This document shows, one piece after another, positions 1 through 64,000 of a stretch of 64,000 nt of DNA (its first letter is position 1; each line of letters opens with the position of its first letter). The notes beneath the pieces were generated by a model. The model was not told the origin of the DNA. It searched no databases and saw nothing but the letters and a program-made list of their open reading frames with translations. Where the stretch lies: the NCBI GenBank assembly GCA_036172245.1, contig JAYWIR010000039.1:1736001-1800000 (forward strand), in the 5' to 3' direction. The translations under genes and the position numbers were made by a program. The DNA is from Raillietiella orientalis. Taxonomy: Eukaryota.

Positions 1-1884
1 TAATAGTACAAAAAGCTTACAGTATTAATAAGAATGTCATTTGAGTGATAACGATATATCAATATGCTATATGATACATTAGATAATGTAATAATAAAAG
101 GGTACATACACATGTATAATTAAAATACACACTGACATCTCATTCGCATAAAGCAGCGGATGCTTTATGTGTTGACAAAAATTTCAAGCACACTTTCTGA
201 TTTGATTTGCAGTTATGAGACAAATTTCTCTTTACTCATGCTGCTTTTATGTGCTTTGCTACGTATACTATACATTACAATTCATTGGACTTTTTTTTCT
301 AATGATTATAATTGACATTTTTTCATCTACAGAAGTAAACCACCGTTTTATAAAAACTGATGCGTTATGTCCATCATCTCTTAGATTTTCTCAAAAAATG
401 AGCTCACATTCATGGATTAGTAACTGTATGATGTCACTCGTTTTACTTATGTTTCAATTTGATTTTAAACTGTGTCGTTTTCTTCCTTAGAAGGTATGCA
501 CCACATTGCATAGTTTTCAAAACTGTCAAATAATGTAAATGAATTCTTTCGCTCAAGGTAATCGAACTCTCAAAATCACCAAGCACACTCAAACCAAACC
601 ATACGCAAATTTACTCAGATTAAAAGTTAATCCCCTAAGCATGCACACTATTTTAATCACTTCTAGAAGTATAATTATATGCCCAAATGGTTTTGCATAT
701 TTGAGTAAAGGTGAACTTTGGCTTACTCAAAATCCACAATTACGTTTTCTATATTCACTATGATATAATCGGATATTCGACGGCGTAAAATGCTGCAATC
801 TGAAATAACGAATCTAATGAAGGTGACTCTATTGAAATGAGGAGAGACTATGAGAAGCACCATCCTTGAAAGGTCACTATGTAGGTGAAATAACTAAAGC
901 ACAAGTAATGTTTTGGAATTTAATGGAGAATAAAATTTGGGTCAACGAAAGATGACCCAAATTTGCTCAAGAAAGATGAACACTCTTCACTGCAAATGCC
1001 TCATTTTGTTTCAAAGGCATAAAATTAGTAATTATGAGTATTTGGGTTCCATTTCTGTTTTCCAAGTGTTAAGCTTGTTTTTCTGCATGTTCTAATAGTC
1101 TGGACCCTGGAACCCGTTATCTATTATTTACGATAAATGCTGTAACAAAACTAAAGTTCCAGCATAATGCAGAAAACTCATTTCAATAACAGTGTGCACT
1201 TCCCAACCCATAGGAGTATGCAATTCTGCCAACCTCTCCAAAGCTTTCAAGGATATAAAAAACGCCACTAGTTGATCTTTACCTTTAAACATAGTAATAT
1301 TTCTTCATTTTGTACATTCAATAATGTTATAAAACAGTTCAAACCAATCAATCGGTGCTTTAAAAATTTCCAGTCAATTCTTCAGTTTGAATACTCCACA
1401 TGTTTACACAAAACAAAATCAATGCTTATTTAGTGACAATAAAAATGCACTGAGGCATCACAACAGAAGTGCACACTTCCTCTTATATATTAGGGTTTTA
1501 GCAAAAACCCTGACTAAAAAATCCCATTACCACTTTTCAATTGTGGAAACATTTGTGGTAATGCCAGATAAAACAAACAATATGATGACTTCACTGATCA
1601 TGTGGCAACAAATCAAACACATTAGCTTCAACAATCATGCAAGGATGTATGCAATATGAATGTACCTGTTTAAACAGGAAACTCAAATTAAAGGTGAAAA
1701 AAAATAAAATACGAAAAAATTCTTATAAACTGAAAGCTACAAGAAATCTTTTAATGAACCAAAAGTCAATACTTTTCAGATTTGATATAAAATAATTATG
1801 AATTTACGCAAAACTTTTTACAAATAAATGTGTATTGATAAAATAACATTTTACTGAGAAAAGTATTGTGACATGGAATGCCAT

Positions 1885-2259
1885 TCAATTAAAAGAAGTA
1901 TAGTTTCCACCAAGACCTTGACCATTAAATGTGCGCATGGCACTGTATGCATCCACTACAGAGCTAGCTGATGTATATCCAGTAGAAGCAGCAGCTAAAT
2001 TGGCATAGCCAGTCATCGTCATAGGTGTGGCATATCCTGCAGGTATTGCAGCAGCAGCAGCTGCTGCTGCTGCTGCTGCTGCCTGTGTGCCACGGTACTG
2101 TGCTGCACTAGCAGCTGTGTATCCTAAAGTTGCAACATTGGCAGCTCCACCAGCAGTCAAGTAACCAGCTGCCATTGTTGGATTTCCTATTCCTAGATTT
2201 CCGGTAGGTGTTGAGTTTAGAAATAATTCAATATAACGATGCTGCATATGGGCTTTGTC
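1885..2259 (-). CDS. HNRNPF/H (glo): hnRNP F/H last coding exon (end of qRRM3, poly-Ala low-complexity tail, stop)
   Basis: Encodes [17 protein letters not shown]...; TGA at 1887-1885. Confidence 0.92.
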
Positions 2260-4814
2260 CTGTAGATTTGTTAGAGATGTAGTGATTTAAATTACTCACT
2301 TTTGACATAGCCTTGACAGCATCCTCATGTGTTGCAAATTCCACATCTGCTTCACCTGATGCCCTTCCATTATCTTCATACAAGATATTGACCCGCACAG
2401 GAACAAGTGGCTTAAAAAACTATAGTGCCTCTATAAGTTGTAATATAAGTTGCTTTAACTTACATCAACAATATCTTGTTCCGAAGCACGAAATGGTAAA
2501 CCACGCATGTGAACACAATGGCCAGTTGATCCTGTAGTGTAACCTACACCTTTAGCAAATGCTCCAGTAGCATCAAGTGTCAAAGTTTGTCGACTACCTC
2601 TTCCTCCTCCCCAGTTATTTTCATAATAGTCATCAAAATCTGGAATAAATCAAGCTTACTTATTGCACATTATCCGTTGTTTTTTACCTCCTTTGAATGT
2701 CCGAGTGCCTCGGCCTGTGCTGGCATATCGGCTAGTTCCACTTAAACGATCACCTCGGTCATAAGGACCAGGACGTGCAGGCAATGCCAACACAGGTCTC
2801 ATTTTAGGACCCATGGCAGCCCTCACTTCTGACAACGAACTCCGGAAAATCTCAATGTACCTGAGCAGAAACATGTAAGCAAACAAGACTATGCATGCAG
2901 AACTCAGCTAGACAGGTACACCACCTGCTCTTTGTAATTAGAAAATAATAAAAAAACTCTACTCCCTGTTGGGTCTTGCTTGGTCCCACCTCCCCCCGGT
3001 GCCTAATCTTCTTCCCGGCCCGTAGCTCCCTCTTCAACCCGGAAACCATGTACAATAAGCACTTCAGAAACTATCCAAGATATGGAAAGTAATTTCAAAG
3101 GGGCACCTGATGCACTCAGCAGGCCCCTTTGTCCAAAACTCACACACATATTACTTAACAATCACACAGAATATAAAAAAAAATCCAACAATATATGGGG
3201 GTAACAATAGATTGCTCTAGCCCTCCCTCCCCACCTGTGCCCAATTCTGTCCTTGTGTTTCTGAAGTGCTTTCTCTGCTATCTCCTTGTTTATGAATTGA
3301 ACATATGCTTCCCCCGTGTGCCGCCCTTGCAAGTCTGTGCAGAGTGTTATCCCATTTGGCACAATCTCCAACCCTGTAGGCATACCCACAAATCAAATAA
3401 TCAATAAACATTCATCCACTCATTTATTAGTTTTAAAATAATCTAAAAGTGTGAAAGAAGAAATCAAAAATACATTACAACCATATGCCCAAACAACTTT
3501 TGGCAACAATTTCTATTTGACATCCATCTAATGAATATTTAAAATATACATTCTGACAATAAAAAAAAAAAACAAAAAAACAAAAAAACAAGCACAAATA
3601 CAGAGAAGAACCAACACTATAAAGCAAGAACAAAATCAATATATATATACCTGTAAAGAATTGTGCAATTTCTTCTTTAGAACATCCAAATGGTAAGCCT
3701 CTTAGTCTTACACAACCATCATCCATTGAGTTCTGCATATGAACAGTACTCCGTTTAACAACCCAATCCATTTCAGATCTCTTTGCTTTGAAAACTACAA
3801 GGCCCATCAACTGCAGAAAAAACAAATTTTCATACTACCTTCTATATAACGATGACCCATAGTTTCCTTATCCTTTTTTATTCCACGTTCTACATCCTCA
3901 ATACTTTCAACTTCTATGTATGCTTCACCACTAGGTCTTCCTTCTCTTGACAAGGTCATATGAATCCCATTTTTTCCGTATAAAATGCGTACCTCAGCTA
4001 AAAAACATAGAGTAAAATTAGTTTTGAGACAATTGATTCACAAACAAAGAAACCAAATGGCCTTAAATGTTTAAGACTGCGCTAAGTCAGGTATGTATAT
4101 ACACTTCAATTCATCTGTCAATCAAAAAGCAATCAGCATCATGAACTTTCAAGGGAAGCTTATCAAGTTAACAACACCAGTTTCATCAGAATTTTAATGC
4201 TCATATTGTGGCTAATACTATGATGCTTTAATGATGCATGAACAATTTAATTATACAATAAACTACTACTTACTTGACAAATTCAAAATAACGTAGGAAT
4301 CAAACATGGATTCCTTCCATGAATTATTCACTTACCTCTTATGGCATGGGAAAAACACAAGCTCATAAAGTAACACTGAAAACACGTCAGTATTTTGCAG
4401 AAAATAAATAACACCCAGCATGCAAATGAATTTGTATTGAATACCTCATTAAACGTAAAATCATACTGCTCTTTAATAACTTACCATGTAGTTACCGAAT
4501 TAATGAATTATTCTCGGAACTTTAAGCATTTCAATTTACAAGTAGCTCACTACCTTAATTAATTATCTATTTTCATCATTATTAGAATTATATTTTCCTC
4601 GAATACACTACCTTTATTGAGATACATCAAATATTACAGCAACAAGTAATCAATGTCACATACGCTGCATTACCGAATACATACATCAAAATCAAAATCA
4701 CTTACGACCAAAAAATTTGATAATATCTTCGGCAGTAGCAGACCAAGGCAAACCCCTAACTCTCAAAACATACTGATCGTCATCTAATCCCAAAACACTT
4801 AATGTATCAGGCAT
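1885..4814 (-). CDS. HNRNPF/H (glo): hnRNP F/H family RNA-binding protein (three qRRMs, Ala/Gly/Tyr-rich C-terminus); join(4814-4706,3997-3839,3794-3651,3373-3235,2860-2688,2639-2464,2419-2300,2259-1885), 464 aa
   Basis: The spliced translation is open, all introns are GT-AG, and the exons sum to 1395 nt. Family motifs are present: [124 protein letters not shown]. Confidence 0.96.
2300..2419 (-). CDS. HNRNPF/H (glo): hnRNP F/H coding exon 7
   Basis: Encodes [46 protein letters not shown] donor. Confidence 0.92.
2464..2639 (-). CDS. HNRNPF/H (glo): hnRNP F/H coding exon 6 (linker and start of qRRM3)
   Basis: Encodes [15 protein letters not shown]...[28 protein letters not shown] donor. Confidence 0.9.
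2688..2860 (-). CDS. HNRNPF/H (glo): hnRNP F/H coding exon 5
   Basis: ctgctcag acceptor; encodes [13 protein letters not shown]...RPGPYDR. Confidence 0.9.
3235..3373 (-). CDS. HNRNPF/H (glo): hnRNP F/H coding exon 4 (139 nt, candidate autoregulated cassette exon)
   Basis: Encodes [11 protein letters not shown]...GEAYVQF...HKDRIGHR; donor is CAG|GTGGGGAGGGAGGG. Confidence 0.93.
3651..3794 (-). CDS. HNRNPF/H (glo): hnRNP F/H coding exon 3 (start of qRRM2)
   Basis: Encodes [14 protein letters not shown]...[23 protein letters not shown] donor at 3650. Confidence 0.92.
3839..3997 (-). CDS. HNRNPF/H (glo): hnRNP F/H coding exon 2 (rest of qRRM1)
   Basis: ttttttag acceptor; encodes [20 protein letters not shown]...[10 protein letters not shown]. 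Confidence 0.92.
4706..4814 (-). CDS. HNRNPF/H (glo): hnRNP F/H coding exon 1 ([36 protein letters not shown])
   Basis: ATG at 4814-4812, start of qRRM1, GTAAGT donor at 4705. Confidence 0.9.
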
Positions 4815-4871
4815 CTCCAGTTTTTTTTCTTTCCTAAGAATCAACTCACTACTATACAAGAAACCTCACAT

Positions 4872-4881
4872 AAAATGGCGC
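4872..4881 (-). promoter_or_regulatory. YY1/pho-type motif (GCGCCATTTT) just upstream of the hnRNP F/H start codon
   Basis: Plus strand aaaatggcgc reads GCGCCATTTT on the gene strand, about 60 nt before the ATG. This motif is common near housekeeping-gene transcription starts. Confidence 0.45.
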
Positions 4882-5879
4882 CTCAAGCTTTGAAAAGGGC
4901 ATTCGCTTCTACAAAGCAGGTATCACGTTATAATCGAGTCGGTAATGAACAATCGCATATTACCAAGATTAATTTTACAAAAAAATTTTCTTTATGTGCG
5001 AATGGGAAACTAGAACAGATATTAGTATCTTCCATCGCTGTATGACCAATGAAATAACATTATGCAGATTTTTTCCTCTTTATTCTGTATATTGTTTCAA
5101 TTTCAGAGGTAATTACATAAACATATATAGTGTATATTAGCGCTACTTATTTTGAAGTTTGAAAGTATTCAAATCATTCAATAAAGCATCAGTCAATCGA
5201 TCCCAGTATTTTCTCTGCTAATTTTAATAAATAAATGTAATGTAAATAAACGATAAAAAAAAAACTAATGCATGGATACCTAACCAAGTGAATACAGATG
5301 CATGACCCCGTTATGAAGACAAATACTGTACCCATATGTGCATAAATTTGCACATTTAGAGAAGCTGGAGATAGGATCTATATCTTTTTCCCTCGATTAT
5401 ATTGCTGGTATGAAGGTATGAAATCTTTAAAGAATGCTATTTCTAAATCCTTTGAAACAATTAAGTAATAACAAAAGAAGACGCGCTGCAACAACGTAAT
5501 TTCTAATTATTTTCGGTTTGTATTTCTGCAATGTGCCTTTTTTTTTTTCTTAAAAAAAAAGGAACTTTTGGCTTAATTGGAAGGCATGAGATCTAGAATA
5601 GTAATCTGGGAATTCGAGGGGTCAATTTCATTGTTACCTAGAATAAATAAATACACCAATTCAATGTAGCAGCTAAATCAATGGAGCTGGGTAGGAATAA
5701 ATCAATGAATTTAAAATAAGAGAGATCTTGCTTTAGATTTAAATATGGTCAAGAATTTCGTTTATTATTCAAGGTATATGACTCCAATTGCTTATTTGTA
5801 TGATCTGGTTTGCTTTGTACTGTCTTTAGCTATCAATGGAACTGTTTTATCCTTAATATCGTGGTATTACCTTCTGATT

Positions 5880-6200
5880 TCAAAACAAGGAGTTACCTCT
5901 GTATCGATTCCGAACGAGCTTCGGAATGAGCCCCACCAGGAGGAGGAAAGAAGGACATTGTTCCAGTCGCAGGAAACTACACAGTCTAGGCTAGAGAAGC
6001 TCTCCTTGGCAGGAGGAGTCAGCTCAGTCGATTTCTCGTCCTGTCCGCTACTACCGGGTTTCGGGGACCCCAATATCGGATGCGTGGGAAACTGCAAAGA
6101 TGGATCCTTCCTCCTTCGCCCTGCTCGGGTAGTCTTGACGGAAGCCTGTCATGGATTCCAAATCAGAGTGAGACAGGTCGCCGTCTCTCCCGGAGCAGAG
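5880..6200 (+). mobile_element. Decayed non-LTR retrotransposon, AP-endonuclease-like fragment
   Basis: The translation P..EEERRTLFQ...LSLAGG..GFG..NIG..GN..DG.FLL...LT..HGFQ follows the residue spacing of RTE/L2/CR1 endonucleases, but the catalytic motifs are corrupted. It coincides with an abrupt AT-to-GC transition. Confidence 0.35.
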
Positions 6201-8572
6201 GAATCCGTGACTCCAAAGTGCCCGGGCGTCCGCTCTCCCAGTTCTGAAATTAGGTGGCGGAGGAAAAGGAAATCAAAAGAAAACAGAAAAAAAAAATCCT
6301 TCCAGAGCTCCCTGACAACATCGCGCGTACCTCTGCAGATTGTGGATTCACGTGGTGCACTCAAGGCTCACGGACTCTGTCCTGTGGGTACTGCCGCAAC
6401 CATGCGTTTCCGCTCTCTCCGGCAGCCAAAGACATGCCCTTTCACGGAAACTGTGGTACAGGTGGTAGGAATACTCGGAGAAAGCGGAGCAGCCCCGTCG
6501 TGGGCGAGACTATGGAGAAGAACCCTCGAAGGTCAAGTTTGGAACCCACTGTACCGCTCACCCGTCGTCGCAGCAAGGAGGAGCTGGAATGTGAAGCGTG
6601 ACCACATAGGGCGCGCTGCTCACAAGCAGACTCCTCACAGGAGCAGCCTCACAAATGAATGCATCTCGAGAGAATCATCATCTCACAAGGGAACCTTTCT
6701 CGATATGCCCGTCTGGGTCGTTCTTACGGGTGAAGCCTCCGTAGGGCTGTATGCTACAGAGCACACCAAGAGCTTACTTTAGTAGAGCGGCGTTCTGGCA
6801 TGATGGCGCGAGAAACTTTTTCGGACAGTGCTGAGTGCCAAAGACGTCGCACGTCTTTTAGAAATCTGTTCCTCAAAATTTTCTGGAACGAAAATTTGTG
6901 AGCCAAAGCAAAGCGCCGAAAGGTAGGTTGTCTCATTCCAGGGATAGAAGGCCCTGCTCTTTGGACGAAATGCGGGGTAAAGGAAAAAAATGCACCCGTT
7001 CGTCCCGGGAAGTGGTAATTCGATCGATGGCAGGGCGACTTCTGGGACACGGTTCGCGTCGGTTCTTATACATGAGTCCCTACTTTCCGTCTGATTGTCG
7101 CCTGGTTGCGCCTGGGCGTTTATTCCATATAAAAAAAATAAACAATCGTGGTCTCTGTGGTCGGACCGATTGTCCAACCACGTGCAATTTGAAGGGGGCC
7201 TTCCAGGCTACCGGTATGCAGAGGTGAGGCCCTCTACGGCAGCAGAGGAGAGAGGGCAAACAAAAAGATTAAAAAAAAGAAACAAGAATAAAAAAAAAGG
7301 GGGAGGGGGGAAGCTAGAAGGGATCACGTTCTGCTGAGGGCGCTCCTCTGCATCCTCTGTAGAATGCCGGCAAGCTCTTGCTGTATATAGGCTCTTTCAG
7401 TCTGAAGTTGAGAAGGGAGAACCGTTGGCAACCGATACATGAGGGAAAAAGATTCAGAAACTTAAGAAGAGGTCGTATCAATGGTTGAGATAAGCATAGG
7501 ATGCACGGAACTATGGAGAACTGAAAAAAAATTTGAAGCTCTCGGAGCTGTGGGACTTCTGTGGGATGTTTCCCGTGGAAGTCACGCAAGGAAACAAAGC
7601 CAATCACTCATTTGGGAGACGCTCTAGTAAAAGGCAGGTCGTGAAAAGGAGGAGGACAGCATAGGCCTTTCGAAAGCTCCCTTCCAAGGAATCGAACAGT
7701 CGCGGGATTGTTCGCTGGCCGGACGAGAAAAATTTCTCCAGATTTCAGGTTTGTGGGCGTTTGCACAGCAAAGGAAAGAAGTGTCAGGTTCGGAAGAATG
7801 AACGAAAGGACACGGTTGGAAGGAGAGGACGCAGCGCATACCCGGGAGTAGGCCGGAGGATCTCAGGCGTGGCGAGCCCTCGAAGATGCGGAACTTCTTG
7901 AACTTTCTCAACCTTAGATCCCGCTGTTTCCAGTACCGATCGAAGTGCTAGCGAGGCGAGCTACTAGCCGCTCGTCATCTGTTCGCATGCGTGACGACTG
8001 ATCCAGAGGGATCTGTATCGGGAAAATCGAGCCAGCTTTCTTGTTCCCGGTGCATTAGGGGTTGACGTCCAGGTGTTGTCAGCAGTGCCGTTTTTCCCTA
8101 GTGGAAGTGAAATCACTATTGTCTATGAAGAGTGATCTTCCGAAACGATGCGAGATGAAAATCCACGGTCGAAGTCGATGGCAGCTCACGCAAAGGCACA
8201 TCCGAGAACCAAAAAGTGCAGGAGAAACAGGAAATCTTCCTCCTATCCTCCCATGCTTTTGCGAAGAGGCATCTTCGTAGCATGGCAGCCAAGCTAAGCA
8301 ACGGCGTTTCTATGAGGAACGCTTGGAGGGTTTGTGTGTGCACGACGCTCGTTGAGCCGACGTGCTTCCACAGATTGGGAAAAGCATCGGAAAAAAAAAA
8401 AAAAAAAAGGCGATTCGTTTCCCAGCAAGGCATCCACTCACAGCGACATCTGGAAGCACCAATTTGTTTTCGTCTCAGTGGCTTCACGAGCTTCAAGTTT
8501 GCTGCACTCTTAACGGGATACTTGTCTATTGAATTTATTTAGAGCAATGAAACTGCATGTAAATGCGTTTGC

Positions 8573-8608
<36 letters not shown>

Positions 8609-10419
8609 CCATGGAGTATTCTCTCCAAATGGTCCGTACCAAGCAACAACCAAGGGCAAGGCTCCCTCTGCAAAAGTTTTCAGAGAGAAGCAACCCCCGA
8701 GGCGAAAATGTTAGACGCTCTCAAATGGCTGTGCTCTTCATTAGAATCCAAGGAAAACGTGGTCATTAACAACGATCATCAAAAATCCGTTTCCTTCACG
8801 GGTGAATAGCCGTGAATCCAGTCTGTTTTGCCGCTCCTTTCTGAGTTTGGACCGGAGGAAGCAGCCTCACGCGTGCCACTTGACACTCTCGTTTGCTCGA
8901 CTAACGGACTGTCCTTCGGCTTCTCTTCTAATGCTGGCGCGGTCTCCGATGGAAAACATCAGGATATCTAGGCTGCATCCCATGGCCTCGAGCGCATCTG
9001 TCTTTCGTTTTCTTCCTATTCGCCAACACGACCGCAATTTCTGCTGTTGTCCTTGCTGGCCTCATTCGCAGAGTGGTGTGCACCAAGAACTTCCCGTGGG
9101 TGGTATTGATCAGAGTCGATGACTGTTCTTTGAGCTGATCCTTTCATAGCTCTTCAGCGTGCGAAGTCAGCATTTAGGTACCTCCACACTGCAAAGGAAA
9201 GACATATCGAGAACCTCAGACAAGCATCTGAAACTGGATTGCTTCCGAAGAGACGAGAGAAATCTCGGTTACAAGCGACCGTGCGTGAAGCAAAAAGAAA
9301 GTATTCAGTTCCGTCGACCCGTCTGGAAGTGTGGATGCTGTTGTCAAGAAAGCATCAGCAGCAATGCTATATAGGTAGGGGGACCAACAGAAAAGCCCAG
9401 GGAATGGCTTCCTCGGCAACGCAACGGTCGAGTCTGCTCTCTCAAAATCGGCCGCTGCCGCTAGTTGCAGTGAGCGGCTTCCGACTTCAGTTCGCTCCCG
9501 CATAAGTCCATGCTCACCATGGTTACATCTTTGCGGGGAAACGGAGGAACGGACCTCCTGTTTAGCTGACACTAAAGACATTCTCCCTGCTTTCCCTCCA
9601 GGCCCGAGAAACATACGTCCTATGACTGGCATGACCTTGCATGGTTGATTGCTTCTCCTCTGCCTTCCTAACCCCCTCCTGGAGATGAGCGCCAAATTTT
9701 CCAACCCTCCAAGGTCAAACGCGTTCAGTGAACGCTTCACCGAGTTTCGCGGGGAGGGGAGAGGGGGAAGAAGCTAGAGGGAGGTAGACAAGCATCTCGC
9801 AGAAAGGCAACAACGAACAACGTCCGGGTGTCAGTTTGCTCGCCGTGCCCCCCCTTCAGTTCTCTAGCGCGAGTGGGCTCTCTCCGACAGCTGTCTAGAC
9901 GACGACGTAGCCTAGCGCGCGCGCTTCAGCTGCTGCTGAGCGGTTTCCTGCAGCCCAAGAGCGCTCAGGCCACTGCAGCGGAGCAAGGGCAGCACGTGGG
10001 AAGCGAGCGTGCCCTACTCTACCGACCACCCTCCTGACCCGGCCCGATCGCAAGCGGATCGCGCGTGAACGGAGACGAAACCGAGATCCCTGCCAGTGGC
10101 TGCAACAAGGAAGGGGGCTGTCACCCCTGGCGGCTCCCGAGAGCCCACGAGCGTTTTTCTTGGACATGCGTTCCCGGTGCCTAGGGCGGTGGATGCCGGA
10201 GCGCACTCCATCCTGCGCTCCCTCCCGTTCGGAGCTGCCGAGTGCCAAAGAGCCGACGTGAACCCCCCCTCCAACCGACTGACTCGCTGGAATCAGCAGC
10301 GGTGGCACCACCGATCGAGTGAGGAGTGGGGTGGGCCCGCGCCATCTTCCCGCTTCTGCTCCTCACTTTCTTTTCTCTTTCTTCCCTTCTCTTCCAAGTC
10401 AGTGTCGCATTCCTTATCT

Positions 10420-10436
10420 ATGCCGTCCAGTATCAG
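10420..10436 (+). CDS. Possible upstream coding micro-exon (MPSSIR) of the orphan secreted-protein gene
   Basis: Long pyrimidine tract with AG at about 10398-10402, ATG at 10420 and a CAG|GTAG donor at 10437. Splicing to 11077 is in frame (ATC AG|G ATG ATA). Confidence 0.35.
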
Positions 10437-11044
10437 GTAGCCAGGTGGAGACCTGATACTGGACTGCCCACAGTGACCTTCCTGACGTGCGCGAGAACGG
10501 AAGGACTTCAGCGCAGCTTCCGACGCACGCGAGGGCTTGCGGTCCTTGGAAAGAGCAGACGGAGCAACGGCGGCGGCAGGAACGAGGTTTTCCCCCATCC
10601 TCCGATTACCTTTCGCGGGAGTGGCACCTCCCCCGTACGGATGGACTCCGGCATTGAGTAAAGAAAGCATCTAAATAGGTCCGGGCCCAACATTCTCGAC
10701 CTTGTGGTGCGGAGCGAGGCGGAGGACGAGCTCGTCCCGCCATTCACTCCCGGTGGCTCGCGGATGGAGAAGGCGAACAGGCGCCCCGCTTTTGAAGCAT
10801 CTGCCGAACTTCTTCCTGACGGGAACGCGACGCGATGTGCTCCCTGAATGAAGGAGGCGAACCATAACAAATCTCTGGTTTCCGGCTTCGCTCTCCGGCC
10901 GCCGGAGGCGGCAGCCGCGGCGGAGAGAGCGCCCCATAAGGGCAGGTAGGGTCGTCGCCGTTTCAGCATTCCCGTGTGACCCGGCGAGGCGAAAGGACGT
11001 GCTAATAGTGCTAGTGACCCAGCGAACTTGCTTCTTGTGACGAG

Positions 11045-12184
11045 ATGACATTGTCTCTGAGATTCCTCCTCCGCAGGATGATAGTGAGTGCAGGGAGAAA
11101 AAAAGGATTTGCGCTGATTGGCTCATTTCCTGGCCCACGGCCTTTCTTGCTGGCCCTGATGGTCATAGCGACCATCTTACATGGCTGCAGCTTCGCTAAA
11201 GCAGCCGAGGCACCCGCGGCTGGCACGCCTTCCGGCACCGAGGAAGTGCCGGAGGACGCCGTGGACCACTTTTTGGATGCTCTGCTAGCTGCCAGCGAAG
11301 TGCAGGAGGGAGAGGCTGCAGATGCTGACCGAGGCAGAGAGATGTCCGACTACGAGGCTCAGCTGGAGGACCTGCTACTGCGGGCGCTGCTGAAGAAGCT
11401 GGCACACAGGAAGAGCAAGATGCAGAAGCAGGTGACACGATCCGAGCCGACCACTGCGCTTCCAGCAGCGGCTGGTCCCCGCGGTGGCGACGCAGGTCTC
11501 CTAGACCGCGTGCTGTCAAAACTGGCCGAAGACGTCGTTCGCCTCGTTCGCCAGCAAATGGATGGAGCTTCCCGGTACGTGACAATCCCTTCCGAGGCTC
11601 CCCGTGAAGACGACGACTGGATGAGGTCCCTGGGACGGTGGAAAATGTCCCTGGTCCGAATAGTCCTCCAAACCTTGCTGGACTCACTGGTGACCGAGGA
11701 GAATGTCAGAGACCTGCTGGAGATCAGCGTGACCTCGGGTGCGCGCTCGATCGAGCGCTTCTCGAAGGCAAGGGCGCACGATCTGCGCAAGGCGGCGAAG
11801 AAGCTTCTCGAGGAGGCCGGCGACGAGGGCGCTGCAAAAGGGAAGATTAGTAAGCTGCTTAGGAAGGCGCAGCACTACCTACCTTGGTCGCTCCACTGGA
11901 AGGAAGCCGCGGGCCCGACCCCGAAGACGACAGTGACGACGTCTGCAGCACCTGGCACGCGAGTCGCCTCGGGAGCCAACCCTCCGCCTCTGCAAAAGGG
12001 GGACGCCATCGCCACTGCCGCCTCACCACAGCCACCAGAAAGAAGGCAGGGAAACACGTGGCAGGGCTACCAAGTCTCTAACAGTGGGGTCGCTTCCCCC
12101 GGGCGTGGACGCCATCCGCTCCTCAACGAGCCTCCTTGGTGGGTCCGGCAGTCGTATGACCGCTTGCATGCACCTCCCTTCTGA
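11045..12184 (+). CDS. Putative secreted alpha-helical orphan protein (about 370-380 aa)
   Basis: 379-codon ORF with GC3-rich, protein-like composition. It has a signal-peptide-like segment (PFLLALMVIATILHGCSFAKA), an acidic region and amphipathic Leu-rich helices. A cctcctccgcag acceptor lies just before the ATG at 11078 and an AATAAA about 185 nt after the stop. No family recognised. Confidence 0.7.
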   Translation: MTLSLRFLLRRMIVSAGRKKGFALIGSFPGPRPFLLALMVIATILHGCSFAKAAEAPAAGTPSGTEEVPEDAVDHFLDALLAASEVQEGEAADADRGREMSDYEAQLEDLLLRALLKKLAHRKSKMQKQVTRSEPTTALPAAAGPRGGDAGLLDRVLSKLAEDVVRLVRQQMDGASRYVTIPSEAPREDDDWMRSLGRWKMSLVRIVLQTLLDSLVTEENVRDLLEISVTSGARSIERFSKARAHDLRKAAKKLLEEAGDEGAAKGKISKLLRKAQHYLPWSLHWKEAAGPTPKTTVTTSAAPGTRVASGANPPPLQKGDAIATAASPQPPERRQGNTWQGYQVSNSGVASPGRGRHPLLNEPPWWVRQSYDRLHAPPF

Positions 12185-12367
12185 ACATTCGTGTCTGAAT
12201 GGCACAGCCGAAGGAAGTGCTCGCGATCCCAGGCGTTGGCCGGCGAGGACCACCGCCATCACCATGTCGAAGACGACGACGCATCCAAACCGAGCCACAA
12301 TTCCCTTTCTCGTCCCTTCCCCCCCCGCTGCTTTAAAAATACCCGGTTCGCGCATTTTTTAGTGTGA

Positions 12368-12373
12368 AATAAA
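12368..12373 (+). terminator. Polyadenylation signal AATAAA for the orphan gene
   Basis: First AATAAA downstream of the TGA at 12184; it overlaps an A-run. Confidence 0.4.
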
Positions 12374-13819
12374 AAAAAAATCCGTACGTATGGAATTGAT
12401 GGGCGGCTGACGTTCACTGGACGCAAGAAGGATAGGAGGGAAAAGCAGAGATCGCTGCAGCCTCGGGAGAGGGAGTCTTGGGGAAGTATCGTCACCCTCT
12501 TCCGCAAATTAGCTCAACTCGGATGGCGGGAGAATCAACCCCTGGGTGGTCATCTTCTCTCCCTTCCTCCTACCCCTGCTTTATTCCTCCCTTACATCTT
12601 TCTCCACTTTTTTTTCTTCTCCCTCCCTCCATCCCCTTTTCTCGATCTCCTTTTCTGGCTAGGAGAGATCTCCAGAGTCATCTCTCGTTCCTTCCTTCGT
12701 CGTCTGCCGGGCAGTATCCAGCAAGCATCGAGGGAGCGAAGCTGATCTGCTCCCGTGTGTGTTCGCCTTTCGTATCAAGCAGCCAGGTGTCCCGATCGCC
12801 GAAGTGCGGGGCTGGGCGTGCTTTCTCTGGATACATCCCGGCTTCCCGTGCTCTTAGCTGGCAGTCTCCTCATTCGTCCCTTCATCGTCTCTTCATCGGC
12901 CGATCATTCCCTTCACCTCACCACCACTTACGGTCATCGTCAATACACCTCATCCCCGTTCCCTGTGCATCTCCGTGCTCTGTGCCAGTCCCTGGGAACC
13001 AGGAGAAAACTGGACTCGGTCGCGTCGCCCTCCCTCCCCATCAGAGAGCGGGTGGTTACACGTTTTCTTAGCATCCAACTGCCTCCCTTGTGTGCTCATG
13101 TGGGTTGGCATCCTCAAATCCCCCCCCCCTTCCCCATCAGCACCGCTAGCATCCGTCCAGGATGGGACTGCCACCTCCAACAAGCTAGAAGAGACCTCCG
13201 TCACAGGAATGGGAATCCAGCCATCCCACCTGTGTTTCAAGTTCTTCCCCTTAAACGGCACCTCACGATACTACCCACTTGAAAAAAGCTTCTTTATTAA
13301 ACAGTGATCAATCGGTGTAACATTTATATTACAAAATGTAATATGGTAGCTATTTTCAATTTAATGGAAAAAAATAAGATATTCCTTTTTTTGTGCATAC
13401 ATAAAATACCGTGAAATAAGAAAAAACGTTCTAATCGCCATTTTCTGCACTTTCGTTCACTGCACCTGGAATTAAGAACCCAATGCTACCATTTACGTTT
13501 CTCAAATTAGCTAGTCTACTCATTAACTATATCTGTCTTCCTTTATCTTCACAGGTTTTGGAACCCCGACCGTGACCACCTTATTATCCAGCAGGCAAAT
13601 TTCATCGCTACTGTGCTCCCCATTCTTATTACTGCCACATAGCAGCCATCTTAAGGTCTCAACAGTTTGCATTATACACATTGATTTTCTAATAAATACA
13701 ATTACTTACACATGCGCTTATGTATGTGTGTATACACAACACACCATAATCAAGAAATGGAAATAATGATAAAGTTCGAAACCAATTGAGACATGCCTCC
13801 TAAAAGTCATAAGGCAAGC

Positions 13820-14330
13820 GATTAACCTCTCGCAGGCACTGCATAATCCGCATCCTCCTCCTCTCCCCTACGCTACGAAACATTCATCACCTCACCAACC
13901 TCATCTCCAGCTGAACCCATACCTCGCAGCATAAACTACCACCCTCGTCACCACAGTAGTCATGCACACTTCATAAGAAATCATCCGCGCAGTAGAACGC
14001 CAATATGACTACACTTCCGAACCCATTCCTTTTCGTCAACACTCTACAGATCCTACCACACAAATACGAAACAAACAGCACTGGAATAAATAGGGGGACT
14101 TCCTCAGCCCATCAACCATACCCCAACCACGTAGTGACACCGATCGCGTCTCCGCTATTATCCTCCTCATAGTCAAATGCCCAATTCATAACCGGCTTCA
14201 TCACTACTCATCAACTGAGGGCACCCTTGACGAGCGATTTTAAACCACCCCTCACGGGCTTGCCCTCCCCACCTTATTCCGATCCCAATTCACTTCATGC
14301 TACCCAAAATCTTTCACCGAGTTATTATCA
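13820..14330 (+). mobile_element. Decayed LINE 3' fragment (I/Jockey-like, downstream of RT)
   Basis: Strong A/C skew on the plus strand. A frameshifted reading RHCIIRILLLSP..IHHLTNL resembles the LR.I...P....IH..L motif found C-terminal to LINE RT. Confidence 0.3.
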
Positions 14331-16352
14331 TATGATCGATACTCGTGAACATCATCAGCACTTCAAACAGGAAAGGGCTGCGTCCGATGTCTTGGAACAA
14401 TGAGTCATATTAGTATTTTTCTTTAATCGAAGGTTTTTTCAACTTGGCAATCCTTTCTTAGTATTTAAAAAAAAAAGACAGACAGACAGACAAAAAAAAA
14501 AAGTTCATCATTACTTAAAAATTATCTAAAACCCTACACGATGTGATGACTTGAGGCGATCTAAACTCCTATCTCGTAGGATTGCCTACAAATACACTAT
14601 TGCTGCAGATCCGCTCCTTGCAGAGATCGAGGTCGCAAACTTTCATATCTGTGGAAACTGCGCCACTATCTCTCAGGCAATTTTTTTTTTTTGGTCATCC
14701 GAAGATCACATTTCTTCCTATCTGATCAACCACCCATGAAGATCCCCTGTTATGGAAATGTGGTCTTGAAATGAGCCTGTGGTCTTTCCAGACAACAGGC
14801 TCATGTCGCCTCCATTCCTCCAACAGCCAAGGAAACATACTTCCAAAGCGTCTTTTTGCCGCTCTGAATCCATCACACATTTTTTACGGAGGAACGCAAA
14901 CCCGAAAACGATCAGCTTGCGCTGAGCATTCCCGATCTCCCGAAATCAAACACGATGGCACAACACAACATGGCCTTACCCAATACGAGCTTTTGGCTCA
15001 TACCACCAGCCGCCAATAACCGATTCTCCGCTAACGAAAGATAGCTCAGCTGTCACCATCAAGCAGACCCTCCAAGAGTCCTCTTAAGAAAATGCCGTCA
15101 GGAAACACGGAGACTTTGCACGTGCACTTTTGTCAAATTTCGTCCCATTCCTTGAAAAACTTCCAGCTCCTTACTCTACTGATTAAATTATTACTTCAAA
15201 GTCCACGGCTTTCTTCTAGAGTTCCTTTCTTCAACTTGCTCTCCTTGCACGTAGTCCTTTCCTTCACTGTAGAGAACCACGTCCTGCGAACTCTACTTTG
15301 GTGCTATTGGGACAGTCTGCGTGCACCCCCGGCCAACTCTTGAAGAACCCTCGCCCTCGATGGGAAAATTCCCCCTGCCAGCGCCACACACAGTTTCTTA
15401 ACCAAAGCACCCAACACCGAGAGTAAAGGGGCACACTCATCCCCTGAATTCTTCCTTTTTTCCCCAGCGTCTCAGGAACAGAAGCGCAGAGGTTCCAAAG
15501 AGCGAGGAAGTTTAGAGGTCCAGTTCTGCTGGGAAAGCAAATGATCCCAAGGGAATGCAAAGGGAAGAAAAAGAAACGCAAGGAGGTGCAAAGCTGTTCA
15601 TGAGATGGAAGCGAGCAGGGAGGAGTCGAGGAGCAGCAGAAACCTAGTAGGATCGATAGAACTCCTCCGGACGTGAGTAAGAACGGGGCATCGAATCCAT
15701 TGACAGGGGGAAGGTCTCCAGCCGTCCAGGCATGCTGGGCATCCAGCTGCGCCTCAATTTCTAGCGAAAAAATACCAATAGTGGTTTCTGCTAGCCAACA
15801 GCCTATAACTGTTGGACAGTCGACTCTCTCTGACTGAATGTCGCAAGGGAAAGGCAGAATCGGATTAACAACCCTGTTCTGAGACCAAGGAAACCAACAT
15901 GTTCTTTCTGCCCTGTTTCGTTTTTATTCCTCTTCATTTTTTGTCTTCCACGGAGAGAGGGGCTGGGAGTTTTCTTTTTCGTTATCGGACAACTTTTCAA
16001 TTTCTTAAGTCGACATGAATCTCAGCATTCTTCTAGGTAAGCTGCTTCTCAGAGTCCCCACATTACGAATGTCTTTTTTTTTTTTCCCCCACCCAAAAAA
16101 ATTTACAACTGGTGCGTGTCCAGCTCAGCTAACATGGATTTTTTCTAGATTTTTCTTCTTTCTTTCGTACATCATGTTTTTCCAATCCTTCCCCCCTGAC
16201 GTACCATGCCTAATTAGTCATTAATGCTGGTAAGAGAATGGAGGCGATTTTCATGGCTTCCCAAAAGCCATCCAATAGTGGAACATTCTGCTACTTTATT
16301 TCTGTAAATACGCAGGCTGCAAGTAAGCAGACGATCCTTTGCTTTTGTTGGT

Positions 16353-16880
16353 CATTTTAAAGTTTTGAAAAAATCTAAAAGTGTGAAAGAAGAAATCAAA
16401 AATACATTACAACCATATGCCCAAACAACTTTTGGCAACAATTCCTATTGACATCCATCTAATGAATATTTAAAACGTACATTCTGACAATAAAAACAAA
16501 AAACAAAGAAACGAGCACAAATACAGAGAAGAACCAACACTATAAAGCAAGAACAAAATCAATATATATATATAACTGTAACGGATTGTGCAATTTGCTT
16601 AGACAATCCCAATGATAAATCTCTTAGTCTTCTTACACAACGATCATCCATTGAGTTCTGCATATGAACACTATTCCATATAAGAACCGAATCCACTTCA
16701 GATCTCTTTGCTTTGAAAACTACAAGGCCCATCAACTGCACAAAAAACAAATTTTCACACTACCTTCTATATAACAATGACCCATGGTTTCCTTATCCTT
16801 TTTTATTCTATGTTCTACATCTTCAATACTTTCAACTTCTATGTATGCTTCACCAGTCTTACTTCTGTTGATAAGGACAT
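16353..16880 (-). pseudogene. Partial genomic duplicate of hnRNP F/H (part of exon 2, intron 2, exon 3, part of intron 3)
   Basis: Co-linear copy of about 3420-3959 including introns (for example the shared atctaaaagtgtgaaagaagaaatcaaaaatacattacaaccatatgccc). It has a 4-nt deletion in exon 2, RGLPFG changed to RDLSLG, and a lost exon-3 donor. Confidence 0.92.
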
Positions 16881-16899
16881 TCAACTTCATTTGCTTTCC

Positions 16900-19800
16900 C
16901 GTGTTGAGAAAAAAATATACAAAGCTGTTTGTGCCATTGTTTGCTTTTTTGTTGCTTTCAATTGCCAGGAATGTGATTGATTGAACTTTTTAATGGATCT
17001 TCTCCGAAACCTTTAATTCTTTAGGATGTATTTACGTTGACTTTGTTAGATGCTTTCAGTGAAAATGCCTTATATTTTAATTTGTAGGGAAATTTGGAAT
17101 TTCCGAATTTTCTTCAGCATGAACATCATACCAAAGATCTCAGTTTGCAAAATTTGATCTTGTTTACATCTATTTAAATTCCACTCGCATTTATTTTCTT
17201 ATGAACCAATTTTCAAGTTTCAATTGCTCGCAACCATGAGGACCATGTGTTACCAAAAGCATAATAGCACACACTGATCAGCTTGAGGATGACCTGCTGT
17301 TACGCCAAAAACAACATTCATGGGACATTGCATTTCACATTCGTAATTTAGGTATAAGTTTCAAATGAAAAACTCGGGAGACTTTTTTCCCTGAATAATG
17401 CCATTCTGGATCTTCAATATTAAGCATCTTGCTGTCAAAGTCAACAACAGAGCACAAATATCAGTTTTTGTACGTTTGCTTCTGATTCATGATGGAGTTC
17501 CTAATTTTTGTGGAAATTGCCATGAAATTCTAAAAACTGATAATCATTTTTCAGTAAATCCAAAAAAAAAAAAAGAACATAATGGTCATATGCAGCTTTT
17601 TTTGAAAGTCAACTTGATTGAATGGGCTGTGCATTTACAAGCTTGATGTCAATCTAAGTTTGCTACCATTTGCTGCATGTCCTGTAAAAAAAATTTTGCC
17701 TCAAATATATCACTGAAAATTTTAATACATGTATTATTCATTCTAATGATAATAATGACTTTTCATTCAGCCACAACTTCCATGCTTGAATGACATTATT
17801 TTTTGAGGATACATGCTGCTGAGTGTATTTTTAACTCTTTGCTATTAAACAACAATGTCTATAATATAATGTACGAGCAAAAATTTCTTCCCCAATTGCA
17901 ATCAGTCAGAACTTAAGTCTGCATAAAACCTTATGAATGATTTACATGCTCGTGCAAATTTCATGTAGGACCTACATTCACAGCATATAAGCAAGAAACA
18001 ATTCATTACCACTACTCAGAAAGGCACTTTTTCCAGCCACCTAATGCAGTTATCTTTGCTTGAGGAAATTCACATTCAGTTATTCTAATCTACTCCTACC
18101 CTTTGCCATTCTGGGTCTCTTGTCAGCTCCCAAATAGCAACTTCATTAAATGCCTGTTGAGTAACTTTACTTCAGTATACAGCATCACTGAAGAATCTGA
18201 AAGACTATAATATGCAAATGCAGTGTAACTTCAAATTCAGCACACACTGAGATAATAATTTTCTTGAAACAACAAACAGCATGTGCTCATTGTTGTTTGC
18301 TTGCCATCCAAAGCTGAAAAATACAATTCTCACACTCTGTCTATCACATCATCTGTATTATGGGTGGAATGATAATGCATTTAAAGATTAATTGGTATTT
18401 ATTCTTCATATCATCCTAAGGATAAGTTTTGGATTATTACTCAACAATCCAGGTGCAAACCAAGAACTGCTATCACATTAAGAAAGATGAACGTCCTCTT
18501 GAAATAAAAGATGACAAGGTCAACATACTTCACAACTTGAAAGAAGGCCATGAAGTTTGTAAAAAACTAGTTATGTGAATTCCAATTGTAATATTTTTAT
18601 AATCGTTAACTGCATGTCTTTTGCTACCTTGGAAAACCCTTTGTGGAGTCAAAATCATCACTTTCTTACTTCCTATTCTAGAGCAAGTGGATGGGCATCA
18701 AACGGGTTACACATGTAGGATGCAACATAGTTTCTGTGGTGTTTTACGGTTTCATACGAAAATCACAGGATTACAAGCACAATTATGATAATTCAGTTGA
18801 ATTGTAAGCATCAATAAATGGCAAAATGTGCTAAAAAAGTTCAAGGTATTAAACACAAGTATGCGTGTACCTTAAGGATTATTGCAATCACCAAAATACC
18901 CATTTATCTGAACTCCTCATATAAACTCAACTGCTGAATCAGTGCTTTCTGGTTTCAGCAGACCCAAAACGTGTACAAGCCTGGTTGTGGGCAGAGATTC
19001 AGGAAGCACATGGCAATCCTAGGCAAGCCTAAAGGGCACACAGTTCTTGACATATGCTCTTATTGCATAAGCTCTTAACGGTGCTTAGAAAACCCACATT
19101 CATCAGCTACTTCACACTCAAGTGGAAAATTCAACACAAAGGACTCACTCTGCCAATTTTCCGTGGTCAGCAAAATGGCACGTAGATTTCAATTGGCATT
19201 TGAGAAAATGAGACCCTTGACTGGATAAACGGGAAGGATAATTAGATGCCAAACAAAGTAGTACCAGAAAATGGGCTATTGCAAAGAATAAACTCGCGAC
19301 ATGCGGCCAATTGCAAGTCAACATGTTCAAGAAAGAAGAAACCTAGTTACAATGACCTCTGGCGGTGTACTCAGCAACACCGTCGTTTCACGCAGCACGT
19401 TACCACCGCGTCACTCGCAAAGGTCATTGCGGACTGACCTGCAGTTTTCTGGTTAACAGCGTCTGCTTGGTCCTTGAGGGGAGAAGCAAACTTTTGGAAG
19501 GACCCACACGTTTTTCCTGTAGAACTGCCCAGCGGGCCCACGTTCCAACTTTGAATCGCCACTTCAGTATTGTGTCAAAACAAGATGTTTGAAGCATCTG
19601 GAGATAAACGAAAGGGGTAAGCTTATTATACAACGGAAAAATATCCAATCCAAACATTTCCACCGACGTGAAGAATCATTAAGGGCACAGGGCTTTTCAA
19701 ATTTTAAACCAAAACTCCAGCAAACAAGTGAAAATGTCTCACGAAAAGTCATCACACGAGCATATGACGTAATTTTTTTTTTTAAGGAGCCCTTCAGGAA

Positions 19801-20100
19801 TGGGGAAATATTTTCTATCCTGTAGAAAATTGCGAGCTTTCATTTTAGATACAATATGTATCATGATGGTCAAACTTTGTTTGCACTCCGATGAAGAGGG
19901 ATGCACCCTTTGTTTGCTAACAAGATCAGCAGTGCCCGAAAGGAAACACCGTTAGTCACCTCGAATGCAGATGGGACGTGACAGGTGCCAGAAACCAGCA
20001 TTTTCATCAAAAAATCTGCAACTAGAACGATCGGATTAATCAAATCACACATGCAAAGATGAATGATACGAGAAGTAATCTCTAATAGCACTCGTATCTA
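16900..20100 (-). pseudogene. Probable decayed intron-containing gene of unidentified family
   Basis: CpG-poor block with protein-like frames interrupted by single stops: LPESLPTTRLVHVLGLLKPESTDSAVEFI*GVQINGYFGD; DDVIDRV*ELYFSALDG; FFSDAVY*SKVTQQAFNEVAIWELTRDPEWQR; VVDFDSKMLNIEDPEWHYSGKKVSR. A 40-nt GT-AG mini-intron sits at 18870-18831. Boundaries are approximate. Confidence 0.4.
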
Positions 20101-20139
20101 TTTTCGACGGGACTTTCACAGGAAAATGATAACTTTTAG

Positions 20140-20296
20140 CCGAAGAAAAACACACCTGGGGATGTCCAGTTCTCAACGACAGATGCAACAGTAATTTCAT
20201 ATGCACTAAGCAGAAAGGTGCCCTTTGAGTCTGTCCTCGACAATTACTGCTGCATCAGTCATCGAAAACTGGACATCCCCAGGTGTTTTTCTTCGG
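20140..20296. repeat. 157-bp foldback (MITE-like or hairpin-RNA-like inverted repeat)
   Basis: Arms 20140-20196 and 20242-20296 are reverse complements with 5 mismatches and one 2-nt indel, separated by a 45-nt spacer. Confidence 0.85.
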
Positions 20297-23200
20297 TGCT
20301 TTTGATGATGTCAGTCATTGTGATGAGCGTGGAAGAAGCGGCATTTTTTGGCTGATATCACAACTACGCACGTGGACCAAGACCATCAACTTCTCAAGGG
20401 CTCCCCAAGTGAGAAACAATTCATCAAAACTTCAACTTTCCGGAACCCAGTTTTGGCGAAACCGACGTGGCGTGTTGGGGATGTTTCGAGGCAGAAGGGC
20501 TCTGGAAAACCAGCCCAGAATGATCACAAAGAGGTATGCTGAGGAAGCCCCAACCCCTTCTCCTTAGCATCCTGGAAACATGTGAGAGGTCCTCTGGAGC
20601 AGGATCTCAAGCGTGCTTTCAGAGGCTACAGTGAAGCAAAAGGAGATGAATGCTGTTCGACTTCATGAGATCGAAGAAGACAGCACGTTGAGACAAACTA
20701 GCAGTCTTTTAGAAATAACAGCAAAGAAGGGAGCAGGAAAAACTGCCCTCATGAGTAGGAGTGCGACACGTGAGAGCAGGCCGGTTCCACTAGGCGAGTG
20801 CAGCTAGCTGATTCCAGCGAGCTCCACGTCTACCCAATCCTCTGATTTTCTAGTGTTGGGAAAGGAAATCCGAAGATAAGAAAGGCCCACTCCCAGGAAG
20901 CGTCTGTTCTTTCAAGGAAATCTCACTTCTCCAAACACGGCGGATGGGACCTCTGGAAGATATGAAGGAGGCAGGAGGATCTTGGTTCCCTCCTCCCTGC
21001 TTAGTCTTGTGTTCTCACAGTGCCTTGCACCGCAGGCCATCGAACATGTTTTCAAAATCACAGCTTTTTCTTTAGCTACCTTCCCAGGAATGTTAATCTT
21101 TTTAACATGTTCATCACGACTGGAGACACTGACTGGAGGCTGAGACAATCCGACACGAGGAGACGATGACTAAAAATCCATGTACGCTCGTTCCCCTTCC
21201 TAGAAGCCACCAGGATCCCATTTAACATAATCTGAAAGAATAACTGTCCAGGTCTTCTCTCAATCCGAGATACGTTCTACAAGAGTACGAACTGAGTTGG
21301 ATCAAAGACAACTGAGGTAAATGGAAAGAGAGGGAGACTAAGATGGCGAACCAGGACGTCGGTTGCGGCTGCCCATGAAGAGTCCACATACACGAGAGAA
21401 CCAAGGACAGACCCAACTAGGAACGTTACCCAACCGAATCGCGCACCCTCTACTACCGAAACCTGCACGCGTCCTCTCGAGCAATTCACGGAAGCGAGTC
21501 AACGCTGTGAGTCCTAGGAATCTCCACTCGGCAGTTTATTCCGAGCTGAGAAGCATCCAGAGGGCAGTGCCATGAGATGACAGACGAATTTTGAGGAGGA
21601 TGAAACGAGATTTCTTCTACCGTTTCCCTGTCAATAATTCCACTCCAGTCTCCATGGCGATCTTTAAGGATAGTTGAAGAGCTCTCACCCTGGCATCATG
21701 ATGCCAGATGGGAGTTCTTTGTGGCTATCTGGCGAGGGGAAACATCTGCTCTAGAAGAGGGGACCAATCTATAAAGTAAGAGATCTGGATGCTCTCGAAG
21801 TCCTGAGACCCACTGACGACTTGGCACGGATTCATGCATTAACCTAAAAGAACCTTCCCAATCTGCAAATGCCATCCTCCTCCTTCCTACTCCTCATCAT
21901 GCGATAGCTCTCCTATACCCGATGCCGAGCATATGAGGACCAAAAGTCTCAGCTTCTCTTGCTGGATCAACTTGTGAGAGCCATGATCTGAAAAATTTCA
22001 GAATCCGTCTGGGGAAAGGGAGTAGGAGCTGATTTTTTCGCTCCAGAATTCTACAACATATTAGTTGCTCAACGGGTAAGCCGAGGTTGGTAGGACATCA
22101 ACACCTTGGCATTCCGGCCCAAGTTCACTTCGTGTTAGCTCCCGACTGCATTTCCCTCTGTAAGGGCGCAAAGGCATCTCTACGAAGACATCGCGCCCAA
22201 ATGTTGGAGTCTTCTGCGTCTAATCTCATCATATCCAACAGTCTACTCGTCCCCTCTCCCGATTCTCTCCCATTTTGTTTCCTTCCGCTTTTCGGGAGCT
22301 GCGTGAACAACGAAGTGAAACTCTCTCTCTCATTTTTTTCTTTCAACAAAAGAAAAGAAAACACTTTTTTTTGTTGAAAAACGATGAAAGAGAGAGAGCT
22401 CCATTCTGCTGTTTCGAATGAAATCTTTAGGTTTCCCGCTCTCTTCTTTGGTTGCCACCAGAACCTCGCACTTCGGAGAGAAATGGCAACTCACCTGGTA
22501 GCATTACGATACTCTCAATGGCTCTTATGGACCAGTGCCGTCTCTTTTATGAACCTACCGTGCATTAATCTGACATTCTGCATTTAGGGTTTTTTTTTTT
22601 TTTCACACTCCTCTTCACGCCGGTTTTTCTGTTCCCGAGAGACCCTATCAAAAGTGAATTTTCTATTGAGATTCATACGTTTTTCATTCCTGGAAAAGCA
22701 GCTAATCATCTCATATCAGAGGGTTGTCACGGTAAAGTCGAATGACTTCGGAGAAGTTTCCGTAAATCTCATTTTTCGTCACATCACTTGGTCCGACAAC
22801 TTTGATATATATAGAGAAAAAAGAAAAGAAGAGAGGGAGCGGGTGCTTGCAATTTTATGGAAGGGACGACGAGGATCATCACCAGCATAAGTGGGTCCTC
22901 GGAGTGAGTTCTCGGCGAGTGTAAAGTTTTGTTACAAAGGACGCGAAAGGATGAGGCAGGGAGAGAGGGAGAGAGGACCTTAGGAACCAGCACCGCTGTA
23001 AGAGTGCTCAAGGACTTCGAAATTCTCGGAACCTCATAGAGCTAATTGAGGCTTCTAACATGTCATTTGGTATAACACTGACTTTCCGGAAACGTCATGA
23101 CACCTGTGAGTGCTGGAAGTTCCAGATCCGTTCTTTTGAGCGGATGCCAAAAAGGAGTCTGCTCGAAATGGGGTGTGCAGTTATACATCGAGCTACACGC

Positions 23201-26200
23201 CAGGTGTACGTGTCCGTCCTTTGTGCTTTGGAGACGTTCGAAATGCGCTCTCTTCAGAATTCCAATTGTGGTCGTTTGCGATTTTGAACATGCCACATGC
23301 AAGAAAATTCGTTTTAATTGCTTCTGATACACAGTGCTCAGAAATCAGTTTCGGGTTTTCTGCAGCTGTTTTGTGTCGTTCCGATGCTTGTGGCAAAAGG
23401 AAGCCGAGTTGACATCATTTTCCTGCATGCATTATGATAATTACAGGGAAATGTCATCGGATAAAAGACCACCATGAAAACTAAGGTGCTAAACAGCTCT
23501 TTGCAGCACTAGATCATGGGCTAAAAAGCAAACAGAACGAATTCAACAGGGTCGAATCACCGATACAGTTAGCGTTGATAATGAATCGTGCTCGTGCAAG
23601 TACTGTAATCACATCTACGTGCAAACAGCACAATGGAGTGTACAAATAAAAAAAAAGGAAGAACGGATTCCAATCAAGCAATCGGAATTCCCCGCGCGAA
23701 GCCTTTCATTTTTCCAAATCACCTTCCGTCCCAGCGTTTTTGTCAGCTCTTCACGTTTCCAAGTGACTTCAACATTTAGGATTTAAACTGCATTTGTTCT
23801 TTTGTCCGTTTCCCACAAGAGCCGTGGACGACCTACCTTGGCAATTCTGATCAAGGATGCAATTATGCTCCCTGAGCAAGCAAACGGCGGCTGAACGTTG
23901 TAAACACGCTTGAGGACTCTTGGAATCCTCGAATCGCGCACAAGGCGAGGGGCACTCGAAACTTGCAAGTCACGCAAGCGGTTCCTGCCAGAACCCACGG
24001 CGGGCTTCAAGAGTATGCCTAACGTGTTTGTGCGAGACGAGTATGGGGACCGAAGAACAGATTTGCGTGTGTCAACACAATTCTGGATCTGCTCCGTGAT
24101 TTGCGTTTTATCGAGGCGTCATCTCAGGGTGCAAAGGTCACGGGTATCCTCAAGTCCGTCCGAAGTGCAATCCAGTAGACGTGAAGAACTGAATTCTTGG
24201 TGCGCTGTCCATCGAACTTCTCACATCACGATATTAGGAACCCCGCCCCCCCCCCCCCCCTCCAAAAAAAAAAAAAAAATCACAGAACACGGCGAACGTA
24301 GCTTTAGGATGTCATTGCACGCGATGTTTCAGGGAGAAGGCCCCCCCAGATCCGGTCCAGGCCAGTATACAGTCCGAAAACCGTATGCACTACTCGGCAT
24401 ACGGGGGCATTCGTCATTGTCTTTAGCCACTTTTGCTGCTGCTTAATAACGTTGTTGTTGTCACGATCCGTAAGGTGAAGCAGGAACGAGGGTTCGTCAG
24501 CACCGATTGCAACACCGGAGAGGTAAGTTCGGGGCACCTGTGGGCGCACGCTCTCCGTGGCACCCGGGGCGCATCGCGCACGCGCAGGACGGCCGGCGAG
24601 GGGATCCCGGACAAGGCGATCTGCCCGAGCTGCTGCTACGCGCGCAGCGTCTGCGTCGGCTGCTGCGCACAACCGCGCGATGAGGAAGACGAGGAAGCGC
24701 TCGCCCTCCCTGTGGAAAAATCGCGGCTGGTCTCGGGGAAAGACCTCCGGAAGACGTTCTCTCCCCCCTCCCGGGGGGGCCAGTCAAATAAGTGGAGGCG
24801 CCCCCTCTTGACACCGCCCATTTCGTATCAGCTGATGAAATGCCGTTCTCAAAATGCCGGCTCCGAAGATGCGGAAAGTCGTATTTCCTAAGTGTGTGTG
24901 CACGTGTGTGTGTGAGGGGGGAGGAGGAGGATTTCTTTGCTTTTCGCGCTGAAGGCCACTTGTGTAGAAATGGCATGTGATTTTTTTTTGTGTGTGTGTG
25001 TTTTTTTTTAAAAAAAAAGGGGCGGAAAGGACAAATTTCCAGTGCTAGGCGCAAAAACTTTCCAAAAATAAAATGTCCTACCTGCTTTAGGAAGATCGGC
25101 CCACGTTCGTTATCTTTAGGAGGAGGTGCATGGGTGGATGTTTTTGCTGGAGGCTGGGACCGTTCTGCGGAGATTCGCCTTGCATCCTGCGCCTTGAGGA
25201 AGCATGCCTGCGTCGGAGCTCCCTCCCTCCGTTCGCACCCATCGTTCCCTCGATCGTCTTCCGGGTCCCTGAGACCTCCCCGTAGCCGACGGGCCAGCTG
25301 GGATTGCCAGGCAAAAACATCACAGTTGCTCAGCCCAGCCAGAGCCACTCGTCTCTCTCTCTCTCTCTCTCTCTCTTGTTTTTTGCTCTCCCGACGTCGT
25401 CGTTTGGCTGGTTGCCAAGGCAGAGCGCTGTTTATCGGCGTGAGGTGAATTCCGGCTTCGGGGATCGTTCCAATCAATCACGTGGAAGCGCGGTGGCGGA
25501 AGATGCGAAAGGATTTCGAAACCGGCCGTTTCGAGTGTCCGAACGGGGATCGCAGAATTTACGGCCGCCCGAAGGGAAGAACCTGCGGGCGGGCGAACCG
25601 CGCTCTCACCGCTCGGGTCGTGCGCCCTTCAAGAAGGGCGAGGAAGTCCCGGGGTTTTTCCTTCCCTTGACGGACCCCAGCGAGAGCGTGCGCTCCCCAA
25701 AAGAGATGGGGGTAGAAAGCGGTCGGCGGCTCAGAGAATTTTCCCCCTTTTTTCGCCACCCTCTGGGCAGCTCCCGTGCAAACCCATTCTGTTTTTTCTC
25801 GAGTTCACGGGGGCGGACCGGGAAACAGTGCTGTCCCCCCCCCCGCATCGCGCAACAAGAGTCTCGGAACGGGCGGAAGTGGGCAGCGCCCGCGTCTCCG
25901 GAGCGGGATCGGGGAGGGATGCAATCGCCGGCAGAGGAGACTCTAGAGGTTCGCGCGCGTTGCCCTGTTCCTGAAGTTTTCCTTCGGGTAAGACAGAAAA
26001 GAGTCGGATGGGGGAGCGAGTCGAGAAGGAACCTAGGTCCGCGTCCCTCCCCATCGCCCCCATGCTTTGTTCTGCTCTACCCGCTGAATGTGTTTTCAGG
26101 AACGCCTCCCCGTAGTGCGCTGTCCGAAAGCCCATGGCCGCCTCCACGAGAACCCCACTGGGGGCGTCGAAGAGAAGAGGGCGTGGCTCGCAGGTGAATG

Positions 26201-29200
26201 AGAGAGAACGCAGACCGCCATCCCCTCCTTTTTGTTCCACCTCCCTTGCCCTCAGGGTAGGAAAATGTCATGGGGGAAGAAAAATAAATAAATAAAAATC
26301 CCTGCACGCTCGCTTCCCTTTCTCCACGGGTACTGCAGTCACCTCAGGAGGTAAACTCTCTTCCGCCCTCTCCATCCCACGGACGCCTGCCTCTTCCGCC
26401 CCATCCCGAGAGCGTAGGCATCCGCCCTTTCCTAGGACTCACAGCAGACGCCCAGACTTCCCGACGTGTTTATGACCTCTCCCTTCTTTCTGTCCCGTCC
26501 TCCTCCGTCCTCTTGATGTTTTCCCCCCTGACTCACTGACATCTAGTAGTTGGGAGCGTCGTCCTCCGGTAGGGAGATGTCTATCCGGGCGGAACATCTC
26601 TTCTCCAGACTTCTACGAATACACTGTTTCTAGGAAGATGACCTTGTGATGCCGTTCCAGAAACCGTTCCTTGCCTTCCGTCAAGGAAGGAAACGACCGA
26701 CCCCACCAGACGACAGCGCCGGAGGCGTGGGAAGCAACCTGGGGGCTTCTCGTTTGTTCTCTCCCATGCCAGATGTTCCCTGAATGGGCATTTTTTTTTT
26801 GGAGGTGACCCGTGCCGGAGGTAGAGAAGACCCACCTGGTGGACGTTGGAAGGACGCACCACAGCACCACCCGGCGCGTCTCTCGCTGCTTCCAGCTGCT
26901 TCCTCCGCTTCTCTCGAGGGAGGAGAGGACAACAGCGCATGCTTGCCGACTCCGAGGTGACTTGAGAGTAGGCGGGGTAGCACTGCTCGAGCGCCGAGGG
27001 CGAAAGGTAGCCGGAACCCAGGAGAACTCGTCTCAGCTTTCCCCGTGTCCGCTGGACCGTTCGCGCCGGAAGAGCAGGAATCGAGTCCCACCTTCTGCGC
27101 CCACGCAGCCGGCAGTGCCATCTCGTGGCCTCCCTGGTAATGTGCTCGCGCTGCTTTTCCCTTCCTGCCTGTCTTCTTCCTTCCGGGAACGAGTGAGCTG
27201 CTGGGCTCCCAGCCCCTCCTCCCCTCCTTTTCCCGTCCCACCTCCATCGTCACTCCTTACTTTTCTCTCTACCGATGTGCACCACACTAGCACATCTCCG
27301 GGAGGCTGTTGAAGGCGGCGGAGGTTGGAGTTCCCCCTCCCTTCTCTCTCCCGCCCACCTCCTCGAGGAGGCGCAGCAGCCGTGCGTTATCGCGGCCATC
27401 CTTATCTACTGAGTCTCCTCCTCTGTCTTCGGGGACAGTTGGAAACGCCGTCCGTGTGCTGGTTTTTTCCTCCCTACTTTATCTTCACGGGACTCGAGGG
27501 CCTCATAGTTCTGGAAAGCGGGAAGACCTCCTTCTCCATCCTCGCTGAGGCTCTGAGAGGAAGAGAGAGAGCGCGAGGGAAAAAATGAATTCTCGAGGTC
27601 GGTTCCCGGTTCCTCCCTCCCTCCTTGCTCGATCTGAACGGCGACAACGCCAGCGTGCTCCTGCCGGTGCTGCTGACGCTGTTGTAGGGATGCACACCTC
27701 TGTTACGCCTCGGGCTGCGGAGGGCTTCACTGTTCTCTGGGGGGGGGGGGGGGGCAGCCAAAGGACAGATGCTGAACCTCATCCGCCACACACTAGAGAA
27801 AAATCGCCTCCCCCCCATACTGTTGTCGGCGTGTTATGTGGTGCTTGGGGATACCACGTTGCTCTTCCCAGCGAGGATGCGGGAGAGGAGACATCCGACG
27901 TCGATCCGGAAACGACTGGTTCGCACGTCCCCTCGGACGGCTTCGAAGCCATTTTCACGGATCTTTCGAGAGCGCTTTCCGTGGTCGTTTGGGAACGCCC
28001 TCTATGAGGTGCTGGCATCGTCTACTCATTTTTGTTGCTGTTGTTAATGATGGTGGTGATGGAATGGCCTCCTGGGTTCGGGCCAGCGAATTCCCACTTG
28101 CGTGGGCGGCCCGCACGTGGAATAAAGTGAACCGAATTTTTCTTTTTTTGTGTGAGAGCTCATTGCACAAGGTTGCTTATCCTCAGAATGCTTTGTGAGA
28201 TTCCAGAGTACTCCTGACGGTCATCAACGAGATTCTCTACCTTGGGGTCCTTCAAATGACAACGCCTCTCTTGCAAGATGTCTGTGAAGCCTGTCACGAA
28301 CCTTCGAAAAAGTTCCATGCCGTCAGCTCTCTTCTCGATGCTGCAAAACCACAGACATTGAGCGCGGGCCGGAGGACCTGGTAGTTCAGCCAGTTGAGTA
28401 TCACGTGGACCCTCGGACAAGCATAAAAAGAGGCCGATCAGTAAGAATGAAGAATGATGGGCTTCGCCGAAATGTTTAAGAACGTCGTCCGGAAACGATT
28501 GTTCGCGTAGGCATTTTTCTTTGTTTTTTGTTTTCTCGTGTTTGTGTGTTTCGCGGAAGCGACCAATGGAGCTCTGCGAAATGCCGCAGCCGTCCCGTGC
28601 TAGTAAGCATCTTTCCTTTGTTCTCGAGCCTTCCTACGGCACTGCCAATCCAAGATTGGCAAGGAAGGACGCGTAGCAATCGATTATCTAAGGTATTTCC
28701 AGCTGTTGTTGGTGTTTCCGCAATTAACCCCTTCCGTCCTTTTGGTTACCGATTTATTTTGTCGCGCCTTTTCTTTTCTTTCGTTTGCCCTCATTTTCGT
28801 GCGGGGAGCGATCCGCTCCTGGAGATGGCCGCCGCATTCGTGGGCCGCGAGATTCTCCAGTGTGACCACGGGCTTTCGGAGCCGACGGCATCATTGCCTG
28901 AAACTCGAAGAGCCCAAGGGGATACAGCAGAGGAACCGCGAGGTTGTTTCCGCACACTCACAGCTTGCTGGAAGATCGAGACCTGGAGGGAGTAGGAAGC
29001 TGGGTCTTGGGTAGGAGGGCTTGGGAAGAGTCGGAAAGTGCGCTAAAGGAACGTGGTCGCATTCTCCTTCCACTACTGGTGCAAATGGAGGCTTTCGGCT
29101 CCTCCTCCCCCCATTCATCCGCCAGCGCTCTGTGACTGCTTTCTCACTGTTGTCGCCGTTGGAGGGAGATCATCAGATGATCGTTCCCAAGCATGCTAGC

Positions 29201-32200
29201 CGGTCCCTTTGTGGGATCCTCCCGAATTCGACTGGTTCGCGAGGAGATTCCTGCCGCGGGAATCTCCGTGGTTACGCGTCTCGCGGCAACCATCAGGAAC
29301 TCCTCTGCATTCCGTTTGGATCGAAACGAGTAGCATGCTCTAGAAGAGGTATTCCCTTCCTACTCTCTTACTCTGTAAGGAGTTGCACACTGCCACGGAT
29401 TATCCGATACGATTTTGCTCAGCATGCCAAAGAGAAAGCCATCCAGGGACCAAAGCCTCCAGAAGATGCTCACGTCCCCGATCGCATCGCCCTCCGAGAG
29501 AGAAAATTCATCCCGTCCCCCTCTTTGATGACCTCTTCTGCAGTCTCAGGAACTCGAGAGACATCGTCAGGCAACCTCCTCAGAGACACTCCTTGCCCCA
29601 CCACAGTGGTCACCGACCTTCTTGGTGACTTCTCCTGTCTTCTTCCTTCCAGAGACGAGGCATGTGTTCTCCGGGTCGCTCGCCATGGTCTCATCTCGCT
29701 CTGAATCGCTTATGGGTTCTATGTCCTCCACTTTTCCCTTTCTCCCTTCCAAAGTACTTCTGGGCTTCCCGAGCATTTCGATTGCTCATCCTGGCATCTG
29801 GAAACCCTCTTTGCCGAGATACCCACCAGCTATTCAAGGAATCCACCATATGAACTTCGGATAGGCTCTGTTCCGCAGTCCGGGGCAGGCATCCAGGTTT
29901 GCCAATTAGGGAGCTGCCGCAGCAATCCGTACCTCCCTTCCCTCCTCCCAGAAACCACTATCTGGGAGGAGGCGGTCGTTGGATTTCAGTAAGGCGTCTC
30001 CCTCAAGCATTCACGTCGGAGCAGCATCGAGGTCTCTGCCAAGCTGGCTTTTAGGAAGTTTTTTATTGCTTTCCAAGTTTCCTCCTTCGGAGGGAACACA
30101 TCTGCATTGCTTGGTGGAAGTCAAGTCCGAGTCTGACGATGCTCAGTATATAATGCATTTCTAGTAGGAGCGCGTGGTGAGCCTTACCCAGTTGCAGATG
30201 CTGGAGACGAATATTCGTTGAGCGTTCTGCTAGCGCACTCTCACGGACATCCTTTGGCGACCCTGGTGATTATGGTTGTCGGATGTCTTCACTCGTTGAG
30301 GATAGAGTACAGCAGCTGTTGCACTGGGGAAAAGCTGCTCGAAGGGGGTGAGGCATGGGTTTTGCCACTCCCACGGGGGAGCCTTCGTGTTCAGGGGGTC
30401 GTGGAAGGCGCAATGGAAACGACGACGCGGGTTGGAGTTGATTTTGATTTCACTTTGCCCGGACGTGGGACTAGTGGAGGGGGGGAAGGGGTTGATGTTG
30501 ACAGGAGTGTCACTTGCTGTGTCCTCGTATCAACTAATATTGTCATCTTCAGCCGGCTCATGGGAAGGCAAATTATCAAAGCGTGAGGCATTGTAAGAAA
30601 TGATGGGAGAAGCTGAGGGCACAATGAGGTGCTGTGTTTCTGTGGCTGGCACAAAGGGAGCACTAGTTGAGGGGTCAGGGACGGGTCTAGATGGGCAGGT
30701 AGGGTCGGTTTTTATCACAAGGGGAGAGAACACAGGACTTTGGTGGAAGCCTGGTTTTCGATATGTCTTGCATAGATGTCTCTGGATGCACGGAGCGCAG
30801 CTGCGACCATTCTGGCTCAGAGGGGTTTAGCATGTGGTTCAGGAATGCCCAATCTAGCTAAGACTTCATTATTTGGATACCAAGCTCCAAGCGTCCCGAT
30901 GATGAGCGCATCCACGCTTTAATCTTAGCCAAAGTGGCCACCGGCTTCTAAAGGTATCCTTGCTGCTCGGCGACCGCAGTTACAGCGGGGAGATATCTGC
31001 CGATGGGTTCGCTCCACCTCCTCTTCGAGGAGGACGCCATGAGTCTCCTCCACTCTTAGGAGAAACGAAAGGGTGCAGAGGAAGGGCAACGAGCGGCTGC
31101 TTGGCATTAGTGTTTCTCGGAGATGCAGCCGGGAAGGTAGTCTGGGGCCGATAGCCCTCGTTTCCAGAGGTCTCTCTCTTATCTTTGCCGGAGCTGGGAA
31201 GACCCTTGTTGGTGGCGGGGAAGGCACGTGAGAAGGTGAGCGCTTCACTGTCCCATTGGTCTCTCCGGTCCTGGGGAAGCTATGTAATTTGTGCCCCAGC
31301 GGGGAATGCGGGTCTCTGCGAAAGGAAGGCCTCCTCGGATTCCACGACTCGAGGTATGGGAACCTCATTCCCACACCTCGAGTATTCTCCTCTTCTCCGA
31401 AATACTGTTGTAGACAACGGGGAATATATGGTTGCCTTTTTTCGAGCTGCTTTCGGATGTCCCGGCGATCGGGTCTACTGCCTGCAGGAGCAGCAGCAGC
31501 AGCTTCCTCGAAAGAGAGAAGGGGACTGTCGGTTCCCTGGAAGTGTCCCCTTCTTGCTCCCTTTTTAGTCCAGTCCCTCCCTCTCGGCTGGAGAAAAGGG
31601 ACGCCAAAAGGGAGGGAGAAAAGGAGTGGGAGAGTAGCGGAGCACCTGCTCGTGAGGTGAGCATGGATGCCAGTACGCAGCCTGACACCAACGTCGTGCA
31701 GCTTAGCGACAGCAAAGATGCAGGAAGGAGAGCATCTGTAAGTCCTCCGAAGAGCCTCATTGGGTTTCCTTCTCCCCATCATCGGGAGACGCATTGCTGG
31801 CGATCTCGGAATGGGGCCTATCTGCTGACCTTTTGTTTTTTCTTCTTTGTGTGTCTCTTCATCAAAGTTACGGGAAATCGAATCTCTCGTCCGCATCCTC
31901 GTCCCTCGAGGGAGATCAGAAGTGTCAGCTGCTTCTCTCCCGATACATGCCGACGAGAAGACCGAACTGTGACGTAAGGAGAGCAGAGGAGACGGAAGGA
32001 GAGTGGTCTCATCTGAAATCATAGAAGACCAAGGTGGACGGAAGTCTCCTCATCTTCTGCACTACATTGATTGAAGGGTGGGCTGAAGAGTGGATGCATT
32101 GGGGCACTGCCCCTCCACCTCAGCGAGTGCACGCCGCTTGCGTGAAGGAAGCACCCCGAGGGAACGGACCACTTCCTGAGATGAGAACGAAAGGGCAACC

Positions 32201-33603
32201 TTCGAGAGAGTTGCTCCTGTCCACCTTACCGCCTTCTCAGAGGCGACGGGAACGCTGACAGGCAGGCAGTCGGCCCTCGGGAGTGAACTACGCCCATCTC
32301 GTTGCTGGGATTGTTTCCAGGGCGAACCCTTCACTGCTTACACGGAGGAGGAGCTGTCATTGTCGCCGCCACCGCATCCTCGGAGCGCCGAGGTTCCCAT
32401 CTCCTCTCCTCGACGGACGGACGAGACAGCCCGGAGGACTGGAACCCGGATACTGAAGCCGTCTGCTTTCTCTCCCTTCCCATCTTCCTTCGCCATTGCC
32501 TCTTCAGTGCCGGCGAGAAAGTGTGCTCCCGGTAGAGACGTGAGGAGGAGGATGGAGACAATCAAGAGATCAAGAGCTAGCTTTCCAGAGAGGAGCGGGG
32601 GTACACACCGCAAGTGAGGGGTGTCCGTGCCCGCTCGAGGCCATTATGGAACAAAGGAAGGCGCTCTTGCATCCAGCTGGAGAGGAGCGCTCCCAGCACC
32701 CATTCCTCTGCCCATGCAAGCCCGCAGCAGCAAGGAGACCAACTTTGACAGCAGGTTTGACCACTTCAACACCGTTGTCGCAAAGGAACGGTTCCAACAC
32801 GTCTTCACAAGGAACCCAGCACCCCTTAGACTCATTTCCCTTTTTGCTGAGCTCCCCCTCCGTTCTCGGCCTGCCTTAATCCTCCCTGAACCATTCTCTC
32901 CCTCCCCCTCCCCCTCTCTCCCGCTTCCTGTTCGCTGTCGCTCGCTATTGCCTTGAACGACTCTTGGCATGATGCTACCGGAAGACTCAATTCAACCGGA
33001 TATTGCTTTTGAACACCACCGGATTTCCTGAGCTTCTTCGCCGTCGTGCACAGCATTTCTTGTCTGCGAAAAAAAAAAGACAAACAAAATGGAGCAAAGA
33101 AAGGACTTATTAAAGAATCTAAGAAGGGAAAAAAGCTGTTTCCATGCAGCAGCGCACACAAAGTCCGGCGACGCAGTTTCCCATGGAAACGCCCTCCTTT
33201 TTTCTCTTTCGGGAGAGAAAGAAGCTGAGGTCACATCTAGCAACAATTCATCGTAAGCATGTACGCCTCTCTCGTAGAAAGTCGGAAGCGCCTGCAGGCT
33301 AAACACGAAATTCCTGAGAAAGAGACCAGAAAGGATTCACAGATGACCATCCGCAGATGAAGAACATCCGGGGAGATGGAGGAAACACGCTGCCGTCTCG
33401 CATCGATGTTTTGCAAAAACACACACACACACACTCCGACCCTCCTGATGGCCCACCCACACATGTCACCGCGTCGCCTTCGAATCTTCGGTGTGTGCGT
33501 CTCGGGCGGACCGGTTCGCTGCGACGGAAGTAACGGTAGCAATGACAACGCTGGAAGGAAGCACTGGGCGAACAGATGCTTCATGTATTTCAGCAGTAGC
33601 AGA

Positions 33604-33867
33604 TCATGAAACGGGCCTCAGGAAGCGGACGCAAATGATGACGATGAACAGCAGGAAGATGACGAACAGCAACCTGTCTATAGCTGCTACTAGGATGCAC
33701 CAGTCGGAGATGGAAGAGATCTGTTCGGGGGCGTCGTTTTCAAGAAGATAAGATCCGTTACTCAGGGAAAGGTTTTGCTTGCCGTCTTCGCTCTTGGGAG
33801 GCTGCTCGTCCAATTTAACACTTACATACACGTTGGGCTCCGGAAAGGAACGACGGGGTTGAGGTTT
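33604..33867 (-). CDS. nAChR-like exon 8 (intracellular loop, TM4, stop)
   Basis: gatttccag acceptor; encodes ...SDWCILVAAIDRLLFVIFLLFIVIICV. Confidence 0.88.
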   Translation of the reverse strand, partial: KPQPRRSFPEPNVYVSVKLDEQPPKSEDGKQNLSLSNGSYLLENDAPEQISSISDWCILVAAIDRLLFVIFLLFIVIICVRFLRPVS

Positions 33868-36800
33868 CTGGAAATCAGGTGTTGCGCGCCAAGCGGAAGA
33901 GCTCTCGGAAACTCACGGACTGCCGGAAACATTGCAGACAAAAGACGAGGCCCCATCCACTGTTGAGAGCACGCATTAGGGCAGCAGGCGGTGGCTTCAA
34001 GTTGCTGTCTTGAGTCCATCCCGACAAGATGGTCGATATCACAAGAGAAATGCAAACCGCCACCAAGCAGTTGCTGAAAAATGTAACTGAAAGAGGGGCA
34101 GTAGCGATGAAGGACACAAGGGGAATTCACCAAGCAAGGGCAATCCATTCGTTAACGGGATCCGTGACTGCAACAATCCGAGAAGCAAGAACAACAACAA
34201 AACATTCAGAGTTCCAAGCAGCAACTTTCCGCTGCTTCCTGGGGGTAGCAGAAACACGCAGAGGCACAAGATCACCACGGCGATTGCAGGGGTCCACAGG
34301 GTGTGCATGATATAAGTGTTGCGCTTAAGGTGCAGACTGACTGTGACGTCCACATATGGTTCGGGGCAACAGGTGAAACGTTTGAGAGTTCTGACGATGC
34401 TAACGTTCAGAATCACCCAAGGGGTCGGCCTGTTCCCCATCTGATCCCAGTGGATCTAGCAAACAACAAGTGGGGTTAGGAGTCTGTGTTGTACTTGGTC
34501 GAGTAAATCTTGGAACAAGATCATGGAAGTGTACTTGAAGTCGCTTTCCTTTGTAATGTGGAATGACCGAAGAATACGTGGATCCTGAAAGATCTATACA
34601 CAAGGCAACCGAACACATCAATAACACCAACATTCGTGAAGAAGAGGGCTGGATAACAAAAACAATTTCTTGAGGATTATTTAGAAGGAACCTGTCGCTT
34701 GCTGGCAACCCAAATACCTTCCGCCATCGCACAAGGATGTACACTTGGTGATTTGGAGAAACGAACTCTTTTTTTCCCTTGCTTTTGCTTCTTTTTTTTT
34801 TTTTTCTAAATTGCTCGATAGAGGAAGTTTAAGAGTTTATCATCATTCAATTGGTGCAATCCCTCTCAAGAAGTTAATGCAAAGAGCTAACTCCATTCTC
34901 ATGAACATTAACCGTTGGTAACCATCGGGTGTTTATAGAAAAAAAAATTCAAAATAACAAGTAATTTGGGAACACACATCCGCGGATTCAACGGGTTAGC
35001 CATGCAGCTTCATGGAAGGGGGGCACATGAAAAAAGAGATAAAAGTGTTCGTGCACGAGCCCTCACCGAGTCTTTTTGTAGCAACACGTTGACGTGCTGA
35101 GCATCGTGGAACAACGATCCCAAGAGCAGCTCACACTTCTGCGTGTCTCTAGGCCAAAGGCGGAAATTCATGGAGCAGTGAGAATGAAACTGAGCTGGAG
35201 GTGCCCACCGGACTTTCCCTTCGTTATTCACTATTGCCTGTACCTTTCCGAAGTTGTTGGTCTCTAGGACACGGGCACTGCACTAACGAACGTTATAACA
35301 TCACGACAAATGCATCCTTACTTGTTGAGGACGGTCAAGTCGGGTTTCCAGAATTCGTCGTCGCACAAGTACAACTGCTTCAGCCCTCCGTACTCGGAAG
35401 GATCCCAACGGAAATACTCATCGAACCACATCTGTACAAAGAAAGGTTGCAAAGTAATCAAAAAAAAAAAAAAAAAAAAAAAACGGATGGAAAGCACATT
35501 TGCTTCCAATTCTGCGCACCGACATTCATTCACAACTTTCTGGGTGATTTCGCTGTTGTTTCGAACAAACTGAAACCTCATGAAACCTTCCGCCCACCGC
35601 TTGTTCTGCCATTCACGGAAACGAATGAGGTGAGAGCAGCGCAAACCGCAACGGGGGTCTTCTACGGACTCGCGTTCGCCCGCACCCCAAAGCTCACCCC
35701 AGTCGACGAGAAGGGTTTGCGGGAAAAGCTGGCGATCGCGGCCTTCGCGACTCCCGTCGGAAGGGAGTCGGGATCCAGCACAGCATCTTTGCATCACAAG
35801 TCGCATTCGCTTCCGGATCTCTCCCTTCCTACAGGTTGCCACGAAACGCCTCACCTGACTGGGGACGCCGTTGGGCACCCTATCCGTGGTGCAGTTTCAC
35901 CTTCCTCCGGGGGGAGAGTGTAACCGAACGTGTTTTGCCGTGCATGCACGAAACACCGAGAGCACGAGGTTGCCACGCTTTCCTCCCGAAACTCCTGGAC
36001 CACGGCTTCGTGTAAACATCGGCTTTTCACGGAGATGCACTGCTCGCTGCAGTCGCATTTCGAGAATTCCTAATGCCTCAAATCGTCGGGATATGAAAGC
36101 AAACCAATTATCTTGGGAAACTCTGGTGCAAAACTCCACAAGCGCTACCTCCATTTTGCTTTCCACGAGGTAGAGATAACGGTCTTTATCTGGAGACACC
36201 CATTTCAATTAACATGCAAAATTCCTATTTTTCTTATTTCTTTATCATCGTCATTATTTTTCAGTTCGAAGACGAATACTTTTTTCCCAGTGAATTCACA
36301 CCCCTTCGCGGTGGGTGGGTGGGTGGGCGGTGGGTTGAGCCCGCGATCATTCGCGGAAAGACGGTGGAAAGCATTCTGCCCGGCACCACCTACATTTAAT
36401 GAATCTATTCGGAGCATCGTGGAGCCATCGCACACAACGATATGAAAACGGAGATCGCTTACCATAGTAATCCACATTTTGGTCTCCATCACGCTATTCC
36501 ACTCATCCTGAAGTCACAGAAATCCTCAACATTATATAGGAATTGAGATCAGCAGTCAGCAGCGCTTACCATATTAACATCCAAAAATCCCAAACCAGCA
36601 AGAGTTACATTGACAGTGCTATTGTAATTGTATACAGGACGTTTAATGGGATCGTACCGTGAAAGAAGATCGTGTCTGAGCTTTAGGGTCCAGTCTATGC
36701 TATCTTGAGATCCTGAAAAGGGACGTGAATTCAAAAACAAGGAACGAAGCGAATCATCATCTTTCAATAATCTCGTGCGCCCGCTGCTTCGAAAAAGAGA

Positions 36801-39371
36801 AGAAAAGAAGAACATACACACACACACACACACACAAAAGAGGAAGTCATCTCGACACGGTCACGTGAAGAAGGAAAAGGCGTCCCTACGAACTCGAGCA
36901 AGCGTTTCCCTTTGGCTAATCATCTGCACTGCTTTCACTAGTCATTTCGACTGGGATGCAGTTCCCTTTTCCTCAGAGTTGTACTTTTTACGTCGGTGAT
37001 CGTGAAATCCCACACGTCTACGCGGGGAGGACCCGTTTCCATCTTCCATCCCAGTTTTCAAAGATGCAATTTGTGCACACACGCTGACGACATCACTCTT
37101 CTTCGATCGATTCCGATCGCGAATCTTGTCGCCCTCGGGATCACCACAAATACGGATGTGGAGACGTACGATTTTTTTCAACATCCACCGTTTCCATTGC
37201 TCCACTTTTCCTGAAATTAATACTTTGTAATTGGTGGCTCGACTCGCGACTGCCTCGTTCCCATTTCTCTTTCCCGAAAGGTATGGGAGGGGATGAAATG
37301 GCGGAGTTTCGAAATACCAGCACAAACAACGCCACGACATTTTTGCACGAGTCGAAAGTGATCGGATCCCGTGGGTGTCATCAGAATGGGTCAGATCCCT
37401 CGATTTCCCACGCTGGGTCTGCAAGTGTCTGCCGCATTCACGATGCTCCCCTTTGGCCATCTGAGGTTCCCCGCACACTTCTGTTCTCCGTCGTCCACGA
37501 GCTCCTCGAGCGAGCCGAGCGGTGCCGACACTTTTCTCCCATCCCTCGTGTGCCTTGGGATCCCCACGTGGGGACAATATCCACTGGATTCCGACGCGGC
37601 ACGGCGCGTGGGAGGGAGTGCAGGGATCCGCAAGTACTACTTGGAACCATGCTGCTGCTCCAAATGGATGTGGCCACGGAGCTGCTGCGTCCCTGCATCG
37701 ACAGACATCTGTGACACTGGGAAAACGCGCTTTTCCGAGTCAGGAGAAGGAATCCTTTGGAAGCCTCCCCCACGGCAAACCTGAAAACTTTTCTCCGATG
37801 AGAGCCTTTTCTAGCATCCTCTCCTGATTCCTGCGATGCGTTAACACGTGTGCAGCAGGTTCCACTTGGCTTCAAATATTTACTCTCTTCTTCGCCGATT
37901 CCTTGGACCGTTTATCTACTTGCTGCTGTTTTGAAGGCTTCTTCGTTCGCAAGCAGAGGCACTACATTATGCACATGGCTAATGAATCCATCCATGGGAT
38001 CCGAACCCATGAGATGCAGCCGTCTTCCCGAGAAATGCCGTGATTGAGAACCAACGACTTTCCTTGGGGGGAGGATCGATTCGGGCTCACATGGTTGCAC
38101 CCAAGTCCCTCAAACTAACGAAACGAACTGCCGTTGATCCAGATCGGGGGGTTAGGGGGGGGGGGGGTAAAAGAGAGAGAGAGAGAGAGAAAAAAGGCGT
38201 GCTGGGTCTGCTGGATGTCCGCAAGCTCGTTCGAGCAGGTGGCGGACCTCAAAAGTGGACTTTGTGTGCCGATTCGAGGAATCGGCGTACCGTACGCAGG
38301 ACGTGAAGACCACGATTCAAAGAGGAAAGGAAACAGCTCCGCAACCGTGAATGAAAGCCAAACGACTTTCAAAGCACATCACTACTTCGTAATTGCACAA
38401 AGCAAAGCAGTACGATGGGCTGAAAAGCAGAAGGATGTTTGCCCAGTTTTGTATATTTACCTTCCCATTCAACAGCGAAGACAAATCTAAACATGTCACT
38501 CATCACGAGCTCGAAAAATATTTTCGCATACCTTTGTACTCTGGGAAGAGGAAAAAATAGTTCGCCTGATGACCAATCAAACATTTATTTTTGGGTTCAA
38601 AGCTACAAAGGAAAGAGAGGGAAGAGTATGAATGCCAGTGATGATGCAATCGATGGAGGAATTTGCGAGATACTCGAGATTAGCAGGAAGTCTCGCAATT
38701 AGGGAAAAAAATTACCCTTTAGTGGACCTACGTACTTGGGTGGGACTCCACAATGTTTATGCACACTATGGATCGCGCATGGAGACGCCGTCGGGAAAAA
38801 CAAAACAAAACAAAAAACAAAACGCATAGAAGGACAACGTGTGCTGCCGGCGGGAGCGAGCGACTGGGAGAATGGGTCAGCAAAACTGAAGAAACTTGCA
38901 AATCCCTGTTTCCAGTTACCCCATGGGATGACCTGGCACGCTTATTATCACAGCAGACGGTCACAAGCCAACTCTCCCCTCCTCCGGTTGCTCCCCCCCA
39001 CCCCCTTCTTCGTTTGCGCCGGCAAATGAGCGGGGGATCCGGAATGGTTTCCCATTCATCTGGGTGCATGTTTTTCCCCGTTGGCAGTTTTGCATGATTG
39101 CTGAAACGCAAGGAGGCACCCAACGTGTGTCCCCTTCCCGACTTGACGCCCCGAAAATGTAAACGTCTAACGGTGGTCTCGCGCTTCGAGGAACCGACGT
39201 CCCCCCCCCCCCACACGCTGCGATCCGACACAGCAAAGCTGCAGCCGTGATTTACCTGATCAGTGGATTTCGCTGCAATCCACGAAAAGGCCATCACTAC
39301 TGATCATCTCCATTTTCGGATACGTGATCCATGCATTAATTCGCCTCCACAAATCGACTCTGCGGTTTTTT

Positions 39372-39407
<36 letters not shown>

Positions 39408-40080
39408 TTTTTTGCGAGAACACCTGAAGCACGGAGGCTTCGCGGTAATCCCGGTTTGCTGGAACTGCCCGGATCTTTTCGGTTCCCTGGGTCAGGCCCG
39501 ATCGGAAAAATCATGAATGAGGGGCGTTCGAAGCGGCACACCAACGAGGCCGTGCGTGATTCCCGGGCGCGCATTCCCCGCTGCGTTCCAGGCCCTACGG
39601 AAGGGGACACGGGAAAGCGCAAGGGTCCCGCGTTTGCCGTCGCGGGAAGGCCCACCGCGTCCACGCCATCCCGCATGGTCACTTCGTCCACAAGCGAAGT
39701 GGGTGGGTGGGGAGGGGGGGGGGAGAGCCCCTCGAACGGCCGAGCAGCGATACGCAATAGCGTTGCGGCTACAGGATGTGTGCTTCCGAGAGCACTCTCA
39801 CCTGTGCCTGATTTGCGAGAGAGGAGGGAAAAAAAAACACACACACACACACACAGATTTCGTTCGATACTGCTCAACGCATTTGCTACAACTTTGCCAG
39901 CGAGCGGCACGAAACTTGCACGCAACCCCTAAACAACAACTCGTCTTCAGGAGGAGGAAGAAGACGAAGAAGGAGGAGGAGAAGAAAGAAGAAGAAGAAG
40001 GAAAAAAAAAAAAAAAAAAACACCTTACCCTTCGCGCTGTTTACAAAGAGGGAACTCAAAACGAGCCACGAAAAGATCAT
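33604..40080 (-). CDS. Divergent nicotinic acetylcholine receptor alpha-type (Cys-loop pLGIC) subunit; join(40080-40029,36712-36570,36507-36463,35431-35322,35277-35067,34455-34131,34086-33917,33867-33604), 439 aa
   Basis: Open spliced frame (1320 nt) with all introns GT-AG. It contains a signal peptide, LL..YD..KRPV, W.DEYFRWDPSEYGG, WKPD, the Cys-loop C-X13-C (CSMNFRLWPRDTQKC), vicinal CC (FTCCPEPY), four TM helices and DW..VA..IDR before TM4. The 45-nt and 110-nt exons are typical of nAChR genes. Confidence 0.93.
33917..34086 (-). CDS. nAChR-like exon 7 (TM3 and start of intracellular loop)
   Basis: Encodes VTFFSNCLVAVCISLVISTIL...PPP; GTGAGT donor. Confidence 0.88.
34131..34455 (-). CDS. 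nAChR-like exon 6 (loop C, TM1, TM2)
   Basis: Encodes W.ILNV..RTLKRFTCCPEPYVDVTVSLHLKR...TM1...FLLPPGSSGKLLLG...IP...LPLL. Confidence 0.93.
35067..35277 (-). CDS. nAChR-like exon 5 (Cys-loop, loop B)
   Basis: Encodes GKVRWAPPAQFHSHCSMNFRLWPRDTQKCELLLGSLFHD; GTGAGG donor. Confidence 0.92.
35322..35431 (-). CDS. nAChR-like exon 4 (110 nt, loop A)
   Basis: Encodes MWFDEYFRWDPSEYGGLKQLYLCDDEFWKPDLTVLN. Confidence 0.93.
36463..36507 (-). CDS. nAChR-like exon 3 (45 nt, loop D)
   Basis: Encodes DEWNSVMETKMWITM; phase 0/0. Confidence 0.92.
36570..36712 (-). CDS. nAChR-like exon 2
   Basis: Encodes SQDSIDWTLKLRHDLLSRYDPIKRPVYNYNSTVNVTL...; cttttcag acceptor, GTAAGC donor. Confidence 0.92.
39377..39403. 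repeat. (GT)n microsatellite flanked by T-runs
   Basis: Directly visible, about 13 units. Confidence 0.9.
40029..40080 (-). CDS. nAChR-like exon 1 (signal peptide MIFSWLVLSSLFVNSAKG)
   Basis: ATG, hydrophobic leader, and a G|GTAAGG phase-1 donor matching the phase-1 acceptor at 36712. Confidence 0.75.
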
Positions 40081-40469
40081 CTCCGCTTAATTCGATGCAA
40101 GTAGCCTTTTTTTTTTTTTTGTTTTTTTTTTTGTTTTTTTTTTTTCGTTTTTCCTTCGTTCAAATCGGCTGGTTGGAAATCAACATGTCTTCCTTCCGAA
40201 ATTAGAGAGCATCATTATTAGAAACCACATCTGTTCATTCCTAAACACGGGGTTCCGGTTGCGTTCCACGTGAAAACCTTTCACCTTTCATGGACAATCG
40301 CATACTAAGCTCGCGCACGTGTTGCTGTTGAATTATAACACACCGCTCCAGGCAGTGAGTGAATTACCAAGTACATCTGCGACAGAGATCACTTCTGAAT
40401 AGCAAACGAAAAAGTACGTGTGAATTAAAACCAACTCCCATTTTCCTTCAGCATTTTTTTTTTCTTTTT

Positions 40470-40470
<1 letters not shown>

Positions 40471-40533
<63 letters not shown>

Positions 40534-40535
40534 TC
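40471..40535. repeat. (CTTT)n tetranucleotide microsatellite
   Basis: About 16 perfect units, roughly 400 nt upstream of the nAChR-like ATG. Confidence 0.95.
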
Positions 40536-43500
40536 CATTTCCAAATTTAAATTCAACAGGAAACTCGGCTTATTGATTCGCTTTTGAGGCAAAATGGTAA
40601 CAGCCTCATAGCAGCAGTTGAAAATTGAAGATTTACATCTGCGTATCCAATTACCACCGTGTAAGCTGCAAATTGTAAATTGTAACTTTACATGTATAGT
40701 AGTAGCTCGCGATTTCGTAAATGAAAGGTGAAAAAAAAAAAAAAAAATCTGAAAATTCTTGGGAAAAAAAAAAAACGCGAATATGCATGGGGGCTGCTGT
40801 TTGCAGTTCAAAGAATGCATTTCAATTCGCATATGTAATATCACGTACGATGTTTTGCGACACGGCGATTTCGAAATTCACAGTTTGTTCATAAATTGCA
40901 AATGTTTCCGAATCCTTGTGTATCTTTATCTCGAACTCGAGTCAGCACTTTCGACTTGTATTATCAGCATTTTTGTGGATCTTTATTAGGTAGTCGTGGA
41001 GAGAGCGACAGAGTTGAGTCCCCAAAGAGTCCGTACCAGAATGAAGCACATGTATACGGATTGCTTTGATTTGCACGTCTAAATCAATGCGTACAGTTAG
41101 AAGACATCCTCTAATTTCAGAGGTCTGCTGCTTCCATTAGTGTAGATTGCAAAGTGAAAATGATACAGCTCCGTTGCTATAGTCAATGAACTTTCAAAGT
41201 TTTGTGCAATAAACAGCGCAGTTTCCGTATCAGCGAAGATGTGTAAGACGTTCACACTTTTCTCTCGAAAGGATTCATTCAATCCTTCGAGAGTAAAGCG
41301 AAACATTCGCCTGTGGAACGATGCTTGAAACAAATTCAATTTAGAAATGACGCGCACACACGTTGATAGTTCCACTGGCTCTAAGAGTAATATGGATCAG
41401 CACAATGAATAAAGGATAACAGGCAGCAGGATGACCATCAGAGTTTTTTTTTTCTTTTAACATTCTCGAAAAAAAAAAAAACTATATCGATTTTGGACTT
41501 TGTATCTTATCCACCAATGTAAAAAGATTCATCCGTGACCAGAAAACGGAATTTTGTCTATAAAATTCAAAACGATCTTATAATTTTTTCTCTCTCTCTC
41601 TCTTCCTGTCTCTCCTACGCATTCACAATAAAAAAAAAAAAAAAAAAAAAAAAAGGAACCTTGACTGCCGGGAACCCATTATCTATTTCATTATGTTCGA
41701 AAGCAGTGAGGCCATCTACTAAAGTTTCACACACCGGCAAAAACTCTTCAGCCCTTCCACAAATCCCAGGAGTAATATGATAAAAATTTCTGATCGCAAA
41801 ATGAATGCGATAATCCTTTCATGTTACAAATTTATTACTATGCCGTTCTTTGAAAAAATAACGGTGCAGTTAATCTTCCCGAGTGAGAAGTCAATCGACT
41901 GATGTTTTATCTCTATGCAAAGATGGCACCTGTACAATAGAAGGGCAGGTGTCTACATCGGTATACTTTCTCTTTCTGTCGGGAAGCTATTGGAAGTCCA
42001 TCTGGAAAACATGGAAACGGATGAAACGAATGCGTTATGTTCTTCAATATCGATTGCGCTCAGCGAAGTGGTGTTTTCAGAAGCACCTTGATGAATAAAA
42101 ATCATGGGGGGGCCATCTGAAGTAGTGTAACTGGGCATCTGATGAATGCCACGAACTGGATCCTGATCATCAGGCATCAGGTTCAAACTGGTCCATTCGT
42201 TTCGTTCGTTCACGAGAGAGGAAGTGATGCAAAGTGAGACAAATTTAGTCTTTTTCGCCTTAGGGTTTGCCAACAAGGAAAACTGAGAAGTCACGTATCC
42301 TTTATGAAAATCATTCTTTCAGTATGCTTGGGAGGTGGAATCTGATACGGACTTTGCGATCCTTATCTTCGAAGCTCTCTCTGACAAAACAAGCCCGTGA
42401 ATGCATTTGAACTCTGCAGGGTCGGGATGGAATATTACCGGATGCTGCTGGGGCTGCAAGAACATCTTGGAACCTTTTAAGCTCTAGATTCGGGGGTCGT
42501 CACGGAAGATAGATCTGCAGCTAAGGCTCGAGGTACACTGTTCCTGATATCGATCATCTTTCGCGGATCAAGCTGCTCTTTGTTTTTCTTATCTCTTTAA
42601 TATAGTTCCACAATACTGAGCACTTTCCTCGAACAAAGATTTATAAGGGGAAAAAAAAATGACCGACTCGAGCGCTGCCGCAGATCGCACTGATCACTGT
42701 GAACGCGGAGAGTGCAATTTAAATGGTACTGTTGGTTAGAAGCAAAATATCATGAAATATGCTGTAGCATCTCCACATGAAGTCCATATTTACTGGAATA
42801 CTGCACTTTCCATGAAAAAGTATCCAGGAGCAGAGATTTCTGATCCGTAACCAGCATCCGAAAGGCACAGTTCATCTGAATCATATGGTTTCAGGTGTTA
42901 ATTTTTATGAAATCCCCACTTTCCAAGTTCTTCTTTCTTTCTTTCTTTTTTGGATTTCGATAGAGATCGTCTGCTTTTTCTATATTTCGAAGATTAGAAT
43001 GATCTCCTCCATATGTTTATTTTCTATAATTATTTCTTCCATGCTGTTCCTGCAGCTGAAGCAAACCATCTAGAAAGTCTCCTGGTGAGATTTTAAAATC
43101 GTAAATCATCGGAGATGCAAAATGCTGAAAAAGAGAAGACGCAATTCACATCTCTATGAAAAGAAAGTATTTCCTTGATATATTGCCCTCAGCAGGAATG
43201 CTGAAGCCCGTGGTAGTGAAACAAATCGCTCTCAACTAGGTGATAGAATACACAGTTGTGAGTGCAATTACGTATTTATGGATGTACGTGTATGTATACG
43301 CGAAAGTGATTTTCTTATCGTTGAAGGCTCCAATGAAGTATAAAGAAGCATTCCCTTCAGTGGCAGAGACTCCTCTTCCAAGAGATGCGTCTCAGAAAGT
43401 GTTACAAATCACATTCCGAAACAACGCTCGAGTTGGGGGATCTGGTGCCAGAGCGACTCCATGTGCGTCATTGGTTTGGGATTCTGGACGTATTGCAGGA

Positions 43501-46500
43501 TGAGATTGATCCGTCCGTTCGTCTACTTGAACAGACCGTTTCCATCGCGCTGGTTAAGGCGGTTGTTTTCCGGCCACCCGGGAAACTTCAGTTTTCTACC
43601 AAACGGCAAAAATGACATTTTTCCTCCCCCCTTTTCTGCTTTAGCGTTCACAGTGAGCTATTGGGCAGTGCTCATTGGGCATTCACAATTTGTCACCATT
43701 CCCGCCACGACGGAGACAATTTTCCTTTCGTTCCTGCTCATGATCCAAGATAATTGCTGAGGTTGATTTCTCATCGTGATGCTTATGCATGCTTCAAGGT
43801 TATGAGTTACCTGCGAGGCAGAATCTGTGAAAATCCGAAAAATGTGTCATCGATGCAACCCGCTAGTCGGTGAAAGCAAAAATCGAAAAGTCGATGTGTG
43901 CATTCATCACGCAGGCACTCTTGCTTCAAGTGTGCACTGCACCAATATTTCCCCGAGCCGTCGAGCAGCTCCTGTGCTGCCATCCCCCCCCCCCCTTCTA
44001 CCCGTCTCCCGAATACCTGCGGGCACGTGAAAGCAGCGGCGCCGCGAATCAAAAGCATATCAGAAGAGAGTGCCCTGTTCGGAGTGTTCTCATTCTGATC
44101 TTTTCGTAAACAGAAACTCCATCAGCTTATCCTTTCTTCTCCCGATGTTCTTTGGGATGTACACAGTTCGACGAGGATGTCACCTTACACAAGCGGAGGC
44201 TGCGTTTCTGGCTGCTCGTTCGATGCTGTGCACCGAAAAAAACAAATCATGGGACGCCCTCAGTTATCGAACATGCAGATGGGGGATTCAGTAGGTCGGA
44301 GCCCACGCAAGAACGCCAAAAAGTGCGTCTCTTTCCGAGTTCAGGTGGTGCGAGGCGCGCGGACCTTCCCGCGATCAGTGCAGCCACAGATTCGCTCTTG
44401 GAAGAAATAAAAAGACTCTGTTACAGGCAGCATCTGAGGGTGTCTAGGGCTCTGTCCCTGGATGATGTCGGGGATTTCGCAAATTCCAAGCCACGCACGA
44501 GGTGAGGAGAGGCGAAAGCGGAGAAAATTCCGCCACCTGACCCTTCGGTCACATCAACCCTTCGAATTGAGACGCAGCGAACTTTCCTCATTTTAAGCGA
44601 ATTTAATTTGACTGATTACGTCAAAACGGTGTCTGGCTGTGCAGGTTCTCGTTCGATCCCATCAAGCTCACGGTCAGACTCGCAGCTGTGCAGCTTCTTT
44701 TGCAGGAGAGAGAGAGAGAGGGAGAAAGAAAATAAAGTAGCGCCGATCAAGAGGAAATAGGATGCATTTGTAAGATAAAAGTCATTTTATCTGAAAACGG
44801 CTTTATTCGTGGCTGCTTCAGTTTGAAGAATTTCAGCAAAAAAAGACGAGACACGTAACTATCCCCTTGCAAATCAAGGAGAGTTGGCAGATGTCGCTAA
44901 TGTAGTTCGGTGTGTCTCCGATCTGTCCACATCTCGTCAAAATTAAGGAGTGTCTATCTAATTCTAGGGGGGACGAAACCCAATCCACGACTCCTTTCAT
45001 CCACGAGATTTCGGCGTTCGAGGAGATTACTCGCAATCTGTTCCTCTTGCCTGGAAAAATTTTCCAAGAGGAGCAACTTGATCATCAGCTAAGAATCCCT
45101 GGGATATTCTTTCTTCTCGAATCCTTTCTGAAAATTTTCTGGAAATTATTTCTTCTCCAGCGCCGAGCAGATGGTTGTAAAAACTTTCGAAACGTCAGGA
45201 TATTATTCTTTTCATCTCTAAGCTTTGCTTTCTGTACCTGGATTGGAAACCAAGGTCTGCAGTAGAGAGCTTTCCGAAGGATCCCCACTTTTTCATTCGA
45301 GCGTTGCCACAATTCGTTGGTAAGAAAAGAAGGAACAGGAATGCTACAAACGATCACGTGTCTGGTCCATAGGACAACTGAAACAAAGCCTGTATCAAGT
45401 GGACAATTTCCGAAAACAGGTTCAACGACTCCGTGCTTTAGGAAGCCGCACGAAAGAAAGAATCCCAAGGTAACGGACGGTAAGCAGCTCGAGCTCGTGC
45501 CCGTGTCTGCTGTCGGAGAGACGTTCTTCCGATATGGTAACTGACGGTCTGAGCTTTTCTCCCTTTAAATACCGAGAAGGCTATCAAAACAGTTGGGTAA
45601 ATGAGAAACTGCGACAGAAGGCAGATCATCTCCGAAGAAGGCGGAATCTTCCTTTCTTCCCGATTGCTGATTTATGCTTCCTTGGTCCAATAAAAAATGA
45701 CACATGGATTCCACAAACAGACAGATTCCATTGATCCAAAAGAGAATCTATGAAATTCGCCATAAATTTACGAATGCTATTGAAATTGTAAGTTGGCCGG
45801 TATAAAATGTGCCACTGATGCAAATGGAGTTGGATCTCCGAGGAGAACTTTGCCCTACACCGCTACCTACGCAATCCGAGATCGGTTCCCAAAAGAAACT
45901 TCGCTATAGGAAAATCTCACCATGCTGAATAGAAACTTTCAGGACAAAATCTTTTTCCGAGACGAAGTTTGTTTCGTGCATTTGTCCGGTGCGTTTCAGA
46001 AGTCCACCTAAAACGCCAACAGGGAACAAATCCCCATGCGAGTGGTTGGGACTATCCCGTCTCGTGCACTCGCTCAAAGAGTCTGCCTCTAGGATTTCGC
46101 TTCATTATCCATGCATAAGTGAATGATTGACAGATGTGAAGTGCCTGAAGTGAACACAAAAACCGGAACCTTTTTTTCCTGTTCCATCTCCGTACGAGTG
46201 AGAAGTCATACACGCAACTGTTCCTTTCATGTACAGCTTTTGAACAGACATTGTCCCACGGAAAGCGGCCATTGGCGAATTTCCAGCTAATAAACCAAAG
46301 CCACCATCTACACTGTCGGAAAGCTCCTCCGTCCACTTCGAAATTGCTTGAGTTTATTGTTTTTAGATGTTAGCGTTTCCGTGAACGTTACTAAGCAGCC
46401 GAGAAATCAGTTCTGCCGAAAACTTTTCCATCCCTTTTCCGCCTGACCATTGGTACCTCACTGCCAGAGGAGCAAACTCCATAACACGCCTGAGGACGAC

Positions 46501-49149
46501 TGTAGATTGCGAATGCGACTGAGGATCGCCAGGAAACTGCCGCTCATCCTTGCACAGAAAGAACGGCTGTTTTCCCTCCAGTGACAGATGCAAATTCACC
46601 AAGCAGTCAAACGAGTTTCCGCTGATGATTCCTCGCTTCCAGAGCTACGGTGAAAGCAAAAGGATTCCAGGAACGTCAGTCACGAGTGTACAACCTGCCT
46701 TGTCTCAGGCGTACGAAGCAAAAGGAAAATATCTGCCCCTCATCAGAGATTCTCCCTCTCTTAGGCTGCGCGCTCAGCAAACGGGGAACTCGTGCAGAGA
46801 GAAACTTTTTCAGGCAGCTCGGCGAATGAGTTTGCTGATGATCCAAAGACCACGCTCTCCTCACGGCCATCTTGGCTCGAAACAGTTTCGCAACTCTTCT
46901 CTGGTCATGGGTGCTTGAAGCTTGAAGAACATTCACTCGTGTCCTTCAACTCTTCCCGCTTTGTGTGTTTTTCGATTTCCTACCGACGCTGGCTGCAGCA
47001 GCTTGGATCCTTGTGTCATGCTGGGCAGCAGTCTGTGTGCTTAAGCGGACGCACCCCGCCTCCTTTTAGGGTCTGTCGTTGAGGAACAGTCCTCTTCGTC
47101 TGCCTCCTCTGCTTCCTCGCAGTCTTCAGTCCTGGAATGAGGTGGTTTGACACCTGCACGCTCTGACAGGAGCGGACAGATTTCGTTCTGTCCATCTCCA
47201 GCATGAGAGCCTCGAGAAGTAGCGCCCCTATCGGAACCAATTGCCACTCTTGCCTCCGCATACCTGGCGCTTCTTGCACGCTTCTCTTCCCCGCTGCTTT
47301 TGCCTCCCAAGAGAAAGGGAAAAACACCTACCTTGTGTGTTGGGCACCCAACGAAGACTGCCGAGTCATGAGTCTGTAGCTGCATCCTCGTGGGCAGTCT
47401 AATCTTCGGCTGATTCCGTGTTCTCTCTTCCTGTGAGAGTGACTGTCTCCCGGCATCAAGGAACCGTGCATCATCGTTGCGAGATGGGAACTTCCGTCGA
47501 AGGGATCTCTCGTGGGGACTCAACACACAAGAATCGCTTTCACACAACATAGCCTTCCGCCTTTTCCCACCGGGAATCTTCAACCTGGCCGGGACGGGTC
47601 TTTCAAACTGGATCTTCCGTTCGTTAGCTTCTCACCTCTCACAAACTATTACCATCACCACCTCCTCTGAGCCTTCTCCATTTCTTTATTATTTTTTTAT
47701 TTATTTATTGCTCCCTCGCCGCAGCGGACCTGTGAGTCATCGGTGGCTCTCTCTTCGAGGACTCCCAGAAATCCCAGACTATGGAAGAAGCTGGCCTCTT
47801 GAGCGTGCTTTATGGGCATCAATAAACGTCCTCCGTGACCGGGTGAAATATCCACGCCTCTCCTCTGCTTCATCCCTTCTCCACTTTCCTCCTACCCCTC
47901 TTTCTCTCCGTTCCTCTTCCCTGAATTTCTCCACTTCCCTTTCCCTCCGCTTGTCGCAGTTTAGCCGATCGCTACTGTTCTTTGGGAGGACCGCAGCTCC
48001 CTCTTGTAGCTCGGATGGAGCCAGCTGTCCTCTCCCTCCCTCCTCCACCTCCTCCTCACTAAGGGAGGGTGTCTATCTTTGTCACGGCTCCTTCCGGGAA
48101 ACTCCATATACTCCACCGGCGTTCACCGCCGAGTCCCTTCCGCCGCCTCTTCCGGTCACTAACGGAGGGCGACGAACTTCCGGAATCGATCTGTGCGCCG
48201 CTCACTTCTGCGCGGCACCATGGCCACCGAGAAGACGCATGCGGGAAGCGAGCTGCCCTCGTCCCGGGTACTGTTCGGGACCAACGGCCGACAGCTGCCA
48301 CGCAAATGATGCGTGCGCCCTTTCCACACTTCTCTCTCTCTTCTTCAGCATGCGTGCCCTCGAGAAACGAGGGGGGCATCTCCCGAGACAACGGCCCTTC
48401 CTAGCTGTAGGCATCGTCTTGGACCTTCCCCTCTGGAGTCCTCGAGAGCTCCGTCCATCGTCGCGGAAACGACTTGACGGCACACAGCCGGGATCCGATC
48501 TCTTCGGACTCCCTGTGGGAACAGCGTTGATCCTGCCTGGGGAATTCGGGACCCACACAGCTCGGAGTCGTGGTCCTGGAAGTGCTCTCGTGAGGAAACG
48601 TGTCTTCCTTCTTGCTGTCGGCGAGACTTGAGGGGTCTCCGCTCAGGAGATTCCTCGGGGCTGCATTCCGAGGCGGCAATTCATTTCCGGGGGCTTCTTC
48701 CGGCAGGACGAGATCCTCTCCTGCCCGTGATAGTGACGGAGCATCCGAGCTCTTTATTGTCGCTGTTTGCTTTTGCACTCATCTGTCTTTTCTACGGCCA
48801 ATCATCTGGCTGCACCCCTTTTCTCGGATCTCCCTATGCTGCACAAAGGAGCACCACAGAAGGAGACGACCTGATCTGACCTGAGTGTCTGACAGTGCTG
48901 TCGGAAGATCCCTGGTCGGGACGACTGTTTGTTTCCTGGAGGAATAATTCCCGTGATCTTTCCGGAGACGGCTCTTCCTTCTGCGTAGAACGCGGAAAGA
49001 AGCGAAAGAATCTCACCATGCTCTCTCTCCGGAGGGAATTGATAGTGACCCAAAGCCGACCACATTCGGCTCTCACCATTCTCTGGTTAGAGTGGCAGAC
49101 TCTCATGAGAAGCGCCATTGATTCGTTCCACGTCTCTCCTGCCTGTCTC

Positions 49150-49760
49150 TGCTGCTCGCCTTTGTGTCGAGATATAGGCTCCCCTTGGGACGATTAGGGC
49201 CAATCTTGTGCCAAAGGACCTGTCACTTCGGTGGCAGTCAAGAAGCGAAGTCGGGCAGAGGCCCCAAGGCGCTGTCTTCCATTCTCGGGTTGCTTCAAGA
49301 GACCTGCAATCCTCTCTGCTCTCCAGAGGAAAGAGTTCTCTTTGTTTCCAATTCCTCCCTCGCCTTCCTTGTCGATCGCAGAGCTGAAATCCAAATTCGT
49401 TAGGGAGGTCGAAACGATGATGACCTCTTTTTTCGTGTCCTCCTCGAGACACGCGAATTCCTAAGTGGGGTTGTGAGAGTGCCTTGAGGGTGAGAACTCT
49501 GCAGAGGAACGCGTCCAGGGAGCCCTCACGTAACAGTGAGAACGAACACGACCAAGCGGCTACAAATGGGTCAACCGATGGACGATGTAGTCCCTCCAAT
49601 GATGAAGCAAACTTTCGACGGAGATTGGGAAGGGGGGAGAAGTGGAAAGCCTGGTTGCCGCCTACATGTCTAAGCAAATTAACACATTTCCAGATGCTTC
49701 CAGGTTTCCCTAATGCTTCTTCAGGATGCCATCGGTACTTGCCGATTTCGACCTTCTAGG
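49150..49760 (-). mobile_element. Decayed LINE reverse-transcriptase fragment
   Basis: Degenerate motifs in the expected order on the minus strand: KSASTDGI (like KSPG.DGI), LDFSSAID (like LDFSKAFD), IVPRGA (like GVPQGS). Frameshifted. Confidence 0.4.
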
Positions 49761-52099
49761 GAATGAGGATGGCGTTTCCTTTGTGAATGCTTCTGCTACT
49801 TGAAGCGCCATCGGAGCTCCTGAAAACAAGATGTCGGAAACACTTTTTGCCGGAAGAATCTCCATGGGTTTCGAGCTGAAATTGCGAGCAAGATTTTTGT
49901 CTGTACCCGTTTGAGGTTTGAGGTTGGATTTTCCTCGCTTTTTGCTTGCTTCTCAGGTACGAGAAAATCTTTCTCTCCCTCCCTCTCTCTCTCTCTCTCT
50001 TTTCCTGTTTTGACCCTAACGACGCCTCAGCAAACTCGAGAAACCCGAAGATTTGACATTTCTAAAAGGATGATTTTCCCGCGCACTCAAAAGGAAAAAT
50101 AAAATGCCAACCATTTGGTTCCATGCAGACGACTCTACCGAGTAGTGAAGATTCCCGTACCTGACTGAGGATAGACTTGATAGCTTTTCTGAGGCATGAT
50201 GAGACTAGATGCGAACCGATGAGCTCGGCATCCAACGAAATAAACACGTTCAAAAGTCCAAGCTGGAAACATGCAAGCAAACAAACGAACTTTCGATGGG
50301 ATTTTGGAAGCTGCGAAAGTCTTCGGATGACCGTAAAGAAGAAGGCTGAGTTTCTTGCTAGTAGGTGCTGGTCACAAACGAAAATTTCAGTTGCTGGTTT
50401 TTGTACAGCTTTACCAACACACTAGAAAGGGAAAACCGGTGATTTAGCTAGTAGGTTTTATCACTTTGTAGGAGAGCCATGAATGGAGCTGTCGCTTCCG
50501 TTTTCAAGATACAACGGATATGGCAACTTGTCCCTGATTCCTGTGTGGAAGATGCGCCGGCAGTGGTTTGCTGTTTTGGCATTCTTAGCGAGGTGGGCAC
50601 CCTGCCATTGCATGCAGCAATCACAGGAGACGTGTGATAAACAAGCAACGCCTCTTACTCAGACGAGTCAACAACTTCATACTTTCTTTTCTTTCCCTCT
50701 CCCCCTCTCTTGTCATTCTGTTAAAATGAATCCTTGAGGGTCAAGGAGTGACCAAGTCCGTTTTCTGCAATGATTAAAGCTGCAGGTGAAAACGAATCCC
50801 AAAGAAATGAGACCCAGCATCGAAATCACGGTTCCTTGCCTCACGAAAGACCTTCTTCCCGCAATTCCGAATCTTTTGTGGTTCAGGAAAGAAAAGCACT
50901 CCCAAATAACTTAATAAAATTAATTTGCAAATCTGGAACGAACAAAGTATCCACTTTAGCGAGGGAAATCTTCGGCTTGGGGTCCCTCGGCGCTTTACTG
51001 TTAATAATTTATGTGTTCCTCTTACTGTAAACTTTCGGGACTTGACGCCTATCAAGCAGCGGTAATAAACTTCTTTCTTAATCAGAATGGAAAGCATGTG
51101 GGATTCTATGCGAGGACCGGAGCGGCTTCGTCTGAAGAAACTTCAGTGGTCGTGCAAAGAATCGATTCGCTCTTATTCTACTGAGGAGGTGACACACAGC
51201 TCGCCATCACTGCCACAGAAACCTCGTCTTGCGATTTTCCGACTTTTCAAGATTTTCCACGAATGTGCCATCTGGCAAACCTTATTGGATTCCATGCTAA
51301 AGTTGGGTGCTCGGCGATTATCGCCTCGGTGTTTGCTAAATTAATAGCAGTACCGACTTCGTGCCGAAGCCTTTTTCTCGTGTTTTTTTTCCTTCTTCTT
51401 CTTCTTCTTCTTCCTGAAATCAAAACCGCGCTTTTCTATCACCCGCAAAGTTGAATTCTTCTGAGTTGAGATTTAAAAAAAAAAAAAAAAAAAAAAACGC
51501 TGATGAGAAGTGTGCATCGGTTAAGAACTCTTTAAAACAGAGGAAGAAAAGGGCTTTCATCAGTGTGAAACTTCGTTGTTGCAAAGGCAACCGTTGCAAT
51601 CACCTGATGGCAGTCCGGGAGAAATTCGTCAAAAGAGAAAATCGACGAATTCCTTTTTGATTTATTTCCTTCCCCTCCCCCCCTGCCATTGAGCTATCCT
51701 GATCTCACAGGCACTGAAACATTCAACTCTTCGATTCTCCACCCATCTGGCTTTTCTTTCTTTCTTTTTTTTTTTCTTTTCAAACACACAAAAGAACGTT
51801 TAACAAGAGAGGAACATCCGACCTCATGGCATGAACCTTGTGCTAAGCTCAACACGGGCAAGAGATTTAACGCGATTCAGCTGGAAAGGAGATTTAGAAA
51901 ACGAATTCATTACTTTTCTAAGTATCGGGAAGGGGAGGGGTGTGGAAGGCAACGGGGAAGTCTTGGATTCACACCTCATTCTCACCTCACCTTTTATTCG
52001 CAGTCTTTAATTCACACCGTCGAAAACCAACTGCACACGGATTTATAAACTCAGATGCTGGAATCAGTCCATTAACTCATGCACCAGTGAAGCTCCACC

Positions 52100-55000
52100 G
52101 AAGAACCCTGGGCTGAAGAGGCCCTGGTATTCCTGGTGACCAGCCCGAGCTTGGCAGGACTTGGCAGCGCTGGAAACCTGCACGGCGGTCGCGCGCGCGC
52201 GCGACCCGAGGGAACCTTCCCGAGAGGGAAGCGAGAGGTGACTTTTCCATCAGCACTTCTGCCCGCCGGCCTGTCTTCCTCCCGGTCGCGCGGCAACCCT
52301 CGTCCAATGTCTTCCTGCTTCCCGCAGGTTCGGGTGCCGCGAAGAGCCGTCCTCTTCGAATGGGTCCCTCCCAAGCTGCTCAGAATTCCTCCGGCCATCG
52401 AACGCACTTTGAACGCTTCGGTTCGTAAAAACCGTGGCATTTTTCCCTGATAAGACGTAAATACGAAGCCTGAAAAGAAACTTGCAATTTATCGGTGCAG
52501 GAGTTTTTCGGTCCCTATCAGATCGCTTTGTTATTATTTCGTTTTAATGGTGGACGAAAGCTGATCGATCATAAAATAAACCTTTCCGAGTTTTACTATG
52601 AAATGCTTTTCTCTGTTTCTCCTTTCCTCTCTCCCTCTGTCGGAGCGCAGCTTAATAAGAAAGACATAAACGGTTAAGTGAAGATTTTTTTTGCGCTTCT
52701 TTTTGCTGCACGCCCGTCATTCGGAAAAGCCTGGCAAATAAGCACGTAGGCTTGTCAGCTTTTACAGCTACGCACAAGGAAAGGGCCCCGCGAAAGCAGA
52801 CGAATTAAAATTTTGACCGGGCCGTGGCCATTCCGGCGAATCCGTTTCACGTTTCAATTATCTTTGCGCATATTCAATTCGCCTTCCTCAGCCCAACAGG
52901 AAATCGTGAAGGAAACGCCACTTTGCGCGCGCGCAAGGCGCATCCGACGCTCCAGGACCACTGGGGAGGCTGCTGCAGTAGCAGCAGCGCAGTGCTGGTC
53001 TGGGCTGTGGCCAGTGGCATCGTAGGCACCACCGGCAACGCCAGCAGCAGCAGCAGCAGCAGACTCCCCAAGTGTTGGGATGTGCGGCCGTTCGGTTTTG
53101 CAGTCGGCCGTTCTGGCGGAAGAGGAGGGCGCTCCTGCCGAGTCAGAGACTCCCTCGAGATGCAAGAGGAAGACACGAAAAAGCACATGCACACGGGTGA
53201 ACGGAGGAGACGCGACGGACGTTTAAGGAGGAAACGATGGATTGGCGGCGATACTGGTCGCGCACCTTGCCGCCCCCTGGCTGCGGCAACAGGATTGGCG
53301 TCCACTACATTTGCGTCCTTCGCCGGGGGCTTCATGGGCGGGCACCGCCCTGTGGCAGCCGTAAAAAACGAGCCAGCGACTGCGCGTGCTCTGCGCCAGA
53401 GCGAGCAGAGTGACGCGGGGAAAGAGGAGGAAGGAGGGGGGGGGGGTCCAGGAATTCCCGGAAGCCACGAACCGACTCGTCGGCTGCTTCGCGAAAAGCC
53501 GGCGGCAAGACCGAGAGAGGGGAAAACGCGAGGTTTCACCTCGCGGGGCCTGAACGCCGCTCCTCGAGGAAGGGACAACGACGCCTTGCGCCCCTTCTCA
53601 ACCTCTGTCACCTTCCCGTTTTCCTTCGCAGGTGGCAAAATGAGCGCAAGGCAGGAAGGGATGCTCCGTGCCGAAGCATTTCGAGGGTTCGAGATGGCAG
53701 GCAGGCAGATCCTTCTGGATGGCTGGGCTGCACACGTGCCCACGCGGATGCAGGAAGGAGCGCCGGAACCACTCGCCGTTCGGGAAGCTTCCATAGAGCG
53801 AGCAGCATCCATCCTTAACGCGCGCTCTAACGTCCTCCTCCTGCCTCTGCCTCCCTAGACTGCTCGCCGACCTTCAGGCGGCGCGCTTGGCTTCCACGGG
53901 TCGACCAAGACGGCACTGCAACGCCCACCAGAGATCACCCCTTCTCTCGTGCTCCCCAAAGGGATTCCTTGGCTAGCGTTCTCGCCGGTCGGTCGGTCAT
54001 CCAGGGGAAACACGGAACAAGACGTGACCTCTCGATAGTGGGAGCAGTGGCGGCTTCTAGGCGGGGAGAAGAAGGGCAGCGCCAATCAGGAGGACTCCGC
54101 CGGAAGGTGTGCGAGCGTGGGGGCGCCCGGGTCTGCCTTTTCCCGAACGGTTCCTCCCGAATGGCAGCGCGTCGTCGCTGGGGGAGATGCGTGCGTGAGG
54201 CGGTGATGAGAAGAGTCCTGCTCGTTCCGCCTACTGCTGCGGGGTGAAGGGTGTGCGGAGCAAGGCAGGAGCGAGGTACCGCGGCGGCACCAGGGAGAGG
54301 CGGCTGAGGTTCTCTTCCTCGCAGTCGTCCGGGAAAAGAAAGACGAGGAGGAGCAGAGCGAGTGTTCCCGGTTCTGCCGGACGGACGTCGCCTAAGCTTC
54401 CGGCATCCTTTTCCTCCTTCACCACCCGCCATCACCTCGTTGCCCAATGCAGGAAGGGGGGGAGACCATCCCACATGTCCAGGAAATCCCGGTGCTCCTG
54501 ACAGTTCCATCCAACGCCACAGTTCCGCCAGTCTGGCGATGGGAGCGGGAGGAAGAGGGAGGGAGGCAGAAAATCCACCTACCCGGAGGCTTCCACCCAT
54601 TCTCAGCCATCGCGCGCACTCGTACTCACGCGCACTCGGGACGTGCGTCAAGAGAGGACGGGAAAACCTCGTGCGCGCGCGCAGGAGGAGCAGGCACGGG
54701 CGTGGTGAGGCACGACCGATACCATCCGATCCCAATTCACGCGAATGCGCGCGTGTACAGCCGTGCCTTGGCACGTTCCTGCGAGCGCATGTAGGCGCGC
54801 CACGCGTCCAGTCACGCGCACATCGCGCGCGTTGCGTACACGTCTGCGGCGGCACGCGTGCGTGCATCCGCCCGGGCTGTGCCCGCGGACGCGTGCGCAC
54901 GGCGCTCTTCCGAGAGACGTGCCACAACCACCCCTCCAGCGTCGTTTCCAGTGCGGCGCGCGTGGGTGAAGGGAGTTTCGCGCGTCACCTGCATCTATTT

Positions 55001-57100
55001 AGAGCTCAAGGCGTCGGTCGCGCGCGCTCCTCTGGTCAGTTAGCCTGCGGCGGGAGCGAAGAAGCGCACAACTCACAGGGCGGAAGGGCGGCAGCGCCCA
55101 CCCCCTTTGCCCGCACTCTTCACTCCTGCCGCTGGCCACCACTAGTGTGGGCCATGCGCGCCCGGCAGGCAAGCTCGCGGGCCCCCCGGCTCCAAGGGGA
55201 AGAGAGGAAGGTGTGGCTCCTCCCCCTTCACTTGGGGACCTACTTGGAGGGGTGTTTCGGAAAAAGGGAACGGAGCGCCTTCCCATACTGGGAATCACAT
55301 GCTGGGTTCGCCCTCCTTGCGCCCACCCATAGCCGCTGCTACTGCTACTGCTGCTCCACTGTCGGGCGCCTTTGGGCATCGCGGGGTTGCCGTCGGAAGG
55401 GGGTACGTGCGCGCACATTGGGTCTCGCGCGCGCGACGCTTCCCCGCCCCCTGAGGACGCTTCCCCGCTCTCCCTTTCCTCGTTGCCTCGGAAACGGAGG
55501 TCGCGCGCTCTTTCTCCGCGAGGCGCCGCCGACGCCGACGCGCGGCGAGAGCGCCCGTTCGTCCGTCACGGCCAGCGGCCACCGCCGGCGACGCCGGTGT
55601 TCGCGTCCTCCTCGAGCGGTGCTCCTCGCTACCGCTGCCTGGGTGGTCTCCCCCCCTCCTCCTCCTCCTCCTTACCTCCCATCCAATCAACTAGCCGCTT
55701 CAGAAGCGCCGGGAAGCAGCTGGAATGCGGCTGCGCAGACGCTGCCCTAGCCTTTGACTGGGGACCGAGAGGGAGATGCTCGCCACCAGCCCGGCAAGAA
55801 GGGAGAGGCGCCAGGGAGTCGGAATCGCGCTCCTCAGGTTTTAAGAACCCTCTGCCGCCCTGGTGGAGTGGGCGGACGGGGAGAGGAGAGCGAAAGTCCC
55901 AGATGCGGGGAACTGACGACATCCCTATGGGAAGGCTTCCGGAACCTCGGGGTCCTCTCCCGTTGCCTCTCGCCCGGTTGGCGCGAGGACTTCTGGAACA
56001 CCTGGAAGGCGCACTTCCCGAATGCTCCTCGAGCCATGAAGCGAAGCTTCCGCCCCCAACCTCCATCTCCACCGACCTGCGTTCACCTCTGTCGAGGAGG
56101 GACGCGCGCCTGGAGGGCCGGGCGCTCACTCTTTCTTGACACCCACGACCGCCCGTCTTCCCGTGTTTGTCCACCCTCCTCCTCCTGCCTCACTCGTCCC
56201 CGGTTCCCGGGAACGATCTGTCCAGAGAAGAAAGGACTGGGATGAAATCTCTCGGCACCGCTACCTGAGCCAGGCGCACACTGTCGCTGGGCAGCGACCT
56301 GCCCGGTTCAGCCGATAAGCGCCGCACCCCGTCCGTATTCTGTTGCGACCTCAGAGGGATGGGCGTTCCGAAGGGATGGTTCCTGTCGCCGCCAGCGCCG
56401 CTGCGGCAGCTCCTGCGGAGCCTGCTTCCGTGCGCCGTTGACAGCTCCTCCCCTCCTCCTCCTCCTGTTCCACTACCTTCTTCAGCTTCATGAATCTTTT
56501 GAGTGCCCATCCTTCCTCTTTTTTCCCTACGAGACACGGAAAGGAGATGGAGAAGAGCCCGGGGTGGAGGAGAAATTCTTTGAGAAACATCCATAGTGCT
56601 TCTGCTGTCAAAAATCTGTGTCTTTGTTGTAGCTCTTTTCCTCTGGAAAGCCGGAATCGCTGTTTTAAACGAAGCCAGCAAATCATCTGAACAACGACCA
56701 GCCAACTCACAAGTTGCGTCCTCTTTTCTTTTCCTTTTTTTTGCTACTCCTTTCTCTCCACCGCTTCCCCCATACTTTCGGTCCAGCGCAGGAGGTGCGC
56801 CCAGAGCTTTTGCTCCTCTCCTTCAAAACCAGCCCGACCCGCCATTCCCATTCGCACGTGACGCTTCTCGTTTTCGGAGCGGCGGGCGATCGCTCCGTGG
56901 GCGCACGCACGCGGGGAATCGTCGCGCCTGTCCGCTTCGCACGCGTTGCGAGCGCGCCATTTCCAGGCTTTCTGGACATTGCCGTTGCTGGCACCCGCCG
57001 CCATCCCTTCCTCGCCGCCCGCGGTTCGCGTTGGTTTCCTGGGCAGACACACACACACACACACACACCGAAGCCAGCGAAAAACGTGTAGCATATCGTG
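52100..57100. promoter_or_regulatory. CpG/GC-rich island, probable regulatory or 5' region of an unidentified gene
   Basis: Very high CG/CGCG density peaking at 54.6-55.6 kb, a TCAGTT initiator-like motif at about 55036, and strong plus-strand acceptors at about 52328 and 53631. No convincing protein. Confidence 0.4.
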
Positions 57101-59779
57101 TTTTTGATTAGAGGGACGGGGGCATGGACCTACCCCATAAAGCTCCTAGCAATTAAGTTAAATATATGGTGAGAAAGCATGGCGAGGCGAGCACTTCATC
57201 GTCGCTGGTTCATCAGTAAGAATTTATTGAAGATGGATTGAAGGGCAGCTGTGCCACAGACTCCTCCCGCAATAACTCAACTATTTATTAAGTGACGATG
57301 GAAAGAGATACTGCAAAATGCCTACGGAGAAACGATTCAGTTGCCTTCTGCTCAGAAGGACTCGCATCCGCGATCCATAGGCCATTCTGGAAACATCCTC
57401 TTATTTTTCAATGAACGAATGCCTGAAAGCAAGCTTTCCAGATGCCTGAAGGCTTATGGGGATGCAGCTTCAAATTCGAAGGATCGTTTGCAAGCTCACC
57501 GTTGCAGAGGGAACGCTCTGCGCACCTTGCTGTATTACACACTCGCCATTTTGGAATCGCCGTGTCTTTTTTTAAGGTACCAAGTTACTTCCTTTCCGAA
57601 CTTCCCTTTATTTTGAATGGAAAACATTCGGTGCGTACGTCCACGAAGAGGCGTTGTTATGTGGTCTGCCAGTGTGTTGCCTCTCTGCTACTCTCATTAA
57701 ATCCCATGTCGCCCATGGGAATACCTTCGTGACATTAGTAACGCGGTCTCTTTCAAAGGGTGGAGTGTGAACATCTGTTCTCGAATGATTTGATCTATGT
57801 GTCCTACCAGTTTTGGACGGGATGCATTCCCGTGAGTTTTTAATATGATTCAAAACTCGAGGGGAAAAAAAAAAAAAAGTTCCAGCCATTGTTTTCTGGG
57901 AACTTTCTTTGGTCTCTCGCGCTTGCTGGTTTTCTCATGTTGCACGAAACCACTCTGTGTCTGTGCATGGATAACCCATTCAACTTTTCACGGAAAAGAG
58001 CGAACCCATTTCGAAATGTGTTTCTCTGAATGTCCTTCCTTGTGTTATGGCTGTAGTCGAGGCTTTCCGGGTCAACTAACTGCAGTGGGTCCGGTCCTTA
58101 CCTTCTTTCGGGCGGAAGCGCAAACCGTGCTGAAAACCAAAGCATCCTCCCCTGCCAGAAATGAACACCGATGTGAAACGCATAGCCGTCGTCCAGATTC
58201 ATTTGCAACGATTGGTGGTGTTTGGCTGGCACGAGGGTTTGTGATGCGTTATTTAACGTATCCGTTCACAACTGTTTCCACGATCTCCTCCATTTTTGCA
58301 CTACGTTGCTTCTGCCCCCCCACCCCACCCCTTCTTCTCTCTCTCTCTCTCTCTATCAATCAATCTGTTTTTTTTTTTTTTTTTAGAAGAGGGGGAGGGG
58401 GGAACCTTCTCTAAAAAATAGAGTGCCTGTCACTCTCAACAGCGCAGCTCGTGTTGGGTAGGTCACCCACGGGCTAGGAAGTTTCATTTTCTTTTTCTTC
58501 TCATAGAATGGTCAGTGCTTCGCGCATGTGTTTCATAGCGTTGCGCCGTGGAAGCATTCCTCAAAAAGACATTTATTTACCGCCTTCCTGTCTCTCTTTT
58601 GTGTGAGCACTCAATCCCTGGCAGTCTCGGTGGAGTATTGCCATTCGTCATACTTTGGTGGTTTTTCGCGCAACTTCGCAAATTAATTCTCATTCGATCC
58701 GCTGTTCCGGGAACCTCCACACTCCCGGTTCCGGAGTCTCATTTTTGCCCTTGTGTATGTGTGTGTCCTTGCTCTCCCCCCCCCCCCCCCACTTCTACGA
58801 TCACTAGCACGTGCTCTCCCGAGAGGAAATAGCAATGCTGTGGGGTGTGGATGGGAGCTTGCAAAGGCACGGATGCGAGATTCCCAGGAACCCTTCCTCT
58901 TTCGGAACGCTGTTTGAAGAGCTGGAGGATGGTGAGCACGGAATAGTGACCTCCGTTTCGAAGAAGGCTTGGCGAAGTTCATCCCGAGAACTCGGTGTCG
59001 TTTTCTTCGCAAAGTCCCTCCTCTACATCCTTCACATGCCGATGGAAATGAAGTCTTCTGACGCAAGAAGTTCCTATAACCACTTGCTCTGCTTGCTAAA
59101 CGCCCCAAGACGCTGTGGCAGTTTTCTTTGCTGTTTTTTTTTTTTTTGTCTTACCTCTCGCTTATTCGGTTGACATCCGACATCAAGAGAAGCATCACCC
59201 ATGGGGGAAGAAAGGGTATGCAACCCAGAACTGGTTTAGAAAGAGGGATGTGCTTCAAGAGTCTGATGCTAGTCGCTTACATCTGTCTTCCTGTGATCAT
59301 GACCTCTTTGGAGCACACATGCCCTTTCAGGCGGGACAAGCGAGAAATCTCGAGTACTCAAGCGCCAATATTCCTCTTCTTGAAAGAAAAGAAAGGGTAA
59401 ACCAAGAAACCAAGGAGGCGATGGAAACATCACCTGCTTGCCAGTTGGAGGGAGGAAGAGGCCTTAAAGTTCCAAAAGCTCTTAAAATCTCTTTCTTTAA
59501 AGCTCTTAAAAGTTGGGCGGAAAAGGATATTGAGGACATGCATCATTGAAACGCCTGGAGAAAGGGTAGATTAGAGTTTGCTAGACTCTTGGAAGAGAGT
59601 TGGCAGCAAAACAGTTGCTTCTTCTTGGATCAGAGTTTTTTTTTTTTTTGGCCTAAGCACTGGTCCGCTCTTTGTGGGTTATGTGAACTCTTTCCGATGT
59701 CTCGTCTTGGCGCGCTAGTCTACACTTTTCGATCTCCACATGCACATAACAAATAGGATTCAGCTGGTCTCGCAAGTAC

Positions 59780-60620
59780 ACTTCTGTTCAAGAAGTAATT
59801 GGCCCGAGTTCCTTGGGAAGATTCCTCCCTTTGCGAATCCATAGACACAGACGTCCAGCTTGTTTTTGTAACCCACCCTGATGGTAGTTGTGGATCATGA
59901 AGACGAGGGAGGAGGGAAACTGTTCGGGATGACCCTCGCTCCTCCGTTTCCTTGGGTGAGTGCTGTGACTTCCTCCTTGTCTGGATAGGAACGTTCCTCG
60001 GATGAGGAGCTCATAGATTACGAAGTATACGACCCGAAGGAAGTTCCAAGGCAAGCTGTTCTTAGGTGCTGCTCTTTAGGTGTCCGGATCGACATGACTT
60101 CTTTCGATTGCGTACTGGAGGTACTACCCTTGCTCTCATCCTCCCCCTTCCACTCTCCTTCCCGTGCTACCTAGCTTCTCCTGATCGTAAATGTTTCAAC
60201 AGTGCTGCCATTATGAGCACATAGGACTGACAACCCACAGCTGGAACTTTTGCGAAATTCCGCGAGATGGCCTCGATAGCAGCGTCCCTGACGGAAACTG
60301 CGGCGCTGACGAAAATATCCTCTCGTCGGTGGGAAAGAACGCGTCGCTTCGCAGCTTCTCCGCGATGGTTCGACTTTGTATTTCCCATGGGGATCGGAGG
60401 CACTAGAAGGGCATCCCGAAGGTTAGGATAGGGAGAGAACAAAAGTCACTACATAAGGCATAGGCGAAGCCACCTGGAACCCTGCAGACATTGGTTCCGA
60501 CAGCTGTTTCATCACATCACCATCCTATTCCCATCTCTCAGAGAAAAAGGAGCTCTGCAAGCAGGAATGCCCCCTCACCTGGAACGGAGCAGTTGGTTCA
60601 GCATTCAAAGGGGGAGGGGG
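59780..60620 (-). mobile_element. Decayed LINE reverse-transcriptase fragment
   Basis: Degenerate motifs in the expected order on the minus strand: PGEG.IP (like PG.DGI), YP..RDALLVPPIP (like P.WK.A.VIPIPK), FRQGR (like GFR.GR), L.RGTF.SR..SHS....GHPE..SSLVF (like the GVPQG region). Confidence 0.4.
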
Positions 60621-63600
60621 GGAGGGAAAGGGGTTTACAACCGGGAAGAATGATCGAGGGATTTCTAGACTTCATTCTCATCCAGGAATCTAAGACCACT
60701 TGAGTCTAGTATCTGCGAAAGTTCCTTCCCCAAGATGCTTGCATGTGTTCTCGATCTGATTAATTCACCTCCATCAGCAAGAACGCAGTCCCTAGCGTCT
60801 CCTTCTGCAAGGTGGTTTCCTGTATCCTGAGGCGAGAAAGGGGACAGGGGAAAAGAACAAACAGTCCCTGGGACCGGGAAAGAGATAGGGAGGAACGAAC
60901 TTTCCGATCCTTGAGTGTCCTAGAGCAAGTGAAGCCGCCGTCCTAGGAGGCTCGTCATCAGGTAGGCAGTTGCTGACTGAAAGGATAAGGAAGAGGAAAT
61001 CGAAACCAGGGATGAGGGAACCGAGAGCATCGAAATCATTCTGCCCCGTTCCGGACTACGGGACAGCATGGAAGGAAAGGGGAGGGGGAGAAGGGAAGAG
61101 GGACGTGTCAGGCGAATCAAAGCAGAAAGTTTCAGATGGATGAAACCAAAAACCGGTCCATCACCTCCTAGGAAGGCAGCAAAGGTATCCGATCTAGACC
61201 TGGTCCGTGATGCTCAGTGTGAAAGAGCAACAACAGATCCTGGGATAACGAGAGAGGAAAGAGCACCAACAGGCAGTCAGGGCTCAGTCGCAAGCAAATG
61301 CGTCTTAGCACAATCAAGAAGAACATATTCGGAAACCGGAAGTAGAACGGGGACAAGAACTCTGACTAAGTTCCTAAGGGAGCGTATCTTCCTGGAAAAC
61401 GCAGAAAGTTCGAAAAGACAGAGAGACGGAGCATTGGAGGAGGGAGGAACTGCAACGGGTTTAAGCCATTCTGAGGCATTCATTCGACTCTGCACGCACG
61501 TCGTTCTCTTTGGTCCTCGCAGGCTGTTCCTGAAGGTACTCTTTTTAAACTTGCGAGGAGAGGTTGCAAAACCATCTACTGAACAGTCATGCGCTCACTT
61601 CACTCCGCATTTTGATTCTTCGAAATGCAACCCACTTTAAACCTAAAAATGCTTTCCAGGTGTAACGAGCCACATTTTCGTTGTTTGGTTTGCATTCCGA
61701 ATTCGAATGATTCAGCATTCCTCTTGGTCGTTTCTTCGTTCCTATTCTTCCCGCAAGATTTTGTAGCTGTATTTGATTGCTTGTTTTGGTGAAAAATGAG
61801 AAAGACTGCAAACAATAACAGGAAGAAATTTATTATTGGGAAGTGTTACTATGAATTCTCCTTCTAGGGATTCAGCTCCTATAGATATCAAATAATTGGC
61901 AAACTTCTGTATCTGGGAAAGATACGGAAAAGATGCTCCCATGGCTTTCGTTCCAAACTTCTGGAACAAAAGTCATGGAAGGGCGTTTTTTTTTAAACAT
62001 CCGATAAGTACAGCATTAATATAATATTAGTTTCTCAGGTTTTAAGGTACAACATTTTCTTTTTGGAAGCTTTATGATGATAATCTTCATATGATGGCAT
62101 GTTCTGCTATGATTTCCTTTCTGTGATTTGTTTCACCTTCCATACGAGTTCCTTATAAGGAAAAGAACAAAGTGTATGTGTTCATTTCATGCCCATGTAA
62201 GATGTCTTTAATTATTACTGGATAAATAGCACAGCAGAGAACCAAATGTGAGCAAAGTTACCAACTAAATTAGAATCCACTTTTACGAAAGCATGAATTC
62301 GTAGTTGGAAATGTCCAATGTGCGTGATTGTGATAACCACACTCCATCAAAGATCCTGATGAAGGATGATTTTTTTGTGTGTGTGTGCGTGATTGCATTG
62401 GACGTTAAACAGTCGTGATATGGATGCACATACTTAAGATCCGATTCTCGCATTTGTTTTCACCACTATGGTGCTCTAAGGAGCCAAATTTATTTTACTG
62501 CCATTTCGGGTTTTTTTGCTTGCAGTTGTATGTTCTTCCCCCTTGTTTGTATTTGCAATATGGCGAATCGTCCAGGAAATGCTTTGCTCGTCTTTGGCTG
62601 TTTGCAAAAGGCTTTGTTTTGCCTTTGCTTTCCCTTTTGGTACTTTCCGTATGCCAAATTCGAAGCTGTTTCCCACCTCGAAGACTTGCAGCCACCTGAG
62701 CACTTGTCCATCGGCTCGCCGTGTCCAAGCCGAGGTGAATCCGATCTGGACACGGGTCATTTCGATCTCGGTGGCTGCGATACGAGATGAAGTCTGCATA
62801 AGAAACGAAAAAATTTCGAGGCAGAGTACGTCCGAACGAGCGGAAGCATTAATAAAGTCAAGGAAAGAGATTTTTTTTTTCACTCTCCTCAGGGATCGGA
62901 CAGTTTTTGTAACTGATTCAAGAATTTGGTCCTTATGATGCATGCGCTGAGTGGTCGGCCAACTTCCGTTTCAAGTTTTATTGTGTTGAATAGATCTCTT
63001 TTATATTTTCAACTGCACGAAGAGATCTGAAGTGCATTGCACTTCTATGTGATACAGCGGCAATCGGCTTCCGCACAGTTTGCAAGTGACCTACAAATTG
63101 TCATCACGGTTGTTTGGAAATAAGCTTCAACTATTAGGCCGTGAGGAAGAGTATCACATGGCAAGATTCTGTGAAAGACATGCATTCAAAAGTAAGTCAT
63201 ACTTTCAATCACTTGGACTTTTTTTTTCTTTTTCTTCTTTGCCTTTGATAAGTTCAGTTTTAATGATGAAACGTGTAACTGTAAGCAGAGTAATTCATGC
63301 CTAGGGCGTGTTCTTTGAAGGTTTAGAGATTTCCCAACTCCTGTAGTTTACATCTAGTGAGTTTAAGATATCGTTATGTGAAAACTTTTCTATTCACGGT
63401 TTAATGATTAAATTCAAGTCAGCTATCAGATCGGTGTGTTATGAGTGACTCGTTCATTGTCATGGGCCATTCGACTTTTCTGGCCTACAAAATAGTCATT
63501 GCCATGATTGAAAGAATTTGAAACTTCCTACTGATACTCCAAAATTCATCGAATCGTCTACCCCCAAAGATAGAATGGCTGACATAACTTTCATTCAAAG

Positions 63601-64000
63601 TCGCTCAACTTGCACCCGTATTTCAAATTGGATTAAGTATTATGTTCTCTAAGTAGCATCCTAAATTGCTAAAATTCCCAAAGTTCGGTGTTTTTTAAAT
63701 TTTGTTTTTCAAACGAAATTCCATCCAGTGAATATATAAGCCAAGCAAGTTTTTTGCTCTTCGCAAAAAAGTTATATTCAGCGTACCAATGCTCTCTTAA
63801 CATCAAAAATATTTTTGCTTATAGATAGGGGAGTGAAATTCGAGATTAATGAATCTTAATTTTTCAGAATTTATGTAAATATAGCCATATTTTGCTTCTG
63901 TAGGGAGCCCAAATTTTACATGCAATTTTACATTACATGCAAAATTTTGCCGTGTGAATTCAGCATTATAGTCATACTATTTCCCATTATTAATTGCAAA

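Follow-up and report, generated by a model that had tools for sequence, protein, structure and literature searches.

Exon 4 of an invertebrate hnRNP F/H gene shares a conserved G-run pattern with the HNRNPH1 exon and may form an ancient autoregulatory NMD switch

Splicing factors commonly autoregulate by unproductive splicing, SR proteins and others steering their own pre-mRNAs towards isoforms subject to nonsense-mediated decay (NMD), for example via poison exons; for distantly related phyla it is seldom clear whether such loops share one origin or arose anew. The qRRM domains of hnRNP F/H proteins bind GGG, and an hnRNP F/H gene lies within the stretch of DNA analysed here (the window, 64,000 nt from Raillietiella orientalis, contig JAYWIR010000039.1). 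Does its fourth exon, as a first-pass annotation proposed, contain the autoregulatory switch of vertebrate HNRNPH1, and does that switch predate the protostome/deuterostome split?

The human mechanism invoked in the annotation is in print: the available text of two reports describes exon-4 skipping, a frameshift, NMD and poly-G sequences in and around the exon (10.1101/686956; PMC13001508). In the accessible part of the preprint by Pararajalingam et al., skipping of human HNRNPH1 exon 4 yields an NMD substrate, poly-G mutations in or around the exon raise its inclusion, and re-analysed published iCLIP data place the HNRNPH1 protein on its own pre-mRNA (10.1101/686956). In the portion of PMC13001508 available, data obtained with cycloheximide and antisense oligonucleotides confirm that skipping and NMD are linked.

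The gene in the window was modelled in silico as 464 codons plus a stop, with GT..AG at all introns (Table 1). A search with the exon-4 peptide gave 350 matches, the top ones being named hnRNP H, F or glorund, with precomputed assignments to three Pfam families (PF28442, PF00076 and PF28441); identity of the peptide to named hnRNP F/H proteins was 71-82%. Aligned over about 350 aa, the full-length product was 57-69% identical to family members from arthropods and vertebrates; the best full-length matches were arthropod proteins (60-69%, with a mayfly protein at 69%), which makes a protostome origin of the window likely. RRM_1 scored above cut-off on exons 4 and 7, and the signature loops of qRRMs (RGLP[WF], G-R-x-[ST]-G-E-A and HRYIE[VIL]F) are visible in each of qRRM1, qRRM2 and qRRM3 in the translation of the gene model. 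Given three RRM-like domains and the named best matches, the gene belongs to the hnRNP F/H (qRRM) family, with arthropod hnRNP F/H proteins as its closest named relatives. Elsewhere, no Pfam family was found at an E of 0.01 or better in 16 long ORFs, nor above the curated cut-off at an E of 0.001 or better in 112 of 158 ORFs (at least 55 codons, G+C below 0.47, beyond 5 kb). One sub-threshold ArlX match was seen among those 112. Neither Rfam families nor tRNAs were detected in the window.

Table 1. Features of the hnRNP F/H gene and of its exon 4 in the window. Cluster counts refer to the related loci described in the text.
Feature	Position	Strand	Remarks
hnRNP F/H gene, start to stop codon	1885..4814	minus	8 exons, 464 aa, three qRRM-type domains
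Exons 1-4	4814-4706, 3997-3839, 3794-3651, 3373-3235	minus	
Exons 5-8	2860-2688, 2639-2464, 2419-2300, 2259-1885	minus	
Exon 3	3651..3794	minus	144 nt; ends in G (3651), which opens the split Gly codon
Intron 3	3374..3650	minus	277 nt
GGG at -14 to -12 of the exon-4 acceptor	3385..3387	minus	in poor pyrimidine tract; REPAG-type position
Exon 4	3235..3373	minus	139 nt; second half of qRRM2, (G)LEIVPNG...IGH(R); frame-shifting if skipped
Split Gly138, GG part	3372..3373	minus	joins G at 3651, giving GGG in mRNA
Gly145 (PNG) GGG codon	3351..3353	minus	GGG in 23/29 cluster representatives
Gly154 (QGR) GGG codon	3324..3326	minus	GGG in 19/28 cluster representatives
G5 run with Gly158 (TGE) GGG codon	3311..3315	minus	GGG in 25/29 cluster representatives
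Gly182 (IGH) GGG codon	3240..3242	minus	5 nt before donor; GGG in 23/29 cluster representatives
Canonical G-quadruplex motif across the 5' splice site	3221..3242	minus	four G3+ tracts, loops of at most 7 nt
Exon-4 donor GTGGGG, then AGGGAGGG	3221..3234	minus	three G-runs within the first 14 intronic nt
Intron 4	2861..3234	minus	374 nt; 11 G-runs vs. 3 C-runs
Distal G-run cluster in intron 4	2964..3040	minus	7 G-runs, including a second G-quadruplex motif at 3040-3014
Exon 5	2688..2860	minus	173 nt; skipping puts it out of frame
Premature TGA if exon 4 is skipped	2823..2825	minus	135 nt short of the exon 5/6 junction; normal stop about 0.9 kb further along the mRNA

Peptide comparison supports the claim that exon 4 is the orthologue of the vertebrate GLEIVPNG...IGH/R exon (here and below, a slash marks an exon boundary). 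The gene model likewise confirmed that its 139 nt are not a multiple of three, and that joining exon 3 to exon 5 would shift the frame and lead to the TGA at 2825-2823, 135 nt ahead of the next junction. Any 139-nt exon would be expected to give a frameshift and an early stop when skipped, however, so this is not evidence of a switch.

What does distinguish exon 4 is its use of G-runs. The annotation had remarked that all five Gly codons in or at the exon are GGG against one GGG in about 45 others, and this was borne out with an exact count of 46 (5/5 vs. 1/46, Fisher p=2.6e-6; the 46 comprise GGA 21, GGT 18, GGC 6 and GGG 1). On the sense strand, 17 of the 32 runs of at least three G in 1400-5000 fall within 3387-2964, which represents 12% of the gene region. 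The segment 3404-2861 contains 17 G-runs vs. 3 C-runs; mononucleotide shuffles of it gave 8.9 +/- 2.4 G-runs and reached 17 in 3/1000 cases, while dinucleotide shuffles gave 12.7 +/- 1.9 and reached 17 in 9/300. The GC3 of non-Gly codons is also raised in exon 4 (20/41 vs. 98/372, p=0.005), so that part of the signal reflects local composition. The G+C content is 0.47 in exon 4, 0.44 in intron 4 and 0.52 in exon 5, compared to about 0.25-0.31 in introns 1, 3, 5, 6 and 7 and 0.36 in intron 2. Exon 5 is the most GC-rich exon, yet GGG is used in 0/7 of its Gly codons.

Introns 2, 5, 6 and 7 measure 40-48 nt, against 277 and 374 nt for the two introns flanking exon 4. The exon-4 donor reads CAG/GTGGGGAGGGAGGG and the acceptor region ...tttgtGGGtatgcctacag/GG; the donor of exon 3 (CAG/GTATAT) lacks a G-run. 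The exon-4 donor had been called weak, a description not supported by a simple consensus count, in which it fits MAG/GTRAGT at 7/9 positions, equal to or above 5 of the other 6 donors of the gene. The acceptor does have the GGG and the poor pyrimidine tract attributed to it (10/18 pyrimidines in -20..-3, longest pyrimidine run 3), but it is not the poorest of the seven, the acceptors of exon 7 (8) and exon 3 (9) scoring lower. Weak splice sites as the basis of regulation are thus not supported by these donor and acceptor counts and, since the sites are not clearly weak by simple measures, exon 4 may be included efficiently.

The position of the acceptor GGG recalls the REPAG class described by the Xie laboratory, in which G-tracts between the polypyrimidine tract and the AG repress the 3' splice site via hnRNP H/F (PMC6339879). 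In the part of that report available, the class is recognised by GGG between -15 and -3 and a purine-interrupted tract, and the exon-4 acceptor has both; human hnRNP H1 exon 4 is among the examples given there of aberrant splicing tied to a G tract or to 3' splice-site control, and REPAG sites are described as much rarer in invertebrates. As far as that text describes it, REPAG is a general splice-site class, whereas the GGG in the window belongs to a broader array of G-runs that is conserved and specific to the gene.

Conservation was assessed in 62 metagenome loci containing the same exon, 61 of which fall into 30 sequence clusters. The loci were found by peptide patterns, with four of the five Gly positions lying outside those patterns. 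Across the 30 clusters, the five Gly positions are GGG in 114/145 cases, compared to 88/924 Gly codons elsewhere in the same genes. Of the clusters, 26 had five or more Gly codons outside exon 4; in every one of these the GGG share was higher in exon 4, individually at p<0.05 in 22. Conservation of the GGG codons in orthologues, whose absence had been named beforehand as a refutation, was therefore what we found. The remaining four-fold sites of the exon are almost saturated, with a pairwise third-base identity of 0.31 vs. 0.62 at Gly, and have G as third base in 24% of cases vs. 73% at Gly.

The intronic G-runs recur in a similar manner. A GTGGG donor is present in 18 of the 21 intron-flanked clusters, and GGG occurs in the last 30 intronic nt before the exon-4 acceptor in 18/21 (the window counted in both cases), vs. 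0/21 for CCC. Control exon-3 donors show a GGG within their first 30 nt in 2/10 cases and GTGGG in none; among control exon-5 acceptors, GGG was seen in 0/11. The phase and boundaries of the exon (ag/GG...CAC AG/gt) are the same in the intron-flanked loci, its length is 139 nt in all of these except two clusters with indels, and in 20/20 clusters with known exon 5 skipping would run into a premature stop within that exon, 5-155 nt from its start. The pattern is poorer in some clusters, L041 and L046 having 1-2 GGG of 5, and L036, L061 and L062 lacking a GTGGG donor. Retention of the exon with fewer G-runs in some lineages implies that the full G-run code is not indispensable.

The nearest named proteins of the clusters are from termite, leafhopper, ants, Daphnia, bivalves, a gastropod and vertebrates, a taxonomy that reflects the nearest of 188 proteins rather than a phylogeny, the clusters not being phylogenetically independent. 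A profile search for naming the clusters returned mostly the same arthropod and vertebrate proteins and added molluscs, Daphnia and ants, through which some clusters could be assigned. A named match of at least 70% was absent for eleven clusters (L023, L025, L030, L032, L033, L035, L036, L038, L041, L046 and L061), L062 stood at 42-44%, and no nematode-like locus was identified among the 62. Five marine clusters are nearest to an unnamed eukprot entry, and several of these carry 3-4 GGG of 5. Globally, the comparison indicates that the G-run pattern is a conserved feature and not a peculiarity of the window's genome. Because the codon, donor and acceptor patterns recur across clusters, the cis-architecture of the human HNRNPH1 exon-4 NMD switch is common to protostome-like and vertebrate-like lineages; the claim of an origin before the protostome/deuterostome split rests on these related loci and not on the window.

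A vertebrate-type locus (L014), whose exon-4 peptide is identical to that of 21 vertebrate hnRNP H proteins, provides the most direct comparison. Like the window, it has GGG at 5/5 of the Gly codons, a GTGGGG donor and GGG before the acceptor. The two exons are only 72% identical at the nucleotide level, so that the shared G-runs form islands in diverged sequence; the flanking introns of L014 are 1515 and 999 nt long vs. 277 and 374 nt in the window. The window gene thus resembles vertebrate HNRNPH1 in family and exon (73-82% identity of the exon-4 peptide to vertebrate hnRNP H/H3), in the frame shift and premature stop predicted upon skipping, and in having poly-G inside the exon and in both flanking introns near the splice sites. 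For vertebrates, skipping, NMD sensitivity, protein binding and the effects of G-run mutations come from experiments, to the extent that the available texts report them, whereas in the window they are predicted.

The anatomy and orthology of the exon are clear, and the cross-phylum conservation of its G-runs is strong and specific. We propose that this orthologue of HNRNPH1 exon 4 carries a selected G-run code that serves negative feedback by skipping and NMD, with a probability of roughly 60%. The code comprises GGG at all five Gly codons, a further GGG separating the poor pyrimidine tract from the AG, and the GTGGGG donor with two additional GGG behind it. When abundant, the protein itself (or a paralogue) would occupy the G-runs and hinder recognition of exon 4, competing with U2AF at the acceptor, as described for REPAG sites, and covering the splice site at the donor. 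Exon 3 would then be joined to exon 5, the loss of 139 nt shifting the frame into the early TGA, and the skipped mRNA would be removed by NMD, holding down the level of the protein. A role for the G-runs around the exon in negative feedback comes from the vertebrate literature; skipping, NMD and feedback would extend to this organism by analogy. The direction of the G-run effect, repression or activation, is context-dependent and is assumed here, from human data only, to be repression. In contrast to poison-exon systems, the proposed switch would be an essential coding exon itself, regulated by skipping, rather than an inserted poison exon, with its cis-code written partly in synonymous codon choice. 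That the code represents a single homologous autoregulatory switch, present in the last protostome/deuterostome common ancestor and held by selection on synonymous and intronic sites, is in our view an evenly balanced proposition; its origin may be earlier still, given the 3-4 GGG of 5 in unassigned marine clusters near the eukprot entry.

The alternative that survives best, though we regard it as unlikely, is that the G-runs are conserved constitutive splicing enhancers assisting the recognition of exon 4, whose donor is unusual and whose pyrimidine tract is poor; inclusion would then be invariable, with neither switch nor feedback. The donor fits the consensus as well as the other donors of the gene, G-triplets in introns are able to promote splicing when close to a 5' splice site, and conservation by itself cannot separate an enhancer from a silencer. 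On the other hand, five exonic GGG plus both flanks exceed what simple site compensation would need, and the product of this gene is itself the GGG-binding protein. The available text of PMC13001508 refers to 'splicing enhancer sequences' around the human exon, whereas, in the accessible parts of two other reports, poly-G mutation in the human gene raises inclusion, the opposite of what is expected of an enhancer (10.1101/686956), and an inhibitory effect is ascribed to GGG placed between pyrimidine tract and AG (PMC6339879).

A second alternative, to which we give a lower probability again, is a regulated NMD switch driven mainly by some other input: a paralogue, a different protein that binds G-runs or G-quadruplexes, the stage of development, or a G-quadruplex at the donor whose folding depends on temperature or ions. 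There are two canonical G-quadruplex motifs on the sense strand and none on the antisense strand in 1400-5000, one of the two spanning the donor (3242-3221). Single G-runs are conserved, whereas this motif is kept in only 4/21 clusters (8/21 with loops relaxed to 12 nt), and we have rejected it as a general conserved element. The C. elegans homologue hrpf-1 is relevant here, since its cassette exon is strongly stage-regulated and its splicing is influenced by the family member sym-2, according to the available portion of Barberan-Soler and Zahler 2008 (PMC2265522). Even with a paralogue as the regulator, the feedback would remain the same at the level of the family.

The hrpf-1 case also bears on the reading we prefer, autoregulation through exon 4. 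As for the window gene, this is an invertebrate hnRNP F/H gene, and skipping of cassette exon 5 leads to a stop in exon 6 and to NMD, shown with smg-1 mutants in the part of the account available (PMC2265522). The skipped form is said to keep two of three RRMs, so the cassette may be a different, more downstream exon than the qRRM2 exon of the window, and the account, in that same part, makes no mention of a G-run code or of homology to the vertebrate exon. In Drosophila, an early-stop isoform of the hnRNP F/H orthologue glorund rises when NMD is impaired; the available text does not specify the exon or the splice event (Hansen et al. 2009, PMC2689934).

Chance or local composition with no function, i.e. 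a small G+C-rich patch over exon 4, intron 4 and exon 5, can draw on the composition figures, the raised non-Gly GC3 and a dinucleotide shuffle that explains much of the G-run count (12.7 expected vs. 17 observed), but is very improbable and already contradicted by conservation across clusters, the same five codons being GGG in lineages where the remaining synonymous positions have been randomised and the intronic G-runs lying at the same places in 18/21 clusters while absent from neighbouring splice sites, in addition to the G- over C-run asymmetry and the lack of GGG in GC-richer exon 5.

The human exon-4 switch was already known, and what is new here is the deep conservation of its G-run code. 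A literature search, largely outside subscription journals, found no published description of this code across phyla, and the accessible parts of PMC12324280 and PMC13643759 contain nothing on hnRNP F/H exon 4, the 'exon 4' of PMC12324280 being that of EIF4G1. Alignment of the cis-elements is possible between insect-, crustacean-, mollusc- and vertebrate-like genes, and saturated synonymous sites within the exon serve as the yardstick for their conservation; how old the HNRNPH1 loop is, and whether it is homologous between phyla, thus becomes directly testable. In human mantle cell lymphoma the same G-runs are targets of somatic mutation, and the pattern predicts which synonymous changes should be non-neutral. 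It also offers tractable invertebrate systems in which to dissect the recognition of splice-site G-runs by qRRM proteins. If the proposal is correct, this would be among the oldest homologous cis-regulatory splicing codes known, in which the codons for an RNA-binding domain spell out the motif that the protein itself binds.

Reading the minus strand of positions 1-8000 and locating its splice sites gave a single 8-exon hnRNP F/H gene, running from an ATG at 4814 to a TGA at 1885, with GT..AG in every intron (708, 44, 277, 374, 48, 44 and 40 nt, respectively, for introns 1 to 7). The predicted product has 464 aa and three qRRM-type domains. Its best full-length matches among the proteins compared were arthropod (mayfly, 69% over 360 aa; hymenopterans, ticks and spiders, 60-65% identity); identity to vertebrates was 57%. 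The peptide of exon 4, the putative switch exon in the second half of qRRM2, retrieved 350 proteins, topped by named hnRNP H/F/glorund proteins with 71-82% identity over the exon. Exon 6 is variable and its search gave one relative only.

Features of the hnRNP F/H gene and of the remainder of the window
Feature	Position	Strand	Description
Exon 1	4814-4706	minus	109 nt
Exon 2	3997-3839	minus	159 nt
Exon 3	3794-3651	minus	144 nt
Exon 4	3373-3235	minus	139 nt
Exon 5	2860-2688	minus	173 nt
Exon 6	2639-2464	minus	176 nt
Exon 7	2419-2300	minus	120 nt
Exon 8	2259-1885	minus	375 nt
Canonical G-quadruplex motif	3242-3221	minus	spans exon-4 donor
Second G-quadruplex motif	3040-3014	minus	intron 4
Purine-rich 28-nt repeat	39949-40002		1.9 copies
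(TTTC)20 microsatellite	40457-40535

AT-rich and with short introns, the gene forms an island (G+C 0.32-0.40 in its own three 2-kb bins) adjoining a long stretch in which no gene was recognised and where G+C is mostly higher but uneven (0.34 to 0.66 per 2-kb bin; at least 0.44 in all but five bins). ORF, Pfam, Rfam and tRNA searches of 5000-64000 recognised no gene outside the hnRNP gene. Sixteen long ORFs were without a Pfam match at E ≤ 0.01. Of the 158 ORFs beyond 5 kb with at least 55 codons and G+C under 0.47, 112 were compared and none had a family that passed a curated cut-off at E ≤ 0.001, one ArlX match staying below threshold; no Rfam family and no tRNA was found in the window.

The first-pass annotation had likened exon 4 to the autoregulatory NMD switch of vertebrate HNRNPH1, and the gene model agrees with it on the anatomy: the exon is 139 nt long, and its skipping puts exon 5 out of frame, leading to a TGA at 2825-2823, which precedes the exon 5/6 junction by 135 nt. 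The donor reads CAG/GTGGGGAGGGAGGG, as listed there, and the reported GGG of the acceptor lies at -14 to -12. The claimed codon bias is also present: GGG is the codon of all five glycines in or at exon 4 vs. 1 of 46 elsewhere in the gene (GGA 21, GGT 18, GGC 6, GGG 1; Fisher p=2.6e-6). In qRRM1 and qRRM3, the glycines homologous to these (GRxSGEA, GHRY) are encoded by GGA or GGT. A simple consensus count does not bear out the supposed weakness of the donor, however; it matches MAG/GTRAGT at 7/9 positions, a score equal to or above that of five of the six other donors in the gene. The acceptor is indeed low in pyrimidines (10/18), but other acceptors of the gene are lower still. What is distinctive about these splice sites is their G-runs, not weakness. 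The exon-3 acceptor likewise has a poor pyrimidine tract (9/18) and a GGG at -11 to -9 (3805-3803, minus strand), within the 44-nt intron 2.

Over half of the sense-strand G-runs of 1400-5000 (17/32) sit in 3387-2964, and the interval 3404-2861 holds 17 G-runs vs. 3 C-runs. Mononucleotide shuffles of this interval predict 8.9 G-runs, with 3/1000 reaching 17, and dinucleotide shuffles 12.7, with 9/300 reaching 17. A local composition effect contributes to the signal, since GC3 of non-Gly codons in exon 4 is also raised (p=0.005); it cannot account for the Gly codons, because exon 5, which is more GC-rich, has 0/7 GGG.

Orthologous exons were sought by scanning metagenome contigs with patterns from an alignment of 19 exon-4 peptides; 181 pattern matches resolved into 62 loci encoding exon 4. 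Of these, 46 have ag/.../gt flanks at exactly the window's exon-4 boundaries, 13 are cDNA-like and run on in frame into exon-5 sequence, two carry small indels and one is truncated at the end of its contig. The 61 complete loci formed 30 clusters, named by locus, at ≥90% exon nucleotide identity, whose representatives are 37-76% identical to the window's exon 4 (60-76% without the two indel clusters). By nearest-neighbour call rather than phylogeny, the closest named proteins compared included those of termite (L001, 94% over 50 aa), leafhopper (L011, 93% over 399 aa), ant (L016, 82%), Daphnia (L022, L034; 78-79%), bivalves (L020, L027, L031; 80-85%), a gastropod (L029, 81%) and vertebrates (L014/L015/L019, L018; 75-90%). 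Eleven clusters had no match of ≥70% among the proteins compared, and five marine cDNA-like clusters were nearest to an unnamed eukprot entry (54-59%). H1-like and H3-like vertebrate-type loci (L014, L015, L019) fall into one cluster at ≥90% exon-4 nucleotide identity, indicating extreme conservation of this exon within vertebrates.

The GGG codons, whose loss from orthologues the first-pass annotation would have counted against a switch, are kept. Pooling one representative per cluster, 114/145 codons (79%) at the five Gly positions are GGG, compared to 88/924 (10%) of all other Gly codons in the same genes, found by tblastn. Wherever a cluster has five or more Gly codons outside these positions, the excess is seen (26/26), and it reaches p<0.05 in 22 of the 26. 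By column, the four internal Gly positions are GGG in 23/29, 19/28, 25/29 and 23/29 cases (29 representatives, window included, the two indel clusters excluded), while for the Val, Pro, Ala and Thr residues that are invariant in the exon the commonest codon accounts for only 8/22 to 15/28. At shared four-fold codons, pairwise third-base identity is 0.31 for non-Gly vs. 0.62 for Gly, and the third base is G in 24% vs. 73%, respectively. The scan cannot have selected the Gly positions, since four of the five lie outside its two peptide patterns. There are exceptions: in the L041 and L046 clusters (16 loci), both among those lacking a named match of ≥70%, no more than one or two of the five Gly codons are GGG. 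Their donor is still GTGGGA (or GTGGTA) and their acceptor flanks are rich in GG, and they could represent partial decay or rewiring of the G-run code.

The intronic G-runs are conserved as well. Among the 21 intron-flanked clusters, window included, 18 have a donor starting GTGGG, vs. 0/10 control exon-3 donors. GGG occurs in the first 30 intronic nt in 19/21 vs. 2/10 (Fisher p=2e-4), and within 30 nt upstream of the acceptor in 18/21 vs. 0/11 exon-5 acceptors (p=3e-6); CCC is found there in 0/21. From -10 to +50, exon-4 donors average 3.3 G-runs vs. 0.4 for exon-3 donors. In 20/20 clusters with a known exon 5, the frame after skipping meets a premature stop 5-155 nt from the start of that exon, which carries little weight since any 139-nt exon would be expected to behave in this way. 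Intron 3 ends, over its final ~19 nt, in an identical string, ttttgggctgggtgtttag, in L020, L025, L027 and L031, with variants in L026 and L028. The exons of these clusters are >10% apart and there are many differences between their exon-4 peptides; L025 has no match of ≥70%, whereas the other three with the identical string (L020, L027, L031) are bivalve-like. Either conservation of the intron is unusually deep here, or the loci are paralogues from a single phylum.

The two G-quadruplex motifs are the sole canonical ones on the gene's sense strand. A motif at the exon-4 donor is kept in only 4/21 clusters (8/21 with loops up to 12 nt), so it is G-runs rather than quadruplexes that are conserved. 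Within 3234-3195 (minus strand), the minimum-free-energy fold predicted for intron 4 pairs the donor GUGGGG with a C5 run at 3201-3197; instead of a G-quadruplex, a local stem might thus mask the 5′ splice site. It is probably not general, since only 5/21 clusters have CCC in the first 30 intronic nt. Intron 4 also contains a perfect 9-bp GC-rich stem (CAAAGGGGC / GCCCCTTTG; 3131-3096, minus strand) with an 18-nt loop, predicted at -20.6 kcal/mol for a 56-nt context; its formation would tie up one GGGG run that lies ~100 nt 3′ of the exon-4 donor.

The mechanism is already known in vertebrates, as is AS-NMD of hnRNP F/H genes in invertebrates. The qRRMs of hnRNP F/H are established to bind G-tracts (PMC1540728). 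For human HNRNPH1, one preprint describes disruption of the reading frame by exon-4 skipping, an increase of the skipped form with cycloheximide, contacts of the protein with its own pre-mRNA at exon 4 in re-analysed published iCLIP data, and raised inclusion upon somatic mutation of poly-G motifs in and around the exon (10.1101/686956). A 2026 preprint reports confirmed NMD sensitivity and exon-4 skipping driven by antisense oligonucleotides (PMC13001508). G-tracts between the polypyrimidine tract and the AG (REPAG) are described as repressing 3′ splice sites via hnRNP H/F by hindering U2AF65, with hnRNP H1 exon 4 among the examples of aberrant splicing linked to G-tract or 3′ splice-site control (PMC6339879). 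When exon 5 of C. elegans hrpf-1 is skipped, translation reportedly stops in exon 6, and smg-1 mutants stabilise the resulting isoform; it is described as still encoding two RRMs (PMC2265522), so the cassette may not correspond to exon 4. Drosophila glorund is reported to have an isoform that stops early and is affected by NMD (PMC2689934).

The best explanation, to which we give a probability of about 0.6, is that exon 4 serves as a negative feedback loop on the hnRNP F/H level, since the window has the same parts as vertebrate HNRNPH1 exon 4, in the same places, kept by selection. When abundant, the protein would occupy the exonic and flanking G-runs, causing exon 4 to be skipped; the mRNA, shifted in frame to the TGA, would then be degraded. 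The analysis demonstrates the anatomy, the orthology and the selective conservation; the direction of the G-run effect is borrowed from vertebrates, and we infer that the loop operates in Raillietiella orientalis. In flies and worms, NMD is not known to need a downstream junction; if so, the long 3′ stretch behind the premature stop would matter more than the 135-nt distance.

The G-runs might instead be constitutive enhancers of an always-included exon, which would fit their conservation and the unremarkable splice-site scores; the poly-G mutation data reported for human (10.1101/686956) and the inhibitory action described for REPAG sites (PMC6339879) contradict this, making it unlikely. We consider it improbable that a real switch is driven mainly by another factor, developmental stage or quadruplex folding, for which the stage-regulated, sym-2-dependent hrpf-1 offers a reported precedent (PMC2265522). 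Chance or composition is scarcely credible, given the GGG excess in the same genes across clusters, the GGG columns that hold where other synonymous sites vary, and intronic G-runs at exon 4 that control splice sites lack.

Cross-phylum conservation of the exon-4 G-run code, its synonymous GGG codons included, was undescribed in the literature searched, which was mostly non-subscription. This wider comparative result is of more interest than the window's exon itself: for the cis-elements only, the cross-cluster comparison supports the earlier proposal that the architecture would predate the protostome/deuterostome split.
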